IMG/VR virus record: IMGVR_UViG_3300021405_000002
Source of the DNA: a virus
DNA: 45,533 nucleotides
Strand: one strand, 5' to 3'
A program made the translations under genes and the position numbers. Shown in pieces: positions 1 through 45,533 of this stretch. The notes below the pieces were generated by a model. It searched no databases. It was not told the origin of the DNA and worked only from the letters and a program-made list of their open reading frames with translations. Positions within the stretch are counted from its first letter, which is position 1. Every line of letters begins with the position of its first letter.

Positions 1-127
1 AGGAGAACGCGCGCGTCGCTCAGATGCGCGATATTTACATCCAAGGACTGACCAACCTCGATCAGGATCTCCAGGCGCTCGTGCCGCCTGAGCCAGATTG
101 GGACAAGGAATACGAAAAGGATCCGCT
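1..127. repeat. Terminal overlap, identical to 45407-45533 (circular-assembly signature)
   Basis: Direct comparison of the two window ends shows 127 identical bases. An open reading frame runs through the junction in frame. Confidence 0.95.
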
Positions 128-617
128 TAGGGCGAGGCGTTGGCAGAAAGAACTTCAGGCGTACAACGCCAAGCTCAATCAGATCCGCGCCAACCGCGCC
201 TGGGCGTTGCAGAATGCGCGCGAAGAGCACGATCGCGCGAGCGCTAAATACGCGATCGATCAGTTCACACAGTTCGTCCAAGATCATTCGAAACTGATCA
301 AGGATGAGCCATCACTGCAGCGAGTAATCGGCGGCATGCGCAAGACTGCGCTAGCCGAAGGTTTCACCGAGCCAGAGGTGGCGGGAGTCTACGACAAGAG
401 GATGCTCAACGTGCTCCTCAAGGCGTGGCTCTATGACCAGGGGATGACGGTAAGACCCCAAGCGGTCCTCCCCGGTAAAGGCAAGTCATTGGTACCCGGT
501 TCCGCTACGCCCCTTGGGAATGCTGGACGCCGGAACATCGATGAAGCCCAGCGGCAACTAGCCCGCACAGGAAAGATGGAAGACGCCGTAGGCTACTTCC
601 AGAGGCTTCTCAGATGA
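3..617 (+). CDS. Scaffolding protein, 3' part (5' part is 44809..45533; the gene wraps the junction)
   Basis: The frame is open from the window edge and matches the 44809 ORF once the overlap is removed. It lies between portal and major capsid. The protein is charged and helical. Confidence 0.6.
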   Translation, partial: ENARVAQMRDIYIQGLTNLDQDLQALVPPEPDWDKEYEKDPLRARRWQKELQAYNAKLNQIRANRAWALQNAREEHDRASAKYAIDQFTQFVQDHSKLIKDEPSLQRVIGGMRKTALAEGFTEPEVAGVYDKRMLNVLLKAWLYDQGMTVRPQAVLPGKGKSLVPGSATPLGNAGRRNIDEAQRQLARTGKMEDAVGYFQRLLR

Positions 618-635
618 TCCGGAGAATAAAACCCC

Positions 636-1658
636 ATGGCGAAAGTCACGAACGCCTTTACTACTTACCAAGCGGTAGGTAATAGAGAAGATCTCAGCAA
701 CGCTATCTACAATATCGATCCCTTCGATACTCCAGTTATGTCCGCTATACGCAGACGTAACGTGAAGAACCGGCTGTTTGACTGGCAAACCGAGTTCCTG
801 CCCACCGTGGCGCAGCCGGCTATCCCTGGCGCACCGGCGGCGGGCGCGCCTGGCGCTCCGAATGCACAGGTGGAAGGGTTTCAACTCGTCAATCAGCCGG
901 CACAACCGACGATTCGTCAAAACAATGTCACGCAAATTTCCGAACGCGACGCTACGGTTTCTGGCTCGCAGGAGGAAAGTGACGCCGCCGGCAAAGGCTC
1001 GGAAATGGCGCACCAAATGGCCATGACTTCGAAGGTTTTGAAGTCGGACATCGAGGTGGGTCTGTGCTCACGCCAGGCGCGCGTCGACGGCACCGACGCC
1101 GCCACGCCGGTCGCGCGCGTCAGCGAGGGCTTTGCGCACTGGCTCGGCCGCGCCACCGACAAGACCAACGCGCCGGCCGCTTCGATCGCGCCTGGCACCT
1201 CGGTGACGGGTCTGCCGACGACCGCTTACCTGCCGTTCGCCGTGCCGACAGCTGTCCAACTGACAGAAGACATGTTGGGCGACGCAATGCAGAAGGCATA
1301 CACGAATGGGGCGAGCCCGACACTTTGGGTAGTGCCGCCTGGGCCCAAGAGAACAGTCTCAACATTCGTCGGCCGTTCGACTACGCAAGTGCTTGTCGGC
1401 AAGACGGAAGTTGTCTCTACCGTTGACGTTATTGCGACGGACTTTGGTCGTGTGAAGTGCATCCCTTCACGTTGGGTTGCGCCAGACGTTGGACTATTGA
1501 TCGATCCAGACTACGCCGCGGTCGCTTTCTTCCGCAGCTTCCGGCAATACTTGATGGCTCGCATCGGTGACGCTGAGAGCCGCATGATCGTCGTGGAATG
1601 GGGCGTGGAGATGAGAAACAGTCTCGCTCATATCCTATTTAACGGCATAACCCAGTAA
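636..1658 (+). CDS. Major capsid protein (HK97-fold, SU10/DUF5309-like N-terminal motif)
   Basis: 340 aa immediately after the scaffold gene, with GGAGAA upstream. The N-terminus 'GNREDLSNAIYNIDPFDTP' matches a capsid-family motif I recall. Confidence 0.8.
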   Translation: MAKVTNAFTTYQAVGNREDLSNAIYNIDPFDTPVMSAIRRRNVKNRLFDWQTEFLPTVAQPAIPGAPAAGAPGAPNAQVEGFQLVNQPAQPTIRQNNVTQISERDATVSGSQEESDAAGKGSEMAHQMAMTSKVLKSDIEVGLCSRQARVDGTDAATPVARVSEGFAHWLGRATDKTNAPAASIAPGTSVTGLPTTAYLPFAVPTAVQLTEDMLGDAMQKAYTNGASPTLWVVPPGPKRTVSTFVGRSTTQVLVGKTEVVSTVDVIATDFGRVKCIPSRWVAPDVGLLIDPDYAAVAFFRSFRQYLMARIGDAESRMIVVEWGVEMRNSLAHILFNGITQ

Positions 1659-1663
1659 AGACG

Positions 1664-1960
1664 ATGGAAACGAGGCGGCTCTACATGGTCCGCGACGGGA
1701 TCGTCCGTGAGACGATCTACGACGCCAGTGAGGGCCGCCTCGTTGTCAACGCGACGCAATATCTCGACGAGATCCTCGCCGGCGTGGCGCGCGATCGCGA
1801 GACCATGCGCAAGACCGAGAACAAGAAGATCGCGACGCTGCCGGCGATCGTCGTCGAGGATCTGATCAAGCGCGAAATCTACGACGATCCGGAGCGGTTC
1901 GACCGCTGGCTCAACTCGAGCGAGGCGACGCCGTGGCGCGTCTGGCAGGGGAGAGTCTGA
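1664..1960 (+). CDS. Hypothetical protein
   Basis: 98-aa ORF with high third-position GC, tightly packed after the capsid gene. Confidence 0.6.
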   Translation: METRRLYMVRDGIVRETIYDASEGRLVVNATQYLDEILAGVARDRETMRKTENKKIATLPAIVVEDLIKREIYDDPERFDRWLNSSEATPWRVWQGRV

Positions 1961-2577
1961 TGGCGAAAGCGCCTGAGAAACCACCTGAGAAACAGACCAC
2001 GCTGACCGATGCGGACTTTGAGCGCGCCGCGAAGGAGCTCAACGTTGAGGTGGCGGCGATCCGCGCCGTTGCCGAAGTCGAGGCCGCGGGTGCCGGTTTC
2101 CTCCCAGACGGGCGGCCCGCGGCCTTGTACGAAGCGCATATCTTCCACAAGCACAGTAAAGGCGCGCACGCCGCGGCGAAGGATCGCAATGGCGTCGCGT
2201 TGTCTTCGTCGGGATGGAACGCGAAGCTCTACGGCGCTACTGGGACTAATCAACATAACCGCTACGAAGATGCACGTCGGTTGAACGCCGACGCCGCCAA
2301 CAAGGCGTGCTCCTGGGGCACCTTTCAGATCCTCGGTGAGAACCACGCCGTCTGCGGCTTCGACAATTCGCAGGATTTCGTTGACGCCATGTGGTCCGGA
2401 GCGCCGGCGCATCTCGACGCCTTCGTGAAGTTCATCAAGGGCAACCGGCTCGACGCGCCGCTGCGCAACAAGAACTGGGCCCAGTTCGCGCGCGGCTACA
2501 ACGGTCCCGGCTACGCTCAGAACCAGTACGACCGAAAGATGGACGCAGCTTATCGGAAGTGGAAGGCGAGGGGATGA
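1960..2577 (+). CDS. Endolysin, N-acetylmuramidase family (PF11860-like)
   Basis: Motifs LTDADFERAAKELNVEVAAIRAVAEVEA, WGTFQILGENH and FARGYNGPGYAQNQYD. The ATG at 1960 overlaps the upstream stop (TGATG) and has GGGGAGAG upstream. Confidence 0.85.
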   Translation: MAKAPEKPPEKQTTLTDADFERAAKELNVEVAAIRAVAEVEAAGAGFLPDGRPAALYEAHIFHKHSKGAHAAAKDRNGVALSSSGWNAKLYGATGTNQHNRYEDARRLNADAANKACSWGTFQILGENHAVCGFDNSQDFVDAMWSGAPAHLDAFVKFIKGNRLDAPLRNKNWAQFARGYNGPGYAQNQYDRKMDAAYRKWKARG

Positions 2578-2892
2578 GTGGCCGACAACAATCTGGTCAT
2601 TCCGCCGCCAACGCCGAAGCTGTTGGACTATCCGGCGTCGATGGGGCTGAGCATCGCGGTCGTTCTGACCATCGTTCTGGTCATCGTGGCCAATCGGTTC
2701 GACAAGACCGGCGGCACGCTCACCGTTTCGATTTTGGTGATCTTGGCCTTCATCAGCCTGGTCACGTTCTGCGTCTATTTCACCGTTCCAACCGACGAAA
2801 TCACCTCGGGCGCGATCGGCGGCCTGGTCGCCGCTTTCGGCGCGGTCGTCGCCTACTGGCTCAGCCGAACTCCGAGAGGACCGCCTGAATGA
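2578..2892 (+). CDS. Putative holin (three hydrophobic helices)
   Basis: GTG start directly after the endolysin stop. 104 aa with three predicted TM segments. Confidence 0.6.
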   Translation: MADNNLVIPPPTPKLLDYPASMGLSIAVVLTIVLVIVANRFDKTGGTLTVSILVILAFISLVTFCVYFTVPTDEITSGAIGGLVAAFGAVVAYWLSRTPRGPPE

Positions 2893-3071
2893 GCCCGCTT
2901 GGTCTGATCCTCGTCGTCATTCTCGTCATCATCTTGCTGGGCGGAATCGGGCCGCATTTCTACACCGGTGCGCCTTGGCGGCCAGGCTACGGTTTTGGCA
3001 ACGGCGGCATCGGCATCGTCGGGGTCGTGCTCATTATCGTCCTCGTGCTCTGGCTGATGGATCGGCTATGA
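2889..3071 (+). CDS. Small two-TM membrane protein, DUF3309-like (possible holin partner)
   Basis: 60 aa: LILVVILVIILLGG...GYGFGNGGIGIVGVVLIIVLVLWL. ATGA overlaps at both ends. Confidence 0.6.
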   Translation: MSPLGLILVVILVIILLGGIGPHFYTGAPWRPGYGFGNGGIGIVGVVLIIVLVLWLMDRL

Positions 3072-3694
3072 CCGACTTTTCCGATTTCACAACCCAGATC
3101 GCGGAATGGGCGAATCGGCAAGACTGGTCACCGACGCTCGTGACTTCGTTCGTTCGCATGGCCGAGCAAAAGATAAACCAGGAGCTCCGTCACAATCGGA
3201 TGATCAAGAGCGCGATCGTCACCTCGACTGAGCGCTGCGCGACGATTCCCGACGATTGGCTCGAGTTCGATCTGGTCGAGATGGCGAGCGATCAGGTGCC
3301 AGGCGGCTGGAAACCGATTCGTTACAAGAGCCGCGACGAATTTATGAAGCTGCCCGACAAATGGGCGCTCAATCACTACACGATCGAGGGGCGGACGATC
3401 TTCTTTGGCGGCACGCCTGACGACGTCGAGGGCATTCAGTTTCAGATTTTTTATTTTGGCGAGGTGCCGGTCTTCTCCGACACGGTCGATTCCTGGGTCT
3501 ACACCAAGTATCCGAGCCTCTACCTCTCCGCCGCAATGATGCACGCCTACTTGCACGCGATCGGTGAAGAGGCGCAAGCGGCGAACGCGAAGCAATTCAC
3601 AGAAGACATGATCCAAAAGCTCAACGTCGAGCACAACCTCTCGAAGGCGAGCGGCTCGAGGCTCACGCGATCGCGGGTGAGGAGCTTTGGATGA
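3068..3694 (+). CDS. Putative head-to-tail adaptor (assigned by position, P22 gp4-like slot)
   Basis: The ATG at 3068 overlaps the upstream stop. 208 aa, the first non-lysis gene after the capsid and before the fibres. Assigned by synteny only. Confidence 0.4.
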   Translation: MTDFSDFTTQIAEWANRQDWSPTLVTSFVRMAEQKINQELRHNRMIKSAIVTSTERCATIPDDWLEFDLVEMASDQVPGGWKPIRYKSRDEFMKLPDKWALNHYTIEGRTIFFGGTPDDVEGIQFQIFYFGEVPVFSDTVDSWVYTKYPSLYLSAAMMHAYLHAIGEEAQAANAKQFTEDMIQKLNVEHNLSKASGSRLTRSRVRSFG

Positions 3695-5988
3695 ACCAGT
3701 GGGTCGATCCCAACGGCGACACGGTTCCTAACGACTGGGCCCCTGGTCTGCCGCCCAATGGCGAATGGCAGGACGGCTGTGGCTGCGAGCCGCCTGGCGG
3801 CGCGGCCAGCGTCAGCGGGATCACCATCACCGGCGTGCCGGCGACAGTAAGCTCATTGTACTGGCAGGTTTCGCTCAACGACGGCTCGAGTCCGCCGAAT
3901 TTTCAGATCAATCAACTCGACGGCAAGGGCGCTTTTGTCTCGACCGCGGCTGAGATCACGCCCTCGATGATTTATTTCGACTATCCGGTTCTGCTGAGCC
4001 GCGATCCAGTCGAGCCGATGGAGGCGGTGACTCTTGAATATCTCGAGGCGCACGAGACCGGTATTCCGGAGCCGCCTGACAACCAGACTTATGGGCGCGC
4101 TTTAGGGGCTTGGAACCTCGTGGTTCCGCAGTCGGGCGGCACTTACACCGGAGCGGTCTCGCTGGGCGCAGGCGGCGCAGTGACGTCGGGCGCGCTGCAG
4201 TTCTTTGGCTCGGCGGCGGCTTATTTCCCCGCGCTGGCGCAGTTGCAGATTGGCGATGGTCCCGCGGGTCAGGTGCCGACAGCGGACGGCAGCGGCAATC
4301 TGACTTGGACGACTCCGGTTACTGGCGGGCCTTACCTGCCCATTGCGGGCGGCACGGTCACCGGCAGCTTGACAGTCAATCAGGTTTTGACCGTTCAGGG
4401 CAGCAATTCGATGGTGCTGAACGCCCCAGTCACCGGCGGCAGTCAGCGCACCATTCTCGGCATGGCCGCTAACGTCGCTCGCTGGGGGTTGACGCTCGGC
4501 GACGGGACCGCTGAAGGCGCGAACAACGTTGGGGCGAATTTTAGCCTTGCGGGTTACGGCGTCACCGGCGCGTTTCTCGGCACTTGGCTTTCCATTGCGC
4601 GTGCGGACGGTTCGACGGTCTTTAACGGCTCGGGCGTCACCATTCAGGGCGGCTTGGCGGTTAACGGGCTTCTCGCGCTCGCTAGCCCGAACAATCTCGC
4701 GATCTATGGCGGGACGCCTGGTCAATTCTTGTCGACGAATGGCTCAGGCGTGCTCTCCTGGGCCAGCGCGGCTGGCGGCGGAGCGTCGATCACGGTTAGC
4801 GACACACCCCCTTCAGCGCCCTCCGTAGGGGCTCTGTGGTGGGACAGCGTCGGCGGGCAATTGTACGTCTATTATTCGGACGCCAACAGTTCACAGTGGG
4901 TTCCGGCCAGCAACGCTGCGAGCCTTCCGCCGCCCGCTTCGACGACGGTATTGGGCTCGGTCAAGGTTGACGGGACGTCGATCAAGGCGGCGGCGGACGG
5001 CACGATTTCGACCGTGCTGATCCCGATGGGCGACAACAGGCTCATCAACGGCGACATGCGGATCGACCAAAGGTGGAACGGCGCGGCCGAGGCGGGGGTC
5101 AATACCTATACCGTTGACCGCTGGTTTTATGGTGCAACTCAGGGGGCCAAGGGAACGTGGGGCCGTTCTAGCGCCAGTGGACTTAACCCATTTCCTTATT
5201 GTCTTTGCTTCACGTCATCGTCTGCGTATGCGGTCGTGGCTGGAGACAGTTTCAATTTTCAACAACGAATTGAAGCGGATCTTGTCAGCGACTTTGCATT
5301 CGGAACGCTGCAAGCGCAAGCAGTGACGCTGTCCTTTTGGGCGTATTCCAGTTTAACTGGTACATTCAGTGGAGCATTGGGCAATAATCCGGCCGGATCA
5401 ACCCGCTCATATCCTTTCACTTTCTCACTTCCAACAGCCAATACATGGACGAGGATTATTATTACTGTCCCTGGCGATACTAGCGGCGCTTGGACAATGT
5501 TGGGCAGTGGAGCAGGGTTTTTATTAACCTTTGATCTCGGCACGGGCGCGACTTATCGCGGTCCCGCCAACGCATGGGCAAGCGCGAATTACATCGGCGC
5601 GAATGGCGCGGTCAGCGTCGTCTCGACCAACGGCGCGACCTTCTACGTGACCGGCGTCAAGCTAGAGATCGGCTCGGTAGCAACGCCGTTCAATCGGCAG
5701 TCGCTCGCTAAGAGTATGGCGGATTGTCAGAGGTATTTCGCCAACTCTCAGGCAGTTCAGCTCAGTGCCTATGTCACGGCTGGGTTGACTTTTGGTCAAA
5801 GCGTAACCTTTCCAGTGACAATGCGAGTTGCTCCAACAATTACGCTTGTGGGGCCGACCTACTCCAATGCGAGTGGCGCGGCGGTTACAACAAATAGCCT
5901 TGGCGCTGTCACTGTCTATGCGACTGGAGCAGCTGCGGGGCTCGGATCGTTTACAATTTCTTCTTTGCAGTTGAGCGCGGAGCTTTGA
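3691..5988 (+). CDS. Tail fibre 1 (765 aa)
   Basis: Gly/Ser/Thr/Ala-rich fibre repeats. The C-terminal ~320 aa are paralogous to ORF 6016..7221 (GDNRLINGDMRIDQR...VKLEIGSVATPFNRQSLAKS.ADCQRY...LQLSAEL). Confidence 0.8.
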   Translation: MNQWVDPNGDTVPNDWAPGLPPNGEWQDGCGCEPPGGAASVSGITITGVPATVSSLYWQVSLNDGSSPPNFQINQLDGKGAFVSTAAEITPSMIYFDYPVLLSRDPVEPMEAVTLEYLEAHETGIPEPPDNQTYGRALGAWNLVVPQSGGTYTGAVSLGAGGAVTSGALQFFGSAAAYFPALAQLQIGDGPAGQVPTADGSGNLTWTTPVTGGPYLPIAGGTVTGSLTVNQVLTVQGSNSMVLNAPVTGGSQRTILGMAANVARWGLTLGDGTAEGANNVGANFSLAGYGVTGAFLGTWLSIARADGSTVFNGSGVTIQGGLAVNGLLALASPNNLAIYGGTPGQFLSTNGSGVLSWASAAGGGASITVSDTPPSAPSVGALWWDSVGGQLYVYYSDANSSQWVPASNAASLPPPASTTVLGSVKVDGTSIKAAADGTISTVLIPMGDNRLINGDMRIDQRWNGAAEAGVNTYTVDRWFYGATQGAKGTWGRSSASGLNPFPYCLCFTSSSAYAVVAGDSFNFQQRIEADLVSDFAFGTLQAQAVTLSFWAYSSLTGTFSGALGNNPAGSTRSYPFTFSLPTANTWTRIIITVPGDTSGAWTMLGSGAGFLLTFDLGTGATYRGPANAWASANYIGANGAVSVVSTNGATFYVTGVKLEIGSVATPFNRQSLAKSMADCQRYFANSQAVQLSAYVTAGLTFGQSVTFPVTMRVAPTITLVGPTYSNASGAAVTTNSLGAVTVYATGAAAGLGSFTISSLQLSAEL

Positions 5989-5990
5989 TC

Positions 5991-6011
5991 ATGACCTATA
6001 CGCAAGTCTGA
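5991..6011 (+). pseudogene. Seven-codon remnant (MTYTQV*) of the 5' end of the gene at 7224
   Basis: Part of a 46-nt block (5965-6010) that matches 7198-7243 with 2 mismatches. One further substitution at the next base (6011 A vs 7244 G) turns the TGG (Trp) codon of the full-length copy into a TGA stop. Confidence 0.55.
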
Positions 6012-6015
6012 ACGC

Positions 6016-7221
6016 ATGATCGACTTCCCCGCCAGCCCCACAATCGGCCAGCAGTTCACCGCTGCGGGCGTGACTTGGGTTTGGGATGGGGTGAAGTGGG
6101 CCGCGAGCGGCTTGAGCGTCGCCTTCCTGCCGTTGGCGGGCGGCAACATGAGCGGCCCTATCGTCCTCGCCGCCGATCCGACCGCCAATTTACAGGCCGC
6201 GACCAAGCAATATGTCGACGGCGTGCGCTATGGCGACAACAGGCTCATCAACGGCGACATGCGGATCGACCAGCGGAACGGCGGCGCGCAGGGAACGTTG
6301 GCTGGCTATACGGTTGATCGGTGGGTTTATGGAGCAACGCAGTCAGGAAAAGTTCAGTGGGGACAAGCAGGCGGGCCAACCGGCTTTGGTTACTGCCTCA
6401 ACGTCACATCGTCATCGGCATATACACCTTTGGCTACTGATTTGTTTTATCTCTATCAATCTATTGAAGCCGACATGGTCAGCGATTTCGCTTGGGGGAG
6501 CGCTAGCGCCCAGCCAGTGACGCTGTCGTTTTGGGCCTATTCCAGCAAAACGGGATCGTTCAGCGGTGCTATTACTAATTATGCTGGGACACGCTCCTAT
6601 CCGTTTTCTTACTCTTTACCTACAGCCAGCACCTGGACCAAGCTAACTGTCACTATTCCTGGCGACATCGCCGGAACATGGGTGATGAAAGGCAATGCTG
6701 GGTCGGTGATTGTTTATTTTGACGTTGGATGCGGTACGGCTGGCCGCGCAGCAGCGGGCGCGTGGCTTGCGGGTAATTTCAATGGCGTTACGGGCGCGCA
6801 AAGCATCATCAATACTAACGGAGCGAGTTATGGTTTAACCGGCGTCAAGCTGGAGATCGGCTCAGTAGCAACGCCGTTCAATCGGCAGTCTCTGGCGAAG
6901 TCTTTGGCGGATTGCCAAAGGTATTATTATCAGGGCGTGCCGCCACTAAAAGGCCTCGTTTCTGGAACCTTACCCTCAACGGTATTAAGTCGCTTAAGTT
7001 GTCGTCACCCAGTAACTATGCGAGCAGCGCCGACCATTACGATGCCGTTTGCTATCGCTGCTTATGATGGTGTGAACCCTTATGGGCTAACTACTATTGG
7101 CGCAAACGAAAGTTCAGTCGATGTGCTCGAGTTTGAGGCAACAGCATCAGCCCCATTTAGCAATCGTGCGGTCACTGTCTATCAAGGTACTGGCCTATTG
7201 CAATTGAGCGCGGAGCTTTGA
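6016..7221 (+). CDS. Tail fibre 2 (401 aa), paralogue of the fibre 1 C-terminal region
   Basis: N-terminus FPASPTIGQQFTAAGVTWVWDGVKW and AATKQYVD fibre motifs. Shares conserved blocks with fibre 1 (6232-6272 vs 5029-5069; 6841-6923 vs 5653-5735). Confidence 0.8.
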   Translation: MIDFPASPTIGQQFTAAGVTWVWDGVKWAASGLSVAFLPLAGGNMSGPIVLAADPTANLQAATKQYVDGVRYGDNRLINGDMRIDQRNGGAQGTLAGYTVDRWVYGATQSGKVQWGQAGGPTGFGYCLNVTSSSAYTPLATDLFYLYQSIEADMVSDFAWGSASAQPVTLSFWAYSSKTGSFSGAITNYAGTRSYPFSYSLPTASTWTKLTVTIPGDIAGTWVMKGNAGSVIVYFDVGCGTAGRAAAGAWLAGNFNGVTGAQSIINTNGASYGLTGVKLEIGSVATPFNRQSLAKSLADCQRYYYQGVPPLKGLVSGTLPSTVLSRLSCRHPVTMRAAPTITMPFAIAAYDGVNPYGLTTIGANESSVDVLEFEATASAPFSNRAVTVYQGTGLLQLSAEL

Positions 7222-7223
7222 CC

Positions 7224-7502
7224 ATGACCTATACGCAAGTCTGGGACCATATGCGGGGCCAAGTCAGTGACAGATCGATCCAGCGCGATGAAGATGGCGC
7301 GTTCATCCCGTTCGATCCCGACAACGTCGATTATCAGGATTATCTGGCGTGGCTCGACGAGGGCAACGCGCCGAAAGAACCGCCTGCGATCCCGACGCCG
7401 CCGATGGAAGAGCCGCTGCCGCCCGACATCCACGACGTCAACGCTCAGGTGCAGGACATCGACGCGCGGCTGATGGATCTCGAAACAAGCCTGGGGAGAT
7501 AG
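7224..7502 (+). CDS. Hypothetical protein (possible fibre assembly factor, by position)
   Basis: The ATG at 7224 follows the fibre 2 stop. 92 aa, acidic. Confidence 0.5.
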   Translation: MTYTQVWDHMRGQVSDRSIQRDEDGAFIPFDPDNVDYQDYLAWLDEGNAPKEPPAIPTPPMEEPLPPDIHDVNAQVQDIDARLMDLETSLGR

Positions 7503-7506
7503 GCGC

Positions 7507-8286
7507 GTGGTTGAAACGACGACCAAGAACTACGGCTGGGTCAAGCCGCAAATCCAGGGCTCGCCAACGACCTGGGGCGGCTTTCTCAACGACGATATGG
7601 ACGACATCGACGCCCTCGTCTTCGCCAACCAGCAGGGTATCAATCCGATCGGCTCGGGCGCGCTTTGGTTTACCAATACGCCGCCGGCGAATTGGCTGAT
7701 CTGCGACGGTTCGTCGCTCTCCACCACGACTTACGCGGCTTTGTTCGCGGAGATCGGCTACACTTTTGGCGGGTCAGGTCCGAATTTCAATCTACCCCCT
7801 CTCGCCAATTTCTTTCCATTCGGCGCGGGCGCGACCGCCGCGCTGGGCGCAGTCGGAGGCGAGGCGAATCACGTTCTCAGCGTCAACGAAATGCCGGTCC
7901 ATGCGCATAGCGTCTATGATCCGGAGCACGGGCATAGCGCGTTTCAGAACGCCCATGCTCACGCCATCGCGACCGGAGGGCATTCGCACGGCGTCCATAC
8001 CGGAGCTCACGCGCATAGCGGGGTTGTTGTCGGTCTGACCACGCCGGGGGCGATCGCCGGCGGCGCGGGCGGCAACGTTCTCATGGGCAATACGAGCACG
8101 GTTGGCGATCTTGGCGGCAGTACCGATGCGGCCGGGAATCTTGGCGGCAACACCGACACGCAAGCGCCAGGCGTCGGAGTCAACGCCGCCGCGACCGGCA
8201 TCTCCCTCTACAACGCCGGCGGCGGCGCGGCGCACAACAATATGCCGCCCTTTGTCGGAATTAACTTCATCATTCGGTATCAATGA
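7507..8286 (+). CDS. Tail-collar-domain fibre protein (PF07484-like)
   Basis: PANWLICDGSSLSTTTYAALFAEIGYTFGGSGPNFNLPPL collar motif, followed by a His-rich repeat (HAHS..HGHS..HAHA..HSHG..HAHS). Confidence 0.8.
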   Translation: MVETTTKNYGWVKPQIQGSPTTWGGFLNDDMDDIDALVFANQQGINPIGSGALWFTNTPPANWLICDGSSLSTTTYAALFAEIGYTFGGSGPNFNLPPLANFFPFGAGATAALGAVGGEANHVLSVNEMPVHAHSVYDPEHGHSAFQNAHAHAIATGGHSHGVHTGAHAHSGVVVGLTTPGAIAGGAGGNVLMGNTSTVGDLGGSTDAAGNLGGNTDTQAPGVGVNAAATGISLYNAGGGAAHNNMPPFVGINFIIRYQ

Positions 8287-9929
8287 GCTCGCAATTCAAA
8301 CCGCTGAGCATTCCGCCTGGCGTCGTCGCGACGGCGACGAAGCAGATGAGCTCGACCAATTACGCCGCCGCCAACATGGTGCGCTGGGTCGAAGGCCAGC
8401 TTTCGCCAGTCGGCGGCCAGGCGAAATACAATTACACCTTCGCCTCGCGCTGCAAGGCGATCCATGGATTCTACGATCTTTCCCAGAATTATCACGTAGC
8501 TTATTTGTGCGAATCGAACCTCTACATCGACACCGGCGGCGCGCTTCTCGACATTACGCCGGTCGACGGCATGATCCCGCCGACGCCGCCGAGCGAGGGC
8601 GGCTATGGCGACGGGCTCTACAACGACGGCACCTATGGCACGCCGCGCTCGATCGGCTCCGATGCGGCGATCGACCGCGTGCCCGACGCTTACAGCCTGA
8701 GCAATTTCGGCGCGGTTCTCCTCGCCATGACCTCGGCTGATGGGCGTCTCCTCTACTGGAATCCAGCCGATCCGCCTGGCACGGTGGCGCAAGTTGTGCC
8801 GCCGAAAGACGCCAACTCCGTGGTGCCGAACGGCCGCTGCTTCGTCGTCACGCCTGAGCGCTTCGTCCAAATTTTCGGCTCCTACAACGACGGCACGCTA
8901 AATGACGGCGGCTCGTTCCGACGCTTCGCCTGGTGCGAGCAAGAGGACTACACGAACTGGAATTACGAAGACACGACGACGCAAGCGGGCTTCATCGATA
9001 TCGAGCCCTCGAGCCCGATCATCACCGCGTGCGCGACTCGAAACGGCACGATTTTTTGGACCGGCAAGAAGGTCTACGTTTCGAGGTTTCTCGGAACGCC
9101 CTTCATCTACAATTTCACCGAGCTCGGTGACAGTTGCACGCCGTGGTCGCCGCAGAGCGTGGTTACGACTTCGAGCATGGTGCTCTGGTTCAGCCAACAG
9201 GGCCCCTACAGCTTCGACGGCACCTCGGTTTTGCCGATCCAGTGCATGGTCCGCGCCTGGGTCGACGATGACATTGATCTTCTCAATGTTCGTGAGCAAG
9301 CGTGCGCGGTGCATGTCGCCAACTTCAACGAATTTTGGTGGTTTTTCCCGCAGGGGCCGCAAATCAATCCGAGCGGATTCAATACCCGCGCCGTCATCTA
9401 TAATTACAAGGAAGGCTGGTGGGGTCAGGCGCAATGCGCCCGCTCGGCCGGGATCACCGCCAGCTACACCAGCCACACGATCATGGCGAACGGGACCGTC
9501 TCGTACGAGCACGAGTACGGCAATCAGTACAACGATTGCGATCTGCCCTGGATCGAGACGTTCGACCTCAACGTTTTCGGCTATGGCGCGAGCACCTCGC
9601 CGTACATGGTGGGCTTCACGGCTGGGAGCACGTTGACCACGGTCAAACAGCTTCTTCCAGACATCAAGGGCGCGGTTAGCAACCTCCTTTATTCGCTGTT
9701 CTACCGCAACAGTCGCAGCCTCGGCACGCCTGAGCTCCAATCCGTTCCTTCGCCGGTGCGCAGCGACGGCTATGTCGACATGCGGGTCACCGGACGCGAC
9801 CTTCGATTGCGCATCGATTTCGCCATTCCGCCTGGTCAGATCGTTAATGGCGTCGCCTCGTCGGGCGCGGTTTATCCGGTGACGGTGGGCCAGCATCTGA
9901 TCGACGCCGTGCCTCGAGGAGACCGATGA
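8283..9929 (+). CDS. Putative tail hub/nozzle protein (by position, P22 gp10-like slot)
   Basis: 548-aa ORF with ATGA coupling to flanking genes, located between the fibres and the needle/ejection genes. Confidence 0.4.
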   Translation: MSSQFKPLSIPPGVVATATKQMSSTNYAAANMVRWVEGQLSPVGGQAKYNYTFASRCKAIHGFYDLSQNYHVAYLCESNLYIDTGGALLDITPVDGMIPPTPPSEGGYGDGLYNDGTYGTPRSIGSDAAIDRVPDAYSLSNFGAVLLAMTSADGRLLYWNPADPPGTVAQVVPPKDANSVVPNGRCFVVTPERFVQIFGSYNDGTLNDGGSFRRFAWCEQEDYTNWNYEDTTTQAGFIDIEPSSPIITACATRNGTIFWTGKKVYVSRFLGTPFIYNFTELGDSCTPWSPQSVVTTSSMVLWFSQQGPYSFDGTSVLPIQCMVRAWVDDDIDLLNVREQACAVHVANFNEFWWFFPQGPQINPSGFNTRAVIYNYKEGWWGQAQCARSAGITASYTSHTIMANGTVSYEHEYGNQYNDCDLPWIETFDLNVFGYGASTSPYMVGFTAGSTLTTVKQLLPDIKGAVSNLLYSLFYRNSRSLGTPELQSVPSPVRSDGYVDMRVTGRDLRLRIDFAIPPGQIVNGVASSGAVYPVTVGQHLIDAVPRGDR

Positions 9930-10075
9930 GAGCCTTGCTGCAGCGTTTCAGATGTCATTTCGGCTGGTGTGGCGGCCATGTCGTTTCGGGCATCCATGCC
10001 AACGTGATTTGGATCGGCTGGCAATGCGATCGCTGCGGCAAAGTGAAGCACTATGCTCCGGATAGGAGTCTTTGA
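9926..10075 (+). CDS. 49-aa Cys/His-rich small protein (zinc-ribbon-like), absent from the ORF track
   Basis: Hand translation: MRALLQRFRCHFGWCGGHVVSGIHANVIWIGWQCDRCGKVKHYAPDRSL. ATGA overlap with the upstream stop and TGATG with the downstream start. Confidence 0.55.
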   Translation: MRALLQRFRCHFGWCGGHVVSGIHANVIWIGWQCDRCGKVKHYAPDRSL

Positions 10076-10353
10076 TGGCGACTTTTCCCTCTCCGCCCGC
10101 CGCTCAAGCGCCGCCTGAGCTTCCGCATGATCCCAAAGTCTCGGACATCTTGGCGAATTATTTGCGCAGTTTTTCGCTTTGGTGCCGGCATGGATTCAGC
10201 GCCAAGCTCGACGCCAATACCGCGCTGCCCGGGATTATGCTGCAAGCCAATGACGCGCCGCCAGGCACAGCGCCTGCCGTGTGGTTGCTGCAGGTTCAGA
10301 GCAACGGAACATTCGTCGCCACGCCGGTGCCGCTTGGAGGCGGCAAGCCGTGA
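10075..10353 (+). CDS. Hypothetical protein
   Basis: The ATG at 10075 overlaps the upstream stop. 92 aa. Confidence 0.55.
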   Translation: MATFPSPPAAQAPPELPHDPKVSDILANYLRSFSLWCRHGFSAKLDANTALPGIMLQANDAPPGTAPAVWLLQVQSNGTFVATPVPLGGGKP

Positions 10354-10709
10354 ACGAGGCTTTCTATCATCGCAAGCTCGCCCGCGCGCTCGACACGCAG
10401 GGCGGCCTATGGGCGCTTGCCGACATCCTCGAGCGAATCAGCGACGGACGGATGCAAAGCTTTGTCCACAATAATTCGTGGATCGTGACCCAGATCTCCG
10501 TTTATCCGCGGAGACGATTGCTGGAAATCGTGGCGGCTATTGGCGATCTCAAGGATTGTCGGATCTTGCACGGCGAGGTTCTAGCCTTCGCCAACAGAAT
10601 GAACGTAGATCTGGTCGCCGCGTACGGGAGGCGCGGCTGGGCCCGCGACGCTGATCGTAACGGCTGGAAGATCAAAACGACCAGCTATCTCTACCATAAG
10701 GATCTGTAG
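10350..10709 (+). CDS. Hypothetical virion-module protein
   Basis: The GTG at 10350 overlaps the upstream TGA (GTGA). 119 aa. Confidence 0.5.
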   Translation: MNEAFYHRKLARALDTQGGLWALADILERISDGRMQSFVHNNSWIVTQISVYPRRRLLEIVAAIGDLKDCRILHGEVLAFANRMNVDLVAAYGRRGWARDADRNGWKIKTTSYLYHKDL

Positions 10710-10711
10710 CC

Positions 10712-11983
10712 ATGGGCGGACAGACCGGCTCTCAGCAACAGCAAACGCAACAAACGACGCAGCTGCCGCCCTGGATCAACGATGCTGCGCAGCAGAATTA
10801 CGCCGTAGCTCAGCAAATCGCCACGACTCCGCTACAGCAATATCAAGGGCAGATGACGCCCAATGTCTCCCAGCAACTGCAGCAAAGCTGGAACACCGCG
10901 GCGACGGCCGGCAACGCGGGTCTGCCGCAGATCAACGCCGCGACCGCCGGCTTTACCGGCGCGCTCGGCCAGACGCCCTCGTCGATTTTGCCGCAGACGC
11001 TCGCCGGCACGAATTTGCAGCCCTACGAGAATCCGTACACGCAGAACGTCATCAACGCGACGCTGCCGATCATGCAGCAACAGCTTGGTCAAACGCTTGC
11101 GACCAACGCCGGCAACGCGGTCAACCAGGGCGCTTTCGGCGGCTCAAGATTCGGGGTTCAGCAAGGCGTGGCCCAGGCTCAGGGCGCGCTTGGCGAAACG
11201 CAAATGGCTGAGCAACTCAACCAGGCGAACTACGCGCAAGCGGTGCAGGGCGCGCAGTACGACATCGGCAACAATATGACTGCGCAACAAGCCAACCAGG
11301 CGGCGCAGCAAGCGAAGATCAATTCCGATATCCAAGCTTCGCAGGGACTGAACGCGACGGCGCAGACCGCGGGCCAGCAAGCCCAGAACGCCTTCACCAT
11401 GCAGAACACCGCTGGCACCCAGCAAATGTCGACGGCGCAGGATCAGATCAACGCCCAGATGCAGAAATTCCAGCAAGCCTGGGGCTATCCGACCCAGGAG
11501 CTCGGCGTCCTGCAGAGCGCTCTCGGCATGACCCCTTACGGCCAATCTACAACAGGTGCGAGCGATACCCAGACCTACACACCCACCGATTGGGCGGCGC
11601 TCGCCGGCGCGGGCATCGGCGCGCTCGGCAACATCTTCAAAGCGCCGACGTCGGATATCCGGCTGAAGAAGAACCTGAAGAAAGTTGGCGTTCACGGACC
11701 GACCGGCATTCCGCTCTACGATTTCAACTGGAAAGGCCAGAAGAAAGGCGCTCCGAAAACCCGCGGACCGATGGCGCAGGACATCGCTAAGGTCATGCCG
11801 CACGCCGTTGTGCAGCATCCGCATACCGGCGTGCTTCACGTTCATCCGACCGTGCTCGGCGCGCTCTCGCGTTCGACGCCGGTGGGCGCGAGCGGCGCGC
11901 TGCGGACACTGACGCCGGTTTCGCGCACCCAGCATCGCCGTCGCGTGCGGCCGCCGCAACTGAGGGGCGCGCTCAGTGGCTGA
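10712..11983 (+). CDS. Gln/Ala-rich needle- or fibre-like protein with C-terminal S74 intramolecular chaperone domain
   Basis: C-terminus TSDIRLKKNLKKV...PLYDFNWK...GPMAQDIAKVMPHAV matches the endosialidase-chaperone (Peptidase_S74) signature. The N-terminal ~310 aa are Q/A/N-rich. Confidence 0.7.
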   Translation: MGGQTGSQQQQTQQTTQLPPWINDAAQQNYAVAQQIATTPLQQYQGQMTPNVSQQLQQSWNTAATAGNAGLPQINAATAGFTGALGQTPSSILPQTLAGTNLQPYENPYTQNVINATLPIMQQQLGQTLATNAGNAVNQGAFGGSRFGVQQGVAQAQGALGETQMAEQLNQANYAQAVQGAQYDIGNNMTAQQANQAAQQAKINSDIQASQGLNATAQTAGQQAQNAFTMQNTAGTQQMSTAQDQINAQMQKFQQAWGYPTQELGVLQSALGMTPYGQSTTGASDTQTYTPTDWAALAGAGIGALGNIFKAPTSDIRLKKNLKKVGVHGPTGIPLYDFNWKGQKKGAPKTRGPMAQDIAKVMPHAVVQHPHTGVLHVHPTVLGALSRSTPVGASGALRTLTPVSRTQHRRRVRPPQLRGALSG

Positions 11984-13541
11984 CGTCAATTCCAACTTCG
12001 ATCCTGCATTTGGGACGCTTGCCGAGAAACTGCGCGCCACGGCGGCGGCGCAAGGCATTACGACGCACTACATTTCCGGCGTCCGTTCGCTCGACGATCA
12101 GAAACAGCTTTACGCCAATTACCAAGCTGGAAAAGCGGGTCAGCCTCTGCCTTATCCAGCGCGCGGTCCGGTGCCGCTCGCGGCTGTGCCAGGCACTTCG
12201 ATGCATGAACGTGGACTCGCCGCCGACATCGAGGCGGATGATCCCAACCAGCAAGCGAAACTGCGAGCGCTTGGCAATCAAATCGGGCTGCGAACGATCG
12301 GACCGAGCGATCCCAACCATTTCGAGATGGCGAGCGCCAACATCCCGAAAGGCGGCGGAGCGCCTGGCGCAATCGCCTTCGCGGACAATCCTGCAGCGTC
12401 TCTCGCCGCGGCGTCGCCCGCGAGCGCGGCGCTGAACAAGGTTGCGGGACCAGGCGCGCCGTCGACGCCAGGTACGACGATCAACGCCGCCAGCGCGCCG
12501 GTGCCTGGCGCGCTCGCCAACCAGGGGCCCGAAAGCGTCGGCTCGAGCGGCTCGACGGCGGCGCAGCCTGGCGATCCGATGGACGTGCGCCAGATCGTTT
12601 TCAACAAGCTCACCGGCGCGGGGCTGCAGCCGCACCAGGCGCTCGGCGCGGTCTGGAGTCTCGCCGGCGAGAGTGGCAAAGGCCTCAATCCAAACGCCTA
12701 CAATCCGAACGATCCCGGCGGCGCAGTCGGCATCGGACAATGGAACCAAGAGCGGCGAACCGCGCTCGAGAATTTCGCTCAGACGCGCAGCACCGCGGTC
12801 ACCGATCCGAACACGCAAGCCGACTTTCTCGTCGACGAGCTCACCAACAAGAACGCCGCGACGTACCAGCCAGGCGTGTTCGCTGCGATGCAGAAGGCCG
12901 GCACAGCCGCGGATGCGACCAAGACTTGGACGACGCAATTCGAGCGGCCGAAAGTCGACAATTCCGACGCAAGAATCAAAAACGGGACGCAAGTTGCGTC
13001 TCTCGACGCCAACGGCAATTTCGTCCTCGGAGCTGGCGGCGGCGCGACTGCGTCCTCGACGGGTACAAGCGGTACAGCGGTCGCCGCCGCGCCGGCGGAT
13101 CAGTCCTGGTGGAGCAAGCTGACCGGCTCGCCGGTCGACGCGCAGGGCAACCCGGTTCAAGGCGGTCAATCGCCGCTGCAGCAACTCACCCAGGCCTCGA
13201 TCGCGAAGCTCGGCAAGGAAGGCCAGACGCCCCAAGAGGAAGCGCCGCAGGATTCTTCGCCCGCCGCGGCGCAATTCTCCAACCAACGCTTTGCGCCCGG
13301 GGCGCGCAATGTTTCGCCTGGCCTCGCCAACGTCCAACAGACCTACGGCACGACGATCAACGCCGCCTCGCAGCCGCTGACCTGGACCGATGCGCCGCCA
13401 GGAGCCCCAAAGCTGCCCGCTGCCGGCCTTCGCGGCCCGATGTACGCTCAGGTGCCAGGGACATCGATCAACTCAGTCCAACCCCTGCCGCAAGGGCTAG
13501 GCTACGGCGTCGACCCTAACATTGGATACGGCTATGGCTGA
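11976..13541 (+). CDS. Ejection/internal virion protein with M15 peptidase and phage tail lysozyme domains
   Basis: SGVRSLDDQ, HERGLAAD and PNHFEM (VanY/M15 zinc ligands). Then GAVGIGQWNQERRTALENFA...DFLVDEL...WTTQFERP (tail lysozyme family). Confidence 0.75.
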   Translation: MADVNSNFDPAFGTLAEKLRATAAAQGITTHYISGVRSLDDQKQLYANYQAGKAGQPLPYPARGPVPLAAVPGTSMHERGLAADIEADDPNQQAKLRALGNQIGLRTIGPSDPNHFEMASANIPKGGGAPGAIAFADNPAASLAAASPASAALNKVAGPGAPSTPGTTINAASAPVPGALANQGPESVGSSGSTAAQPGDPMDVRQIVFNKLTGAGLQPHQALGAVWSLAGESGKGLNPNAYNPNDPGGAVGIGQWNQERRTALENFAQTRSTAVTDPNTQADFLVDELTNKNAATYQPGVFAAMQKAGTAADATKTWTTQFERPKVDNSDARIKNGTQVASLDANGNFVLGAGGGATASSTGTSGTAVAAAPADQSWWSKLTGSPVDAQGNPVQGGQSPLQQLTQASIAKLGKEGQTPQEEAPQDSSPAAAQFSNQRFAPGARNVSPGLANVQQTYGTTINAASQPLTWTDAPPGAPKLPAAGLRGPMYAQVPGTSINSVQPLPQGLGYGVDPNIGYGYG

Positions 13542-14304
13542 CAACAGCGCCAACATCTATCCCTATCCGTTCCAGTTCGATCCCTCGCAATTTTCGAACA
13601 AGTACAGTCCGTACAACGGCGTCCCGCTGCCCAGCTTGGCGAATTACGCCGGCATGCCGACCGACGCGCACGGCAATCCGATCGGCAGCTACCAAGCGAT
13701 CGTGGCTCAGCAACAGGCCGCCACGCCGGGAGCCGCGCCGCCGATGGCTCCGTCGACGTCGATCAACTCGAGTCCATTTTCCGGCGTTCAAATCCCGCAA
13801 GGCCAGAATGACGCGGCCTATCAGCCGCGCGGCGGTTTGAATATGCAACAATGGCAGGCGCTAACGCCGCAGCAGCAACTCGCCGCCGGCGCGTCGCTAG
13901 GTCAGGTTCAAGCTGGCGTAGCTGCGACGCAGCCCGACAGCTTCGTCGCCTCCCACAACAATCCCAGTGGCGGTTCGCCCGGAGCAGGCGCGTATCTCCA
14001 GGGTTTAGGCGCAACCGCTTTCAACCAGATGGCTAACCAACCAGCCGCCGCGCCCCAGGCTCCGTCGACGCCCGCGCCCGACATGGGCAAAGCTTATCTC
14101 CAGGCGCTCGCCAATCCTGGCCAGGTGACCACGCCTGGCGCGACGGTGCCTCAATCCGCATTGCCCTCGAGCCAGTCGGGCGTCCTGCAGCAATTCCTGC
14201 AGAACTGGCAGAACAAGGGAGCCCCAACCACAGGGGCCGGAAACTACAACAACCAAGGGTTCTTCGCAGGACTCCAGGGAGGCCAGAATGCCCAACCCAG
14301 CTGA
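13534..14304 (+). CDS. Gln/Pro/Ala-rich internal virion protein (putative)
   Basis: The ATG at 13534 overlaps the upstream stop by 8 nt. Low-complexity composition typical of ejection proteins. Confidence 0.5.
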   Translation: MADNSANIYPYPFQFDPSQFSNKYSPYNGVPLPSLANYAGMPTDAHGNPIGSYQAIVAQQQAATPGAAPPMAPSTSINSSPFSGVQIPQGQNDAAYQPRGGLNMQQWQALTPQQQLAAGASLGQVQAGVAATQPDSFVASHNNPSGGSPGAGAYLQGLGATAFNQMANQPAAAPQAPSTPAPDMGKAYLQALANPGQVTTPGATVPQSALPSSQSGVLQQFLQNWQNKGAPTTGAGNYNNQGFFAGLQGGQNAQPS

Positions 14305-14590
14305 CATTCTCTCCGAAGAAACCGACGAAGATCCGGAAGACCAACTCCGGATGCAACTGGCTCAGGGTCAGGGCAACAACCTCGCCGGCGCACCGCAACC
14401 GCCCGGGCAAGCCGGCCTGGCGGGCCAGGGGCCGCCGCAGCCGATGGCTCCCTCGCCCAACGTGCCTGGGCCGCTCGCCGCCTTGGCTAAGCGCCCAGGC
14501 AAACCGCATATCAAGCTTAAGAGTCATCCGCCGAAGAAGGGCAAGCCACGCATCAAACTGAGGGCGTCAGCATATGGCGGGACCATTTGA
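14288..14590 (+). CDS. Hypothetical protein (acidic N-terminus, basic C-terminus)
   Basis: 100-aa ORF with good third-position GC in the ejection-protein block. Confidence 0.5.
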   Translation: MPNPADILSEETDEDPEDQLRMQLAQGQGNNLAGAPQPPGQAGLAGQGPPQPMAPSPNVPGPLAALAKRPGKPHIKLKSHPPKKGKPRIKLRASAYGGTI

Positions 14591-16196
14591 TTGGGCCAGG
14601 TACGTCACTGGCGACACCGACAATCCGGAAGAGGACATCGGCCAATGGGCCGACGCCAACCAGAAGCGGAACCGCGCCGCGCTCGGGCTCGACGCCAATG
14701 GCAACCCGTTGCCGGCGGCCGCAGCGGCTCCTGCAGCCGCCGCCGCGCCGACTCCAGCGGGCCCGGGCGCGGCCGCGCAAGACCCGAACGCGCAAGCCGC
14801 AGCCCAAGCGCAAGCCTCGAGCACGCTGCCGCCTAACCAAGAGCCGAACGCGACCAAGACGCCGGTCAGCCTCGGCCACTTGATGATGAACCTGCAGCAA
14901 TACAACGAGCGCGAACAGGGCTTCAATCAGGCGCTCGGCATGGGCTTTGCCGCCTTTGCCCAGCCGCGCGATCGGCAGATGGTCGCGGGGATGTTTAACA
15001 CCACGCCGGCCGATCCGACTAAGATCGCGCAGACGCAGATGAGTCTGAGCACACAGCAACAAGGCCAGGACCGCGCCAACGCCATTAGCATCATCGCTAA
15101 CGATCCGATCAGGGGCCCAGCGCTCGCGGCGCAACTGCATATGGATTGGGGCGCGCTCAAAGCCGGCCTGGTCACCGATCCTGCTATGGCCGGGAAGATC
15201 GCGGAGGCGCTTGGCACGCCGTCCGAAGCGATCCGAAATCTCACCCAGCTTGGCCACATGGGCGGCGGACCTGGCGGACCTGGCGGACCTACCAGACCCA
15301 ACGGAAGCCCGCTGATCAAGGATCTCACGACCGGGATCACGACCAGCATCGCCGGTCCGGAGTCAGCCCCCATGATCTCGGCACAGAACGCCTGGCGCGC
15401 GGCGCATCCTGGTCAGCCGGATTCGGCCATGCCGTGGCAAGTCGGCAATCTGCAATCGTTCAATCAGTACACCACCAACGAGAAGGGAAAGGAGGACGAT
15501 CGCGCTGCAGCGTCGGCGGCTCTTCCCGATAACAATGAAACCGCCATGCGGCTGCAGAATGATCTCGAGACGCTACGAGACTCGCCTGGTTTGAAGAGCA
15601 TCCTTACGACGTCGGGTAAGCGAGCAATCGCTCAGCAAGTCTTGAAAGATCCTAATCAGAACGACGCCGCGACGATTCTGGCGAATAATGTGGGACTAAC
15701 TCAACAAGAAGCAGACGCGATGGCGCTTCTGAAGCGCGTTGGCGGCGCGACGACCGAAACGGCGATGAAGGGCATGGCCGGCACCGGTACGCGCGTTACG
15801 CAAGCGGAGGTTGGACCGCTGAAAGACGCGATCACCACGACGCAGAACCTGAACCAGAGCTACGATTCCTACATCCATGGGGCGCTCGGCAGCGCGATCA
15901 CGCGAGCAAAGAAAACGATCGCCACAAATTTCGGCGCGACCGGCAACGTCAAAAACATGGACCCGCAATATACGCCGTGGTTGGACGACAATTTCAAGCC
16001 TGGCGGCGAGCTCTACAAGGAAGGCGGCGGCGCGGAGGCGCTTCCGGCGGCCAAGCCTATTCCGCCCGATATGTTGGCTCAGGTGAGACAAGAAGCCTCG
16101 AACTATCCCGTTGGGAAAGACGATCTTCTCGACAACCTGCAGCAAGCGGGGTTCGACACAAAGAGGCTGCGTCATATGCCGGTTTCGGGATGGTGA
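14574..16196 (+). CDS. Internal virion/ejection protein (putative)
   Basis: 540 aa. Assigned by position and composition only. Confidence 0.5.
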   Translation: MAGPFDWARYVTGDTDNPEEDIGQWADANQKRNRAALGLDANGNPLPAAAAAPAAAAAPTPAGPGAAAQDPNAQAAAQAQASSTLPPNQEPNATKTPVSLGHLMMNLQQYNEREQGFNQALGMGFAAFAQPRDRQMVAGMFNTTPADPTKIAQTQMSLSTQQQGQDRANAISIIANDPIRGPALAAQLHMDWGALKAGLVTDPAMAGKIAEALGTPSEAIRNLTQLGHMGGGPGGPGGPTRPNGSPLIKDLTTGITTSIAGPESAPMISAQNAWRAAHPGQPDSAMPWQVGNLQSFNQYTTNEKGKEDDRAAASAALPDNNETAMRLQNDLETLRDSPGLKSILTTSGKRAIAQQVLKDPNQNDAATILANNVGLTQQEADAMALLKRVGGATTETAMKGMAGTGTRVTQAEVGPLKDAITTTQNLNQSYDSYIHGALGSAITRAKKTIATNFGATGNVKNMDPQYTPWLDDNFKPGGELYKEGGGAEALPAAKPIPPDMLAQVRQEASNYPVGKDDLLDNLQQAGFDTKRLRHMPVSGW

Positions 16197-16199
16197 CCG

Positions 16200-17444
16200 A
16201 TGGCTGATAGAATCCAGGGTCTGCCTGGCTACCATCGCGCGCAGGACGATCTGCCGCCGACGCAGCCGCAAACCGTTTTCCCTAAGTCGCAAGGGAATCA
16301 GCAACCGGCTGCGCCGGATGCGACGCCTATTCCCGGTTTGCCGGATTATAAACGGGCGACGCCAACATCTTCGACTGCCGCGCCGGCAAGCCAGAACAGC
16401 CTTCTGTACGACATGTTTCATCCAACTGATGCCGATCTTAGCCGGCCTCAGACCTGGCATGATTGGCTGACCAAGACCTACAGTCCCTCCGCGAGCCAGG
16501 TGGGCTCCGCGGCGCTTGACGACGTTTCTTTCGGCACAGCCGACGCTATTCAGTCGAAGATTACAGGCGAGAATGTCGGCAATATCCGCGCTCGCACCGC
16601 GGACGCCCAGGCCGCGCTCGGGCCGATGGGCCCAGTCGTCAATGCGCTGACTTACGCCGTTCCTGGGACCGGCGAACTAAAGTTTGCCGTCACGCCAGGC
16701 AGGCTTATTCACAGCGCTGCGGAGCTCGCCAACGCAGGGCGCTACGGCACGGCGGCAGTGGAAGGCGGCACTGCGGCGGCGCTGAGTTCGGCTGGGCACC
16801 AGGCCGGCGATCCTAACGGCATCGATGCTCTGAAAGTCGCCAAGGACGCTGGCTGGGGCGCGGCGGGCGGCACGGTGATGCAGGGACTAGGCGACGTCAC
16901 CGCGCCTGTGGCGCAGAAGGTTGGAAACTGGGCGACAGGCAAGCCAGGGACAAGCAGCGAACAATGGTCAAGCAACCCGCAAGATAATTGGCGCGCACGC
17001 GCTGCGGCTGGCGATCCGACTCTGCAGGGCGACATTGCGGTTTCCCAGGCGACGCTGCCGCCAGATCATCCAGCGCAGCCGGCGCTCGCCAAGGTGCAGG
17101 GCGCGCTCGCTCAGCCAACGGATCCAGGCAATGTCGCTCATGCCGTGACCGGCGCGGGAGCTTGGTACGGGTCGAAATTACTAGGCGGCGACGAGCTTAC
17201 TCAATTGGCGGCTGGCGGCATATCGCCGTTCGCCTCGAAATATTTCGTCAACAAGCCAGCGCAAATGATTAATACGGTTGATCGCAACATCAACGTCGGG
17301 CAGTCGATGGATCAACTCTATCCGGCGCTGACTAACAATCCGGCGTCAACAACTGACACGTCAGGCTGGGCGAACGCTCTCCGCCAGGGTTGGATTGGCG
17401 GCGAGCGGTCGACCGACCAGGCTGGAGACGCTCAGTGGTGGTGA
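16200..17444 (+). CDS. Internal virion/ejection protein (putative)
   Basis: 414 aa, the last gene of the rightward arm. Confidence 0.5.
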   Translation: MADRIQGLPGYHRAQDDLPPTQPQTVFPKSQGNQQPAAPDATPIPGLPDYKRATPTSSTAAPASQNSLLYDMFHPTDADLSRPQTWHDWLTKTYSPSASQVGSAALDDVSFGTADAIQSKITGENVGNIRARTADAQAALGPMGPVVNALTYAVPGTGELKFAVTPGRLIHSAAELANAGRYGTAAVEGGTAAALSSAGHQAGDPNGIDALKVAKDAGWGAAGGTVMQGLGDVTAPVAQKVGNWATGKPGTSSEQWSSNPQDNWRARAAAGDPTLQGDIAVSQATLPPDHPAQPALAKVQGALAQPTDPGNVAHAVTGAGAWYGSKLLGGDELTQLAAGGISPFASKYFVNKPAQMINTVDRNINVGQSMDQLYPALTNNPASTTDTSGWANALRQGWIGGERSTDQAGDAQWW

Positions 17445-17659
17445 CTGTTTGCGAGTTTGTTCTTTTCCGCTTGCGCGATCATCGCGTAGACCCGCATCTT
17501 ACTTGCCACTAATTCTTCCGGCGTGGCGACATGAGCCGGGGGCTTAGGCTTGGCGGTCAGCTTGTCTACGAAGCTCGCCCACGCCATGAACACAGCGAAG
17601 AGCAAGATCCAGGGGCCGAACACAACGAGGTAGAAGGGGATTTCCTGTAGCACGATCAT
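17432..17659 (-). CDS. Small membrane protein
   Basis: 75 aa with an N-terminal TM segment (IPFYLVVFGPWILLFAVFMAWASF). It is the last gene of the leftward arm and overlaps 16200..17444 tail-to-tail by 13 nt. Confidence 0.55.
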   Translation of the reverse strand: MIVLQEIPFYLVVFGPWILLFAVFMAWASFVDKLTAKPKPPAHVATPEELVASKMRVYAMIAQAEKNKLANSHHH

Positions 17660-17678
17660 TGTCCTTTCGTGCTCTTAT

Positions 17679-19151
17679 TTAGCGCGTAACTGCGCTGTCT
17701 TCAAGGGGCGCGGCGAGTTTTAATTTGCTGAAAACTGCCTCGTAAAGATCCTCTTTCTTCTGCAGCGCCTTGACCACGCGCCGATCGATGTCCGAGCCGG
17801 ATAGATCGATATAGAGCACGTTCTCGCCGCGCTGCCCGCGGCGGTGGATCCGGTCCTCGTCCTGCGTGCGCGTATCGAGGCTGTAGGAGCTTTCGAAAAA
17901 GATCATCGTCGAGCAATGGTCGCGCGCCGCCGCGCCTCCTAACAGCGTGTGTCCGTACTTGATCGCTTCGCTCTGGCCGAGCATGTGCCGGCACTCCGAA
18001 TCTTCGTTGAAACGGCGCTTTTGCTCCGTCACTTCAGCGGGCTTCATCTGCCCTTTGATGTAAGCTGGGAAATGCCCCTTGAGCGCCGTCGCGAGAATCT
18101 CGAACGTGTAGCGGTGTCGGTAGATGATGATCACCTTGCCCTCGATCTGAGCAAGCAGATCGAGCAAAACCGCCAGGCGCGGGTTCTTTTCCGGTTCGAC
18201 CAGAACGCGCGGATCCCCATTTTCGTTGAGGATAAAACCGCACTGGATCTGCGACAGTTTCTCGTATTTCGAAACAGCGATGTTGACCGCGACGATCTCA
18301 GTTTCCAACTCGAGAAGAAATTCATCCCGCATTTGTTTGTACTGGGCCGCTTGTTCGCCACTCATCTCATAAGTGCGAATGGTGAAATCTTTGCGCGGGA
18401 GCTCCGGAAGCCAGTCGGCTTTTTTGGCCTGGAAGATTACTGGGGCCATGATTCGCGCGAGCGTGTCGGCGTTTTTAACCCCTATGACTTGCTTGTTTTC
18501 CCAGCCGCCCATCTGACAAAAATTATTGCGAAACGCCCAGAATCGGACGCCCTGGAACAGCCCGATCGCACGCAATTGGGGATAGAGGTCATGTGGCCCC
18601 TGTGTTTGTGGCAATCCGCTCAGGCAACGGACGATCTTCGCCTCGAGGGCGAGTTTGAGCGTCGCCTTGGTTTGCTCACTGTCGTGCGTCTTGATCTGGA
18701 TTGATTCGTCGATCGCCAGCATCGTCGGCTTGACTCGCATCCAAGCCATCACGCGCAGGAGAACCGCCGGCATCCGCACCGCTTCGTAATTGATGACCAG
18801 GATCGGCGGAGCGCCGTATTTCGTCGTAGCGAACCAGTGATCGTTAGCTTTCGAGCCCGAAACATAGATGAATGGCTGGAAGGCCAGCCCGTGCTTGAGT
18901 ATCTCCTCAATCCAGCCAGGTTTAAACGAGTTGGGCGCAATCACCACTAAACGCGTGACAACTCGATTCTTCGCTGCGCAGTCGAACTCAGCCAAGGTTA
19001 GGAGCGTCTTGCCGAGCCCCATTTCCATGAAGTAGCCGACGCCGCGCTTGCCCTCGCCAAATCTCAGCGCCGCTTCCTGAACCGGATCAAGCTTCACCGT
19101 CTGATTCTCGCCAAGAACTCGTTTCGCTGTGCGTCCGTCGTCGTGAGCCAT
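17679..19151 (-). CDS. SNF2-family helicase
   Basis: MGLGKTL (motif I), DESIQIK (motif II) and DRIHRRGQ (motif VI). Confidence 0.85.
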   Translation of the reverse strand: MAHDDGRTAKRVLGENQTVKLDPVQEAALRFGEGKRGVGYFMEMGLGKTLLTLAEFDCAAKNRVVTRLVVIAPNSFKPGWIEEILKHGLAFQPFIYVSGSKANDHWFATTKYGAPPILVINYEAVRMPAVLLRVMAWMRVKPTMLAIDESIQIKTHDSEQTKATLKLALEAKIVRCLSGLPQTQGPHDLYPQLRAIGLFQGVRFWAFRNNFCQMGGWENKQVIGVKNADTLARIMAPVIFQAKKADWLPELPRKDFTIRTYEMSGEQAAQYKQMRDEFLLELETEIVAVNIAVSKYEKLSQIQCGFILNENGDPRVLVEPEKNPRLAVLLDLLAQIEGKVIIIYRHRYTFEILATALKGHFPAYIKGQMKPAEVTEQKRRFNEDSECRHMLGQSEAIKYGHTLLGGAAARDHCSTMIFFESSYSLDTRTQDEDRIHRRGQRGENVLYIDLSGSDIDRRVVKALQKKEDLYEAVFSKLKLAAPLEDSAVTR

Positions 19152-19525
19152 AGGGCTTCAAGCGCATCCGCAGTCGGGGGATGATTGACGTTGTACTCGA
19201 CTAGTTCGAGCGACATGGTCCCTTTCATCGCGAGGCTTTCAAGCCTGGCGGCGTCGAGCGGCCGCTTTTCGCGGATCGTTTCGATGCGCCGAATATGGCG
19301 CTCAGAGATGTTGAACATCGTCGATCGATCCCGCTTCCCGATCCTGATCTTCCGATTCGGATCGAGAATCGAGAGCGCCGTGTCACGGCTGTAGAGGCGC
19401 ATGAGTGGGATGAAGCCAAGCTCGAAGGCGGCGATCGCGCGATGCGCTTTGTCGGCGTCGGTATCGCGCGGCCAGCGCATTTTCGTCCTGAGCGCGGCTT
19501 CCTTGACCTCCTCGAGGACGCCCAT
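19094..19525 (-). CDS. Hypothetical protein with possible HTH (FNISERHIRRIETIR)
   Basis: The ATG at 19525 lies just after the upstream stop. 143 aa. Confidence 0.45.
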   Translation of the reverse strand: MGVLEEVKEAALRTKMRWPRDTDADKAHRAIAAFELGFIPLMRLYSRDTALSILDPNRKIRIGKRDRSTMFNISERHIRRIETIREKRPLDAARLESLAMKGTMSLELVEYNVNHPPTADALEALWLTTTDAQRNEFLARIRR

Positions 19526-19526
19526 C

Positions 19527-19901
19527 TCAGCCGACTTGCTTCCATTTGCCGTCGCCCATGCGCTCGATGACGCCAACTTTGCGCAGTTCCTCGAGCCGCG
19601 AATTGACGGAATTTGCTGAAAAGCCGGCGGCCACGACTTTGGGCTGAAGGTCGAGCGCGCGCTTGGGTCCGGTCGAAAACTCCGCCATGATGATACCGTT
19701 GATGCCCTTCTTCAGATTCGGGCCTGGCGAGGCGCGCTTGTTGGTTTTCTTCTCCGCTCTTGGCAAGTGAAGCGTCGGCGCTTTCAATTTCGGCACGATT
19801 TCGGTGACCGAAACGTCTTCGACCGGCAGGAACTTGGCGATCATGGCGATCAGCGTATCGGACGCGATCGTGAACCCGATCTTGAATTTGACCTGGCTCA
19901 T
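19527..19901 (-). CDS. Winged-helix DNA-binding protein (putative)
   Basis: C-terminus GFSANSVNSRLEELRKVGVIERMGDGKWK resembles a wHTH recognition helix plus wing. ATGA overlap with the upstream gene. Confidence 0.5.
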   Translation of the reverse strand: MSQVKFKIGFTIASDTLIAMIAKFLPVEDVSVTEIVPKLKAPTLHLPRAEKKTNKRASPGPNLKKGINGIIMAEFSTGPKRALDLQPKVVAAGFSANSVNSRLEELRKVGVIERMGDGKWKQVG

Positions 19902-20179
19902 AGGCGGGCCTCGATGCCACAATTGACCTGGTGAACGATCGTTGCTGCGCGAATGAGATCAGCCAGGTCGCGCGATTCCATAAGGATCTCGACCTCCTTA
20001 TCGCAGAGCTTATGGGCTAGGCGTTCTTGGCGCGCGTCCGTGGTTTCGACCGGCGCAGCGACAGTTGGGCAGAGATTTCTCAGCGGTGATAAGAGAACCC
20101 AGACGGCGAAAAAACACACAGCAAGCACGGCGCACATGTTGAGCGCGCCTTGCCAAAACGCTTCCTTCTCTGGCGTCAT
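19898..20179 (-). CDS. Membrane-anchored hypothetical protein
   Basis: 93 aa with one TM segment (MCAVLAVCFFAVWVLL). Confidence 0.5.
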   Translation of the reverse strand: MTPEKEAFWQGALNMCAVLAVCFFAVWVLLSPLRNLCPTVAAPVETTDARQERLAHKLCDKEVEILMESRDLADLIRAATIVHQVNCGIEARL

Positions 20180-20520
20180 CGCGCGGCCCTCCGGATCTTC
20201 GCCATGCGGACAACGTGGCCCATAGAACGGCTAGGGATGACCGCTGGCGTGGGTTGGACGACGGAGGCCTCATTGATCGGGACGAAGCCCAGCTTGTGGC
20301 CCAGCGCGCGCGCCACGGCGTTGAGCGAGGCGGCTTGCGGGCGGCGCGTGTCTCCGGAGAACCAGTTCGCTAGCGTCTGTGTCGAGACGCCCGAATCCTC
20401 GTGGATCTGCTTGTAGGTCGCGCCGCTGCCCTGAACGACCGTTCTGAGCTCGTCGATAATCGGGTCTTTCTCGACGAAATTGTAGGATTTGTAAGTGAAG
20501 CCTTTAATCGTCATCGTCAC
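20176..20520 (-). CDS. XRE-type HTH transcriptional regulator (putative)
   Basis: YKQIHEDSGVSTQTLANWFSGDTRRPQAASLNAVARALG fits the HTH_3 pattern. Confidence 0.6.
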   Translation of the reverse strand: MTMTIKGFTYKSYNFVEKDPIIDELRTVVQGSGATYKQIHEDSGVSTQTLANWFSGDTRRPQAASLNAVARALGHKLGFVPINEASVVQPTPAVIPSRSMGHVVRMAKIRRAAR

Positions 20521-20882
20521 ACCATGAACTTGGGCGGGAGGGGGATATCGCGGTCGTGCGGCCGCCAGATGTGCAGCGTGTACGGGTGGCAGCTAATATG
20601 ATCCTTGGCGGTCAGATGCAGCTGCATCGCCGTGACGTCGCCAAGAAACGCCTTCTTGGCGATCTCCATCTCCGCCCAGGTGGGCGTGCGTTGCTGGCCC
20701 CTTACGGAGACGGAAATGTGGTCCCAGCCATCGCCATTGGAGGCGAGAACCTTGAGCGCGGTCATTTGGCCAGGCACCGGGATGATGAACGCGCCGTTGC
20801 CGCCGTCGCCATAGGAACCATAGCTCTCGAGCACGAAGGAATCGCGAAGCCGGAACTGATCGAGGTTGTGCAGGTCACGCAT
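20517..20882 (-). CDS. Conserved phage protein of unknown function (WDHISVS...PTWAEM motif)
   Basis: Start at the internal ATG 20882. The motif resembles a widespread phage DUF that I recall without a function. Confidence 0.5.
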   Translation of the reverse strand: MRDLHNLDQFRLRDSFVLESYGSYGDGGNGAFIIPVPGQMTALKVLASNGDGWDHISVSVRGQQRTPTWAEMEIAKKAFLGDVTAMQLHLTAKDHISCHPYTLHIWRPHDRDIPLPPKFMV

Positions 20883-21168
20883 TGCCAGTCCTGGCGACTT
20901 TTTCGACCAAGGTGCGCATGCCGCGCTCGATATCGACGACCGGCGGATCGTCGGTTCCAGGCGGCCTCGCTGCCTGAGCGTAATTGATGATCTCATCCCA
21001 ATGCAGGCTCTCGCCGGAAACCATGCGGGCGATCAAAGTCGTGATTTGGTCGAGAGATTCTTTAGCCGCCGGCGAAAGCTCGTCCCAAGACGAGCCAGTG
21101 CGAATCTGATACTTCATCGCCTGCGCGATGCCGCCGATTGCCGGATAGTTCACTTTATTTGTCGCCAT
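20875..21168 (-). CDS. Hypothetical protein (DUF6378-like helical pattern, tentative)
   Basis: ATG at 21168. 97 aa: AKESLDQITTLIARMVSGESLHWDEIINYA. Confidence 0.4.
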   Translation of the reverse strand: MATNKVNYPAIGGIAQAMKYQIRTGSSWDELSPAAKESLDQITTLIARMVSGESLHWDEIINYAQAARPPGTDDPPVVDIERGMRTLVEKVARTGNA

Positions 21169-21590
21169 ACAAGCCAGTCTCTCAGGGTTTCGGCGTGCGG
21201 TCCGTAGCCGCCGCCAGGGGGAAAGGAATCCGCCTTGGTCGCTGTTCTCGCCCAGTCGTGGATGAACATGACCTTGGTCTTTTTGTCCCAGCCGATCAGG
21301 GCGCAGATTCCGCCGGCCTTGATGTAACGCTCGCCTTCTTCCCATTGGCGCAGCGTCGGCGCGAACGACTGATGTTCGACGAGCTTGCCTTCAGCGAGCA
21401 GGTGTGGGTGATCGGGAAACTTGATTGCCATGTCCAATAGCCCAACGGCGCGTCTGTCCTCGTGCCGGCGGGCGTATGCTCCAAGGCGACGACAATCTGC
21501 CACAAGCTTAGTTTTAAGTGTGCTTTCAAGGTTCACCTCCCCATCCTCCAGAAGCGGTTCATTCGCGCTTCCACTTTGGTCGAAGGGCAA
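21150..21590 (-). CDS. VRR-NUC / PD-(D/E)xK nuclease-like protein
   Basis: E...LGAYARR...GLLDMAI...AEGKL...LRQWE...AGGICALI fits the E / (P)D / ExK / Q spacing of VRR-NUC. Confidence 0.5.
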   Translation of the reverse strand: MPFDQSGSANEPLLEDGEVNLESTLKTKLVADCRRLGAYARRHEDRRAVGLLDMAIKFPDHPHLLAEGKLVEHQSFAPTLRQWEEGERYIKAGGICALIGWDKKTKVMFIHDWARTATKADSFPPGGGYGPHAETLRDWLVWRQIK

Positions 21591-21762
21591 ACGTCATAAG
21601 GACGCGATTAGATTGCGCATCGTGTGCGATCAGGAGCTCGTGATGCAGAAACACGAGCTTGTGCTCGTTGACTTGCTGATGAAGGAGCTTCGTTATCGAA
21701 TCGAGAAAGCTCTCCACGCGCGCCTTTGTTTCCTCGATGGCAATCTCGACCTTTTCATTCAT
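21559..21762 (-). CDS. Hypothetical protein
   Basis: The ATG at 21762 overlaps the upstream stop (ATGA). 67 aa. Confidence 0.45.
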   Translation of the reverse strand: MNEKVEIAIEETKARVESFLDSITKLLHQQVNEHKLVFLHHELLIAHDAQSNRVLMTFALRPKWKRE

Positions 21763-21971
21763 TCGCCCTCGTCCTCCGCCTGGTAGAACTCGCAAACCGT
21801 CTGGTGAAGATCGAACGCAATCAACGCATCGACGATGAATTCAGCCTCGGGCATCGCCTGTCGCCAGAGCTCTTCCGGCAAGCGCCGACCGTTGGGATCT
21901 TTGATCAGGCCTAGCTTGCGCGCCGCTAGGCAGCGAGCAAGGAACTCAGAGAGCCTTATCGCCGCTCTCAT
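21759..21971 (-). CDS. Hypothetical protein
   Basis: 70-aa ORF, translationally coupled. Confidence 0.45.
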   Translation of the reverse strand: MRAAIRLSEFLARCLAARKLGLIKDPNGRRLPEELWRQAMPEAEFIVDALIAFDLHQTVCEFYQAEDEGE

Positions 21972-22138
21972 GGCTTCCGGTCCCTGATAAGATTAGCGAG
22001 TTCCCTAGCTTGCCTCGCTATGGGCTCCATCTGACGCGCGCAGTATTTGACCCCGTCTCGGTAACCCCAGAGATACGAAACGATCATCGCCACACTGACG
22101 AGCGCCGCAATAGCGAGGTTCTCCCAGTTGACGCTCAT
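21968..22138 (-). CDS. Small membrane protein (56 aa)
   Basis: The ATG at 22138 overlaps the upstream stop (ATGA). TM segment LAIAALVSVAMIVSYLW. Confidence 0.45.
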   Translation of the reverse strand: MSVNWENLAIAALVSVAMIVSYLWGYRDGVKYCARQMEPIARQARELANLIRDRKP

Positions 22139-22314
22139 GGCGCGGGCCGCCAGACAACGGGCGAATCCAGAAGCTTGCGCAGCGCTTCGCGGTCCACTGG
22201 ATCGGAAATCTCGGCAAGCCACTGGCAAGTGAGGCAGCGTTTACGCACCTGGCCAAGCGCGTCGTAAACGGGACAGCCGCAATCGACGCAGATGAAGGTG
22301 GGTTCGTCGCTCAT
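22135..22314 (-). CDS. 59-aa zinc-ribbon protein, absent from the ORF track
   Basis: Hand translation: MSDEPTFICVDCGCPVYDALGQVRKRCLTCQWLAEISDPVDREALRKLLDSPVVWRPAP. ATGA overlaps at both ends. Confidence 0.55.
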   Translation of the reverse strand: MSDEPTFICVDCGCPVYDALGQVRKRCLTCQWLAEISDPVDREALRKLLDSPVVWRPAP

Positions 22315-22904
22315 GGCTTCAACAGAAGTCCGAGCGCAGTTTGCAGCGCTCTCGAGGCTTGCAGGATGTGAAACTGAATGAAGTACGGATTGTAGTCGCC
22401 AACCTCGGCAAGTTCCCTTGCTCCCTCGGCGTGCTCGATCACGGCGTCGAGTGCCTCAGACATCACGTCGCGCTTGCCTGGGATCATCGCTTGCTTGAGA
22501 TCCGGCCGCTCGTGCTCCTCGATCGCCTGAATGACGACTTGGCATTCGGAGTCTACGACTGCGGGATGATCGCCAGCGGCTTTCGGATACTCGCTCATCG
22601 GCTCGACGCTGGGTGCGAAGAAAGCGTCTTGGAGATATTTGCGAAGCGCTTCAGTCGGGATCGGCTTCGACGTCGGCCGCAGCGTGCGCAGATGCGGATC
22701 CGACATGCGGGCAATGAAAGCTCTGCCCAAGTCGGGCACGAACTTGTCGTCGAAATTGCCGCCGCCAGGATGGCTGCAGGGGGCGTAAAAGGCCGCGCCT
22801 GGCGAGGCAACCGCATAGCCAAACTCGAGCCGCTGGAAGGCGATCAGCGGCGCTTTGCGCACCAGGTCAAGAAACCCACTATCGTCGATCTTGGGAAGAA
22901 TCAT
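22311..22904 (-). CDS. Hypothetical protein
   Basis: 197-aa ORF with good codon bias. Confidence 0.6.
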   Translation of the reverse strand: MILPKIDDSGFLDLVRKAPLIAFQRLEFGYAVASPGAAFYAPCSHPGGGNFDDKFVPDLGRAFIARMSDPHLRTLRPTSKPIPTEALRKYLQDAFFAPSVEPMSEYPKAAGDHPAVVDSECQVVIQAIEEHERPDLKQAMIPGKRDVMSEALDAVIEHAEGARELAEVGDYNPYFIQFHILQASRALQTALGLLLKP

Positions 22905-23061
22905 GCTTGCGTCTCACCAGACCGGGGTAAAACTTGGCGTACTTCGCCAGAATGCGTTTGGCGTTTTTGCGCGTCATCGGCTCCCCCCGACTGTCGTTGG
23001 CGAGCGCGATTAGCTTCTCTAAGCGCGCCAGCGTCGGACGATCGGGGGGAGTTTCCACCAC
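22879..23061 (-). CDS. Hypothetical protein
   Basis: 60 aa. It starts 3 nt after the upstream stop. Confidence 0.4.
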   Translation of the reverse strand: MVETPPDRPTLARLEKLIALANDSRGEPMTRKNAKRILAKYAKFYPGLVRRKHDSSQDRR

Positions 23062-23063
23062 AG

Positions 23064-24023
23064 CTAGAACGGGATATCGTCGTCGACAACGCCGGACTCA
23101 CCTCTGGTTTCGACTGGGCGAGCGCCACGTTCCGACATTGCGTCGCGGGGGGATGATGCACGACGCACTGTCGCCTCCCCATCGACGTCCTCGTCCTCGT
23201 CCGCCGTGGCGAAAGCGACGTTCTTCCACTGGTCGAACAGCGGCTCGGTGATCGCGGAAAGGGCCGGATCGGTGTAGCCGTCGCCGCGATATTTGTAGCC
23301 GAAGTAGGCTTCGCCGGTGGGCCCGCGGTTCTGCACCGCGACGACCTTGTAGCGCTGGAAGAACGGACTGAGCGGCCGCGCGTCGACCATGGCGAACAGC
23401 TTGCGCGCCTCTTTCACGCCCGATCGCGTGTTCAAGGTCAGCGCCAAAGTGTTCCACTCAGGCAGGAACCAGAGCACCTCGAAGGTCAGCGTCGCCGCCG
23501 GCGGGCTCGAGGGATCGTCGATGCGGCTCGAGCCAAACTCAGCCAAGCCCGATTCCTTGACCGTGCGCGCGAGCTTCCAAGTGTAAGTCTTGGGGTTCAT
23601 CGGGTAACGCACATGGAACTCGCCTTCCGGCGGATCCCAATGGATGAAGTCGCGGGCGCGGGCGAGAATGCCACGATCCTCGCCAGGCGAGCGCGGTGCC
23701 CAAAGGTTGTACGTCTGTCGGCGCATGATCGGCACGCCGATGAACTCAGGCCCAAGCGATTCGGTCAGCGTCGTGTGCCAGAATTCGCCCGCGCGGGCTT
23801 CGCCGGGATAATCGACGCATTCGGGGTTCGACGCCTGGAGGAGCTTGATGCGCGGCAGCATCCGCTGACGCGGATCGATTTCGCCCCAGCTTTCCACCTT
23901 TTGCTTCCCTTGCAGATGCGCCGGCAGCGCGTTTTTGCTGACCGGCGTGACATCGTTGACCATGACTGTCTTGCCTTCCCTGATCGTGTAGCGAGGCTTG
24001 GTCGCAGCGGTCGCGGCGCTCAT
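23064..24023 (-). CDS. Putative ssDNA-binding/recombination protein with bacterial SSB C-terminal tip
   Basis: The 319-aa protein ends in an acidic tail ...DEDEDVDGE...GVVDDDIPF. DDDIPF is the canonical SSB C-terminal peptide. The N-terminal body does not look like a classical SSB OB start. Confidence 0.5.
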   Translation of the reverse strand: MSAATAATKPRYTIREGKTVMVNDVTPVSKNALPAHLQGKQKVESWGEIDPRQRMLPRIKLLQASNPECVDYPGEARAGEFWHTTLTESLGPEFIGVPIMRRQTYNLWAPRSPGEDRGILARARDFIHWDPPEGEFHVRYPMNPKTYTWKLARTVKESGLAEFGSSRIDDPSSPPAATLTFEVLWFLPEWNTLALTLNTRSGVKEARKLFAMVDARPLSPFFQRYKVVAVQNRGPTGEAYFGYKYRGDGYTDPALSAITEPLFDQWKNVAFATADEDEDVDGEATVRRASSPRDAMSERGARPVETRGESGVVDDDIPF

Positions 24024-24514
24024 TTCGACCTCGTCAGCGACACATAGCGGGCGACAGACGTCTTGAAGACGTCGTCGGGCGGCTCTTTGCCCTTGTCCTC
24101 AGTTTCGCTGCGCGCCCATGCGCCCAGAGTTAAGGCGTTGATCGTCTCGATGATCATGCCGCCCTGTCCATTGTCGCGCAGGTATTTATAGCCCTTGGGC
24201 TTATCGAGGATTGAGCACGACCAACGGCGGTTAAGGCCGACGAGTCCATAACCGGGGATTCGGATGTTCTGGATTCCGTGCGCGTCGAAGCAGGCCGGGA
24301 CGCGCGTGTAGGAGAGATCTTTGTCGAGCTTATTAAGCTCAGAGATCGTCGACGCCATCGATTCGAGTTCTTCACGCATGTCGGCGTAGAACCTGACGAG
24401 ATCAGGGGCTTCGTTGACGCTGATGGCGGATTCGGCTTCTGCAAAGAGGGCGGCGCGGGCCGTTTCGAGCGCCTTTTTCGCCGCTTCACAGGCGGCTTGA
24501 GTCTCGGGTTTCAT
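24020..24514 (-). CDS. Hypothetical protein, N-terminal coiled coil (Gam/Gp157-like architecture, tentative)
   Basis: ATG at 24514 with GGAG upstream. ATGA overlap with the downstream gene. Confidence 0.45.
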   Translation of the reverse strand: MKPETQAACEAAKKALETARAALFAEAESAISVNEAPDLVRFYADMREELESMASTISELNKLDKDLSYTRVPACFDAHGIQNIRIPGYGLVGLNRRWSCSILDKPKGYKYLRDNGQGGMIIETINALTLGAWARSETEDKGKEPPDDVFKTSVARYVSLTRSK

Positions 24515-24571
24515 TGCTATCGTTGCTCCATGTTGCGGGGCTTCGCCGGCTTTCACGGCGTCGCAAGGCGC

Positions 24572-24599
24572 AACATATCGCTCGATAGAACAATGTCAA
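24572..24599 (-). promoter_or_regulatory. Sigma70-like promoter (TTGACA-16 nt-TATGTT), leftward
   Basis: The minus strand reads TTGACAttgttctatcgagcgaTATGTT in the 24515-24621 intergenic gap. Confidence 0.5.
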
Positions 24600-24621
24600 C
24601 GTTTAGTAGACGGCAAACTGT

Positions 24622-25350
24622 TCAGGATCGATTAAAAAGCCTGGATAAGTCGAGCGCCGTTGCCTGGCGGCCAAAACCGCTCGGGCCGTAACGCGACAAC
24701 GCGCCGCCTGACCAATCCTGATTTTGTGCGGCGATCGGGACAAAGGGCGAGTTGCCAGGCGCGGGTGCAAGCGCCGTTGCGCTGCCTGGGATCCGCGCGC
24801 CCGCTGGCCTATTCGAGCCTCGCGCCACGGCAGGGTTCGATACTGGCCGCGGCCGCGGCGGCGGCAGCGGAGCGGCAACGGCCGGATAAGCATCCGGCGT
24901 TACACCTCGGGCTTGCGGCAGAATGGACGGTCCAGGCGGCATTGGCGGCCCCATGACCGGCATCACGCCACGCGCTTGCGGCAGGATCGAAGGTCCGATC
25001 GGCGGGCTAGCGCCAGCACCGCCTGAACTTCCGCCCACAACCTGACCAGGCACCGGCGGAGTCGGAGCGCCTGGCGGCATCGGCGCGGGCGGTTGACCTC
25101 CGCTCACCAAGCCCGGAGGCACCGGCGGACCGCCGCCGGCGAGCGCCGCGGGCACCGGCGAAGGATTGTTGAGCGGATTGCCGTTGTTGCTCAGCGTGTC
25201 CGCCGCCGCCGGCTGCACCGGGTTGGCGTAATTCATGCTGCGCATGATCGAGGCTTGCGTCGCGGCTGGAAGGCCAGCGAGCCAAGACATAAAGCCGCCC
25301 TGGTCGCCGGTGCCGGAGTCAGGCGTATCGCCGGGAGCAAAGACCGCCAT
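24622..25350 (-). CDS. Proline-rich low-complexity protein
   Basis: 242 aa with high third-position GC in this frame and an internal repeat GPSILPQARGV(M/T)P x2. Confidence 0.6.
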   Translation of the reverse strand: MAVFAPGDTPDSGTGDQGGFMSWLAGLPAATQASIMRSMNYANPVQPAAADTLSNNGNPLNNPSPVPAALAGGGPPVPPGLVSGGQPPAPMPPGAPTPPVPGQVVGGSSGGAGASPPIGPSILPQARGVMPVMGPPMPPGPSILPQARGVTPDAYPAVAAPLPPPRPRPVSNPAVARGSNRPAGARIPGSATALAPAPGNSPFVPIAAQNQDWSGGALSRYGPSGFGRQATALDLSRLFNRS

Positions 25351-25355
25351 GGCCG

Positions 25356-25715
25356 TTATCGCTGCGGGCTGTTAACGCGCGGCGGCCCGAAATCGCTGGG
25401 ATACTGGGCCCCTTCGACTTGCGGCTGAACGTCTTCTGCAGGGGGGCGATCGTCATACTCGGCCTTAAACGCTTCGACGCCGATCGATTCGATGTAAGCC
25501 GAGCGCTCGCGCTGTTCGTCACCGATCGTCTTTACCGGCTCGGGCGGCGGATAAGCCTCGCCTTCAACGCGTTCGATCGGAAAGCGTCCGCCTCCGGAGG
25601 CGATGATGCGATTATCCTGCACCGCGGGCGGCGGATAATTGTCTTCCTCTGTGCGCAGAGGCGGAGGATCGCGGCGTTGCGGCTGTGGCGGCGGGCGTCG
25701 GGGAGGTTGAGCCAT
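25356..25715 (-). CDS. Proline-rich acidic protein
   Basis: 119 aa: MAQPPRRPPPQPQRRDPPP...YPPP motifs. Confidence 0.55.
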   Translation of the reverse strand: MAQPPRRPPPQPQRRDPPPLRTEEDNYPPPAVQDNRIIASGGGRFPIERVEGEAYPPPEPVKTIGDEQRERSAYIESIGVEAFKAEYDDRPPAEDVQPQVEGAQYPSDFGPPRVNSPQR

Positions 25716-25739
25716 GAATGGACTCCGGGTCAGGGCCCC

Positions 25740-26087
25740 TCAACGAGCATCCATCAAAGCGTGCAGCTTAGCAATGCCCTGAAATCGCTCGTCGCCGTCT
25801 GGACAGGGGATGAATTCGAGCGGCGGCAAAGCAATGTCGATTCGTTCCTCTGTGCTGAACCGTTCGCTACTGTGTTGAACCGGCTCAGTACGGCGCGGCG
25901 CGAGCGCGGTGAAACACTTTTGAGGTTTGGGATAGTGCCAGACTGAAAACAGGTGACATTTCGCAGCCGCGGGGTTTGGCCACATCGACGTCATGGCCAG
26001 AAAAAGGATGCAGGGGCGGCGGAGTAGGGCTCCCCGACGATGGAGACTCCGCACACAGCGCCGTCGCGCTGGCCCCTGCAAGCTCAC
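25740..26087 (-). CDS. Small secreted protein (signal-peptide-like N-terminus)
   Basis: The ATG at 26087 overlaps the upstream stop (ATGA). Arg-rich n-region, hydrophobic core CILFLAMTSMW, then PAAA. Confidence 0.45.
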   Translation of the reverse strand: MSLQGPARRRCVRSLHRRGALLRRPCILFLAMTSMWPNPAAAKCHLFSVWHYPKPQKCFTALAPRRTEPVQHSSERFSTEERIDIALPPLEFIPCPDGDERFQGIAKLHALMDAR

Positions 26088-26305
26088 AGAACTTCGTCCT
26101 CAAGCTCCTTAACCTTGGCTTTGAGCTTGTCGACATCCATGGTCAGGATCTCGAGCCCCTGCAAGTAGGTTTCGCCCAAGCCTTTCATTTGAATCTCGAG
26201 CGCTTTCGCCAGGCGCTCGCCGCGCGCCATGAGCATGCCCAACTCAATCGCGCAGACCAGGCCGATGCCGATGATCACCAAGTCGAGCGTAGTCGTGAGC
26301 GTCAT
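26084..26305 (-). CDS. TM plus coiled-coil small protein
   Basis: 73 aa: LDLVIIGIGLVCAIELGMLM followed by heptad-like KLKAKVKELEDEVL. Confidence 0.5.
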   Translation of the reverse strand: MTLTTTLDLVIIGIGLVCAIELGMLMARGERLAKALEIQMKGLGETYLQGLEILTMDVDKLKAKVKELEDEVL

Positions 26306-26391
26306 TTCAGCCCGAACAGAGCGAGGAGGATCTGGCCGCCATAGGCGATCAGAAACATGAACGCGAGAACAGTAAGCGGATCGAGCCTCAT
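26302..26391 (-). CDS. 29-aa hydrophobic micro-protein, absent from the ORF track
   Basis: Hand translation: MRLDPLTVLAFMFLIAYGGQILLALFGLK. ATGA overlaps at both ends. Confidence 0.4.
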   Translation of the reverse strand: MRLDPLTVLAFMFLIAYGGQILLALFGLK

Positions 26392-26579
26392 ACTGGATGC
26401 TTATGTCGCTGAGCGCGCGTCATCTGACCGCGTTTGACGCCCAATTTGGTGGGCTTGTTGTGCCCCTTCTTGAGCTCGCCGGCTTTCTGCAGCGTCGACG
26501 TCGCGATTGCATAAGCGCTCGAGGTCGAGTGCCCCTTCGCTTTGATTCGCTTCACTGCGGCGTCGAGGATTTTCGGCAT
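26388..26579 (-). CDS. Basic 63-aa hypothetical protein
   Basis: The ATG at 26579 shares one base with the upstream stop (TGATG). Sequence MPKILDAAVKRIKAKGHSTSSAYAIATSTLQKAG... Confidence 0.45.
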   Translation of the reverse strand: MPKILDAAVKRIKAKGHSTSSAYAIATSTLQKAGELKKGHNKPTKLGVKRGQMTRAQRHKHPV

Positions 26580-27121
26580 CACGGCACCGCAATCGCGTTC
26601 GAAGTGGCGTTGGCTGAGCCCGCAGCGTTGCTCGCGGTGACGCGACACGAAACGTTGGTTCCGCTGTCGGCCGCCTGGACGGTGTAGGTCGACTGCGTTG
26701 CGTCGGCGATCGGTGTGCCGCCGCGCAGCCAGGCATACGCATAGCTGGTTGGCGAATATTGCCAGATGCCTTGGGTGCAGGTGAGCGTCGTGGTGCCGGT
26801 GACCGCAGGCGCAGTGGTGTTCACCGGCGCGAGGTAGTCGCCCATGGCGTTGCTGATCGCGTCCGCCATGTCGGTGTTCGCGAGATTGCCGCCTTTGCCG
26901 ATATTGATGATCGCCAAAACTTCGTTGGTGAACGGCGTATTCGCCGCCTGGCCAGGGATCAATCCAGCCGGCGCGGTTTCCATCGTCGTGTCATGCGTCG
27001 TGGTGTCCGGATCGAGCAAAGCGACGATGGCGTTGAGCTCTGCCGCCTTATTCGGATACCATTTGTAATTCTTGGCGACGAGCTCGAGCTCGCCTTGGAA
27101 AGTCACGACATCGTAGGACAT
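26579..27121 (-). CDS. Protein with C-terminal Ig-like domain
   Basis: The ATG at 27121 shares one base with the upstream stop. The C-terminus LTCTQGIWQYSPTSYAYAWLRGGTPIADATQSTYTVQAADSGTNVSCRVTASNAAGS resembles a bacterial Ig-like repeat. Confidence 0.55.
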   Translation of the reverse strand: MSYDVVTFQGELELVAKNYKWYPNKAAELNAIVALLDPDTTTHDTTMETAPAGLIPGQAANTPFTNEVLAIINIGKGGNLANTDMADAISNAMGDYLAPVNTTAPAVTGTTTLTCTQGIWQYSPTSYAYAWLRGGTPIADATQSTYTVQAADSGTNVSCRVTASNAAGSANATSNAIAVP

Positions 27122-27624
27122 CAGTAGTTGTCTCCTCGAAGAAAGCCGCCTCGACCTGGCACGCAATTGCAATAGGGCCAGTTATTTTGCGCGCCGCTTT
27201 GCTCGCCAAGCGCCTGGCCTAGCCCTTGGAAGTTTAACTGTTGCTGCGCAAGCGCCCGATTTTGCTGCACCTGAGCTTGCTGCGCGTGAGCCTGACTTTG
27301 CAGCATCATGCGCTGGCGCATCTCCTCAGTGATCTGATGATACGGCAGTGGATTCATCGCCGCTTGCGCATGGTCTTGCTGACGCAAGCGATGCGCTGCA
27401 TCCGCGCGATCGCGCCAGGCGTGAGCGATCTCTCGCCAACCGTCGATATCCCCTCGGACGTGCTCAAGCTGGCGCTCGAGGTCATCGATGCGCGCCTTGA
27501 GCTCAGCGATCTCCGCGTTGGGCTTGATCGAAGAGAGAAGCTCCTTCGATGAGGAGTCGCTCGAAGTTTGCCGCTTCGCGACTGGGATCATCGCTAGGAG
27601 TGCTAGAGTCGACATCAAACCCAT
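27121..27624 (-). CDS. N-terminally anchored coiled-coil, Gln-rich protein
   Basis: Strong RBS GGAGGAGG 6 nt before the ATG at 27624. N-terminus MSTLALLAMIPVA, then AEIAELKARIDDLERQLEH. Confidence 0.6.
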   Translation of the reverse strand: MGLMSTLALLAMIPVAKRQTSSDSSSKELLSSIKPNAEIAELKARIDDLERQLEHVRGDIDGWREIAHAWRDRADAAHRLRQQDHAQAAMNPLPYHQITEEMRQRMMLQSQAHAQQAQVQQNRALAQQQLNFQGLGQALGEQSGAQNNWPYCNCVPGRGGFLRGDNY

Positions 27625-28222
27625 TTTTGTCCTCCTCCCGCCAGCTTATGCGTGACGCGGTGAACAGTCCATCCTGATTTTTCTCCGGAAAGAAACAAAA
27701 CCAGCCAAACGGCATCGCGCCTTGCTTCAGCTTTTTACCCTTCCAGCCAGGCCTGTGCATCATCGGCAGTCGTTCGACGCCGATAAAGACATGGTGCAAA
27801 TGTTGCATGATGTCGGAGCGGCCCGCGCCCTCAAGCGCCATCAGCCGCAGGAGCACATAGACCGGCAGACCAAGCTTGAGCCCGTGGCGAATGAAAGCGT
27901 CGGCCCAGCGGTAAGGCGGATTGGTCACAATCGCCTGGAGGTAGGTCACATTGCAGGATTTGAAAAAATCGATGCCGGTCTGGATCTCCGAATCGCGCCC
28001 TGCATAATCGACCAAGTCGTGGCTGATCACGCGCCAGCCGCCAGCCAGGAGCTCCCGCGAAATCGCGCCGCGGCCGGCGCACGGTTCGAAGAGTACGCGA
28101 TAAAGGTCGAGGGCTCCGGTGCGAATCAGCGCGCGCGTCGCTTCCGGCGGCGTTTCACGCAAATCGTAGGCGCGGTCTTTGAACTTGCCCTTAACCGCGC
28201 CCTGTCGCGATTTCGCTTTCAA
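27503..28222 (-). CDS. SAM-dependent DNA methyltransferase (NPPY; N6-adenine or N4-cytosine)
   Basis: FEPCAGRGAISREL (motif I) and IVTNPPY (motif IV). The proposed TTG start at 28222 overlaps the upstream TGA (TTGA). The ORF track allows extension to 28306. Confidence 0.75.
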   Translation of the reverse strand: MKAKSRQGAVKGKFKDRAYDLRETPPEATRALIRTGALDLYRVLFEPCAGRGAISRELLAGGWRVISHDLVDYAGRDSEIQTGIDFFKSCNVTYLQAIVTNPPYRWADAFIRHGLKLGLPVYVLLRLMALEGAGRSDIMQHLHHVFIGVERLPMMHRPGWKGKKLKQGAMPFGWFCFFPEKNQDGLFTASRISWREEDKNGFDVDSSTPSDDPSREAANFERLLIEGASLFDQAQRGDR

Positions 28223-28395
28223 TTGACTCGCCCCAGCGGTTCCTTGAGTTCCTCGAGGATGACCGCAACCAGCTTGATCAGCGCTTCTTCCGGCGGGCAC
28301 ACGCACGCAACCGGCTCATCCGCTTCGAAAATGACCAGGCTTAAGCGGCCGCAGTTCTCGCAGCGCGCGACCGACAGTCCGTTGCCTTCAATCAT
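28219..28395 (-). CDS. 58-aa Cys-cluster (zinc-ribbon-like) protein, absent from the ORF track
   Basis: Hand translation: MIEGNGLSVARCENCGRLSLVIFEADEPVACVCPPEEALIKLVAVILEELKEPLGRVN. ATGA overlap upstream and TTGA downstream. Confidence 0.5.
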   Translation of the reverse strand: MIEGNGLSVARCENCGRLSLVIFEADEPVACVCPPEEALIKLVAVILEELKEPLGRVN

Positions 28396-28508
28396 TTGCA
28401 GCGCTCAATCACGTAAATGATTACGCCTAGAATTACGCAAAACTCGCCGATAGACCAGCTAAGCTGATCAAGATTCGTCGTCCAAGTCGGCGGCGAATGC
28501 TCAATCAT
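28392..28508 (-). CDS. 38-aa single-TM micro-protein, absent from the ORF track
   Basis: Hand translation: MIEHSPPTWTTNLDQLSWSIGEFCVILGVIIYVIERCK. ATGA overlaps at both ends. Confidence 0.4.
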   Translation of the reverse strand: MIEHSPPTWTTNLDQLSWSIGEFCVILGVIIYVIERCK

Positions 28509-29230
28509 GCCGCCATCCTATCGACAAAGGCTTGGGCTTCGCGCCAGTCGTTTTGATTGCGCCCTTGCCGCCTGGCTGAATAACTCCACGCCATGCTGTC
28601 AGCCGATTCGAGGCAATCGCGGATCGCTTTGACGCTAAGACTTGTGGTCTTGAGGCCAAACCCGTGTAATCGAAGATCAGGACGCGCATCGAGGATAGCC
28701 TCTAGAACAGCCAGAACAGCCCCAGGATTGCCGTTGCGCTTACAGACGCTGCCGACGCCCACATAAGCGCCCTTGGCCAGTCTTGAGCCATAAGCGAGGA
28801 CGTGAGCTCCGTAATCGGGGGGCGCGTAGCCTTGCAGAACCGGCATAATGGCGATCCCGCCAGTATCGAGGGCGACGAGCGCGTCGTAACGCTCGATCGT
28901 CAACCGCTGATGCTCAGCAATCGTCAAACCTGTCTTGGCCAGCATCGCCGGCTCGCACATGTAATCCTGAGCGACCGCGGTGATGAGATTAGGCGCAGCC
29001 CATTTGCGAATCATCTCAGCATAAACCTCGACCGGCTCGGGATAGCCGCCATGCTTAGCAATCGTGGTGAATGCGCCCGAATCCATGATCCAGGGCTGGT
29101 CAGTAAACTTGCTCTTGCGCCCCTTGGGTCCGATTAGCGTTGAGACACTGACGAACACCGGGCCCAGGTGCTTGGCGTCGGAAGGATGGTGGACGCCGAC
29201 ATAGAATTTCACTTGCCGCGGCCTTTCCAC
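28505..29230 (-). CDS. dpdA: DpdA-like DNA transglycosylase (TGT superfamily)
   Basis: Motifs MDSGAF, GVGSVCKR, LHGFGLK and DSMAWS, in the order I recall for phage/bacterial DpdA. An alternative GTG start at 29212 forms a GTGA overlap with the primase stop. Confidence 0.6.
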   Translation of the reverse strand: MERPRQVKFYVGVHHPSDAKHLGPVFVSVSTLIGPKGRKSKFTDQPWIMDSGAFTTIAKHGGYPEPVEVYAEMIRKWAAPNLITAVAQDYMCEPAMLAKTGLTIAEHQRLTIERYDALVALDTGGIAIMPVLQGYAPPDYGAHVLAYGSRLAKGAYVGVGSVCKRNGNPGAVLAVLEAILDARPDLRLHGFGLKTTSLSVKAIRDCLESADSMAWSYSARRQGRNQNDWREAQAFVDRMAA

Positions 29231-31770
29231 GGTTCCATCGCATCGCCCTCGCGCCAGTCGTTGGGCATGTCGTCATTGGGCTCGAGCTCCCAATGCGAGC
29301 GCAGCGGAACGCCGAGAACCTGGCTGAATAAGCGTTGTAACGCGCCGATCTTGTACTTGAACAAATACTCGCCGTTGGCGAGACTTTCTAATAAGCCGGC
29401 ATGAGTGTAGAGCGCCAAAACGGCATCGGCCAAAACAGGTTGCCGAAATCCCATATCCTTGCATGCTTTTCTGACACGCTGCGTGATGTGAAACGAGCGG
29501 AAAGGCATAGCAATATCGAACCCGCTGTGAATCGTGCCGTTTTCGAGAATTTCTTTGGCGACGAGTTGAGTCGGCGTCAGTTGCTCCGCCGCAACGTCGG
29601 CGTCGCGCACCGCAGAATGAGTCAAGTCTTCCACTTGTGCGATATCGTCAGGCGCGCAGTCAATCAAAAGCTTGACGTAAGCCTGGCGCACGTCATCGCG
29701 CTTCAAAAAGGCGGCGTAATCCCGGTAGAACGGTTTCGCCTCTCGGTTCATACGGTCTTGGAATTCGCCAGGCAAAAGGCCTTCGCTCGTTGCGGTGATT
29801 GACGTCACCTGGAAAATTCCGCGATCTGCGCCCCTCGAAAGACCAGGATTGGGCTCATTCGATGTGAAGGCCAATCGAGCAAAGGTTATGTGCGTTGTTG
29901 GATTTTGGTTTTTAAATTCGCCAGAAATTTTGGTCGAACGGATCAGGTCTTTTATCGTTTCAATGACTTCCGACTTCGAGACAACTTCGTCGTGATTGAC
30001 CCAAAGTCTATCCACGTAATTTGGAATGTAGAACTGGCTCTCAAACGCTTTCATGCTCCCTTTGCCGGCATAATTGCCAAACACAGCTTCCGCAAAATCC
30101 TGGCAGAGAAAAGTCTTCCCGGTGCTCTGATCGCCGGTGCAGACAAGCGCGACTTGTTGTTTTTTGCCGGGATGTTTCAGCGTCCAGCCAAAATGCGCCT
30201 TAATCCATTCCATACGCCCTTTGTGGTTCTTGGTGACAAGGCTTAGCATGTGATCAAGCTTGTCGATGCACTCAGCCTTGAGCGCCTCATCGATTGTCTT
30301 CGCCGGCAGAATGTAAAGGCCAGCCCATTTATTGAAGATCAGGCGCGAATGCGGCGGCGCGTAATCATTGTCAGGAACGATTACGCCTTGGCGAGTCACA
30401 CGAACAATGGAGCCAGGCGGATAATCGGGATGAATCTCAACGTCGGTGACATCCTGACGGAGCTTCGACTTGATGAAGATTGGAAACGCTTCGACTGGCT
30501 TTTTCTTGGTTTGAATCAAGTCGGGCGCATGGCGAAGCGTCAAGCTCTCGCGAGTGAAGATGAATTGCGCCTGGCCTTCGCGAAAGGCTTGGCGGTCTAT
30601 AAATGCGCCCTCGCCCAGATGGAACAGATACCGCTCCGCGAAGTCTTCAAGCAGGGTTGAATCTGCGCCGACGTTGAGAACCGTGCGCAGCGCCTTGCGC
30701 GCTTCGTCGCCAAAGAAATTGCCGATTCCGGTCCAGCCCATGACGTCGAGGCGCGCAGGATCGGCGTCGAGGCGCTTGCGAGCGAATTGGAACATCTCCA
30801 GGCATTCCTCGCGATCCGCCGGCTTGCCGCGCTGCTGACAAATGTGTTCGAGCAAAAGCTCAGCGTGCGAGGGATCCGCGATGATCGCGCGCGAGGCGCG
30901 CGAGAACACGACATTGGCGTTGATCGCCTGGCCGTCCCGGACGATGCGCGCCATGAGCTCGGAGAACGCGCGCCGCTTCGAATAGTCCTCCCAGGCTTTC
31001 TGGCTGACGATGTTGAGAATCGACGCGAACGCTGCAGCGCGGACAATCTGAAAGAACTCGACCGGCGCAGCCCCTGTTCGCCAGCGTGCAGCGGGCCCCT
31101 GGCCGCTCTCCGCGCGCCAGGTGATCAGATCATAGTCGACGCCGTTCTCGTGCCACAGGAGGCTTCCTGGCGCGATCGTCGTGACCACATGCGCGTTCGA
31201 GCCTTTCTTGATCGCCGGCGCGTAATTGATGGCGATGCCGCGGCGCGTGTCCTCGAGCGTGAACGCCTTGGGCTTGAAGCCGGAATATTCCTCGTCCAGG
31301 CGTTTCGCTTCGTCGTCGCGGAGCTTGAACAGGATCGACGTCGCAATCGGCTTCGAAGCGCGGCCAAACGCATAGCGCGACGTGATCCCAAGCCTGGCGC
31401 ATGCGGCGAAGAAACACTCGTTGATCGATTGATCCGGACCAAAGAAGCGAACTTCGACGACGCCGTTCTGCAGATAGGCGAGCGCGTTGAGCTTCTGCTT
31501 GCGGTCGTTGTCAATCCAAACGCGAAGATCGTCGTCGGTCTGATGAAGCTTCTCGTCCTCGTCGGGCGGCAGCGGCTTATCCGCGCGCGGCAAGCAATAA
31601 TGAACCGGAGCCATGAGTTGACGCGCCGCGAGCACGGTGAGCTCGCGCTGATCCATGACGGTTTTCTTCTGATCAGCCGGTAAATCCAACGTCCAATCGA
31701 CGTCGGGCACGAGTTGCACGACAGAACCATCGGGCTTAGGCTGTTTAGGCATGGCCCAGCCTCGGTCCAT
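29209..31770 (-). CDS. Primase / SF3 (D5/P4-type) replicative helicase
   Basis: 853 aa. Walker A TGDQSTGKTF and Walker B RLWVNHDEV lie in the C-terminal half, with a large N-terminal domain. An alternative ATG at 31752 has GAGG upstream. Confidence 0.7.
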   Translation of the reverse strand: MDRGWAMPKQPKPDGSVVQLVPDVDWTLDLPADQKKTVMDQRELTVLAARQLMAPVHYCLPRADKPLPPDEDEKLHQTDDDLRVWIDNDRKQKLNALAYLQNGVVEVRFFGPDQSINECFFAACARLGITSRYAFGRASKPIATSILFKLRDDEAKRLDEEYSGFKPKAFTLEDTRRGIAINYAPAIKKGSNAHVVTTIAPGSLLWHENGVDYDLITWRAESGQGPAARWRTGAAPVEFFQIVRAAAFASILNIVSQKAWEDYSKRRAFSELMARIVRDGQAINANVVFSRASRAIIADPSHAELLLEHICQQRGKPADREECLEMFQFARKRLDADPARLDVMGWTGIGNFFGDEARKALRTVLNVGADSTLLEDFAERYLFHLGEGAFIDRQAFREGQAQFIFTRESLTLRHAPDLIQTKKKPVEAFPIFIKSKLRQDVTDVEIHPDYPPGSIVRVTRQGVIVPDNDYAPPHSRLIFNKWAGLYILPAKTIDEALKAECIDKLDHMLSLVTKNHKGRMEWIKAHFGWTLKHPGKKQQVALVCTGDQSTGKTFLCQDFAEAVFGNYAGKGSMKAFESQFYIPNYVDRLWVNHDEVVSKSEVIETIKDLIRSTKISGEFKNQNPTTHITFARLAFTSNEPNPGLSRGADRGIFQVTSITATSEGLLPGEFQDRMNREAKPFYRDYAAFLKRDDVRQAYVKLLIDCAPDDIAQVEDLTHSAVRDADVAAEQLTPTQLVAKEILENGTIHSGFDIAMPFRSFHITQRVRKACKDMGFRQPVLADAVLALYTHAGLLESLANGEYLFKYKIGALQRLFSQVLGVPLRSHWELEPNDDMPNDWREGDAMEPWKGRGK

Positions 31771-31809
31771 TGTCGTCTTGGTTGGGAATTGGGCGAGGGT
31801 TGTCGATCG

Positions 31810-31843
31810 GGGCGCATCCTGTTTTGAGCGGCAGGATGCGCCC
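31810..31843. other. 12-bp perfect stem-loop (GGGCGCATCCTG-10 nt-CAGGATGCGCCC) in an intergenic gap
   Basis: Read directly from the sequence. No adjacent U-tract on either strand. Confidence 0.5.
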
Positions 31844-31889
31844 TAGCGTCAGACTCGATCAAGCTTGCGAAAAGTTTTCCACTGACCCG

Positions 31890-32111
31890 CTAGCGCTTGT
31901 GCGTCGCCTCGCGCGGTCCTACGAGCGGCGCGTACAGTTGCATGTTGGCTAATGCGATGATGCACTCTGATTCGGTCTTGCTCGGATAATCGAACATCAA
32001 CAATCCGAGCACTGATTCGTAGGCGTGATGATCCCAGTCGAGCGTGCGCGGCGCGAGCTTCTTGCACTGCGCATGATAGTACGCGTAATAGTCGGAGCGG
32101 CCGCGCTTCAT
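31890..32111 (-). CDS. Hypothetical protein
   Basis: The ATG at 32111 overlaps the upstream stop (ATGA). 73 aa. Confidence 0.45.
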   Translation of the reverse strand: MKRGRSDYYAYYHAQCKKLAPRTLDWDHHAYESVLGLLMFDYPSKTESECIIALANMQLYAPLVGPREATHKR

Positions 32112-32302
32112 ACCCAGCCGCCGCGCCCAATCGGCGGCAATAAGCGCGCCAAGCAAATCGGGCAGAGGCGCTTGTCTTGATCGCCCTCAACCGTAGCCAC
32201 GCGTACGACGCGATAATCGTCGCTGGAACACGGTTGGCAATCGGGGCGCGTGAAGCCCTCGCATTTAAGCGGCGTCGGCGGGTCTTGGTCGTTTGACATC
32301 AC
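32108..32302 (-). CDS. Small Cys-rich (CQPC...CPIC) zinc-ribbon-like protein
   Basis: 64-aa ORF with two CxxC pairs. Confidence 0.5.
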   Translation of the reverse strand: MMSNDQDPPTPLKCEGFTRPDCQPCSSDDYRVVRVATVEGDQDKRLCPICLARLLPPIGRGGWV

Positions 32303-32486
32303 CCATCTTCAATTCAAGCTCAGCCAGGGTATCCGAGACGAGCGCCCACTTTTTCGCTAAGTGCGCGTCAAGCGGCGCGACCGCTTCCATCCGCGCCATC
32401 GTCTGTTGCTTGAGGTAGGCGATCAGAGCTTCCGGCTCGTCGAGCACGAGGGCTACGGCGAGCGTTCCTGCGATATCCGCGGTCAT
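32265..32486 (-). CDS. Hypothetical protein
   Basis: ATG at 32486. High third-position GC in this frame across the overlap with 32368..32805. Confidence 0.45.
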   Translation of the reverse strand: MTADIAGTLAVALVLDEPEALIAYLKQQTMARMEAVAPLDAHLAKKWALVSDTLAELELKMGDVKRPRPADAA

Positions 32487-32805
32487 TGAGTTCTTTCCCT
32501 TCAAACAATTTGCGCATGCCTTCGTTGATCGATTCGGTCTGCGCTTCCGTCACGATCTCCGCCCAAACGCGCGCTTCGCCATATTGCTCAAACGCCTGCT
32601 TGGCGTTTTCGTGCGCGGCTGTGTGCTCGTAGTTGGTGATATAGCGAATGGCGTTTGGCGTTACAGCGAAGGTGCGCGCGATGACTTTGATCGGCACGCC
32701 CTTCAACGCAAACGCGTAGACGGCGACGCGTTCGCCGGTCGAGAGCTTGCGGTCGCGCGACGTCGATTTGATGCCGGCGAGCGTATCCGTGTCCAGGTAG
32801 GTCAT
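32368..32805 (-). CDS. HTH DNA-binding protein (putative)
   Basis: GVPIKVIARTFAVTPNAIRYI HTH-like segment. The last ~40 codons overlap the next gene out of frame and look non-native (Arg-rich). Confidence 0.5.
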   Translation of the reverse strand: MTYLDTDTLAGIKSTSRDRKLSTGERVAVYAFALKGVPIKVIARTFAVTPNAIRYITNYEHTAAHENAKQAFEQYGEARVWAEIVTEAQTESINEGMRKLFEGKELNDRGYRRNARRSPRARRAGSSDRLPQATDDGADGSGRAA

Positions 32806-32972
32806 GCTTCCTCACAATCGTTCCACGCGTCGCAATAAGGGCATTGCCACTCGCTGGCCTCGTCCTGTACGCGTTCGCGCCCACAATTCCAACATTCGCG
32901 GCGCATGCTCTCCTCCACCATTTGGTCGTGAAGAGCGTCTAGCTGCGCTTGTTCTTGTTCAGAGATGGGCAT
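32802..32972 (-). CDS. 56-aa zinc-ribbon protein
   Basis: MPISEQEQAQLDALHDQMVEESMRRECWNCGRERVQDEASEWQCPYCDAWNDCEEA, from the internal ATG of track ORF 32802..33218. Confidence 0.55.
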   Translation of the reverse strand: MPISEQEQAQLDALHDQMVEESMRRECWNCGRERVQDEASEWQCPYCDAWNDCEEA

Positions 32973-32974
32973 GA

Positions 32975-33448
32975 TCAATCCTCCTGCAAGAGGTTGTGCA
33001 AGTGGCCGCCCACTGCGGTGATGTCGTCGGCCTTGTCGTTTGCGACCAGGTTGGTGACCACGCCATCGGGTCCGCGCATGATTTCGAGCGAGATCATTTT
33101 GCCGCCTTGCTTGTCGAAGGCGTTGAGGATCACGACCTCTTTGCGGTCCTGGCGATCGCTCGGCCTGAGCCCGATCGGATGATCGACGTCCTCGTAGGCT
33201 TGCCAGGCCTCCGACCAAAACAGGTAGCTTACGACGTGCTTGCGATACGCTTTGAGCATCATGCGCATCGCTCCGATTGTGGCGTATTTTTCGTCATCGC
33301 CATGCCACGGCGTGGCGATCATGGCGGGCGGCCGATCCTTGAACTGGACGACAAACGCCGGCGTGAGCTCCGCGCCAGGCTTGCCAATGAGCACATGCTT
33401 CGCCTGGTTGACGCCAGAGTCGAGCAACTGGTCGATGGTCATGGTCAT
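32975..33448 (-). CDS. Hypothetical protein
   Basis: 157-aa ORF. Confidence 0.55.
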   Translation of the reverse strand: MTMTIDQLLDSGVNQAKHVLIGKPGAELTPAFVVQFKDRPPAMIATPWHGDDEKYATIGAMRMMLKAYRKHVVSYLFWSEAWQAYEDVDHPIGLRPSDRQDRKEVVILNAFDKQGGKMISLEIMRGPDGVVTNLVANDKADDITAVGGHLHNLLQED

Positions 33449-33735
33449 ATCAGGCTCTCCGCTTCCGCTTTCATCCGAGCTTCACGATTGAGCGCCGCGC
33501 ACAAGCGCTTAGCATTCTCCAAGGCTTTGCTATAGGCGGTGCCACGCCCGCGCTCACGACCGGCGTGCAGCTTATCCTCGAGCGCGACCAGGCGGACGAC
33601 GCCCTTGGCGCGCTCGGAGATCATTTTCGGCTCAACGCCGATTTCGACCTCAAGGATTGCGACTTTGCGATAGACGCCCTTGCATGACGAGGGCATTTTC
33701 GCAGAGGCGGTCATGACGATGAATTCGGTTTTCAC
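33445..33735 (-). CDS. Hypothetical protein
   Basis: 96-aa ORF with ATGA coupling. Confidence 0.5.
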   Translation of the reverse strand: MKTEFIVMTASAKMPSSCKGVYRKVAILEVEIGVEPKMISERAKGVVRLVALEDKLHAGRERGRGTAYSKALENAKRLCAALNREARMKAEAESLI

Positions 33736-33965
33736 CGCGGTGTCTTTCCGTTGAGCGCGCGCTCAAGCTTGGCCTTAAAGGCGTTGCTGACGTTGCCGGC
33801 GACGATGATGCGCGGCTGCAGCCTGGTTTGCTCGCCATGCTTGAGGACATGGTCGAGGTAGGCTTGCGCGCCAGTGCGCGAGGTGAAGTCGCGATGATGC
33901 ACGCCGTCTTTGAAGACCCACCAGATGGGCGAATCGGGTTCCGGCTTGATTTCGTAATTGGGCAT
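33732..33965 (-). CDS. Hypothetical protein
   Basis: ATG at 33965 (MPNYEIKPEP...). 77 aa. Confidence 0.5.
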   Translation of the reverse strand: MPNYEIKPEPDSPIWWVFKDGVHHRDFTSRTGAQAYLDHVLKHGEQTRLQPRIIVAGNVSNAFKAKLERALNGKTPR

Positions 33966-34019
33966 GAGCGTCCTTTCGAGGGTTGGGCATGAACGCATGA
34001 GGGTTCTGCGCTCATGCTC

Positions 34020-34265
34020 TTATTTAGCGCTTTCCTTGTGCTTAGCAAGCGCGGCGTGCTTCAAATTATGGGCGAGATCAATGATCTCGTGCGCGCTATC
34101 CATCACCTGGTTGACCAAATACTCGAGCTTCTCCGGATAGTCGGGATCCGGATGGGCGTTGAGAGCTTTGGCCTCACGCCCCATGCGGGCGAGCGCCTTG
34201 GTTAATTTGAGATAGGCGAACTCGAATTCGAATTCGGAACCGAGTTCTGCAGGTGTGAGACTCAT
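34020..34265 (-). CDS. Hypothetical protein
   Basis: 81-aa ORF. Confidence 0.5.
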   Translation of the reverse strand: MSLTPAELGSEFEFEFAYLKLTKALARMGREAKALNAHPDPDYPEKLEYLVNQVMDSAHEIIDLAHNLKHAALAKHKESAK

Positions 34266-34501
34266 TGGTCATGGTCCTGGTGAAACTTCCAATCGCCATA
34301 ATCGGCCGCCGGATCGTCGTCGTTTTCGTTGTCCCGATCGTCGATCGCGCGGATGGCTTGAACGACGCGCGACCAAAAGCCATCGGTGGTGCGGTTGGCG
34401 CAGTGGATGGCCCAGGCGAGGGCGTTGAAGAGGCCGCGGTCTTCGACCAGGGTTTCGGCGTGTTCTTGCGCCTCACGCTGCAGGCGGTCAGGGTTGCTCA
34501 T
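34262..34501 (-). CDS. Hypothetical protein with acidic C-terminus
   Basis: 79 aa with ...DDRDNENDDDPAADYGDW. Confidence 0.5.
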   Translation of the reverse strand: MSNPDRLQREAQEHAETLVEDRGLFNALAWAIHCANRTTDGFWSRVVQAIRAIDDRDNENDDDPAADYGDWKFHQDHDQ

Positions 34502-34514
34502 GGGCGTTGTCCTT

Positions 34515-34724
34515 TTAGCTATCTGAGGGTTCGAAGCGGCCGAAACTGGCGCGCACGAGGCGCGACTCGACCATGGACGTGAGGATGTCGAGTTGCGTGC
34601 AATCGAGTTCGCTGCCGCTGGCCAGGTCGCATTCGTCGCGAATGGCTTGCGGGTTCAGATTGGCGACGCGCAGCAAACGTTTGCTGATACGGTCCGCCAG
34701 TTTGCTGAGATAAGCGCGTTGCAT
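34515..34724 (-). CDS. Hypothetical protein
   Basis: 69 aa with AGGAGA upstream of the ATG. Confidence 0.5.
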   Translation of the reverse strand: MQRAYLSKLADRISKRLLRVANLNPQAIRDECDLASGSELDCTQLDILTSMVESRLVRASFGRFEPSDS

Positions 34725-34839
34725 TTGCGTATTCTCCTATGAGGCTCGCCCGTCCTGAGCCTCAATTTGCCTGGCGTTGCGGCCCTCTTTCCAACTATCA
34801 TTTGGACGATTTGGCAACCAGGTCGTTCTTTCGATGAAT

Positions 34840-34869
34840 ACTATATGGGGGCTATCATGCGCTTATCAA
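34840..34869 (-). promoter_or_regulatory. Sigma70-like promoter sharing a TTGATAAGCGCATGATA core with 36865-36892
   Basis: The minus strand reads TTGATAagcgcatgatagcccccaTATAGT. The -35 overlaps the stop codon of 34866..35519. Confidence 0.45.
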
Positions 34870-35519
34870 GTGCGCAAAGTGCGATGATATTGATAATAAT
34901 TGCTGTCATCGACGGCTTGGTCGTATTCCCGCGTGCTCATTTGCGCGTCGGTTGGAACGAAGCGAAGGCGGCAAAAATTGAAAGCTTCCTGGCTGGAGGC
35001 GAAACGGCGTTCGTCGTAAGCGGGATGGCCGCGCAGGGGTCCGGTTTCGCTCTCGCGCCAAGCCCAGCCAGGTTTCTCGCCCCGATCGAATTCGATGGTG
35101 AAAGTTTGGCTCGGGCCGCCCAAGGGGTCTTTGAGCGTGTGAGCTCCGGCGAAACGGGAGGCGCGCGGATTGGCGCGGCCGACGTCGAGGGCGGCGAATT
35201 TTGAACGTTTGACCTGGTCGGCGGCGACGCGCAGGCGATCGCGAATCGCGGCGTTCACGTATTTGTGGATAAAGGCCTCGCGACCGAGCGAACGGTATTC
35301 GGCGGCCACTTTGGGGTAGCGCATTTGACCGGCGTGCCAGGTTCCGGCGGCGCGGAGGCTCGCCATCGTGGCGGGCCGCAACCCTGACGCGCGGGATACA
35401 ACTGAAGGTTTAACGCCCTCGCAGAGGGCGGCGTAAAAGGCGCACATTTCGTCGAAGGGGAGGCGCATTGCATGTCGATCTATTTGGTTTTCCACAATGT
35501 CGGCGAATGGGTTTTCCAT
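34866..35519 (-). CDS. Hypothetical protein
   Basis: 217-aa ORF with GAGGA 6 nt before the ATG. Confidence 0.6.
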   Translation of the reverse strand: MENPFADIVENQIDRHAMRLPFDEMCAFYAALCEGVKPSVVSRASGLRPATMASLRAAGTWHAGQMRYPKVAAEYRSLGREAFIHKYVNAAIRDRLRVAADQVKRSKFAALDVGRANPRASRFAGAHTLKDPLGGPSQTFTIEFDRGEKPGWAWRESETGPLRGHPAYDERRFASSQEAFNFCRLRFVPTDAQMSTREYDQAVDDSNYYQYHRTLRT

Positions 35520-35551
35520 TTTCAGTCCTCAGAACATATTAGAACGCTTGG

Positions 35552-35702
35552 GACTTTAGTTCGCTAATACGGTTTAGGTCTATAACTATTGCGCGAGAGA
35601 AAAGAAAAAATCCGCTAGCATGGAAATCCATGTCAGTGAAAACGAGATCATGTTGTCTCGCGCAATAGTTTTAGGGGTAAATCGTATTAGCGACTTAAAG
35701 TC
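35552..35702. repeat. Long imperfect inverted repeat (47-49-nt arms, 55-nt AT-rich spacer)
   Basis: Arms are 35552-35600 and 35656-35702. About 40 of 47 positions are complementary by hand alignment. The spacer contains the palindrome CATGGAaaTCCATG (35619-35632) and a T-rich run on the minus strand. Confidence 0.8.
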
Positions 35703-35751
35703 TGAGGGCTTCTATAGAACCCTATCAGACTAAGCGGAGAACCTCTCAAAC

Positions 35752-35775
35752 GCCGGCGCGAAGTCTCGCGCCGGC
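35752..35775 (-). terminator. GC-rich hairpin (10-bp stem, 4-nt loop), possible intrinsic terminator
   Basis: GCCGGCGCGA-agtc-TCGCGCCGGC. It is followed on the minus strand by GTTTGAG (weak U-tract) and lies 38 nt after the stop at 35813. Confidence 0.45.
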
Positions 35776-35812
35776 TCGCCAGTTCTGTCAATCTCCCGAA
35801 TGCCCGTTTCCC

Positions 35813-35908
35813 TTATCCGCCAAACCAAACGCAGCAAACGAACGCGCCAAACCCAGCAAACAAGCAAACCAAAAAGCCCGTCCAATCAAGCTTGTCATCA
35901 AGGCTCAT
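35813..35908 (-). CDS. 31-aa hydrophobic micro-protein
   Basis: MSLDDKLDWTGFLVCLFAGFGAFVCCVWFGG. The ATG at 35908 overlaps the upstream stop (ATGA). Confidence 0.4.
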   Translation of the reverse strand: MSLDDKLDWTGFLVCLFAGFGAFVCCVWFGG

Positions 35909-36156
35909 CGCAAACCTCCCTTGAAACTGAACCGCGCAAGCCAGGTCGGACCAAGCCGATTGCGCAACCCATGCAGCAATGGCGCGTGATCGCTCGGCAA
36001 ACAGCGACCGTAAACGTGGTCGCCCCAGGCCTTCATGAGCTCGGCCTTCCAATGGCGGCCATGGTGCAGCTGCCAATAGGCCAAAGCTTGCAACTCGGCC
36101 GGCGAAAGGCGCGCGCCGCGTTGCGGCCGCTTCTCGCGTGTTTTTGTCTTTTCCAC
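35905..36156 (-). CDS. Hypothetical basic protein
   Basis: GTG at 36156 with AGGAAAGG upstream. Sequence LSPAELQALAYWQLHHGRHWKAELMKAW...LHGLRNRLGPTWLARF. Confidence 0.5.
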   Translation of the reverse strand: MEKTKTREKRPQRGARLSPAELQALAYWQLHHGRHWKAELMKAWGDHVYGRCLPSDHAPLLHGLRNRLGPTWLARFSFKGGLR

Positions 36157-36240
36157 TTTGTTAAACCTTTCCTGTTGCCAGCATCGCCAGTGCAAAGACT
36201 AGCGATGCAAATGTTAAGATGTTTGGTAGTATAGCGCCGA

Positions 36241-36852
36241 TCATGCCAAGCACTCGACATGATAGGCGCTAACGGCGTCCGCGCTTGCCAATGAGCGGTT
36301 GGCGCGCGAACCGGCGACGGTTTCGCACCAGGTATTCCACCAATGGCGCGCGCCGCCTGTTTCTAAGCATAGTTCCAAGTAATGCTTGATCTTGGCAAGC
36401 TTAGTATTATGCTTTACTGTTTTCGCAAGCTTAAACGCGCTCTCGCCAAGACCAAGTCGGCGCAAGTTGTGGGTGTCGAGGCATGAGGCCTCGAGACCGC
36501 AAATTTGCGCAACGAACGCCGCCTTGACAATGCCGAGACCTGGCACGTTCGACAAGACGTCGACCGCGCCAATGGCGTCATTGACTTGGCAAGCCTTGAC
36601 GATTGCAGCGTGAAGCACATGCTTATGCTCGAGAGCATAAGCATAGCCATCGCGCTTGCTGCCAAACAGATACTTCGATGTTGCGCCGTTGGCGCGGACA
36701 TCGCGCATCTGGTTGGCGACGGAGCTCAACGGTTGCTGGATTGTGCAGAGCACAAAGCCGATCACGTCGACGAGTCCATCGGGCGAGGCAAGCGCATGCG
36801 CTTGCATGATAGGCATATCGCGGTCATACATGATAAGTCTCATTAACCTCAT
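36241..36852 (-). CDS. HhH-GPD superfamily DNA-glycosylase-like protein
   Basis: VPGLGIVKAAFVAQICGLEASCLDTHNLRRL aligns by eye with the EndoIII segment [31 protein letters not shown] (helix-hairpin-helix plus catalytic Asp). Confidence 0.55.
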   Translation of the reverse strand: MRLMRLIMYDRDMPIMQAHALASPDGLVDVIGFVLCTIQQPLSSVANQMRDVRANGATSKYLFGSKRDGYAYALEHKHVLHAAIVKACQVNDAIGAVDVLSNVPGLGIVKAAFVAQICGLEASCLDTHNLRRLGLGESAFKLAKTVKHNTKLAKIKHYLELCLETGGARHWWNTWCETVAGSRANRSLASADAVSAYHVECLA

Positions 36853-36864
36853 TAGTACCAATGA

Positions 36865-36892
36865 GATATAAGGCTTATCATGCGCTTATCAA
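36865..36892 (-). promoter_or_regulatory. Sigma70-like early promoter (TTGATA-16 nt-TATATC)
   Basis: The minus strand reads TTGATAagcgcatgataagcctTATATC, 12 nt before the ATG at 36852. Confidence 0.45.
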
Positions 36893-36955
36893 GCGCATAT
36901 CATGCGCTATGTTAGCATGGCAGCTATGCCGGAGCTCGGGGCCAATTGTGGCGCG

Positions 36956-36984
36956 ATGTCCGATAATGTTAAATTATCGGACAT
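36956..36984. promoter_or_regulatory. Perfect 12-bp-arm palindrome ATGTCCGATAAT-gttaa-ATTATCGGACAT (operator candidate)
   Basis: Read directly from the sequence. It lies in the divergent intergenic region. Confidence 0.6.
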
Positions 36985-36986
36985 GA

Positions 36987-37008
36987 CATGCGCCTTGCTG
37001 CGCGCATG
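36987..37008. promoter_or_regulatory. Inverted repeat CATGCGC-8 nt-GCGCATG, part of an array of CATGCGC half-sites
   Basis: The CATGCGC heptamer also occurs in 36875-36910 (twice) and near 34855. Confidence 0.5.
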
Positions 37009-37097
37009 ATTTAAACACATCCGCCTTGGTCTAATCGCTATTGCGGAAACGCAGAAGGCCCCCCTCGAGGTTTTCTGATTTGGGGCCCCGGGCGCAC

Positions 37098-37126
37098 TTA
37101 AGTCATGCCTCGGAATGTGTTAAACT
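37098..37126 (+). promoter_or_regulatory. Possible rightward promoter (TTAAGT-17 nt-TAAACT), 7 nt before the ATG at 37134
   Basis: Hexamers read from the sequence. The spacing implies a leaderless or near-leaderless transcript. Confidence 0.3.
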
Positions 37127-37133
37127 ATACCAC

Positions 37134-37523
37134 ATGACAAACTGTGAATACTGCGAACGGATCTTTAATGCCAGTCTTCACGAGTTGTTTTGCAGTAATC
37201 GCTGCTGTACGGCTTTTTCGCGTGAGAGGGATCTTGCGGAGAGGTTGGAGGCGTTATCAATTCCGGAGCCAAATAGCGGCTGCAAATTGTGGTTGGGCCA
37301 ATTAAATTCGAGGGGTTACGGGCAACTTCGCATCAGGAGAAAGTTTCGAAGAGTTCATCAAGTTGCTTACGAGCTTGCGAAGGGGCCTATTCCGCCAGGC
37401 AAGATGATTTGTCATCGCTGTGATGTACAGATCTGTATAGAGGCTAATCATCTTTACGCTGGAACAGCGAAGACCAACTTTGACGACATGGTGCGCAGGG
37501 GGCGCTATAAACCGCCTCCATGA
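37134..37523 (+). CDS. HNH endonuclease (HNH_3-like)
   Basis: CKLWLGQLNSRGYGQL...RRVHQVAYEL...ICHRCDVQICIEANHLYAGTAKTNFDD. Confidence 0.75.
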   Translation: MTNCEYCERIFNASLHELFCSNRCCTAFSRERDLAERLEALSIPEPNSGCKLWLGQLNSRGYGQLRIRRKFRRVHQVAYELAKGPIPPGKMICHRCDVQICIEANHLYAGTAKTNFDDMVRRGRYKPPP

Positions 37524-38038
37524 GCCTTCCGGCCTATCCCTGGGACGCCCGTCCGGACGCGATGCCTCTCACCGCGGACGAGGTGTGTGAAGCCCTCTAC
37601 CAAGCGGAGGGCGACATCACCGCGGCCAGCCAGCGGCTGAAGGTTGGCTCGCTGATTTTGCGCAAGTTCATCGAGCGTTCCTCCCGCGCCAGAGCCGTGG
37701 TCAGAGAAATGGACATGCGGCTGGCGGACAAGGCGCGATCGAAGCTCGCCCAAGCTCTGGACGATCACGACAATCGGCGGGTGGATTGGGCGATCCGGTA
37801 CGTTCTGAACTCGAAGAACGCGCGTCCGTTGGGTTGGGCCAGCAGCGATCCGAGCGAGGACGCTCAGCGCAACGCGCTTGCGGGTCCTCTCGTCACCCTG
37901 AACCTTCCGCCGGCGCAATGGGCGGACGGCACGGCGATTGGGCCCAGGGAGCTTGCCAAGAACGTGATCGAGTTGCATCCCTCGTCCCAGCTGCCAACGA
38001 TCCCGAAGGCAAGCGAGACGGACCCCGGTGACCGGTGA
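37520..38038 (+). CDS. terS: Terminase small subunit (putative)
   Basis: 172 aa directly upstream of and overlapping terL. HTH-like segment ITAASQRLKVGSLILRKFIE. Confidence 0.6.
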   Translation: MSLPAYPWDARPDAMPLTADEVCEALYQAEGDITAASQRLKVGSLILRKFIERSSRARAVVREMDMRLADKARSKLAQALDDHDNRRVDWAIRYVLNSKNARPLGWASSDPSEDAQRNALAGPLVTLNLPPAQWADGTAIGPRELAKNVIELHPSSQLPTIPKASETDPGDR

Positions 38039-39365
38039 CGACGGAGCTGACTTCGATCTGGTCGACGAGCCGGAGGCCAAGCTTGCGCCGGCGATCATCC
38101 CGTACATTCCTCGCCCGCATTTTCGTCCGCTGCATGCGTCGACCAAGCGCTGGATTTTCGCCGTCGCCCATCGCAGGGCTGGAAAAACCGTCGCCCTGGT
38201 CAACCAGCTGATCAGAGCCGCTCTATCGAACCCGCGACGTCATCCGCCGCCCCGGTATGCCTATGTTGGGCCCTCGTTCGACCAGGTGAAGGATTTATGT
38301 TGGGCCTATTTGAAGCACTATGCTGGCGGTTACCCTGGGGTGCGCTTTCTCGAGGGCGAGCTGACGGTGATTTTCCCGCATGGGGCGACGATCCGGCTGT
38401 ATGGCGGCGGGCAGGCTTATGAACGGATCCGGGGGATTTATCTCGATGGCGCGGTGTTGGACGAATATCCCTTGCTCAATCCGCGCGCTTGGACCTCTGT
38501 GGTTCGCCCCACTTTGGCGGATTACCGGGGATTCGCGGTCATTTCCGGCACCAGCAACGGCGACGACCATTTTCACGCCGTCAAGCTCAAGGCCGAAGAC
38601 GACGAGCAATGGGATGTATTCGACATCAAGATTACTGACACCGGGGAAGACGCGCTGAGTTTTGAAGAGCAAAGGGAACTAACGCGCGACATGCCGGCGG
38701 ACGAATACGCTAGAGAAATGCTCAATGCTTTCGATGCGCCGGTTGAGGGCGCGTATTATACGGAGAGTCTGAACGCCATCCAATCCCAGCATCGCATCGG
38801 TTCAGTTCCTGTCAATCTTTCCGGCACTTTGATCACCGGTTGGGACATCGGCATTCACGATTTTACTTGCATTTGGGTGTTTCAGTTGGTTGGCAAGGCG
38901 ATTCATTTCGTCGATTACATTGAGGATCGGGGGCACAAGGCCGAGCATTATCTGAATATTCTGGATCTAAAGGCGAAAGCTTGGGGGGTGCCGTTCAAGG
39001 CGCATATCCTGCCGCATGACGTCGAGGCGCGGGAGTGGATTTCGGGCGAGAGCCGGCGTTTCGGGCTGATGGACGCGACGCCGACGCCGATTCTGACCGC
39101 GGAACGCGTTTCCGACGCCGATGGGGTGAGCGCGGTGCGGGGAATTCTGGGGATAAGCTGGTTTGACGAGCAACGCTGCCGGCGGGGGCTGGCGCGGCTT
39201 CGAGGCTACAAGAAATCGAAGTTTGGCACGCCGGTGCACGACGATCACAGCCATGGCGCGGATGCGCTGAAGACGGTGGCGGTGGGGTTGCCGCATGTGA
39301 CGGCGCTGAGTTCGAGCCTGAGTTTCGGCCGGCGGCTGAGAAGGCGGATTCGGGGGCTTGTTTAG
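38028..39365 (+). CDS. terL: Terminase large subunit
   Basis: Walker A-like HRRAGKTV, Walker B IYLDGAVLDEY, and nuclease-domain acidic motifs WDIGIHDFT and HGADAL. Confidence 0.85.
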   Translation: MTGDDGADFDLVDEPEAKLAPAIIPYIPRPHFRPLHASTKRWIFAVAHRRAGKTVALVNQLIRAALSNPRRHPPPRYAYVGPSFDQVKDLCWAYLKHYAGGYPGVRFLEGELTVIFPHGATIRLYGGGQAYERIRGIYLDGAVLDEYPLLNPRAWTSVVRPTLADYRGFAVISGTSNGDDHFHAVKLKAEDDEQWDVFDIKITDTGEDALSFEEQRELTRDMPADEYAREMLNAFDAPVEGAYYTESLNAIQSQHRIGSVPVNLSGTLITGWDIGIHDFTCIWVFQLVGKAIHFVDYIEDRGHKAEHYLNILDLKAKAWGVPFKAHILPHDVEAREWISGESRRFGLMDATPTPILTAERVSDADGVSAVRGILGISWFDEQRCRRGLARLRGYKKSKFGTPVHDDHSHGADALKTVAVGLPHVTALSSSLSFGRRLRRRIRGLV

Positions 39366-39394
39366 CTCAACCCTGTTCTGCTAGCATCGGACAG

Positions 39395-39601
39395 ATGACC
39401 ACGCATGGGATTCGCGCCGATCGAGTGACGCTGAGCGTCAGTCCGGAACAGCAGGAATGGCTCAACGGTTTGGCGACGCGGTACGGCGTTTCGGTCAGCG
39501 ACATTTTGCGTCGGCTGATCGACGAGACGCGGGGCGCGTATTTGACGCCGCGCGACGCACGCTCGTCACGGGAGACGAGTAGTCAACGGGAAGCCGCCTA
39601 A
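39395..39601 (+). CDS. Ribbon-helix-helix (CopG/Arc-like) DNA-binding protein
   Basis: RVTLSVSPEQQEWLNGLATRYGVSVSDILRRLIDE fits a beta-strand plus two helices. Confidence 0.55.
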   Translation: MTTHGIRADRVTLSVSPEQQEWLNGLATRYGVSVSDILRRLIDETRGAYLTPRDARSSRETSSQREAA

Positions 39602-39619
39602 CCAAACTGGAGGACGCGC

Positions 39620-40312
39620 ATGGGTCAAGGATTTTACGCCTACATTCAGCCGATCGACGACGCCGCGCATCCCGATCAGGGGCTTCCTGGCGGCGGGCGT
39701 CCGGGTCATCGTCCTGGTCGTCCCGGCCGGCCGATCGATCCTGGTTTTGGCTGGGGCGGCGGCGAGCGTCCCGGTCATGGGCTTCCGCGGCCGCCGCACA
39801 CTTGGCCGCGCCCGCCTGGCGGCGGCCTTCCGGTCGATCCCGAATGGGGGATTCCGGAGGGCGGGCACTTGCATCCGGATCATGGTCTGCCGATCCATCC
39901 GATCGATCCGGAGCATCCCGATCAAGGCTTGCCGGAAGTTCCCGGCGTCGAGCCGCTGCCGCCCGATCCGCCCCCGGGCACGGTGTGGCCGCCTTTGCCG
40001 CCCGACGTTCCCGCCGGCCGCGCGCTCGCTTTGGTGGCGATCGAGGGCGTCGGTTATCGCTACGTGGTGATCGAGATTGGCGAGCGGCCGGTCGATCCGG
40101 ATTACGGCGTCGAGGAGGGAACCCCGGAGCATCCGGACGTGCAGCCGCCGCGCCCTGGCGTTCCGCCGCGGCCCGGTCAGGGGCTTCCGGGTCAGCGTCC
40201 GCCGGTCGCCGGTCAGCCGCTGCCGCCGCAGCGTCCCGGTCAACCGCCGCAGCCTGGCCAGGGCTTGCCGCAACCGCCGACCGCCCAGCCCAAGCCCGGG
40301 CAGCGGCGGTAA
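39620..40312 (+). CDS. Pro/Gly-rich repeat protein (HPDQGLP / xGLP repeats)
   Basis: GGAGG lies 7 nt before the ATG. 230 aa with one ordered-looking core (ALALVAIEGVGYRYVVIEIGERP). Confidence 0.6.
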   Translation: MGQGFYAYIQPIDDAAHPDQGLPGGGRPGHRPGRPGRPIDPGFGWGGGERPGHGLPRPPHTWPRPPGGGLPVDPEWGIPEGGHLHPDHGLPIHPIDPEHPDQGLPEVPGVEPLPPDPPPGTVWPPLPPDVPAGRALALVAIEGVGYRYVVIEIGERPVDPDYGVEEGTPEHPDVQPPRPGVPPRPGQGLPGQRPPVAGQPLPPQRPGQPPQPGQGLPQPPTAQPKPGQRR

Positions 40313-40424
40313 GAGATCCGGACCTGGTGGCTCGACGCGCGTACCAGGCGAGGATGGCGCTAAAGGCAAGCATCCGGCCCAGGGAGGCTGAAAGGCCTCC
40401 CACACTCTAACCGGGGGTTTTCCC

Positions 40425-41072
40425 ATGAATAAATTGGTGCTTTCAACCGCCTTGCTCGCCGCGATCGGCGCAACGCCGGCGCATGCGACGCTGCAGATCG
40501 AGGTCTTCGACAACGGCTCGCTGATCGACAACATCACTGGCGTCACCACGGGCGCGGCTTCGCTCACCGCCAGCGACGCCAATTTCGCCAACATCACCAT
40601 CGCCGCGCAGGGCTCTCCGATCTTGCCGAATGCGGACCTATCGAGCGTGACGCTCGACGCCAGCGCGGCGGCGGGCTTTACCGGCTCGCACACGCTGACC
40701 GTCGATGTGATCCAGAGCGCGATTTTCGGCACCGGAAACACGCTCTCGACGTTCACGGTCAACGGCTTGACCAACGATCCGGGTCCGACGATCGAATCGA
40801 CGTTCGCCGGCGGCGGTCTGCTGGCTACGCACACCTTTCCGGCGGCGTTGCTGGACGGCTCGGCTGGGCCGTTCTCGGCGGCGACGGGCGCGTTCACGAC
40901 GGACGAGACGCAATTCGCCGTTGACTTCACTGCGCCGCGGCAGTCGTTTGGCGGCTCGATCCAGTTGACGACTGGCGTTCCGGAATCTTCGACTTGGGTG
41001 ATGATGGGGCTAGGTTTCGCCGCGCTTGGCTTCGCCGGTTGGCGTCGTCGGGGCGCGCGTCTCGCGTTCTAG
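40425..41072 (+). CDS. Secreted PEP-CTERM-anchored protein
   Basis: Signal peptide MNKLVLSTALLAAIGATPAHA. C-terminus VPESSTWVMMGLGFAALGFAGWRRRGA gives the PEP-like motif, TM helix and Arg cluster. Confidence 0.75.
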   Translation: MNKLVLSTALLAAIGATPAHATLQIEVFDNGSLIDNITGVTTGAASLTASDANFANITIAAQGSPILPNADLSSVTLDASAAAGFTGSHTLTVDVIQSAIFGTGNTLSTFTVNGLTNDPGPTIESTFAGGGLLATHTFPAALLDGSAGPFSAATGAFTTDETQFAVDFTAPRQSFGGSIQLTTGVPESSTWVMMGLGFAALGFAGWRRRGARLAF

Positions 41073-41102
41073 CGGTCGTTTACCCCCAAGATCGCTGGAA
41101 TA

Positions 41103-41160
41103 GGGATCGGACGTCGGAGAGAGCCGCTAGCCATGGCGTCCGATCCCGCCGGGGTTTTCG
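41103..41160 (+). terminator. Possible intrinsic terminator (11-bp stem GGGATCGGACG/CGTCCGATCCC, then GGGGTTTT)
   Basis: Read from the sequence. The loop is long (23 nt), so confidence is moderate. Confidence 0.4.
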
Positions 41161-41412
41161 ATGTTAGGCACCGATCATTTCACCGGTGAGACGGTTGAAC
41201 AGGTTCTTACCCATCCTGGCCAGGCCCATTTCGCCATTCCCGGGGCTAAAACGCGCTGCAGCGCCTGTTGGTTCTGGTCGCCCAGGCGGGCCGGCGACAA
41301 AAAGGCGATTTGCGGCAAGGCCGCCTCGATGACGTCGGGGCGAAGGCCGCGGGCCATTCCCGCTTTTGCCACGATTTGTCAGTACTTTACCAAGACTGCG
41401 CCAGAGATTTGA
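41161..41412 (+). CDS. Cys-containing hypothetical protein
   Basis: 83 aa: GQAHFAIPGAKTRCSACWFW...KKAICGK...ATICQYF. Confidence 0.5.
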   Translation: MLGTDHFTGETVEQVLTHPGQAHFAIPGAKTRCSACWFWSPRRAGDKKAICGKAASMTSGRRPRAIPAFATICQYFTKTAPEI

Positions 41413-41462
41413 CCTCAACGGGAAACACGCGATAAATCCGCGCCGGGGGATGGGGCCGGCGC

Positions 41463-41825
41463 GTGGACATCCTCGATCGTCATGCCGACAAGTGGGAGCC
41501 TCTGACTGAGGTTGGATGCTACCTGTGGACGGGTGCCGTCGCGGGCGCTCCGGTTTTGCGTCCGCAAGTCACGATCGGGAGCATGGTCGATAGGACGCGC
41601 AGAACCGTGTATGTTTCACGGTTAGTTTGCGAAGAATTTCACGGACCGCCTCCGACGCCGCGGCATCAGGCTTTGCACAATACGCCGAATGGCTGCATTG
41701 GCGGCCTTTGTGTTGCGCCCCATCATTTGCGTTGGGGAACTAGTCGAGAAAATCACGCTGACGTTCATCCTCAAGCGCGCTCGGATCGCTCAAGGCGATC
41801 TTGGGTAAGTCGACGTCTGGTATAG
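41463..41825 (+). CDS. HNH endonuclease (second copy, HNH_3-like)
   Basis: GCYLWTGAV...RLVCEEFHG...ALHNTPNGCIGGLCVAPHHLRWGTSRENHAD. GTG start. Confidence 0.65.
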   Translation: MDILDRHADKWEPLTEVGCYLWTGAVAGAPVLRPQVTIGSMVDRTRRTVYVSRLVCEEFHGPPPTPRHQALHNTPNGCIGGLCVAPHHLRWGTSRENHADVHPQARSDRSRRSWVSRRLV

Positions 41826-44293
41826 ATATAACAAAAATGGAACGTATTTTCGCGTCTTTCAAGGATAGCTCAAGTCTAAACACCGGTTCATACGACCCTG
41901 GTGATCCGGAGTCCTATGAGCAATTCTTGAACGCGATGATTAAAGATGCTCGTGACTATGAAGGAATGGTATTAGCAGCTAACAGGGACTACGCGCAGAA
42001 GTATTATTACGGACTTTTACCTACACTGTACCCTGATGATAACCCATGGTCAGATACCACTATCGTTCAAGACCCAAACGCTACTTATGACCAATTCAAT
42101 AAGGATCAGGAAGACGCAGCAAATCGATCATCGTTCGTTTCAACCGATGTTCGTGATGCAATTATGCTTATGTTGCCGTCTTTAATTAGATTATTTGGTG
42201 CAAATGAAAGTCCAATCGAGCTTGTTCCAAGAAGCGCCGCTGAAAGCGACATGGCTCAACAGGCAACGCAATATGTAAACTATACATTTTGGAATGATAA
42301 CCCTGGTTTTCTCATTTTGTACGGTGCCTTTAAAGACGCAATGACGGTAAAAACCGGTTTTGTTAAGTGGTGGACCGACGATCGCAAGGAGATGCGTCGG
42401 AAGACCTTCATGGGCATCACAGCCCAGCAAATTCAACAGCTTCTGATCGAAGACCCAACCGCTAAGTTGATCGAGGTGGGCAATCCGACGCCAGGCGTCG
42501 CGGCTCCGCCGCCGCCAGCTGCGCCGCCGCCTCCACCAGGTCCGCCAGGAATGGCTCCAGGCGGCCCACAGATGGCTCAGGGCGGGCCTGGGCCAATTCC
42601 CGGTCCTCCACAGCCTCCTGGGGCTCCCCCGCCTCCAGGGGCCGTTTCTGGCCCGCCTGGAGGCCAGCCGCCCCTGCCGCCTGGCCTCGCCGGCGCGATC
42701 GCGCCGCCGGCCTTCGACCATGTGGTGATCGAATACCAGGTGGCGAAGCCGATTATCCGCATCACCGGCGTGCCTCCGGAGGAGATGCGGCTCGATCGTT
42801 ATGCGCGAACTTTTCGGGAAAGCCGGATCGTCGGGCATGAACGCGTCGCGCCGATCGATGAGCTCACCGCGATGGGCTACCAACGCGAAATGCTTCTCGA
42901 CTACGTGCAATCGCAGTCGATCGCGGAGTTCACGACCGAGCCGCAATTGCGCAATCCTGGCCGGATCATGTCGACCCGGGTTGGCGACGGGGTGATGTAC
43001 GGCGAGTGGTACATCCGCGCCGATCACGACGGCGACGGCTTTCCGGAACTCCGCCACGTCATCACGATGGGCGAGAACGCCACGCTGATTTCGGACGAGC
43101 CGGCGAACCGGATCAAGTTCGCCCTGTTTTCCGTAGACCCGATTAGCCACACGATCGTCGGGGATTCCATCGCGGATCTGACGATGGACATTCAGCGGAT
43201 CAAAACCAACCTCTCGCGCGCCATTCTCGACTCGGCCGCCGAGAGCATCAACCCGAAAACCGTCATCAACGAGCTCACGACCAACGTCGACGACGCTTTG
43301 AACGACGACTTAGGCGCGGTCATTCGGACGCGTGGGGATCCCAACGCCGCGGTCGCTTTCAACAACATCCCGTTTCTTGGTCAGGCGGCGATGCCAATCA
43401 TCGAATACCTGAACGACGTGCTCCAGCGTCGTACTGGGTTGTCCGATGCGGCAAAGGGCCTCGACCCGAAAGCACTTCAATCGTCCACGATGGTCGGCGT
43501 TGAAGCGATAATCAATGGGCAGCAAGAGCGCACTGAGCTTGTCGCGCGCGTACTCGCTGAGACGGGTTTCAAGGATTTGTTCAGCGGCTTGTTTAACGAG
43601 GTCTGTGAGAATCCCTCGCAGCAACGGACTCTGAAGGTCAACGGCAACTGGGTAGATTACGACACCTCGACGTTCGACGCCTCGATGGGGGTGGAAGTCA
43701 ACCCAACCCTCGGCAAAGGTTCTGACACCGTCAGACTGATGACATTGCAACAGATCAAGACAGATCAGCAAACGATCGTAGCGCAAATGGGCCTCAACAA
43801 CCCTGTTTGTGGCCTACAAGAGATGATGAATACGCAAACTGACATGTTGGCAATCGCCAACATTAAAAATGTGAACAGATATTTCAAGATGCCCAATCCG
43901 GTGCAGCTGCAAGCGATGCTCAGCGCGCCGAAAGAGCCCGACGCGATGACCTTGGCGGCCCAAGCCCAGTACCAAAAGGTGAAAGCCGACGCCGCGGAAG
44001 CCTTGGGCAATCAAAACCTCAAGAAAGCGCAGCAAGACCAAGACAATGCGCTCGCACAAGCGCAATTGCGCGAAAAGACACTCTACGACCAGGCGAAGAT
44101 TCAACTCGAGGCTGACGCGCTGCATGCTCAGCATGTCCAGGCGCTCGGCAAGATGGCGAGCGACATGTTCAAGACCGCGCACGACGGCGCGATCGACGTG
44201 CATCAGACGCACGTTCAGGCGGCCAGTGACCAGGCGGTCGCGGACACCCAGGCCGAAGCGGCCGCACAGCAACCGCAGGGAGGCGGAGCGTGA
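41801..44293 (+). CDS. Portal protein
   Basis: About 820 aa upstream of scaffold and capsid. FVSTDVRDAIMLMLPSLIRLF and QATQYVNYTFW motifs, plus a long Q/A-rich helical C-terminus (barrel-like). The start is either the TTG at 41801 or the ATG at 41837. Confidence 0.8.
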   Translation: MGKSTSGIDITKMERIFASFKDSSSLNTGSYDPGDPESYEQFLNAMIKDARDYEGMVLAANRDYAQKYYYGLLPTLYPDDNPWSDTTIVQDPNATYDQFNKDQEDAANRSSFVSTDVRDAIMLMLPSLIRLFGANESPIELVPRSAAESDMAQQATQYVNYTFWNDNPGFLILYGAFKDAMTVKTGFVKWWTDDRKEMRRKTFMGITAQQIQQLLIEDPTAKLIEVGNPTPGVAAPPPPAAPPPPPGPPGMAPGGPQMAQGGPGPIPGPPQPPGAPPPPGAVSGPPGGQPPLPPGLAGAIAPPAFDHVVIEYQVAKPIIRITGVPPEEMRLDRYARTFRESRIVGHERVAPIDELTAMGYQREMLLDYVQSQSIAEFTTEPQLRNPGRIMSTRVGDGVMYGEWYIRADHDGDGFPELRHVITMGENATLISDEPANRIKFALFSVDPISHTIVGDSIADLTMDIQRIKTNLSRAILDSAAESINPKTVINELTTNVDDALNDDLGAVIRTRGDPNAAVAFNNIPFLGQAAMPIIEYLNDVLQRRTGLSDAAKGLDPKALQSSTMVGVEAIINGQQERTELVARVLAETGFKDLFSGLFNEVCENPSQQRTLKVNGNWVDYDTSTFDASMGVEVNPTLGKGSDTVRLMTLQQIKTDQQTIVAQMGLNNPVCGLQEMMNTQTDMLAIANIKNVNRYFKMPNPVQLQAMLSAPKEPDAMTLAAQAQYQKVKADAAEALGNQNLKKAQQDQDNALAQAQLREKTLYDQAKIQLEADALHAQHVQALGKMASDMFKTAHDGAIDVHQTHVQAASDQAVADTQAEAAAQQPQGGGA

Positions 44294-44523
44294 ACGACAA
44301 GCGGGATTTTACTTTTGGTGAGCGTGCAGTTGGAATTACGTTTAATCCGAGCGCGTCTGGCGAGGTTGACGTGCTTAAAACGCGTGCCGGGAACTTTATC
44401 GACGCGTGCAATGATTTGCGCGAGGCGGCGACGAACCCCGAAGTCAAGCGCATGTACTCGATCGCGATCACCGAAGCGCAGACGGCGCAGATGTGGGCGG
44501 TGAAGGCGGCGACGTGGCGATGA
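44290..44523 (+). CDS. Small conserved phage protein of unknown function
   Basis: 77 aa with ATGA overlap to the portal gene. C-terminal helix AITEAQTAQMWAVKAAT resembles a motif common in small phage proteins. Confidence 0.55.
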   Translation: MNDKRDFTFGERAVGITFNPSASGEVDVLKTRAGNFIDACNDLREAATNPEVKRMYSIAITEAQTAQMWAVKAATWR

Positions 44524-44825
44524 CCGGCTTGCCGAACATCGATCCGACACAGACCGACACGCGGGCGAACGACACGCAAGCGAAGCGCGAGCTTTTCCTC
44601 GAGGCGAACGATCTCCTCAACGAAAAAGGCGTCTTCATGCTCGCGGTTCGAGCGCTTCGCATTCGTTGGTATGGCGAATGGCTGGACGCGACCGAGCGCG
44701 ACAAGGAACGCGATCTGAAGGCCAAGTTGAAGGTGCTCGACGCGGTGCCGGCGGAAATTAAACGCTTCGTGAGCGATTACAGCATGGCGTTGGATAGACA
44801 GGCGAAGAATGCCCGAAGGCCTTGA
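44520..44825 (+). CDS. Hypothetical protein
   Basis: The ATG at 44520 overlaps the upstream stop (ATGA). 101 aa. Confidence 0.5.
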   Translation: MTGLPNIDPTQTDTRANDTQAKRELFLEANDLLNEKGVFMLAVRALRIRWYGEWLDATERDKERDLKAKLKVLDAVPAEIKRFVSDYSMALDRQAKNARRP

Positions 44826-45533
44826 TAGCGCCGCGCAAGCGTTTGAGCGCGCGATCGATCCGGCTCAGACGCAGAGCGAGGGAACGCCGCGCGCGCCCGC
44901 GCCGCGGGATACGAGCGGCCGTTTCGCCCAGGTCGCGGAGAAGCCCGAACCATTTCTCGAGATCCGGACGATCGAAGGCGATCCGGAGACGGGAGACACG
45001 AACGACGCGGGAGACGATCCTCGCCTCCGTGCTCGAGAGAGGGAGATAGCCGATGGTCGGTTTGACGAGAGGGCGCACCGCGAAAGTCAATCACGCGCCC
45101 GACAAGCGCCCACCGAAACTGAAAGGCAGAGTGGCGAACGACGTAGCCCCGACGCCCCGGTCAGCGATGATGCCGCCGCCGACGATGGACACTTGCGAGC
45201 CGATGATGAGTCGCAAGACGCCGAAGCCGACGCCGCCGGCGATGAAGAGAGTGAAGACGGCGATCTCGAAAACGCCCAGTTCGAAATCACGGTCGACGGC
45301 GAGCCTCAAACCGTATCGCTAGGCGAGCTCCGTGACGGCTACATTCGGACGGCGACGTTCCATTCGCGGCTGAACAAGGTCAACGAGCACAAGCAAGCGG
45401 TCGACCAGGAGAACGCGCGCGTCGCTCAGATGCGCGATATTTACATCCAAGGACTGACCAACCTCGATCAGGATCTCCAGGCGCTCGTGCCGCCTGAGCC
45501 AGATTGGGACAAGGAATACGAAAAGGATCCGCT
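44809..45533 (+). CDS. Scaffolding protein, 5' part (continues at 3..617 after the junction)
   Basis: Hand translation from the ATG at 44809 (MPEGLDSAAQAFERAID...) stays open to the window end and joins the frame of 24..617. It is not in the ORF track because no stop lies inside the window end. Confidence 0.6.
   Translation, partial: MPEGLDSAAQAFERAIDPAQTQSEGTPRAPAPRDTSGRFAQVAEKPEPFLEIRTIEGDPETGDTNDAGDDPRLRAREREIADGRFDERAHRESQSRARQAPTETERQSGERRSPDAPVSDDAAADDGHLRADDESQDAEADAAGDEESEDGDLENAQFEITVDGEPQTVSLGELRDGYIRTATFHSRLNKVNEHKQAVDQENARVAQMRDIYIQGLTNLDQDLQALVPPEPDWDKEYEKDP
45407..45533. repeat. Terminal overlap, identical to 1-127
   Basis: Direct comparison. Confidence 0.95.

What the first reader, a model, noticed from the sequence alone, without database searches (positions are those of the whole stretch)
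23064..24023. 319-aa protein with the bacterial SSB C-terminal tip (DDDIPF) but no classical OB-fold SSB N-terminus
The protein ends in a long acidic linker and the exact hexapeptide DDDIPF. Bacterial SSBs use this peptide to recruit partner proteins such as PriA, RecO, ExoI and the chi subunit. The ~270-aa body (e.g. LPRIKLLQASNPEC..., FEVLWFLPEWNTLALTLN...) does not resemble the usual SSB N-terminus. It sits downstream of a strong promoter and a coiled-coil protein, in a genome with no DNA polymerase. It may therefore be a novel ssDNA-binding or annealing protein, or a decoy, that plugs into host replisome and repair factors through SSB-tip mimicry.
Basis: partly seen in the sequence, partly recalled or inferred. 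Interest (0 to 1): 0.62.

Follow-up and report, generated by a model that had tools for sequence, protein, structure and literature searches.

The report
Phage SSB-like protein with host tip

Summary
It encodes 319 aa ending in DDDIPF.

The body is Pfam PF23977 (Pam3_Gp34, function unknown). This is a very large phage family (2,621 cluster representatives). The gene is paired with a DUF7307 gene in all 18 loci examined.

- **Tail:** 98% of 130 representatives end in a hydrophobic residue (82% F/Y/W) after an acidic disordered tail. In close relatives the tip is more conserved (0.89) than the folded core (0.77).
- **Fold:** the confident AlphaFold core matches only the phiC31 gp3 directionality factor in the PDB. 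The TG1 homologue of gp3 binds ssDNA. The match is borderline, and sequence profiles show no homology.
- **Genome:** it is complete (45.4 kb), with no polymerase or other SSB detected.
- **New here:** sister phages have K-F/K-Y tips and a family-A polymerase immediately downstream. This clade has DDDIPF, a longer tail, and a conserved 197-aa dead remnant of that polymerase's exonuclease domain.

Best reading (about 0.55): a non-canonical phage SSB that plugs into the host SSB interactome. No binding has been tested. The tip/polymerase link is one evolutionary event and has counter-examples. This scan reached the same SSB reading for this family on five other genomes.

The parts
23064..24023 (-). 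CDS of the 319-aa Pam3_Gp34-family protein (P0001). Its ATG overlaps the stop of the upstream gene (ATGA, 24020-24023).
   Evidence: Pfam PF23977, E=5.2e-19, 69.5 bits against a cut-off of 27, residues 31-255.
23214..23933 (-). Folded beta-rich core (residues 31-270). Carries the family's invariant residues, including P57, K60, F81, W129, G164 and P175-A176-A177.
   Evidence: AF2 pLDDT is mostly above 90 over residues 60-270. Invariant columns. Foldseek matches 9teh_I (phiC31 gp3) at E=5.5e-3, prob 0.99, and 36 BFVD phage proteins at E<1e-3.
23085..23213 (-). Disordered linker (residues 271-313). Starts with an acidic block (ADEDEDVDGE), followed by a variable stretch with a semi-conserved SERGARP motif.
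   Evidence: pLDDT below 50 from residue 276. Column identity 0.43-0.59. Net charge -7 for residues 271-285.
23067..23084 (-). C-terminal tip DDDIPF (residues 314-319), identical to the bacterial SSB-Ct hexapeptide. Followed by stop codon TAG at 23064-23066.
   Evidence: Column identity 0.89 in 42 close clusters, of which 21 end exactly DDDIPF.
24020..24556 (-). Partner gene, DUF7307 (Pam3 gp33-like). Homologues suggest the real start is the ATG at 24514. Modelled as a helical hairpin plus an alpha/beta domain.
   Evidence: PF23984, E=1.8e-20. Adjacent to a PF23977 gene in the window and in all 17 other loci examined. AF2 pLDDT 89.4. No PDB fold match.
24572..24599 (-). Sigma-70-like promoter match (TTGACA-16-TATGTT) in front of the DUF7307/PF23977 gene pair.
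   Evidence: consensus match only; 1 found against 0.4 expected.
22311..22904 (-). 197-aa remnant of a family-A DNA polymerase N-terminal (3'-5' exonuclease) domain, at the position where sister phages have the full PolA. The Exo I Asp/Glu pair is not retained.
   Evidence: tblastn of relatives' PolA hits 22518-22871. blastp alignment. hhalign probability 96.3%, E=1.6e-9 against PolA residues 4-185. Kept at full length in 16 clade loci including the window, at 53-76% identity.
29209..31770 (-). 853-aa DUF5906 (D5/SF3-type) primase-helicase. Head of the same leftward replication module.
   Evidence: PF19263, E=2.7e-10. phrog_1156 'DNA primase'. 28% identical over 826 aa to the L010 orthologue.
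17679..19151 (-). 490-aa SNF2-family helicase. Such a helicase accompanies the DUF7307/PF23977 pair in many phages.
   Evidence: PF00176 and PF00271. phrog_62. A helicase lies next to the pair in Pam3, phiVC8, YuA, S12-1, WFC and ZP6.

Best explanation
The gene encodes the phage's own single-stranded-DNA-binding protein (possibly also annealing). It is built on a non-canonical fold, family PF23977, not on the bacterial SSB OB domain.

- **Architecture.** It has three parts, as T4 gp32 and T7 gp2.5 do:
  - a short conserved N-terminal peptide (ALPAHLQGK);
  - a beta-rich core that would hold ssDNA;
  - a disordered acidic tail whose last residues dock partner proteins.
- **Expression.** It is co-translated with a fixed partner (DUF7307) from an early or middle promoter. 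It acts in the module that also holds the primase-helicase and an SNF2 helicase.
- **Lineage history.** In this lineage the phage family-A polymerase has been reduced to a dead 197-aa exonuclease-domain stub. The tail has been lengthened and its tip changed from K-F/K-Y to the host hexapeptide DDDIPF.
- **Proposed mechanism.** The protein coats phage ssDNA at forks opened by the phage helicase. Its tip recruits host SSB clients, for example Pol III via chi, DnaG, PriA, RecQ/RecO and ExoI. Host enzymes then copy and repair phage DNA.

**Shown here:**
- family membership;
- tail disorder and selection on the tip;
- synteny;
- polymerase loss and its remnant;
- absence of a recognisable SSB elsewhere in the genome.

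**Inferred:**
- ssDNA binding;
- which partners bind the tip;
- use of host Pol III.
For: 1. **Tail.** It is disordered, acidic and ends in exact DDDIPF. The tip is under stronger constraint than the core (0.89 against 0.77; linker 0.43).
2. **Family-wide pattern.** 128 of 130 representatives end in a hydrophobic residue (107 aromatic). 96% of 189 members have a net-negative last 40 residues. This is the hallmark shared by bacterial SSB, T7 gp2.5 (ends ...EDGDF) and other replisome SSBs.
3. **Fold.**
   - The only PDB match with high probability is phiC31 gp3 (9teh_I, E=5.5e-3, prob 0.99).
   - Its TG1 homologue binds ssDNA but not dsDNA in EMSA and has a predicted gp32-like OB fold (PMC11795197).
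   - Weak hits to SsbA/SsbB and to the PRD1 P12 SSB follow.
   - A phage protein annotated 'RDF' appears among the BFVD matches.
4. **Context.**
   - In 11 related loci the order is DUF5906 primase-helicase, DUF7307, PF23977, then PolA directly downstream where present.
   - In PB1-like phage S12-1 and in WFC the pair sits beside the phage DnaE and a helicase. In ZP6 it sits beside an SF2 helicase and PolA.
5. **Complementarity.** Seven of seven complete phage genomes carrying PF23977 lack a PF00436 SSB. The window has no other SSB-like gene.
6. **Tip and polymerase.**
   - Six sister loci with K-[FY] tips all have PolA.
   - The window, L012, L015 and L016 have DDDIPF with no PolA in the stretches read.
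   - Four further near-complete relatives have no PolA anywhere on the contig.
   - The PolA stub shows the loss was real.
7. **Coupling.** The ATGA start/stop overlap with DUF7307 indicates coupled expression.
Against: - **No binding data.** None exist for any PF23977 member, and no paper mentions the family.
- **Fold link is modest.** TM-scores are 0.33/0.45 with rmsd 8.5 Å.
- **No sequence homology to known SSBs.** Profile-profile comparison with the gp3 family gives 0.4% probability. There is no PDB sequence hit. The zinc site of gp3/gp32 is absent, since the family has no conserved Cys. T7 gp2.5, N4 SSB and gp3 are not family members.
- **A second SSB in one phage.** phiVC8 carries an atypical 'ssDNA binding protein' right next to its PF23977 gene, so the family need not be the sole SSB.
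- **Tip/polymerase link is one event.** All PolA-less members form one clade (99/93 support). OH (GEIPF) and Pam3 (DDPPF) have IPF/PPF-type tips and a PolA.
- **Some tips are buried.** Three close clusters extend five residues beyond DDDIPF. This would bury the terminal carboxylate that SSB-Ct pockets read.
- **Open questions.** The host is unknown. The 853-aa primase-helicase could itself polymerise.
Confidence: 0.55

Rival explanations
1. It is a recombination protein and not the replisome SSB. The DUF7307/PF23977 pair, with the SNF2-type helicase, would form a strand-annealing or fork-remodelling module. In it the PF23977 protein anneals or hands over ssDNA, and its tail competes with or mimics host SSB at recombination intermediates. 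T7 gp2.5 shows that SSB and annealing roles can coexist, so this overlaps the main reading.
For: - The gene pair is invariably linked, and an SF2/SNF2 helicase often lies beside it in very different phages.
- YuA has an 'exonuclease V'-like gene directly downstream.
- phiVC8 has a separate SSB-like gene next to the pair.
- Annotators labelled the partner 'host-nuclease inhibitor / Gam-like'.
Against: - No Pfam, PHROG or fold match to RecT, Redbeta, Erf, Sak or Rad52.
- The 'Gam-like' label has no support from Pfam or from the PDB fold search.
- Known annealing proteins bind the SSB tail and do not carry it (the portability work on SSAP and SSB-Ct, from my own knowledge).
- The gene sits directly upstream of the polymerase in sister phages.
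Confidence: 0.2
2. It is a tail-bearing adaptor or decoy without ssDNA binding. The core would bind a phage protein (DUF7307, helicase or primase). The DDDIPF tip would either tether that complex to host SSB-client enzymes or titrate those clients (for example ExoI, RecQ, RecJ) away from phage DNA.
For: - In other phages of this scan the same tip was reported on clamps, helicases and small proteins that are not SSBs. These are unchecked notes (e1-1998904, e1-3293556, e1-3442382).
- Evidence for a DNA-binding fold is only borderline.
- The core is near neutral in charge (median net 0).
Against: - Most family members end in K-F, K-Y, E-Y and similar tips, not the host hexapeptide. Host-client titration therefore cannot be the family's general function.
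- The core is rich in invariant aromatic and basic residues.
- The fold matches a protein family with demonstrated ssDNA binding.
Confidence: 0.15
3. The tip serves phage partners only. The tail would dock on the conserved 197-aa polymerase stub, the primase-helicase or the SNF2 helicase, as the T7 gp2.5 tail docks on gp5 and gp4. The identity to host SSB-Ct would then be convergence without host recruitment.
For: - The stub is conserved at full length in every clade member examined, so it has kept some function.
- OH and Pam3 have IPF/PPF tips and still own a PolA.
- In T7 the acidic tail ending in F binds phage proteins (established knowledge; papers listed, not read here).
Against: - An exact DDDIPF, held in 21 of 42 clusters with only conservative variants in the others, is the host consensus and not merely acidic-plus-aromatic.
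- It appears on the same branch as the loss of the phage polymerase.
Confidence: 0.1

Closest known systems
Pfam PF23977 (Pam3_Gp34; Pseudanabaena phage Pam3 gp34-like protein, function unknown)
   Same: The window protein is a member (69.5 bits against a cut-off of 27). It has the same length class, the same DUF7307 partner upstream, and the same acidic tail with a terminal aromatic residue (Pam3 gp34 ends ...EDDPPF).
   Different: It belongs to a divergent subgroup. Its tail is about 35 residues longer, the tip is exactly DDDIPF, and the neighbouring polymerase has been lost.
phiC31 gp3 / TG1 gp25 (Pfam PF18897 Gp3-like): recombination directionality factors. TG1 gp25 is a functional phage SSB (PMC11795197); structure 9teh chain I.
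   Same: This is the best and only confident PDB fold match. Both are roughly 25-30 kDa beta-rich phage proteins encoded among replication genes. Both carry a flexible terminal peptide proposed to dock partners.
   Different: - There is no detectable sequence homology.
- gp3 has a Cys/His zinc site and an N-terminal docking peptide. It has no acidic C-terminal tail and ends ...YNDAIAD.
- No serine integrase was found among the window ORFs scanned.
Bacterial SSB (PF00436) and its C-terminal tip SSB-Ct (E. coli ...MDFDDDIPF)
   Same: An identical last six residues, preceded by a disordered linker. The tip is the hub peptide for chi, PriA, RecQ, RecO, ExoI, DnaG and others (established knowledge).
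   Different: The body does not match PF00436. The core is about 240 residues, against roughly 110 for the bacterial OB domain. Oligomeric state is unknown.
T7 gp2.5 (PF21265) and Enc34 ORF6 / DUF2815 (PF10991) phage SSBs
   Same: A phage SSB of about 230-280 aa with an acidic tail ending in Phe that contacts the phage family-A polymerase. In sister phages the gene lies next to the polymerase.
   Different: There is no Pfam match, and neither appears among the top 50 Foldseek PDB matches. No PF10991 match was found in five genomes carrying PF23977, but that search's own controls were silent, so the absence is not informative.
T4 gp32
   Same: The same three-part layout: an N-terminal conserved peptide, a DNA-binding core and an acidic C-terminal protein-interaction domain. 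gp32 is the structural reference for the gp3/TG1 RDF fold.
   Different: No zinc site and no sequence similarity. gp32 did not appear among the Foldseek hits listed.

Membership tests
Pfam PF23977 Pam3_Gp34 | HMM score above the gathering threshold (27 bits) | tested here: met
   69.5 bits, E=5.2e-19, residues 31-255 matching model positions 4-218 of 235.
Pfam PF23977 Pam3_Gp34 | Adjacent DUF7307 (PF23984) partner gene upstream | tested here: met
   Window 24020-24556, E=1.8e-20. The same pairing occurs in OH, Pam3, phiVC8 and ten metagenomic loci.
Bacterial SSB (PF00436) | N-terminal OB domain matching the SSB HMM | tested here: not met
   No PF00436 hit at E<=1. PDB sequence searches with the protein and with the family profile found no SSB.
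Bacterial SSB (PF00436) | Disordered linker ending in an acidic tip with C-terminal Phe (D-D-D-I-P-F) | tested here: met
Bacterial SSB (PF00436) | High-affinity ssDNA binding; homotetramer | not testable with these tools
   Needs EMSA or fluorescence titration, and SEC-MALS.
phiC31 gp3 / TG1 gp25 (PF18897 Gp3-like) | HMM or profile-level sequence homology | tested here: not met
   No PF18897 hit. hhalign of 189 against 120 sequences gives probability 0.4%.
phiC31 gp3 / TG1 gp25 (PF18897 Gp3-like) | Shared three-dimensional fold | tested here: inconclusive
   Foldseek 9teh_I: E=5.5e-3, prob 0.99, but TM 0.33/0.45 and rmsd 8.5 Å over 252 columns.
phiC31 gp3 / TG1 gp25 (PF18897 Gp3-like) | Cys/His zinc site in the core | tested here: not met
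   No conserved Cys among the invariant or near-invariant columns; only H83. gp3 has HHC...CGC.
phiC31 gp3 / TG1 gp25 (PF18897 Gp3-like) | Partner serine integrase (RDF role) | tested here: not met
   No recombinase hit among the larger window ORFs scanned. The smallest ORFs were not scanned.
T7 gp2.5-like SSB (PF21265 / PF10991) | HMM match to the gp2.5 or Enc34 OB domain | tested here: not met
   No hit. The control, T7 gp2.5 itself, scores 1.1e-89.
T7 gp2.5-like SSB (PF21265 / PF10991) | Acidic C-terminal tail with terminal aromatic residue | tested here: met
Rad52-like annealing proteins (Redbeta, RecT, Erf, Sak) | HMM or fold match to an SSAP family | tested here: not met
   No Pfam or PHROG hit. 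None among the top 50 Foldseek PDB matches.

The most novel reading that the evidence does not exclude
PF23977 is a major, unrecognised class of phage replisome SSB. Its C-terminal tip acts as an evolvable address label. In this lineage, loss of the phage family-A polymerase (perhaps a DpoZ-type enzyme, since related PolA-bearing phages carry PurZ) was accompanied by re-addressing the SSB tail from the phage polymerase (K-F/K-Y tip) to the host SSB interactome (DDDIPF). The dead exonuclease stub was kept as an adaptor. The case would capture a phage in the act of switching from its own replisome to the host's.
Probability: 0.25. Interest if true: 0.8.

Novelty: new variant of a known kind. Interest (0 to 1): 0.55.

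Why it matters
- **Annotation gap.** If PF23977 proteins are SSBs, a gap closes for thousands of phages. These include PB1-like, YuA-like and Wifcevirus phages studied as therapy candidates, and Z-genome podophages. All are annotated 'hypothetical' here and seem to lack an SSB.
- **Phage defence.** Phage SSBs are triggers of several bacterial defence systems (Retron-Eco8, DARNA, DRT4; preprint titles and abstracts). An unrecognised SSB class therefore bears on predicting phage sensitivity.
- **A natural experiment.** Sister phages differ in owning a polymerase and in the tip of this one protein. This makes it directly testable how a polymerase-less phage recruits the host replisome, and whether six residues are enough to do it.
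- **A domesticated fragment.** The conserved dead polymerase stub is a rare, clear example of a replicase gene reduced to a retained fragment.

Tried and rejected
- **Plus strand.** The plus-strand reading of the stated coordinates is full of stops.
- **PDB by sequence.** Searches with the protein and with a 29-sequence profile found nothing meaningful.
- **Profile-profile comparison with the gp3 family.**
  - The first alignment gave an 8-residue 'IHWD' match.
  - A low-stringency run gave a different, inconsistent register.
  - Both were rejected as noise.
- **NCBIfam.** No hits for the protein, its partner or the stub.
- **Bacterial genomes.** No relative in 185,579 species genomes, so there is no prophage or host clue. 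One IMG/VR relative is labelled 'provirus', but its ends are phage-like with no host flank.
- **'Gam-like / host-nuclease inhibitor' label of the partner gene.** Pfam gives no Mu Gam hit for four orthologues. A confident model has no PDB fold match, best E about 1. The label is unsupported and the partner's function is left open.
- **N4 SSB as a possible characterised relative.** It is not a family member and ends in a basic tail.
- **General rule 'host-type tip means no phage polymerase'.** Rejected, because OH and Pam3 have IPF/PPF tips and a PolA. The tree shows the PolA-less group is a single clade.
- **First structure and representative-search jobs.** I rebuilt the alignment without it.
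Full report
**Observation.**

The ORF at 23064-24023 exists, but on the minus strand. The plus-strand frame is closed. It encodes 319 aa (P0001) ending ...RGESGVVDDDIPF, followed by TAG. Its ATG overlaps the stop codon of the upstream gene (ATGA at 24020-24023), which suggests coupled translation. A sigma-70-like site (TTGACA-16-TATGTT, 10/12) lies upstream of that gene at 24599-24572.

**The genome.**

- The window has identical 127-bp ends, so it is a circular assembly of a complete genome of 45,406 bp at 60% GC.
- It is a podophage-type genome with an SU10-like major capsid protein and portal, and a large terminase.
- A leftward early arm holds:
  - an 853-aa DUF5906 primase-helicase;
  - DpdA;
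  - a methyltransferase-like protein;
  - the gene pair studied here;
  - an SNF2-family helicase.
- Pfam and PHROG scans of the larger ORFs found no DNA polymerase and no recognisable SSB.
- tblastn with three relatives' family-A polymerases found only a short remnant.

**Family.**

The body (residues 31-255) matches Pfam PF23977, 'Pam3_Gp34', a family without assigned function (E=5e-19). The upstream gene is PF23984/DUF7307, 'Pam3 gp33-like'. No paper in the library mentions either family.

- A profile search of 1.84 billion cluster representatives found 2,621 members at E<=1e-3 and 782 at E<=1e-10.
- tblastn found members in 202 isolated phage records. They include:
  - Pseudomonas YuA/M6-like phages and PB1-like phages;
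  - E. coli Wifcevirus;
  - Vibrio VP2/phiVC8;
  - Serratia, Burkholderia, Xanthomonas and Alteromonas phages;
  - Pam3.
- Nearly all listed records annotate the gene as 'hypothetical protein'.
- The nearest isolate is Ochrobactrum phage OH p26 (42% identity). It ends ...KDGEIPF.

**The tail is a selected feature.**

- AlphaFold2, with a 29-sequence alignment, gives a confident core (pLDDT mostly above 90 over residues 60-270). Residues 276-319 are disordered.
- Among 42 close clusters (at least about 54% identity):
  - 37 end in [IL][PV]F, and 21 of these end exactly DDDIPF;
  - 3 run five residues past DDDIPF;
  - 2 are truncated or frameshifted.
- Column identity is 0.89 for the last six residues, 0.77 for the core and 0.43 for the linker.
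- Across 130 full-length representatives of the whole family, the last residue is F 57, Y 49, W 1, V/I/L/M 21 and other 2. Only 19 have the bacterial-type I/V/L-P-F.
- 96% of 189 members have a net-negative last 40 residues.
- An acidic, disordered tail with a terminal hydrophobic, usually aromatic, residue is therefore a defining trait of the family. The exact host hexapeptide is a speciality of this subgroup.

**Fold.**

- Foldseek against the PDB gives one confident match: chain I of 9teh, the phiC31 integrase-RDF (gp3) fusion (E=5.5e-3, prob 0.99, TM 0.33/0.45). It is followed by low-probability hits to Bacillus and Staphylococcus SsbA/SsbB and to the PRD1 P12 SSB.
- Against BFVD there are 36 hits at E<1e-3. 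All but one are unnamed or uncharacterised phage proteins. The exception is annotated 'recombination directionality factor'.
- PMC11795197 reports that the TG1 homologue of gp3 has a predicted OB fold with a zinc site like T4 gp32. It binds ssDNA but not dsDNA in EMSA, and it sits among replication genes.
- The best structural relative is thus a demonstrated phage SSB family.
- The link is fold-level only:
  - hhalign of deep profiles gives 0.4% probability;
  - PDB sequence searches are empty;
  - PF23977 has no conserved cysteine for a zinc site;
  - gp3 lacks the acidic tail.
- T7 gp2.5, N4 SSB and gp3 are not PF23977 members.

**Context.**

- The DUF7307/PF23977 pair is adjacent in the window and in all 17 other loci examined.
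- An SF2/SNF2 helicase lies beside or near it in Pam3, phiVC8, YuA, S12-1, WFC and ZP6.
- In S12-1 and WFC the phage DnaE polymerase lies just upstream.
- Seven of seven complete phage genomes with PF23977 have no PF00436 SSB.
- The exception to 'sole SSB' is phiVC8. It has an atypical, non-PF00436 'ssDNA binding protein' directly downstream, itself containing DFDDDIPF. A weak counterpart occurs in ZP6, but none in the window.
- The DUF7307 partner models confidently (pLDDT 89) as a long helical hairpin plus a small alpha/beta domain. It has no PDB fold match. The 'Gam-like host-nuclease inhibitor' label used in two GenBank records is therefore unsupported.

**New in this window: polymerase loss and tip change.**

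In related podophage contigs with the same gene order, the tip and the polymerase status are as follows.

| Group | Loci | Tip of the PF23977 protein | PolA |
|---|---|---|---|
| Sister loci | L007, L009, L010, L011, L013, L014 | KSKF, KSKY, SGKF, SDKF, EDKF, NTKF | 594-623 aa, immediately downstream |
| This clade | window, L012, L015, L016 | DDDIPF, on a tail about 35 residues longer | none in the stretches read |
| This clade | L008 | DEINF | none in the stretch read |

- Four further relatives of 89-99% completeness have no PolA anywhere on the contig, while the OH control is detected.
- At the PolA position the window has a 197-aa ORF (22311-22904). It is homologous to the first 185 or so residues of those polymerases, the 3'-5' exonuclease domain (hhalign 96.3%, E=1.6e-9; blastp and tblastn).
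- In that ORF the Exo I Asp is replaced by Gln, the Glu falls in a deletion, and the Exo II region is deleted.
- This stub is kept at full length (53-76% identity) in all 16 clade loci including the window. It therefore has some retained, non-catalytic function.
- A maximum-likelihood tree places all PolA-less members in one clade (99/93 support), nested inside the K-[FY]/PolA group.
- Polymerase loss, tail lengthening and the tip change thus map to one lineage. This is suggestive but is a single event.
- OH (GEIPF) and Pam3 (DDPPF) combine IPF/PPF tips with a PolA. Tip type is therefore not a simple function of polymerase ownership.
- Several PolA-bearing relatives also carry PurZ-like adenylosuccinate synthetase and an HD phosphohydrolase, the Z-genome signature. 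The window lacks these and has DpdA.
- From my own knowledge, DpdA-type modification is post-replicative. That would be compatible with replication by a host polymerase.

**Interpretation.**

The most economical reading is that PF23977 proteins are replisome or recombination ssDNA-binding proteins of a non-canonical sequence family. Their tail docks partner proteins as the tails of bacterial SSB, T7 gp2.5 and T4 gp32 do.

In this polymerase-less clade the tip has become the host SSB-Ct. This would let phage-coated ssDNA recruit host SSB clients such as Pol III chi, DnaG, PriA, RecQ/RecO and ExoI. The client list comes from established knowledge; none was tested here.

| Reading | Probability |
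|---|---|
| Non-canonical phage SSB that docks host SSB clients | about 0.55 |
| Primarily recombination or annealing | about 0.2 |
| Adaptor or decoy without DNA binding | about 0.15 |
| Tip addressed only to phage partners | about 0.1 |

None of these can be separated without biochemistry.

**Earlier notes of this scan.**

Five earlier reports on other genomes reached the same 'likely SSB, gp3-like fold, fixed partner gene' reading for PF23977. Other reports describe DDDIPF tips on non-SSB phage proteins. I reached my reading before seeing them and do not count them as evidence. What is added here:
- the exact host tip;
- the quantified selection on the tip;
- the tip/polymerase contrast between sister phages;
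- the polymerase stub.

Noticed in passing
window 22311-22904 (-): A 197-aa ORF is a conserved, catalytically dead remnant of the N-terminal 3'-5' exonuclease domain of the family-A polymerase that sister phages carry at this position. It is kept at full length in all 16 clade loci including the window.
   Followed up: yes
window 1-127 and 45407-45533: The first and last 127 bases are identical. This is a circular assembly overlap, so the window is a complete genome of 45,406 bp.
   Followed up: yes
L016 4085-5023; proteins P0023, P0025, P0027: Three close homologue clusters read five residues past the tip (DDDIPFTYEWR or DDDIPFMYEWR). This would bury the terminal carboxylate. It may be natural stop-codon loss or an assembly variant.
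   Followed up: partly
L006 6820-7335 (Vibrio phage phiVC8 p31): The annotated 'ssDNA binding protein' next to phiVC8's PF23977 gene has no Pfam hit. It contains DFDDDIPF 16 residues before its annotated end. This may be a mis-called stop or frameshift, or a second tailed protein.
   Followed up: partly
L010 14231-16669, L011 14308-16518, L013 9891-10940, L001 16161-18326: PolA-bearing relatives carry PurZ-like adenylosuccinate synthetase, mostly with an HD phosphohydrolase or (in OH) a nucleotidase gene. This is the 2-aminoadenine (Z-genome) signature. The window lacks them and carries DpdA (28505-29230) and a methyltransferase-like gene (27503-28306).
   Followed up: partly
window 37041-37523 (+) and 41463-41825 (+): Two HNH endonuclease genes lie just upstream of the terminase genes and of the portal gene.
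   Followed up: no
window 24622-25350 (-): A 242-aa Pro/Gly/Ala-rich low-complexity protein lies directly upstream of the promoter of the gene pair. It has no family hit. The equivalent ORF in L013 has a weak PEP-CTERM match.
   Followed up: no
window 23214-24023 (-), residues 32-40 of P0001: A short N-terminal peptide (ALPAHLQGK; P34 is invariant across the family) precedes the folded core in a region of lower confidence. It may be a second linear motif for cooperativity or partner binding, like the gp32 N-terminal domain.
   Followed up: no
window 23085-23150 (-), residues 292-312 of P0001: Inside the otherwise variable linker, a semi-conserved stretch (P292, SERGARP, G308, G311, V312) is shared by the DDDIPF clade. 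It may be an additional docking motif.
   Followed up: no

Follow-up and report, generated by a model that had tools for sequence, protein, structure and literature searches.

A DpdA gene and a linked membrane micro-protein gene in a variable slot between the primase and adenine methyltransferase genes of a soil podophage

The region between the primase and the DNA methyltransferase (MTase) genes of the phage genome analysed here is best explained, and probably correctly so, as a variable 'moron' slot, in which a mobile DpdA+p38 cassette and an independent small gene, p58, lie in front of an m6A MTase belonging to the phage backbone. The locus reveals no new kind of system: DpdA and the orphan MTase are an already known kind of anti-restriction equipment, and p38 is a small, undescribed micro-protein linked to DpdA. 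Whether the DNA of a phage can be cut by restriction enzymes and CRISPR nucleases depends on its hypermodification, and DpdA is the hallmark enzyme of modification with 7-deazaguanines. Under this explanation, a compact DpdA would be passed from phage to phage in a cassette of two genes, the other one encoding a conserved membrane micro-protein, and would land in a slot whose contents are readily exchanged and which adjoins the gene of an orphan CcrM-like adenine methyltransferase.

The window, i.e., the whole stretch of 45,533 nucleotides that was analysed, is a 45.4-kb genome with a 127-bp terminal direct repeat, which is consistent with the genome being complete, as the initial annotation had considered it. 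The phage backbone is that of an SU10/Pam3-like podophage of soil metagenomes. No tRNA genes were found in the genome, and cultured phages gave no match when 20 kb of its DNA were searched against them at near identity. The primase gene and the four genes previously annotated next to it were all found in place on the minus strand, as follows:

29209..31770, minus strand: primase/helicase-like replication protein (853 aa, DUF5906; PF19263, E 2.7e-10; phrog_1156 DNA primase, E 5e-14)
28505..29212, minus strand: DpdA (235 aa; longest ORF to 29230), predicted TGT-superfamily DNA guanine transglycosylase of the Orion-type 'singleton' clade
28396..29212, minus strand: DpdA+p38 cassette (817 nt), an indel with respect to the closest backbone relative, L181
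28392..28508, minus strand: p38, 38-aa single-pass membrane micro-protein, supported by homologues after DpdA and by dN/dS
28219..28395, minus strand: p58 (58 aa, CxxC and VCPP), with copies in relatives independent of DpdA
27503..28222, minus strand: orphan gamma-type N6-adenine DNA methyltransferase (239 aa), assigned by phrog_799, hhalign and a predicted M.TaqI-like fold

The variable slot and the DpdA-p38 cassette

In the close relatives, the space from primase to MTase contains either nothing, p58 only, DpdA only, DpdA+p38 or p58+DpdA+p38. The primase forms the upstream flank of the variable slot and is 66-82% identical in loci L181, L100, L092, L182 and L184, and the MTase follows the primase in all relatives, with or without DpdA, being a phage backbone gene. 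L180, L182 and L183 carry primase and MTase only, L181 carries primase-p58-MTase without DpdA or p38, and L100 carries primase-DpdA-MTase with neither micro-ORF. L184 encodes the closest relative of DpdA (91% identical, with 67% for the primase and 71% for the MTase) and has DpdA+p38+MTase without p58, and in L092 p58 is found upstream of DpdA.

The L181 sequence reads ...GGCCGCGGCAAATGATTGAAGGC..., the primase stop being fused to the p58 start, and in the window DpdA+p38 sits between the same two sequences, yielding a clean insertion or deletion of 817 nt with the junctions GGCAA/GTGA and TGCAA/ATGA. The slot between the primase and the backbone MTase would hold two independent insertions, DpdA+p38 on the one hand and p58 on the other. 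DpdA+p38 is also found in loci that have no MTase of the window's family (L006, L008, L185, L186, L269 and L270).

The homologues of p38 are 37-40 aa long and are located directly 3' of DpdA with the same 4-nt ATGA overlap in 10 distinct loci. The DpdA-p38 pair occurs in at least four different gene contexts, among them the primase-MTase slot, an early region upstream of a 28-32%-identical primase, a position flanked by terminase and capsid genes (L269) and an operon of its own (L270). In L085, L087 and L186, the p38 gene had been passed over by the gene callers. In a neighbour-joining tree, the p38-positive DpdAs make up 10 of the 13 assessable leaves of one DpdA subclade. The p38 gene is under purifying selection, with dN/dS values of 0-0.24 and, between L006 and L185, 10 synonymous and 0 non-synonymous changes. 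Only 13 clusters of p38 were found in 5.8 billion proteins; its profile found no copy away from DpdA in 268 loci, it has no Pfam, PHROG or NCBIfam match, and no description of a coupled 38-aa membrane peptide was found in the DpdA literature searched. The DpdA-p38 pairing is the only specific, conserved linkage left standing in this region, and p38 appears to be translationally coupled to DpdA and co-inherited with it.

IGEFCVILGVIIYVI forms the hydrophobic core of p38 (Kyte-Doolittle mean 2.57 over 15 residues). Basic residues follow the helix, and they suggest a periplasmic location for the conserved N-terminal WTTNLDQLxW motif, on the far side of the membrane from a cytoplasmic DpdA. p38 sits where other phages carry the gene of a YhhQ-type preQ0 transporter, and our best guess, a speculative one, is that p38 may act at the membrane in support of DpdA, either in the supply or salvage of the base or in the localisation of the enzyme. 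p38 is not recognisable as a relative or fragment of YhhQ/Vut_1, since its profile scored at most 1.4 bits against four phage YhhQ-like proteins and blastp gave E values of 0.9 or higher. p38 and a YhhQ-like gene were never found after the same DpdA, but with 0 overlaps against 0.6 expected the numbers are too few for mutual exclusivity to be readable. A 37-aa ORF after DpdA in L067, which looked p38-like by eye, was not recovered by the p38 profile and was left out.

There is a substantial chance, though one short of even, that p38 is instead a hitch-hiking membrane moron, e.g., a superinfection-exclusion or lysis-timing peptide, that is transcribed together with DpdA and has no role in DNA modification. 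Small membrane morons are commonplace in phages, and the predicted topology would place the conserved motif outside the cytoplasm. Moreover, L100, L099 and L101, which fall inside the p38 clade, have lost p38 and kept DpdA, thus p38 is dispensable, and around 190 of the 205 DpdA-family loci lack it. However, if p38 were a hitch-hiker, it would be surprising to see the exact ATGA junction and the immediate adjacency to DpdA preserved across at least four contexts, and p38 absent everywhere else.

The DpdA enzyme and the supply of its base

The 241-aa ORF spanning 28505-29230 contains the WIMDSGAF, GVGSVCKR, LHGFGLK and ADSMAWS motifs in the order in which they had been annotated. It is the second GTG of this ORF, at 29212, that overlaps the primase stop as GTGA, and DpdA more likely starts there and has 235 rather than 241 aa. 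Public assemblies also record the gene with 235 aa (P0001), and the Pfam alignment likewise begins at this start. DpdA matches PF23859 with an E value of 5.1e-42 (144.3 bits, for a cut-off of 27; profile positions 3-224 of 291) and phrog_1279 with an E value of 5.8e-62.

PDB searches by sequence alone, with DpdA and the MTase or with profiles of the two, returned nothing beyond spurious repeat proteins and matches below threshold, and structure prediction and Foldseek were needed; none of the five module proteins is covered by an NCBIfam model. The AF2 model of DpdA (pLDDT 89.9, pTM 0.87) matched the TGT structure 7a3x (E 4e-7) and the DpdA of Salmonella Montevideo, 7ui4 (E 9e-7, TMq 0.65, 17% identity), among 169 PDB matches at E<=0.001, at the top of which are TGTs of bacteria and archaea, DpdA 7ui4 and Cap10. 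The modelled fold thus agrees with the initial assignment, and the protein is, as predicted from this model, a DpdA/TGT-superfamily enzyme with a TGT-type TIM barrel.

The residues D44 (MDSGAF), D83 (AQDY), H137 and D205 (ADSMAWS) are invariant in 31 homologues, and their spacings resemble those of Asp95, Asp130, His181 and Asp256 of the S. Montevideo DpdA (PMC10164549), D83 and H137 being equated with Asp130 and His181 by spacing only. Both enzymes would share the TGT-type barrel, an Asp as general acid/base, an Asp as nucleophile, and Asp/His for base recognition. In contrast, the S. Montevideo enzyme has 413 aa, and the 235-aa protein of the window lacks the DpdA-specific insertions and the CxCxxCx22H structural zinc site, which has been described as a conserved feature of TGTs and bacterial DpdAs, C86 and C157 being its only invariant Cys residues. 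The chain ends 30 residues past D205, and the zinc site is likewise missing in gp25 of Sinorhizobium phage phiLM21. This compact, zinc-less DpdA keeps the general acid/base Asp of DSGAF, the Asp of the QD motif, the invariant His and the nucleophile Asp of xDS.

Judged by sequence comparison, DpdA clusters with the singleton DpdA Orion gp20 (DQ398046 gene 20), with 39.8% identity over residues 3-216 (214 residues; E 3e-32). The closest relative in a cultured phage is that of phiLM21 (57% identity), and the prophage relatives are at most 65% identical and scattered across many phyla. The DpdA1 enzymes of phages Rosebush (gp2), 9g and CAjan have homologous catalytic motifs and perform a post-replicative exchange of guanine for 7-deazaguanine; hhalign aligned the DSGAF and xDS motifs of DpdA with those of Rosebush gp2 with 91% probability, the sequences being 28% identical over 159 aa. 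These phages carry the genes of QueC/D/E and FolE alongside that of DpdA, and 25-32% of their G is modified, whereas the window encodes none of these enzymes. In Rosebush, 28% of G is replaced by dPreQ0 (PMC6884629).

The absence of recognisable precursor-synthesis genes, already observed in the initial annotation, was confirmed with a Pfam scan of 65 ORFs, in which no QueC, QueD, QueE, FolE or QueF was detected, and with tblastn searches of the window using Rosebush QueC, QueD, QueE and FolE and phage YhhQ-like proteins (best E 0.014). No copy of YhhQ was found in the 45.4-kb genome. The same Pfam scan detected no ParB-like family (DpdB), no DpdC or DpdD-K and no DUF3109 anywhere in the genome, and the ParB-like gp1 of Rosebush had no match in the window, which thus differs from the bacterial Dpd restriction-modification system (dpdA-K) in lacking DpdB, DpdC and DpdD-K. 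A DpdA without precursor genes is not unusual: of the groups into which Hutinet et al. (2019) (PMC6884629) divided the DpdA phages, the one with this gene content is the largest. With a complete genome that lacks FolE, QueD, QueE and QueC, the window belongs to this 'DpdA-only' group 3, like Orion (gp20) and Salmonella phage 7-11, for which the same reliance on host or imported preQ0 has been proposed. It differs from them in being an SU10/Pam3-like podophage, in its coupled 38-aa peptide and in the primase-MTase slot.

Most likely, DpdA would act on replicated phage DNA and swap guanine for a 7-deazaguanine, either preQ0 or a base closely derived from it, and this base would have to be made or imported by the host, because the phage carries neither synthesis nor transporter genes. 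The most similar arrangement is gp25-gp26-gp27 of phiLM21, where DpdA is followed by a membrane protein and by a small NPPY/F m6A MTase beside replication genes. However, gp26 is a 175-aa transporter of the Vut_1/YhhQ family without similarity to the 38-aa p38, and phiLM21 is a temperate, siphovirus-like phage that lacks p58, which is present in the window. A YhhQ/Vut_1 gene is found right after DpdA in 12 of 205 loci (phiLM21 and 11 others), and the preQ0-specific transporter belongs to this family, which ties the compact DpdA clade to the salvage of 7-deazaguanine.

A different reading, which we consider unlikely, is that inserting preQ0 is not what the compact Orion-type DpdA does, and that the enzyme uses another base, acts on another nucleic acid (e.g., tRNA) or works like a glycosylase, in which case the lack of precursor genes would leave no gap to be filled. 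Orion, whose DpdA belongs to the same family and is the closest relative examined by experiment, has no detectable 7-deazaguanine in its DNA and its host has no preQ0 pathway (PMC6884629), and around 400 mycobacteriophage records retain the Orion-type gene. Hutinet et al. (2019) (PMC6884629) left open a possible functional divergence of the singleton clusters, the window's enzyme has no zinc subdomain, and it is distant from the proven DpdAs by the identities given above. However, all members of the family retain the catalytic Asp and His residues, YhhQ/Vut_1-type genes follow DpdA in the 12 loci, and phage 7-11, also DpdA-only, carries low-level dADG, ~0.02% (PMC6884629). Since the DNA of Orion is unmodified and that of 7-11 contains so little dADG, the output of the singleton DpdA clade is uncertain.

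It is more doubtful still that, as a fuller version of the guess made above for p38, this protein is an undescribed accessory of phage 7-deazaguanine modification, horizontally co-transferred with the zinc-less DpdA, that obtains or channels a host or environmental base or tethers DpdA at the membrane. If this were true, p38 would fill both the role and the gene position that the YhhQ-type transporter has in other phages, and it could help to explain how the 'singleton DpdA' enzymes work, a large clade that is activity-less so far.

p58, gene junctions and the adenine methyltransferase

The p58 gene is real and under purifying selection like p38 (pN 0.084 versus pS 0.35), so that both micro-ORFs proposed initially are genes. 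The description of p58 as a Cys-cluster protein was overstated, since, of the four Cys in the window copy, the relatives conserve only those of the CxxC pair and the one in VCPP. Ten representatives were found in 1.84 billion proteins, and Pfam has no model that matches p58, p38 or the MTase. In L181, p58 is 83% identical and is located between primase and MTase; the copy upstream of DpdA in L092 is a 74-aa homologue; and it is missing in L184, L100, L180 and L182. p58 is independent of DpdA, and it may be regarded as a small CxxC protein that comes and goes without it.

The overlaps between stop and start codons are present as annotated (GTGA for primase/DpdA, ATGA for DpdA/p38, ATGA for p38/p58 and TTGA for p58/MTase), the last one corresponding to a TTG start of the MTase at 28222 that gives 239 aa. 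In an approximate gene list of the whole genome, an NTGA overlap is possible at 18 of 51 same-strand junctions; these overlaps are the general packing style of the genome and nothing special to the DpdA block. A scan of 26-33 kb found no promoter- or terminator-like site above chance inside the four-gene block. The initial proposal, in which the four primase-linked genes would be translated together as partners in fixed stoichiometry and make up a minimal dual DNA-modification complex, with the two micro-proteins as accessory subunits, is very improbable: it agrees with the four NTGA junctions, with the uninterrupted block and with the selection acting on all four genes, but the relatives mix these genes freely, the MTase following the primase alone, with p58, with DpdA or with DpdA+p38, p58 being relocated in L092, and DpdA+p38 occurring without such an MTase, and the overlaps are found genome-wide. 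Among the relatives that retain the neighbouring genes, p58 and, in L100, also p38 can be missing, which the initial annotation had itself named as a ground for rejecting its proposal. The apparent operon of partners becomes a mosaic of independent anti-restriction genes.

The MTase contains EPCAGRG followed by TNPPY (gamma order), and its residues E46, P47, G50, G52, N101, P102 and P103 are invariant in 29 homologues. It matches phrog_799 (E 1e-36) and, by hhalign, PhiLM21_p027 (probability 98.3%, E 1.6e-14, 165 columns), and the top Foldseek match of its AF2 model is M.TaqI 2np6 (E 9e-7), PacII, a type I M subunit and CamA being also at the top. These data bear out its annotation as an NPPY DNA methyltransferase, and by homology to PhiLM21_p027 it is a putative N6-adenine DNA methyltransferase. 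It was also considered as DpdM and rejected, since DpdM is defined as a DUF3109/YkgJ preQ1 methyltransferase (PMC10516641) with CxxxCxxCC metal motifs, whereas the MTase is a Rossmann-type NPPY enzyme.

The MTase resembles the PhiLM21_p027-type, CcrM-like GANTC enzymes of alphaproteobacterial phages in its size (~180-240 aa), in its SAM motif followed by NPPY/F/W, in its position beside the replication module and in its profile-level homology, but it is only ~30% identical to them and no Pfam or NCBIfam model matches it. PhiLM21_p027 is a small phage m6A enzyme whose GANTC specificity was established by experiment (PMC5537653), and by analogy across this ~30% identity the MTase would methylate adenine on its own, probably at GANTC. 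DpdA and the MTase together would then provide two independent layers of protection against restriction. GANTC is depleted in the genome, with 126 sites versus 228 +/- 14 expected.

A compact DpdA in a phage without precursor genes

The locus is encoded on the minus strand and contains the following genes:

29209-31770, minus, primase-like DUF5906 protein
28505-29230, minus, DpdA-like ORF
28392-28508, minus, 38-aa ORF (product p38)
28219-28395, minus, 58-aa ORF (product p58)
27503-28306, minus, NPPY DNA methyltransferase ORF (product MTase)

The DpdA motifs and all four NTGA overlaps described in the initial annotation were found in the sequence. The GTGA overlap with the primase gene uses the second GTG of DpdA (29212), yielding a 235-aa product that is also the one in public gene calls (P0001) and that begins where the Pfam alignment begins. 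The TTGA overlap yields a 239-aa MTase, identical to the recorded public call. Downstream, the public calls for identical contigs (L084 and others) place a 103-aa plus-strand ORF (27241-27552) where the minus strand has a 167-aa coiled-coil ORF (27121-27624). The 167-aa ORF is probably the real gene; relatives conserve its protein sequence (L181 70%, others 35-54%). As drawn, it shares ~120 nt with the 3' part of the MTase gene.

The 241-aa ORF matches Pfam PF23859 'DpdA' (144 bits, E 5e-42) and phrog_1279 (E 6e-62), and its family is large, since more than 6,900 proteins were matched among 8,000 candidates scored. A confident AlphaFold2 model built from 31 homologues (pLDDT 89.9) was compared with the PDB using Foldseek, which returned bacterial and archaeal tRNA-guanine transglycosylases (TGTs), Cap10 and the DNA preQ0 insertase DpdA, whose structure has been solved (7ui4, E 9e-7, TMq 0.65). 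The proposed membership of the DpdA/TGT superfamily is thus upheld by the fold. Residues D44 (MDSGAF), D83, H137 and D205 (ADSMAWS) do not vary across the alignment, and their spacing parallels that of the S. Montevideo DpdA residues Asp95 (general acid/base), Asp130, His181 and Asp256 (nucleophile; PMC10164549). These data establish both the fold and the catalytic residues.

The C-terminus lies only 30 residues past D205 and there are only two invariant cysteines; therefore, the protein lacks the CxCxxCx22H zinc site, a conserved feature of TGTs and bacterial DpdA. A profile-profile comparison with Rosebush gp2 lines up the DSGAF and xDS motifs (91% probability); Rosebush carries dPreQ0 in place of 28% of G (PMC6884629). 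In Mycobacterium phage Rosebush (gp1-gp2; L188, 1-1946), a ParB-like gene precedes a full-length DpdA (385 aa), followed by QueC, QueD, QueE and FolE; gp2 itself gives no Pfam DpdA match at E<=0.01. This ParB-like gene is reminiscent of bacterial DpdB, the ParB-fold ATPase needed by bacterial DpdA.

As anticipated in the initial annotation, no precursor-synthesis genes were detected: Pfam found no FolE, QueD, QueE, QueC or QueF in the 65 ORFs of the window, and a six-frame tblastn of the window with the Rosebush enzymes and phage YhhQ-like proteins gave no match. In a translated search of 50,697 phage records, DpdA matched 407, every one below 60% identity. Mycobacteriophages account for 398 of them, including Orion gene 20 (39.8% identity, E 3e-32), and the remainder include Sinorhizobium phage phiLM21 (57%), a Rhizobium phage and Microcystis phages. 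Orion exemplifies the 'DpdA-only' group, the largest in the survey of Hutinet et al. 2019 (76 of 182 viruses), whose members were proposed to use preQ0 from the host or imported (PMC6884629). A DpdA without precursor genes is, hence, a category already described in that survey.

A variable slot between primase and methyltransferase

Relatives were gathered from IMG/VR, JGI metagenomes, ENA/Logan assemblies and GTDB genomes, and the segment between the primase and MTase genes was compared.

Slot content in the window and related loci (identities are to the window)
Window: primase-DpdA-p38-p58-MTase; reference
L184: primase-DpdA-p38-MTase, without p58; DpdA 91%
L092-L095: primase-p58 homologue (74 aa)-DpdA-p38-MTase; DpdA 83%
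L100: primase-GTGA-DpdA-ATGA-MTase, both micro-ORFs absent; DpdA ~80%, primase 74%, MTase 74%
L181: primase-ATGA-p58-TTGA-MTase, without DpdA and p38; primase 82%, MTase 82%, p58 83%
L180, L182/L183: primase-MTase; MTase 80-89%

The segment is a variable slot of modular content, and the co-translated, stoichiometric four-gene module postulated initially was not borne out, as the relatives combine DpdA, p38 and p58 with MTase in varied ways. Therefore, MTase belongs to the phage backbone, and p58 occurs independently of DpdA. The window differs from L181, its closest backbone, by a clean 817-nt insertion or deletion of DpdA and p38 between GGCAA|GTGA and TGCAA|ATGA. In L184 the flanks are less similar than DpdA (primase 67%, MTase 71%), which points to cassette exchange. 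The stop-start overlaps have no special meaning, because they are present in any gene combination and an NTGA overlap is possible at 18 of the 51 same-strand junctions genome-wide.

The distribution of p58 goes with the primase-MTase junction, not with DpdA. This protein is under purifying selection (pN 0.084 versus pS 0.35, window versus L181), comes from a very small family (1.84 billion proteins yielded ten representatives), and has a conserved signature, EGDGL..RCExCG.LS plus VCPP, with only three conserved cysteines.

MTase has no match in Pfam or NCBIfam; it matches phrog_799, and the EPxAGxG and NPP motifs are invariant among 518 homologues. Its AF2 model (pLDDT 78.6) best matches M.TaqI, PacII, a type I M subunit and CamA, and its profile matches PhiLM21_p027 (98.3% probability, E 1.6e-14). 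The latter, for which GANTC methylation was established by experiment, is among the small NPPY/F/W m6A methyltransferases adjoining replication genes in alphaproteobacterial phages (PMC5537653). GANTC, the CcrM/HinfI site, is strongly depleted in the whole window, with 126 sites versus 228 +/- 14 expected from dinucleotide-preserving shuffles, every one of which exceeded 126. This depletion is consistent with a GANTC-related lifestyle, an alphaproteobacterial-type host and the homology to GANTC methyltransferases; it does not prove the specificity of MTase itself, for which GANTC is a putative target. A role of MTase as DpdM was rejected, since DpdM is a DUF3109 metalloprotein (PMC10516641).

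The DpdA-p38 cassette and its possible role

In ten distinct loci (window, L184, L092, L006/L185, L103, L008, L186, L078, L269 and L270/271), DpdA is followed by a p38 homologue of 37-40 aa, and the p38 start codon and DpdA stop codon overlap as ATGA. These loci span at least four gene contexts, including a stand-alone operon (L270). Away from DpdA, p38 was found neither by its profile in 268 loci nor by a pattern scan of IMG/VR. Neighbour joining of 202 DpdA sequences places p38-positive members on 10 of the 13 assessable leaves in one subclade, with three losses (L100, L099, L101) and one p38-positive outlier (L269). This linkage is the part of the proposed module that survives; the observation made initially was confirmed and its interpretation partly supported. 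A DpdA-only phage with an orphan CcrM-like m6A methyltransferase is a system of known kind, in which the DpdA-p38 cassette is the one new feature.

In L269, a 45.3-kb contig of another SU10-like phage, the pair (3264-4117) is embedded in the structural module, with the terminase large subunit gene on one side and the capsid genes on the other, a placement showing that it moves freely.

The p38 proteins share an invariant WTTNLDQLxW motif followed by a hydrophobic helix and basic residues, and resemble no annotated protein. Only 13 clusters were found in a collection of 5.8 billion proteins. Comparison of p38 codons gives dN/dS of 0-0.24; L006 and L185, for example, differ by 10 synonymous and 0 non-synonymous changes. 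Gene callers missed an intact 37-38-aa p38 ORF on L085, L087 and L186; therefore, protein databases under-count the family and surveys need six-frame searches.

The family placements of DpdA and MTase are firm, and we propose that, once the phage DNA has been replicated, DpdA would swap its guanine for a 7-deazaguanine supplied by the host, and that MTase would independently methylate adenine, probably in GANTC, both modifications serving restriction evasion. Speculatively, p38 might act at the membrane in support of DpdA, by supplying the base or localising the enzyme. The main rival to preQ0 insertion is that Orion-type compact enzymes have another function, because the sole member tested left no trace in DNA: 7-deazaguanine was not detectable in Orion. 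Salmonella phage 7-11, by contrast, contained ~0.02% dADG (PMC6884629).

On the side of 7-deazaguanine salvage, a membrane protein of the Vut_1/YhhQ family, to which the preQ0 transporter belongs, is encoded directly 3' of compact DpdA in 12 of 205 non-redundant loci, among them:

L179 (phiLM21), 4771-5298, Vut_1/YhhQ-family gene (gp26) after DpdA
L043, L048, L049, L107, L137, L139, L200, L225, L255 and L266, likewise

These neighbours link the 'singleton' DpdA clade, whose activity is putative, to that salvage. The annotation of phiLM21 gp26 says only hypothetical. No locus has both p38 and a Vut_1/YhhQ gene after DpdA, an absence that is statistically not meaningful, and p38 as a relative of YhhQ/Vut_1 was rejected, as no relationship was found. 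The second rival sees p38 as a membrane moron that hitch-hikes with DpdA.

The phage backbone

An exact 127-bp direct repeat at 1-127 and 45407-45533 leaves 45,406 bp of unique length; therefore, the 45,533-bp window is a complete, circularly assembled genome of ~45.4 kb. Pfam matches comprise an SU10-type portal, major capsid and adaptor, Pam3 gp33/gp34-like proteins, an SNF2 helicase, lysis enzymes and two HNH endonucleases. The phage is an SU10/Pam3-like podophage of 56-67% G+C, for which a DNA-level search of cultured phages gave no close relative.

Just 3' of the portal gene, a 77-aa protein (44290-44523, plus) matches the Acb2/Tad1 hairpin domain PF24729 over the cut-off (E 2.3e-9). This candidate sponge for cyclic nucleotides would counter CBASS or Thoeris and, hence, represent a putative second counter-defence gene. 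A 454-aa ORF (39566-40930, minus; GC3 0.82) stands amid genes of the plus strand, in the interval from the likely terminase to the portal, within a G+C peak at 39.0-41.0 kb (0.67 versus ~0.59 elsewhere). It has no Pfam match; either a spurious high-GC ORF or a foreign insertion could account for it. The two HNH_3 endonuclease genes flank the packaging region, one (37041-37523, plus) 5' of the probable terminase and the other (41463-41825, plus; score under the Pfam cut-off) 5' of the portal.

Follow-up and report, generated by a model that had tools for sequence, protein, structure and literature searches.

Our findings suggest that a tailed phage carries a gene whose product is a phage-borne substrate of the host exosortase (PEP-CTERM/EpsH) pathway, a reading that we put forward with modest confidence. 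The gene occupies positions 40425-41072 of the plus strand (215 codons plus stop, with an ATG start) of the window, by which we mean the whole stretch of DNA analysed, the 45,533-nucleotide virus record IMGVR_UViG_3300021405_000002 from IMG/VR. Its product, referred to here as the cargo protein, combines a predicted signal peptide, a compact passenger domain and a PEP-CTERM tail, and comparison with related phages indicates that the locus is modular, with a constant signal peptide and tail and an exchanged passenger. These phages thus seem to exploit a protein-sorting route of the host that had not previously been tied to phages. A broader and more tentative proposal, which we rate as quite possible though short of probable, is that phages of soil Alphaproteobacteria keep a locus for exosortase cargo that is modular, with a constant Sec signal and a host-matched tail around at least four unrelated passengers and often with a Pro-rich partner, and that they hijack the host exosortase to place proteins of lectin-like type at the cell surface or in the exopolysaccharide matrix.

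The gene, its locus and its sorting signals

The window represents a podovirus genome from soil, complete and closed into a circle by a 127-bp overlap of its ends, and its closest cultured relative is Ochrobactrum phage vB_OspP_OH. The terminase and portal genes are adjacent in that phage, and the cargo gene therefore sits in an insert, together with four further small open reading frames in the gap between TerL and portal (Table 1). The preliminary description had called the gene phage-encoded and placed it between terminase and portal; the circular genome and the identities of the two flanking genes uphold both points. Among the small neighbours, the Pro-rich protein carries HPDQGLP and VDPDYGVDEG repeats and a conserved core, PPPGTVWPPLPP...GKALALVAIEGVGYRYVVIE, and has no Pfam or PHROG match. 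Its homologues, with at least 115 matches in IMG/VR, lie upstream of PEP-CTERM genes in several contexts, and of about 66 loci chosen on the Pro-rich gene alone, 18 have a PEP-tailed reading frame of any family directly downstream.

Table 1. Coordinates of features in and around the insert between the terminase and portal genes
Feature	Position	Strand	Remarks
TerL (left insert boundary)	38028..39365	+	48% identical to Ochrobactrum phage OH TerL; weak Terminase_6N match
Small ribbon-helix-helix-like ORF in insert	39395..39601	+	Weak RHH_1 match; kept in L003, L006, L131, L158, L164
Pro/Gly-rich repeat protein, 230 aa	39620..40312	+	Often upstream partner of PEP-CTERM cargo genes
8-bp GC-rich hairpin, gap between Pro-rich ORF and cargo gene	40382..40401	+	Predicted fold; followed by G-rich SD-like GGGGG
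Signal peptide, residues 1-21 (MNKLVLSTALLAAIGATPAHA)	40425..40487	+	Predicted SPase I site AHA/T; no lipobox Cys
Passenger, residues 22-184	40488..40976	+	Modelled beta-sandwich of 12 strands, similar to carbohydrate-binding modules
PEP-CTERM sorting signal, residues 185-215	40977..41069	+	TIGR02595 and PF07589 both match residues 185-209
Composite hairpin and UUUU 3' of cargo gene	41082..41158	+	Predicted fold; kept in L003, L004, L006, L007
83-aa Cys-containing ORF downstream	41161..41412	+	Backbone gene, kept in sister phages whatever the passenger; no family match
HNH endonuclease-like ORF overlapping portal start	41463..41825	+	Weak HNH_3 match; homologues in L133, L134, L155, L156
Portal, SU10 type (right insert boundary)	41801..44293	+	PF23899, E 4e-148

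We considered that the locus might be host DNA, brought in by mis-assembly or as a prophage flank, or a spurious reading frame in GC-rich DNA. The composition lends this some colour, with 64.8% GC in the cargo gene and 72% in the Pro-rich frame against 59.6% elsewhere, and a local GC3 of 0.81 against 0.65-0.69 in TerL and portal, as do a 454-aa antisense frame (39566-40930) that overlaps the cargo gene and misled a GC3-based gene caller, and chromosomal bacterial relatives (P0133, P0278, P0284) that a profile search recovered at 43-44% core identity in conserved non-phage synteny. Such an origin is nonetheless very improbable. The contig circularises with the gene between TerL and portal, this arrangement recurs in independent samples (L003-L007), the family is present in 65 viral contigs, and the two most conserved peptides have no close bacterial copy or prophage among 185,579 species genomes; the elevated GC is consistent with gene uptake long ago from a GC-rich host rather than with contamination. 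Variable sites fall at codon positions 1, 2 and 3 in numbers of 98, 70 and 157 in the plus frame, and the median dN/dS is 0.13 at a dS of about 1, a pattern that fits the plus frame and rules out the spurious and antisense readings. Contamination with host DNA is thereby refuted as far as sequence data allow, and by these codon-level measures the cargo gene is real and under purifying selection. Its start is constrained as well, with only 11 in-frame codons upstream and the same methionine used by the homologues.

Regulatory signals around the gene are sparse. Neither a sigma-70-like promoter site nor an Rfam match at E ≤ 1 was found across 39300-41900, and no sigma-54 site (TGGCAC-N5-TTGC) lies upstream of the cargo gene at up to three mismatches. 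The hairpin region ahead of the gene is of unexceptional stability (z -1.2), and L003 and L007 have a hairpin of differing sequence at the equivalent position. The hairpin behind the gene, described earlier as terminator-like, is real and conserved, with a 13-bp stem (41103-41147) within an outer stem (41082-41155) and a folding energy of -40.1 kcal/mol for 98 nt, but it is not a textbook terminator, having only four U residues, a z of -1.8 and no call from a terminator scan. It is possibly a weak terminator or an RNA-stability element.

At the N terminus, inspection reveals a lysine at position 3, a 13-residue hydrophobic core (LVLSTALLAAIGA) and A-H-A ahead of T22, and the A-x-A/TLQIE junction is kept among the homologues, which together bear out the Sec-type signal peptide first proposed for this protein. 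The C-terminal tail reads VPESSTW-VMMGLGFAALGFAGW-RRRGARLAF, in which VMMGLGFAALGFAGW is the transmembrane helix and RRRGAR the basic cluster behind it, a layout common to the homologues. The PEP-CTERM assignment made in the preliminary description, for which a TIGR02595 search had been proposed as the check, is confirmed by a score of 20.7 bits over residues 185-209 against a curated cut-off of 16, and 17 of 18 aligned homologues match the same model at E ≤ 0.01; by this HMM test the cargo protein is a bona fide member of the PEP-CTERM type. The Pfam model PF07589 falls narrowly under its gathering threshold on the window protein (19.0 against 20.7) and has a precomputed match in most homologue clusters, and NF035944, which describes the PEPxxWA-CTERM variant, scores 18.8 bits on the window protein, under its cut-off of 35, and matches all 18 aligned homologues (best E 6.6e-10). 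The 18-sequence alignment shows no variation at P186, E187, T190, W191 or G197, and PE..TW is present in 120 of the 120 homologue clusters listed from a family total of 229. Among those listed, the third motif position makes PEP in 101, PEA in 10, PET in 5 and PES in 4, so that the window has a minority variant, and the full PEPSTWA motif occurs in 80. The basic tail is kept in the family while the other helix positions and the signal peptide drift, and conservation of PE..TW and G197 amid a drifting helix is more than a plain membrane anchor needs.

A fixed export frame with exchanged passengers

Conservation is strongest in the passenger, where mean column identity is 79% and many residues are invariant. 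An AF2 model built from 58 sequences reached a pLDDT of 92.1 and a pTM of 0.87, superseding a first model from 18 near-identical sequences (pLDDT 64, weak Foldseek matches). The nearest structures found with Foldseek are carbohydrate-binding modules (CBMs) and, from phages, the distal domains of tail fibres and tailspikes, at TM scores of 0.39-0.50 and about 10% identity; TmCBM61 (2xom) is matched with E 1.8e-4 and TM 0.42-0.48, a similarity of fold class alone, and tail-fibre tips in BFVD reach a TM of up to 0.50. As these matches fall at the level of fold class, glycan binding remains a guess. A separate idea, that the passenger imitates the receptor-binding domain of this phage as a decoy, was rejected, as blastp and the family HMM run against all window reading frames returned nothing; the passenger does not resemble the tail fibres of this phage in sequence, and the best blastp hit (E 0.015) was to an unrelated segment of a reading frame.

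The cargo family comprises 229 protein clusters and is present on 65 IMG/VR contigs, in some 8-10 genomic contexts and several phage lineages. These contexts include the gaps between TerL and portal, portal and scaffold-capsid, SNF2 helicase and tail module, and tail fibre and endolysin, and the core is 75-100% identical between phages whose SNF2 helicases are just 55-58% identical or whose backbones are unrelated. Outside this set, tblastn of the cargo gene against 50,697 INPHARED records of cultured phages gave no match, and neither a PHROG family nor a PLSDB plasmid match was found.

The exchange of passengers is most directly seen in the sister phages L133, L158, L164 and L188, which share DNA with the window over 40425-40499, such that codons 1-24 are conserved at the DNA level with phages carrying other passengers, and again from 40967-40989 through the tail. 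Homology is broken over approximately 40500-40966, which marks the swapped module. In the equivalent slot of these phages the signal peptide, tail and flanks are kept and the passengers are unrelated by profile comparison; two of three alternative-passenger proteins scanned pass TIGR02595, and that of L158 scores 32.1 bits with NF035944. The tail follows the phage lineage and not the passenger family, the L133 tail being identical to that of the window at 25 of 32 positions despite its unrelated passenger, compared with 12-17 of 31 for same-family tails from other lineages. Four passenger families were found. A fixed export and sorting frame with an exchanged passenger is, on this comparative evidence, the pattern that would be expected of a cell-surface arms race. 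Neither the modular locus nor the large phage-borne family figured in the preliminary description.

Constancy of the signal peptide and tail around interchangeable passengers, and a tail that tracks lineage, could also be read as the marks of a decoy, in which the tail would swamp the host exosortase, keep the PEP-CTERM matrix proteins of the host from maturing and so weaken flocs or biofilm, easing the escape of progeny. PEP-CTERM proteins are required for floc formation in Zoogloea, according to Gao et al. (2018) as cited in PMC12642866. A decoy would have no need of such a passenger, however, and here no other part of the protein is conserved as strongly as the passenger, which is under the purifying selection described above and well folded; we therefore think this explanation rather improbable.

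Host exosortase and the proposed role of the cargo

An exosortase-dependent role requires a suitable host. The PEPxxW[AV] tail type has its best genome matches exclusively in soil Alphaproteobacteria (e.g., Bradyrhizobium, Nitrobacter and Roseiarcus), the tail alone being shared, and no reading frame in the window has six or more transmembrane segments or looks like a multi-pass exosortase. EpsH co-occurs with PEP-CTERM proteins across genomes (Haft et al. 2006, PMC1569441). The earlier suggestion that the host range is restricted to exosortase-positive bacteria thus gains indirect support from the tail matches and from a phage without an exosortase of its own. Within 10 kb of bacterial genes with the same tail, 31 multi-transmembrane reading frames were listed and ten scanned; none of the ten was an exosortase, and they proved to be other transporters or enzymes or had no match. 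A search of the window for tRNA genes as host clues found none.

We regard as unlikely an explanation without exosortase, in which the tail is a mere C-terminal anchor and the product an inner-membrane-tethered periplasmic protein acting in superinfection exclusion by blocking injection, or as a spanin- or disruptin-like lysis accessory. A signal peptide followed by a C-terminal transmembrane helix resembles the unimolecular spanins, of which T1 gp11 is an example and which are beta-rich. The cargo gene lies in late modules, including the slot between tail fibre and endolysin in 71-80 kb phages, the fourth PEP-tailed family, which has an N-terminal transmembrane segment, is found near that same lysis region, and the window tail is under the Pfam threshold. 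A spanin-style link to the outer membrane is nevertheless ruled out for this protein, as it has no lipobox and not one cysteine in its 215 residues. The endolysin gene (1933-2577) and a holin-like frame (2578-2892) follow the capsid gene and lie about 6.3 kb from the cargo gene around the circle, and most contexts of the family are without lysis-gene neighbours, such adjacency being seen only in the 71-80 kb lineage. A universal P-E-x-x-T-W among the clusters listed and a tail matched to a host type would also be superfluous for an anchor.

If the cargo protein is indeed an exosortase substrate, the gene would be transcribed together with the late packaging and head genes, and the pre-protein would be exported by Sec and cut by signal peptidase at the predicted site. 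The beta-sandwich of about 165 residues would then be tethered in the periplasm by its C-terminal helix with the RRR cluster in the cytoplasm, until the host exosortase recognises and cleaves P-E-x-x-T-W and passes the domain to the cell surface or the exopolysaccharide matrix. There, a lectin-like domain could bind a surface glycan and alter the encounters of phage particles with the infected cell. The likeliest effects would be masking of the receptor or matrix, such that progeny and rival phages are spared loss on infected cells and debris, or some other remodelling of the matrix. From the features described here we infer that the protein is exported by Sec and cleaved by exosortase, where it ends up, that it binds glycans and that it has a role in adsorption. 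Our best guess is a surface or matrix protein that is produced late in infection, binds glycans and alters adsorption. Because exosortase biochemistry is poorly established, surface display is proposed by analogy with sortase. The preliminary description had also envisaged a carrier state, which finds no support, as no integrase was found among the window reading frames scanned or in the annotation of Ochrobactrum phage OH. These phages look virulent, and any surface remodelling must therefore act inside a single infection cycle.

Sorting by the exosortase/PEP-CTERM route is common among bacteria that form flocs or live in soil and sediment, though little is understood of how the enzyme works or what its cargo does, and a compact, conserved and well-folding phage cargo offers a simple substrate with which to probe the exosortase cleavage site, acceptor and destination. 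The preliminary description was aware of no PEP-CTERM cargo described as a phage accessory gene, and a literature search combining PEP-CTERM or exosortase with phage, prophage or viral genomes, and for 'PEPxxWA', likewise found no description of such cargo in tailed phages; it returned two passing mentions, one in the annotation of a Dehalococcoides IME or virus-like element and the other of TIGR03118-family proteins on Yellowstone viral contigs. If the broader proposal is correct, viruses would here be seen for the first time to use exosortase sorting, and the genes would form a new class at the phage-host interface, adding a sorting route to those of known phage-encoded envelope modifiers, and the tails could act as built-in markers of host range. 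A host-specific sorting signal within a phage gene would provide an independent host clue for uncultured soil phages, here pointing to exosortase-positive Alphaproteobacteria such as relatives of Bradyrhizobium, Nitrobacter and Roseiarcus. The cassette-like swapping of a secreted passenger, in turn, points to an arms race with soil bacteria at the level of their matrix or receptors.

Comparison with known systems

The closest known system is PEP-CTERM/exosortase sorting in bacteria (EpsH, Xrt; TIGR02595, PF07589; Haft et al. 2006), with which the cargo protein shares a signal peptide, a C-terminal P-E-x motif, a transmembrane helix and a basic cluster. Bacterial cargo likewise consists mostly of small passengers of unassigned function, and the window tail is of the PEPxxW[AV] form frequent in soil Alphaproteobacteria. 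The phage genes differ in that they lie in late operons of virulent-looking tailed phages, whereas the bacterial ones form single-gene operons with a sigma-54 site; in that their sorting enzyme must come from the host genome; and in that whole passengers are swapped, cassette-like, within a constant frame of signal and tail. Among characterized profiles, NF038126 (the FxDxF family of PEP-CTERM proteins) has the same length and layout, residues 44-208 aligning to profile positions 4-165 of 165, but a score of 31 bits against a cut-off of 50 makes the cargo protein a distant relative and not a member. Two of the bacterial relatives, P0278 and P0284, end in the classical VPEPASLALLG tail. The phage clade is far more uniform, and its conserved peptides are absent from the species genomes searched.

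In its genetic setting the cargo gene recalls the moron and lytic-conversion genes for envelope proteins (Lom and Bor of lambda, Llp of T5, Cor of phi80 and N15, Imm and Sp of T4), which are likewise accessory, dispensable for the virion and placed between core genes. Like these, it would encode a protein that is exported to the envelope and probably affects adsorption or exclusion, and it is bracketed by hairpins and deviant in GC. It has no sequence or family relation to them, as reflected in the lack of a PHROG match, and its signals suggest exosortase-type sorting in place of the lipoprotein (Lol) or beta-barrel (Bam) routes. The passenger belongs to the beta-sandwich or jelly-roll class of CBMs and the distal domains of tail fibres and tailspikes (TmCBM61, 2xom; the Klebsiella K2-2 tailspike, 8iqe), which are its top Foldseek matches in both PDB and BFVD, though TM scores and identity as low as those given above offer no transferable ligand site. 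Finally, unimolecular spanins of the T1 gp11 type have a secretion signal, a beta-rich periplasmic body, a C-terminal transmembrane helix and late expression, as proposed here, but differ from the cargo protein, which is without a lipobox cysteine, is encoded outside the lysis cassette of this phage and carries the PE..TW motif that spanins lack.

The terminase-portal gap and its PEP-CTERM gene

The gene examined here is a selected, phage-encoded gene of late modules that joins a signal peptide, a beta-sandwich domain and a PEP-CTERM tail of host type. Judged from its sequence, the window is a complete phage genome with podovirus gene content: its first and last 127 bases are identical, which indicates a circularly closed assembly with a unique length of ~45.4 kb, and the scaffold gene is consequently split over the window ends (see table). 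The major capsid protein shares 61% identity with its counterpart in Ochrobactrum phage vB_OspP_OH (phage OH, genus Wolominvirus), the closest cultured relative, and other late-type genes encode tail fibres, an ejection protein, a tail lysozyme, an endolysin and a holin-like protein. The early module, in the opposite orientation, encodes an SNF2 helicase, a DUF5906 primase-helicase, a methyltransferase and a queuine tRNA-ribosyltransferase-like protein (DpdA-like); the last two adjoin each other, and suggest that the phage may modify its own DNA, possibly with 7-deazaguanine. A 196-aa early-strand protein matches Hoc-like/Ig-like decoration families (phrog_26223, phrog_2973) over its C-terminal 85 residues, and the context-D phages have a domain like it in one of their late proteins. 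No integrase was found among the window ORFs scanned, and no tRNA gene in the window. No window ORF has more than three predicted membrane segments, from which we infer that the phage lacks an exosortase of its own.

TerL and portal abut in phage OH and lie 2.4 kb apart in the window, and this gap holds the PEP-CTERM gene (plus strand, ATG start, 215 aa), at the coordinates and in the position between terminase and portal given in the preliminary description. All gap ORFs share the orientation of the late genes. GC is elevated in the insert (64.8% in the PEP-CTERM gene, with GC3 of 0.81 versus 0.65-0.69 in TerL and portal), which fits acquisition from a GC-richer genome. The portal itself has a long Pro/Ala/Gly-rich low-complexity insert at about residues 225-305 (PPPPAAPPPPPGPPGMAPGG...), also present in two relatives (L130, L132), and between them this insert and the Pro-rich ORF explain why the region has so many spurious overlapping ORFs. 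Homologues of the HNH-like ORF come and go among close relatives, the usual pattern for a mobile homing-type insertion, here in the same hot spot.

Features of the window and of related phage contigs (L numbers)
Feature	Sequence	Position	Strand	Remark
Terminal repeat	window	1-127; 45407-45533		exact
Scaffold gene	window	24-617		continues from 3' end
Hoc-like/Ig-like protein	window	26579-27172	-	early strand
Queuine tRNA-ribosyltransferase-like gene and adjoining methyltransferase gene	window	28505-29230; 27503-28306	-	phrog_1279, E 6e-62
TerL	window			weak Terminase_6N match
RHH-like small ORF	window			gap
Pro/Gly-rich ORF	window	39620-40312	+	gap
Upstream hairpin	window	40382-40401		
PEP-CTERM gene	window	40425-41072	+	gap
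83-aa ORF	window			gap; contains Cys
HNH-endonuclease-like ORF	window	41463-41825	+	gap; overlaps portal start
Portal	window	41801-44293	+	SU10-type, E 4e-148
Pro-rich homologues (examples)	L002; L036; L132	9086-9832; 9166-9867; 10001-10627		
~240-aa cargo	L133; L164; L158; L194	1363-2085; 6303-7022; 10532-11251; 5176-5964		
252-aa PEP-tailed gene	L051; L055	11858-12616; 11887-12645		L055 on same contig as L148
Hoc-like/Ig-like late gene	L043	12841-13758		context D
Sponge-like genes	L204	4208-4732		carries relative P0305

By its defining sequence features, the product is a PEP-CTERM protein. Read by eye, the N-terminus (MNKLVLSTALLAAIGATPAHA, then TLQIE) combines a basic residue with a hydrophobic core of 13 residues and an A-x-A site, and as the protein has no Cys this is an SPase I-type rather than a lipoprotein signal, in agreement with the Sec-type signal peptide claimed earlier. 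The C-terminus runs from VPESSTW through VMMGLGFAALGFAGW to RRRGARLAF; in the TIGR02595 search that had been proposed, residues 185-209 scored 20.7 bits, above the curated cut-off of 16, and PF07589 gave 19.0, slightly below its gathering score of 20.7. For named cargo families, the window copy falls under the cut-off of both NF035944 (the PEPxxWA-CTERM variant) and NF038126, the NCBIfam FxDxF PEP-CTERM model, which aligns with the protein end to end at 31 bits versus 50.

A GC3-based gene caller favoured an antisense ORF of 454 aa over this gene. Across 20 homologous genes, variable columns in the core codons number 98/70/157 at positions 1/2/3 and the median dN/dS is 0.13 (dS ~1), so the plus frame is that of a true gene, held by strong purifying selection. 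Within the protein, conservation in the homologue alignment is highest in the passenger, and the signal peptide and helix drift; such conservation of the passenger is too high for a tail acting as a decoy that jams exosortase, which we hold to be improbable. P186, E187, T190, W191 and G197 are invariant in an 18-sequence alignment, and PE..TW is kept in 120/120 listed homologue clusters. That motif would not be needed by a mere membrane anchor, and its conservation, the missing lipobox and the usual location of the gene outside the lysis cassette make a plain inner-membrane anchor with a role in exclusion or lysis unlikely, though less so than the decoy, when weighed against the sorting signal that we favor.

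The terminator-like hairpin described 3' of the gene is present and kept in close relatives, but it is not a textbook terminator (4 U only, z-score -1.8) and a terminator scan made no call on it; a weak terminator or stability element is plausible. Another hairpin lies ~25 nt before the ATG, its position kept in three relatives (L003, L004, L007) with stems that vary (GGGAGGCC/GGCCUCCC versus GGGGCUCC/GGGGCCCC), which hints at a selected RNA structure.

Passenger fold and passenger exchange

From a 58-sequence alignment spanning 20-89% identity, AlphaFold2 gave a confident model of residues 22-190 as a 12-strand beta-sandwich (pLDDT 92.1, pTM 0.87). The top Foldseek matches in the PDB were carbohydrate-binding modules (CBM61, CBM4/6/27/35 and one that binds porphyran) and the C-terminal domain of Klebsiella tailspikes, and in BFVD the distal parts of tail fibres and minor tail proteins, with TM-scores of only 0.39-0.50 at ~10% identity. 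The model places the passenger in a lectin/CBM-like fold class, a fold match being no proof of sugar binding. No sequence similarity was found between the passenger and the phage's own fibres.

Four sister phages (L133, L158, L164, L188; TerL 81-82% and portal 84-88% identical to the window where both are present, L188 being truncated in TerL) have in common the order Pro-rich ORF, X, 83-aa ORF, portal, in which X is a 239-251-aa protein with a passenger unlike that of the window. Profile-profile comparison found no relation between these passengers and the window's (probability <= 6%), and two of the alternative X proteins clear the TIGR02595 cut-off (21.6 and 23.2 bits). DNA homology between the window and its sisters runs through the Pro-rich ORF, resumes over the signal-peptide codons (40425-40499), is lost over the passenger (40500-40966) and is back at 40967-40989, continuing through the tail, hairpin and next gene. 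The window tail is identical at 25/32 positions to that of the unrelated L133 protein, and at only 12-17/31 to own-family tails in other lineages. A tail HMM run over ~140 collected phage loci recovered four passenger families, in 66, 12, 11 and 2 contigs. Together, these patterns indicate that signal peptide and tail are kept as a backbone behind which the passenger is exchanged. This exchange is our strongest argument, drawn from sequence comparison, that the sorting signal would be functional in a phage setting, and the swapping of passengers behind a constant address label would be expected of a component of a cell-surface arms race.

Of two further cargo families in related soil phages, the ~240-aa one is of 'TFSCADGQLGCDLSGGANNLL' or 'LRLAMSVDG' type; the second, of ~190 aa ('VENIGSxLNESLALPAE...FFEF'), is found in L139, L142, L144, L151, L152, L165, L166, L179, L180, L184 and L192. 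Both families have a signal peptide style and PEPSTW tail like those of the window gene. The Pro-rich protein has HPDQGLP and RPVDPDYGVDEG repeats, an invariant PPPGT[VI]WPPLPP...GKA.ALV..G.GYRYVV.I core and a C-terminal PTAQPKR; it lacks a signal peptide and belongs to neither a Pfam nor a PHROG family. Its gene, with at least 115 IMG/VR matches, very often immediately precedes a PEP-CTERM cargo gene, whichever of three passenger families that gene belongs to. In loci chosen for the Pro-rich gene, the sole source of unbiased pairing figures, a PEP-tailed ORF is directly downstream in 18 of ~66 and within 10 kb in about half. The Pro-rich protein might work together with the cargo or serve as an anchor for recombination.

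Distribution, ancestry and candidate hosts

Homologues form 229 clusters at E <= 1e-3; the 120 listed have 75-100% identity, come without exception from metagenomes and are each ~215 aa long. Pattern scans found the window-type family in 65 IMG/VR contigs and in 0 of 185,579 species-representative bacterial and archaeal genomes; it was likewise not found in 50,697 deposited phage records, PLSDB plasmids or PHROGs. These contig counts rest on pattern-based scans and 10-kb flanks, and the loci first collected were chosen for the window-type gene. Host contamination and a spurious ORF are ruled out, as far as sequence data go, by recurrence in L003-L007, the 65 viral contigs, circular closure and dN/dS.

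The gene's flanks fall into ~8-10 distinct arrangements: the TerL-portal gap (window and L003-L007), a replication/tail module junction after the SNF2 helicase (~20 contigs of related podoviruses), a place between putative portal and scaffold and capsid genes in an unrelated lineage, a site flanked by a tail-fibre gene and endolysin in 71-80 kb phages, and several minor ones. The protein is 81-88% identical among phages with helicases of only 55-58% identity or with wholly different backbones, which implies recurrent horizontal transfer, very strong constraint or, probably, the two together. The fourth PEP-tailed gene (L051, L055) is found a few genes from the endolysin in 71-80 kb phages with the window-type gene, and these phages thus have two exosortase-type cargo genes; its 252-aa product is hydrophobic in an N-terminal segment and has stretches rich in Gly, Cys and Pro, and a lysis-related role is conceivable.

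An exhaustive profile search returned 877 clusters at E <= 1e-3 (106 at E <= 1e-10), mostly of 210-230 aa with the same layout. Some relatives are ordinary chromosomal genes, with P0284 and P0278 (43% identical) in conserved synteny with sulfotransferase, CobW and FGGY-kinase genes, and P0133 (44%, PEPSTWA-type tail) among ClpS/ClpA, phasin and carboxylase genes; the phage clade therefore probably originated from a bacterial family. P0324 is more distant, and P0305 (56%) is phage-borne. The contig carrying P0305 also encodes Acb2/Tad1-hairpin-like and Tad2-like proteins (anti-CBASS and anti-Thoeris sponges) between putative terminase and portal, which makes a further slot for accessory genes within the head module.

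The tail pattern T[GN]VPEPSTW occurred at 55 loci in species genomes, the best ~30 of which were all in soil and water Alphaproteobacteria (Bradyrhizobium, Nitrobacter, Xanthobacteraceae, Roseiarcus, Rhodoblastus, Methylobacteriaceae, Phenylobacterium and many Danish soil MAGs), in proteins that have only the tail in common with the phage protein. This agrees with the Hyphomicrobiales host of the nearest cultured relative and the phage's 60% GC. No exosortase gene was found within 10 kb of the bacterial tail-bearing genes (ten of 31 multi-TM ORFs scanned), and the exosortase link to candidate hosts is drawn from a published rule, by which genomes with PEP-CTERM proteins always have EpsH homologues as well (Haft et al. 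2006, PMC1569441).

Proposed role and known systems

We propose that the protein would be exported by Sec, retained by its C-terminal helix, and cleaved and handed over by the host exosortase, so as to reach the cell surface or exopolysaccharide matrix. More speculatively, the lectin-like domain might there bind a surface glycan and alter adsorption. Masking of a receptor or the matrix could keep progeny and competitors from being lost on infected cells and debris, for which the T5 Llp lipoprotein and its target FhuA offer an analogy; alternatively, the domain could remodel the matrix.

The preliminary description knew of no PEP-CTERM cargo as a phage gene, and full-text searches of the literature turned up no account of such cargo in tailed phages, the sole finds being two passing mentions: a PEP-CTERM domain annotated in a Dehalococcoides integrative, virus-like element (bioRxiv 10.64898/2026.09.15.751708), and a tally of TIGR03118-family proteins within the host-derived gene set of viral contigs from Yellowstone (bioRxiv 10.1101/2023.11.15.567249). 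What is new is the combination, undescribed before, of a familiar sorting signal with a familiar phage strategy, in an unexpected modular architecture. In its mode of action, the protein would resemble the envelope proteins of phage morons and lytic conversion, while its sequence appears unrelated to any described.
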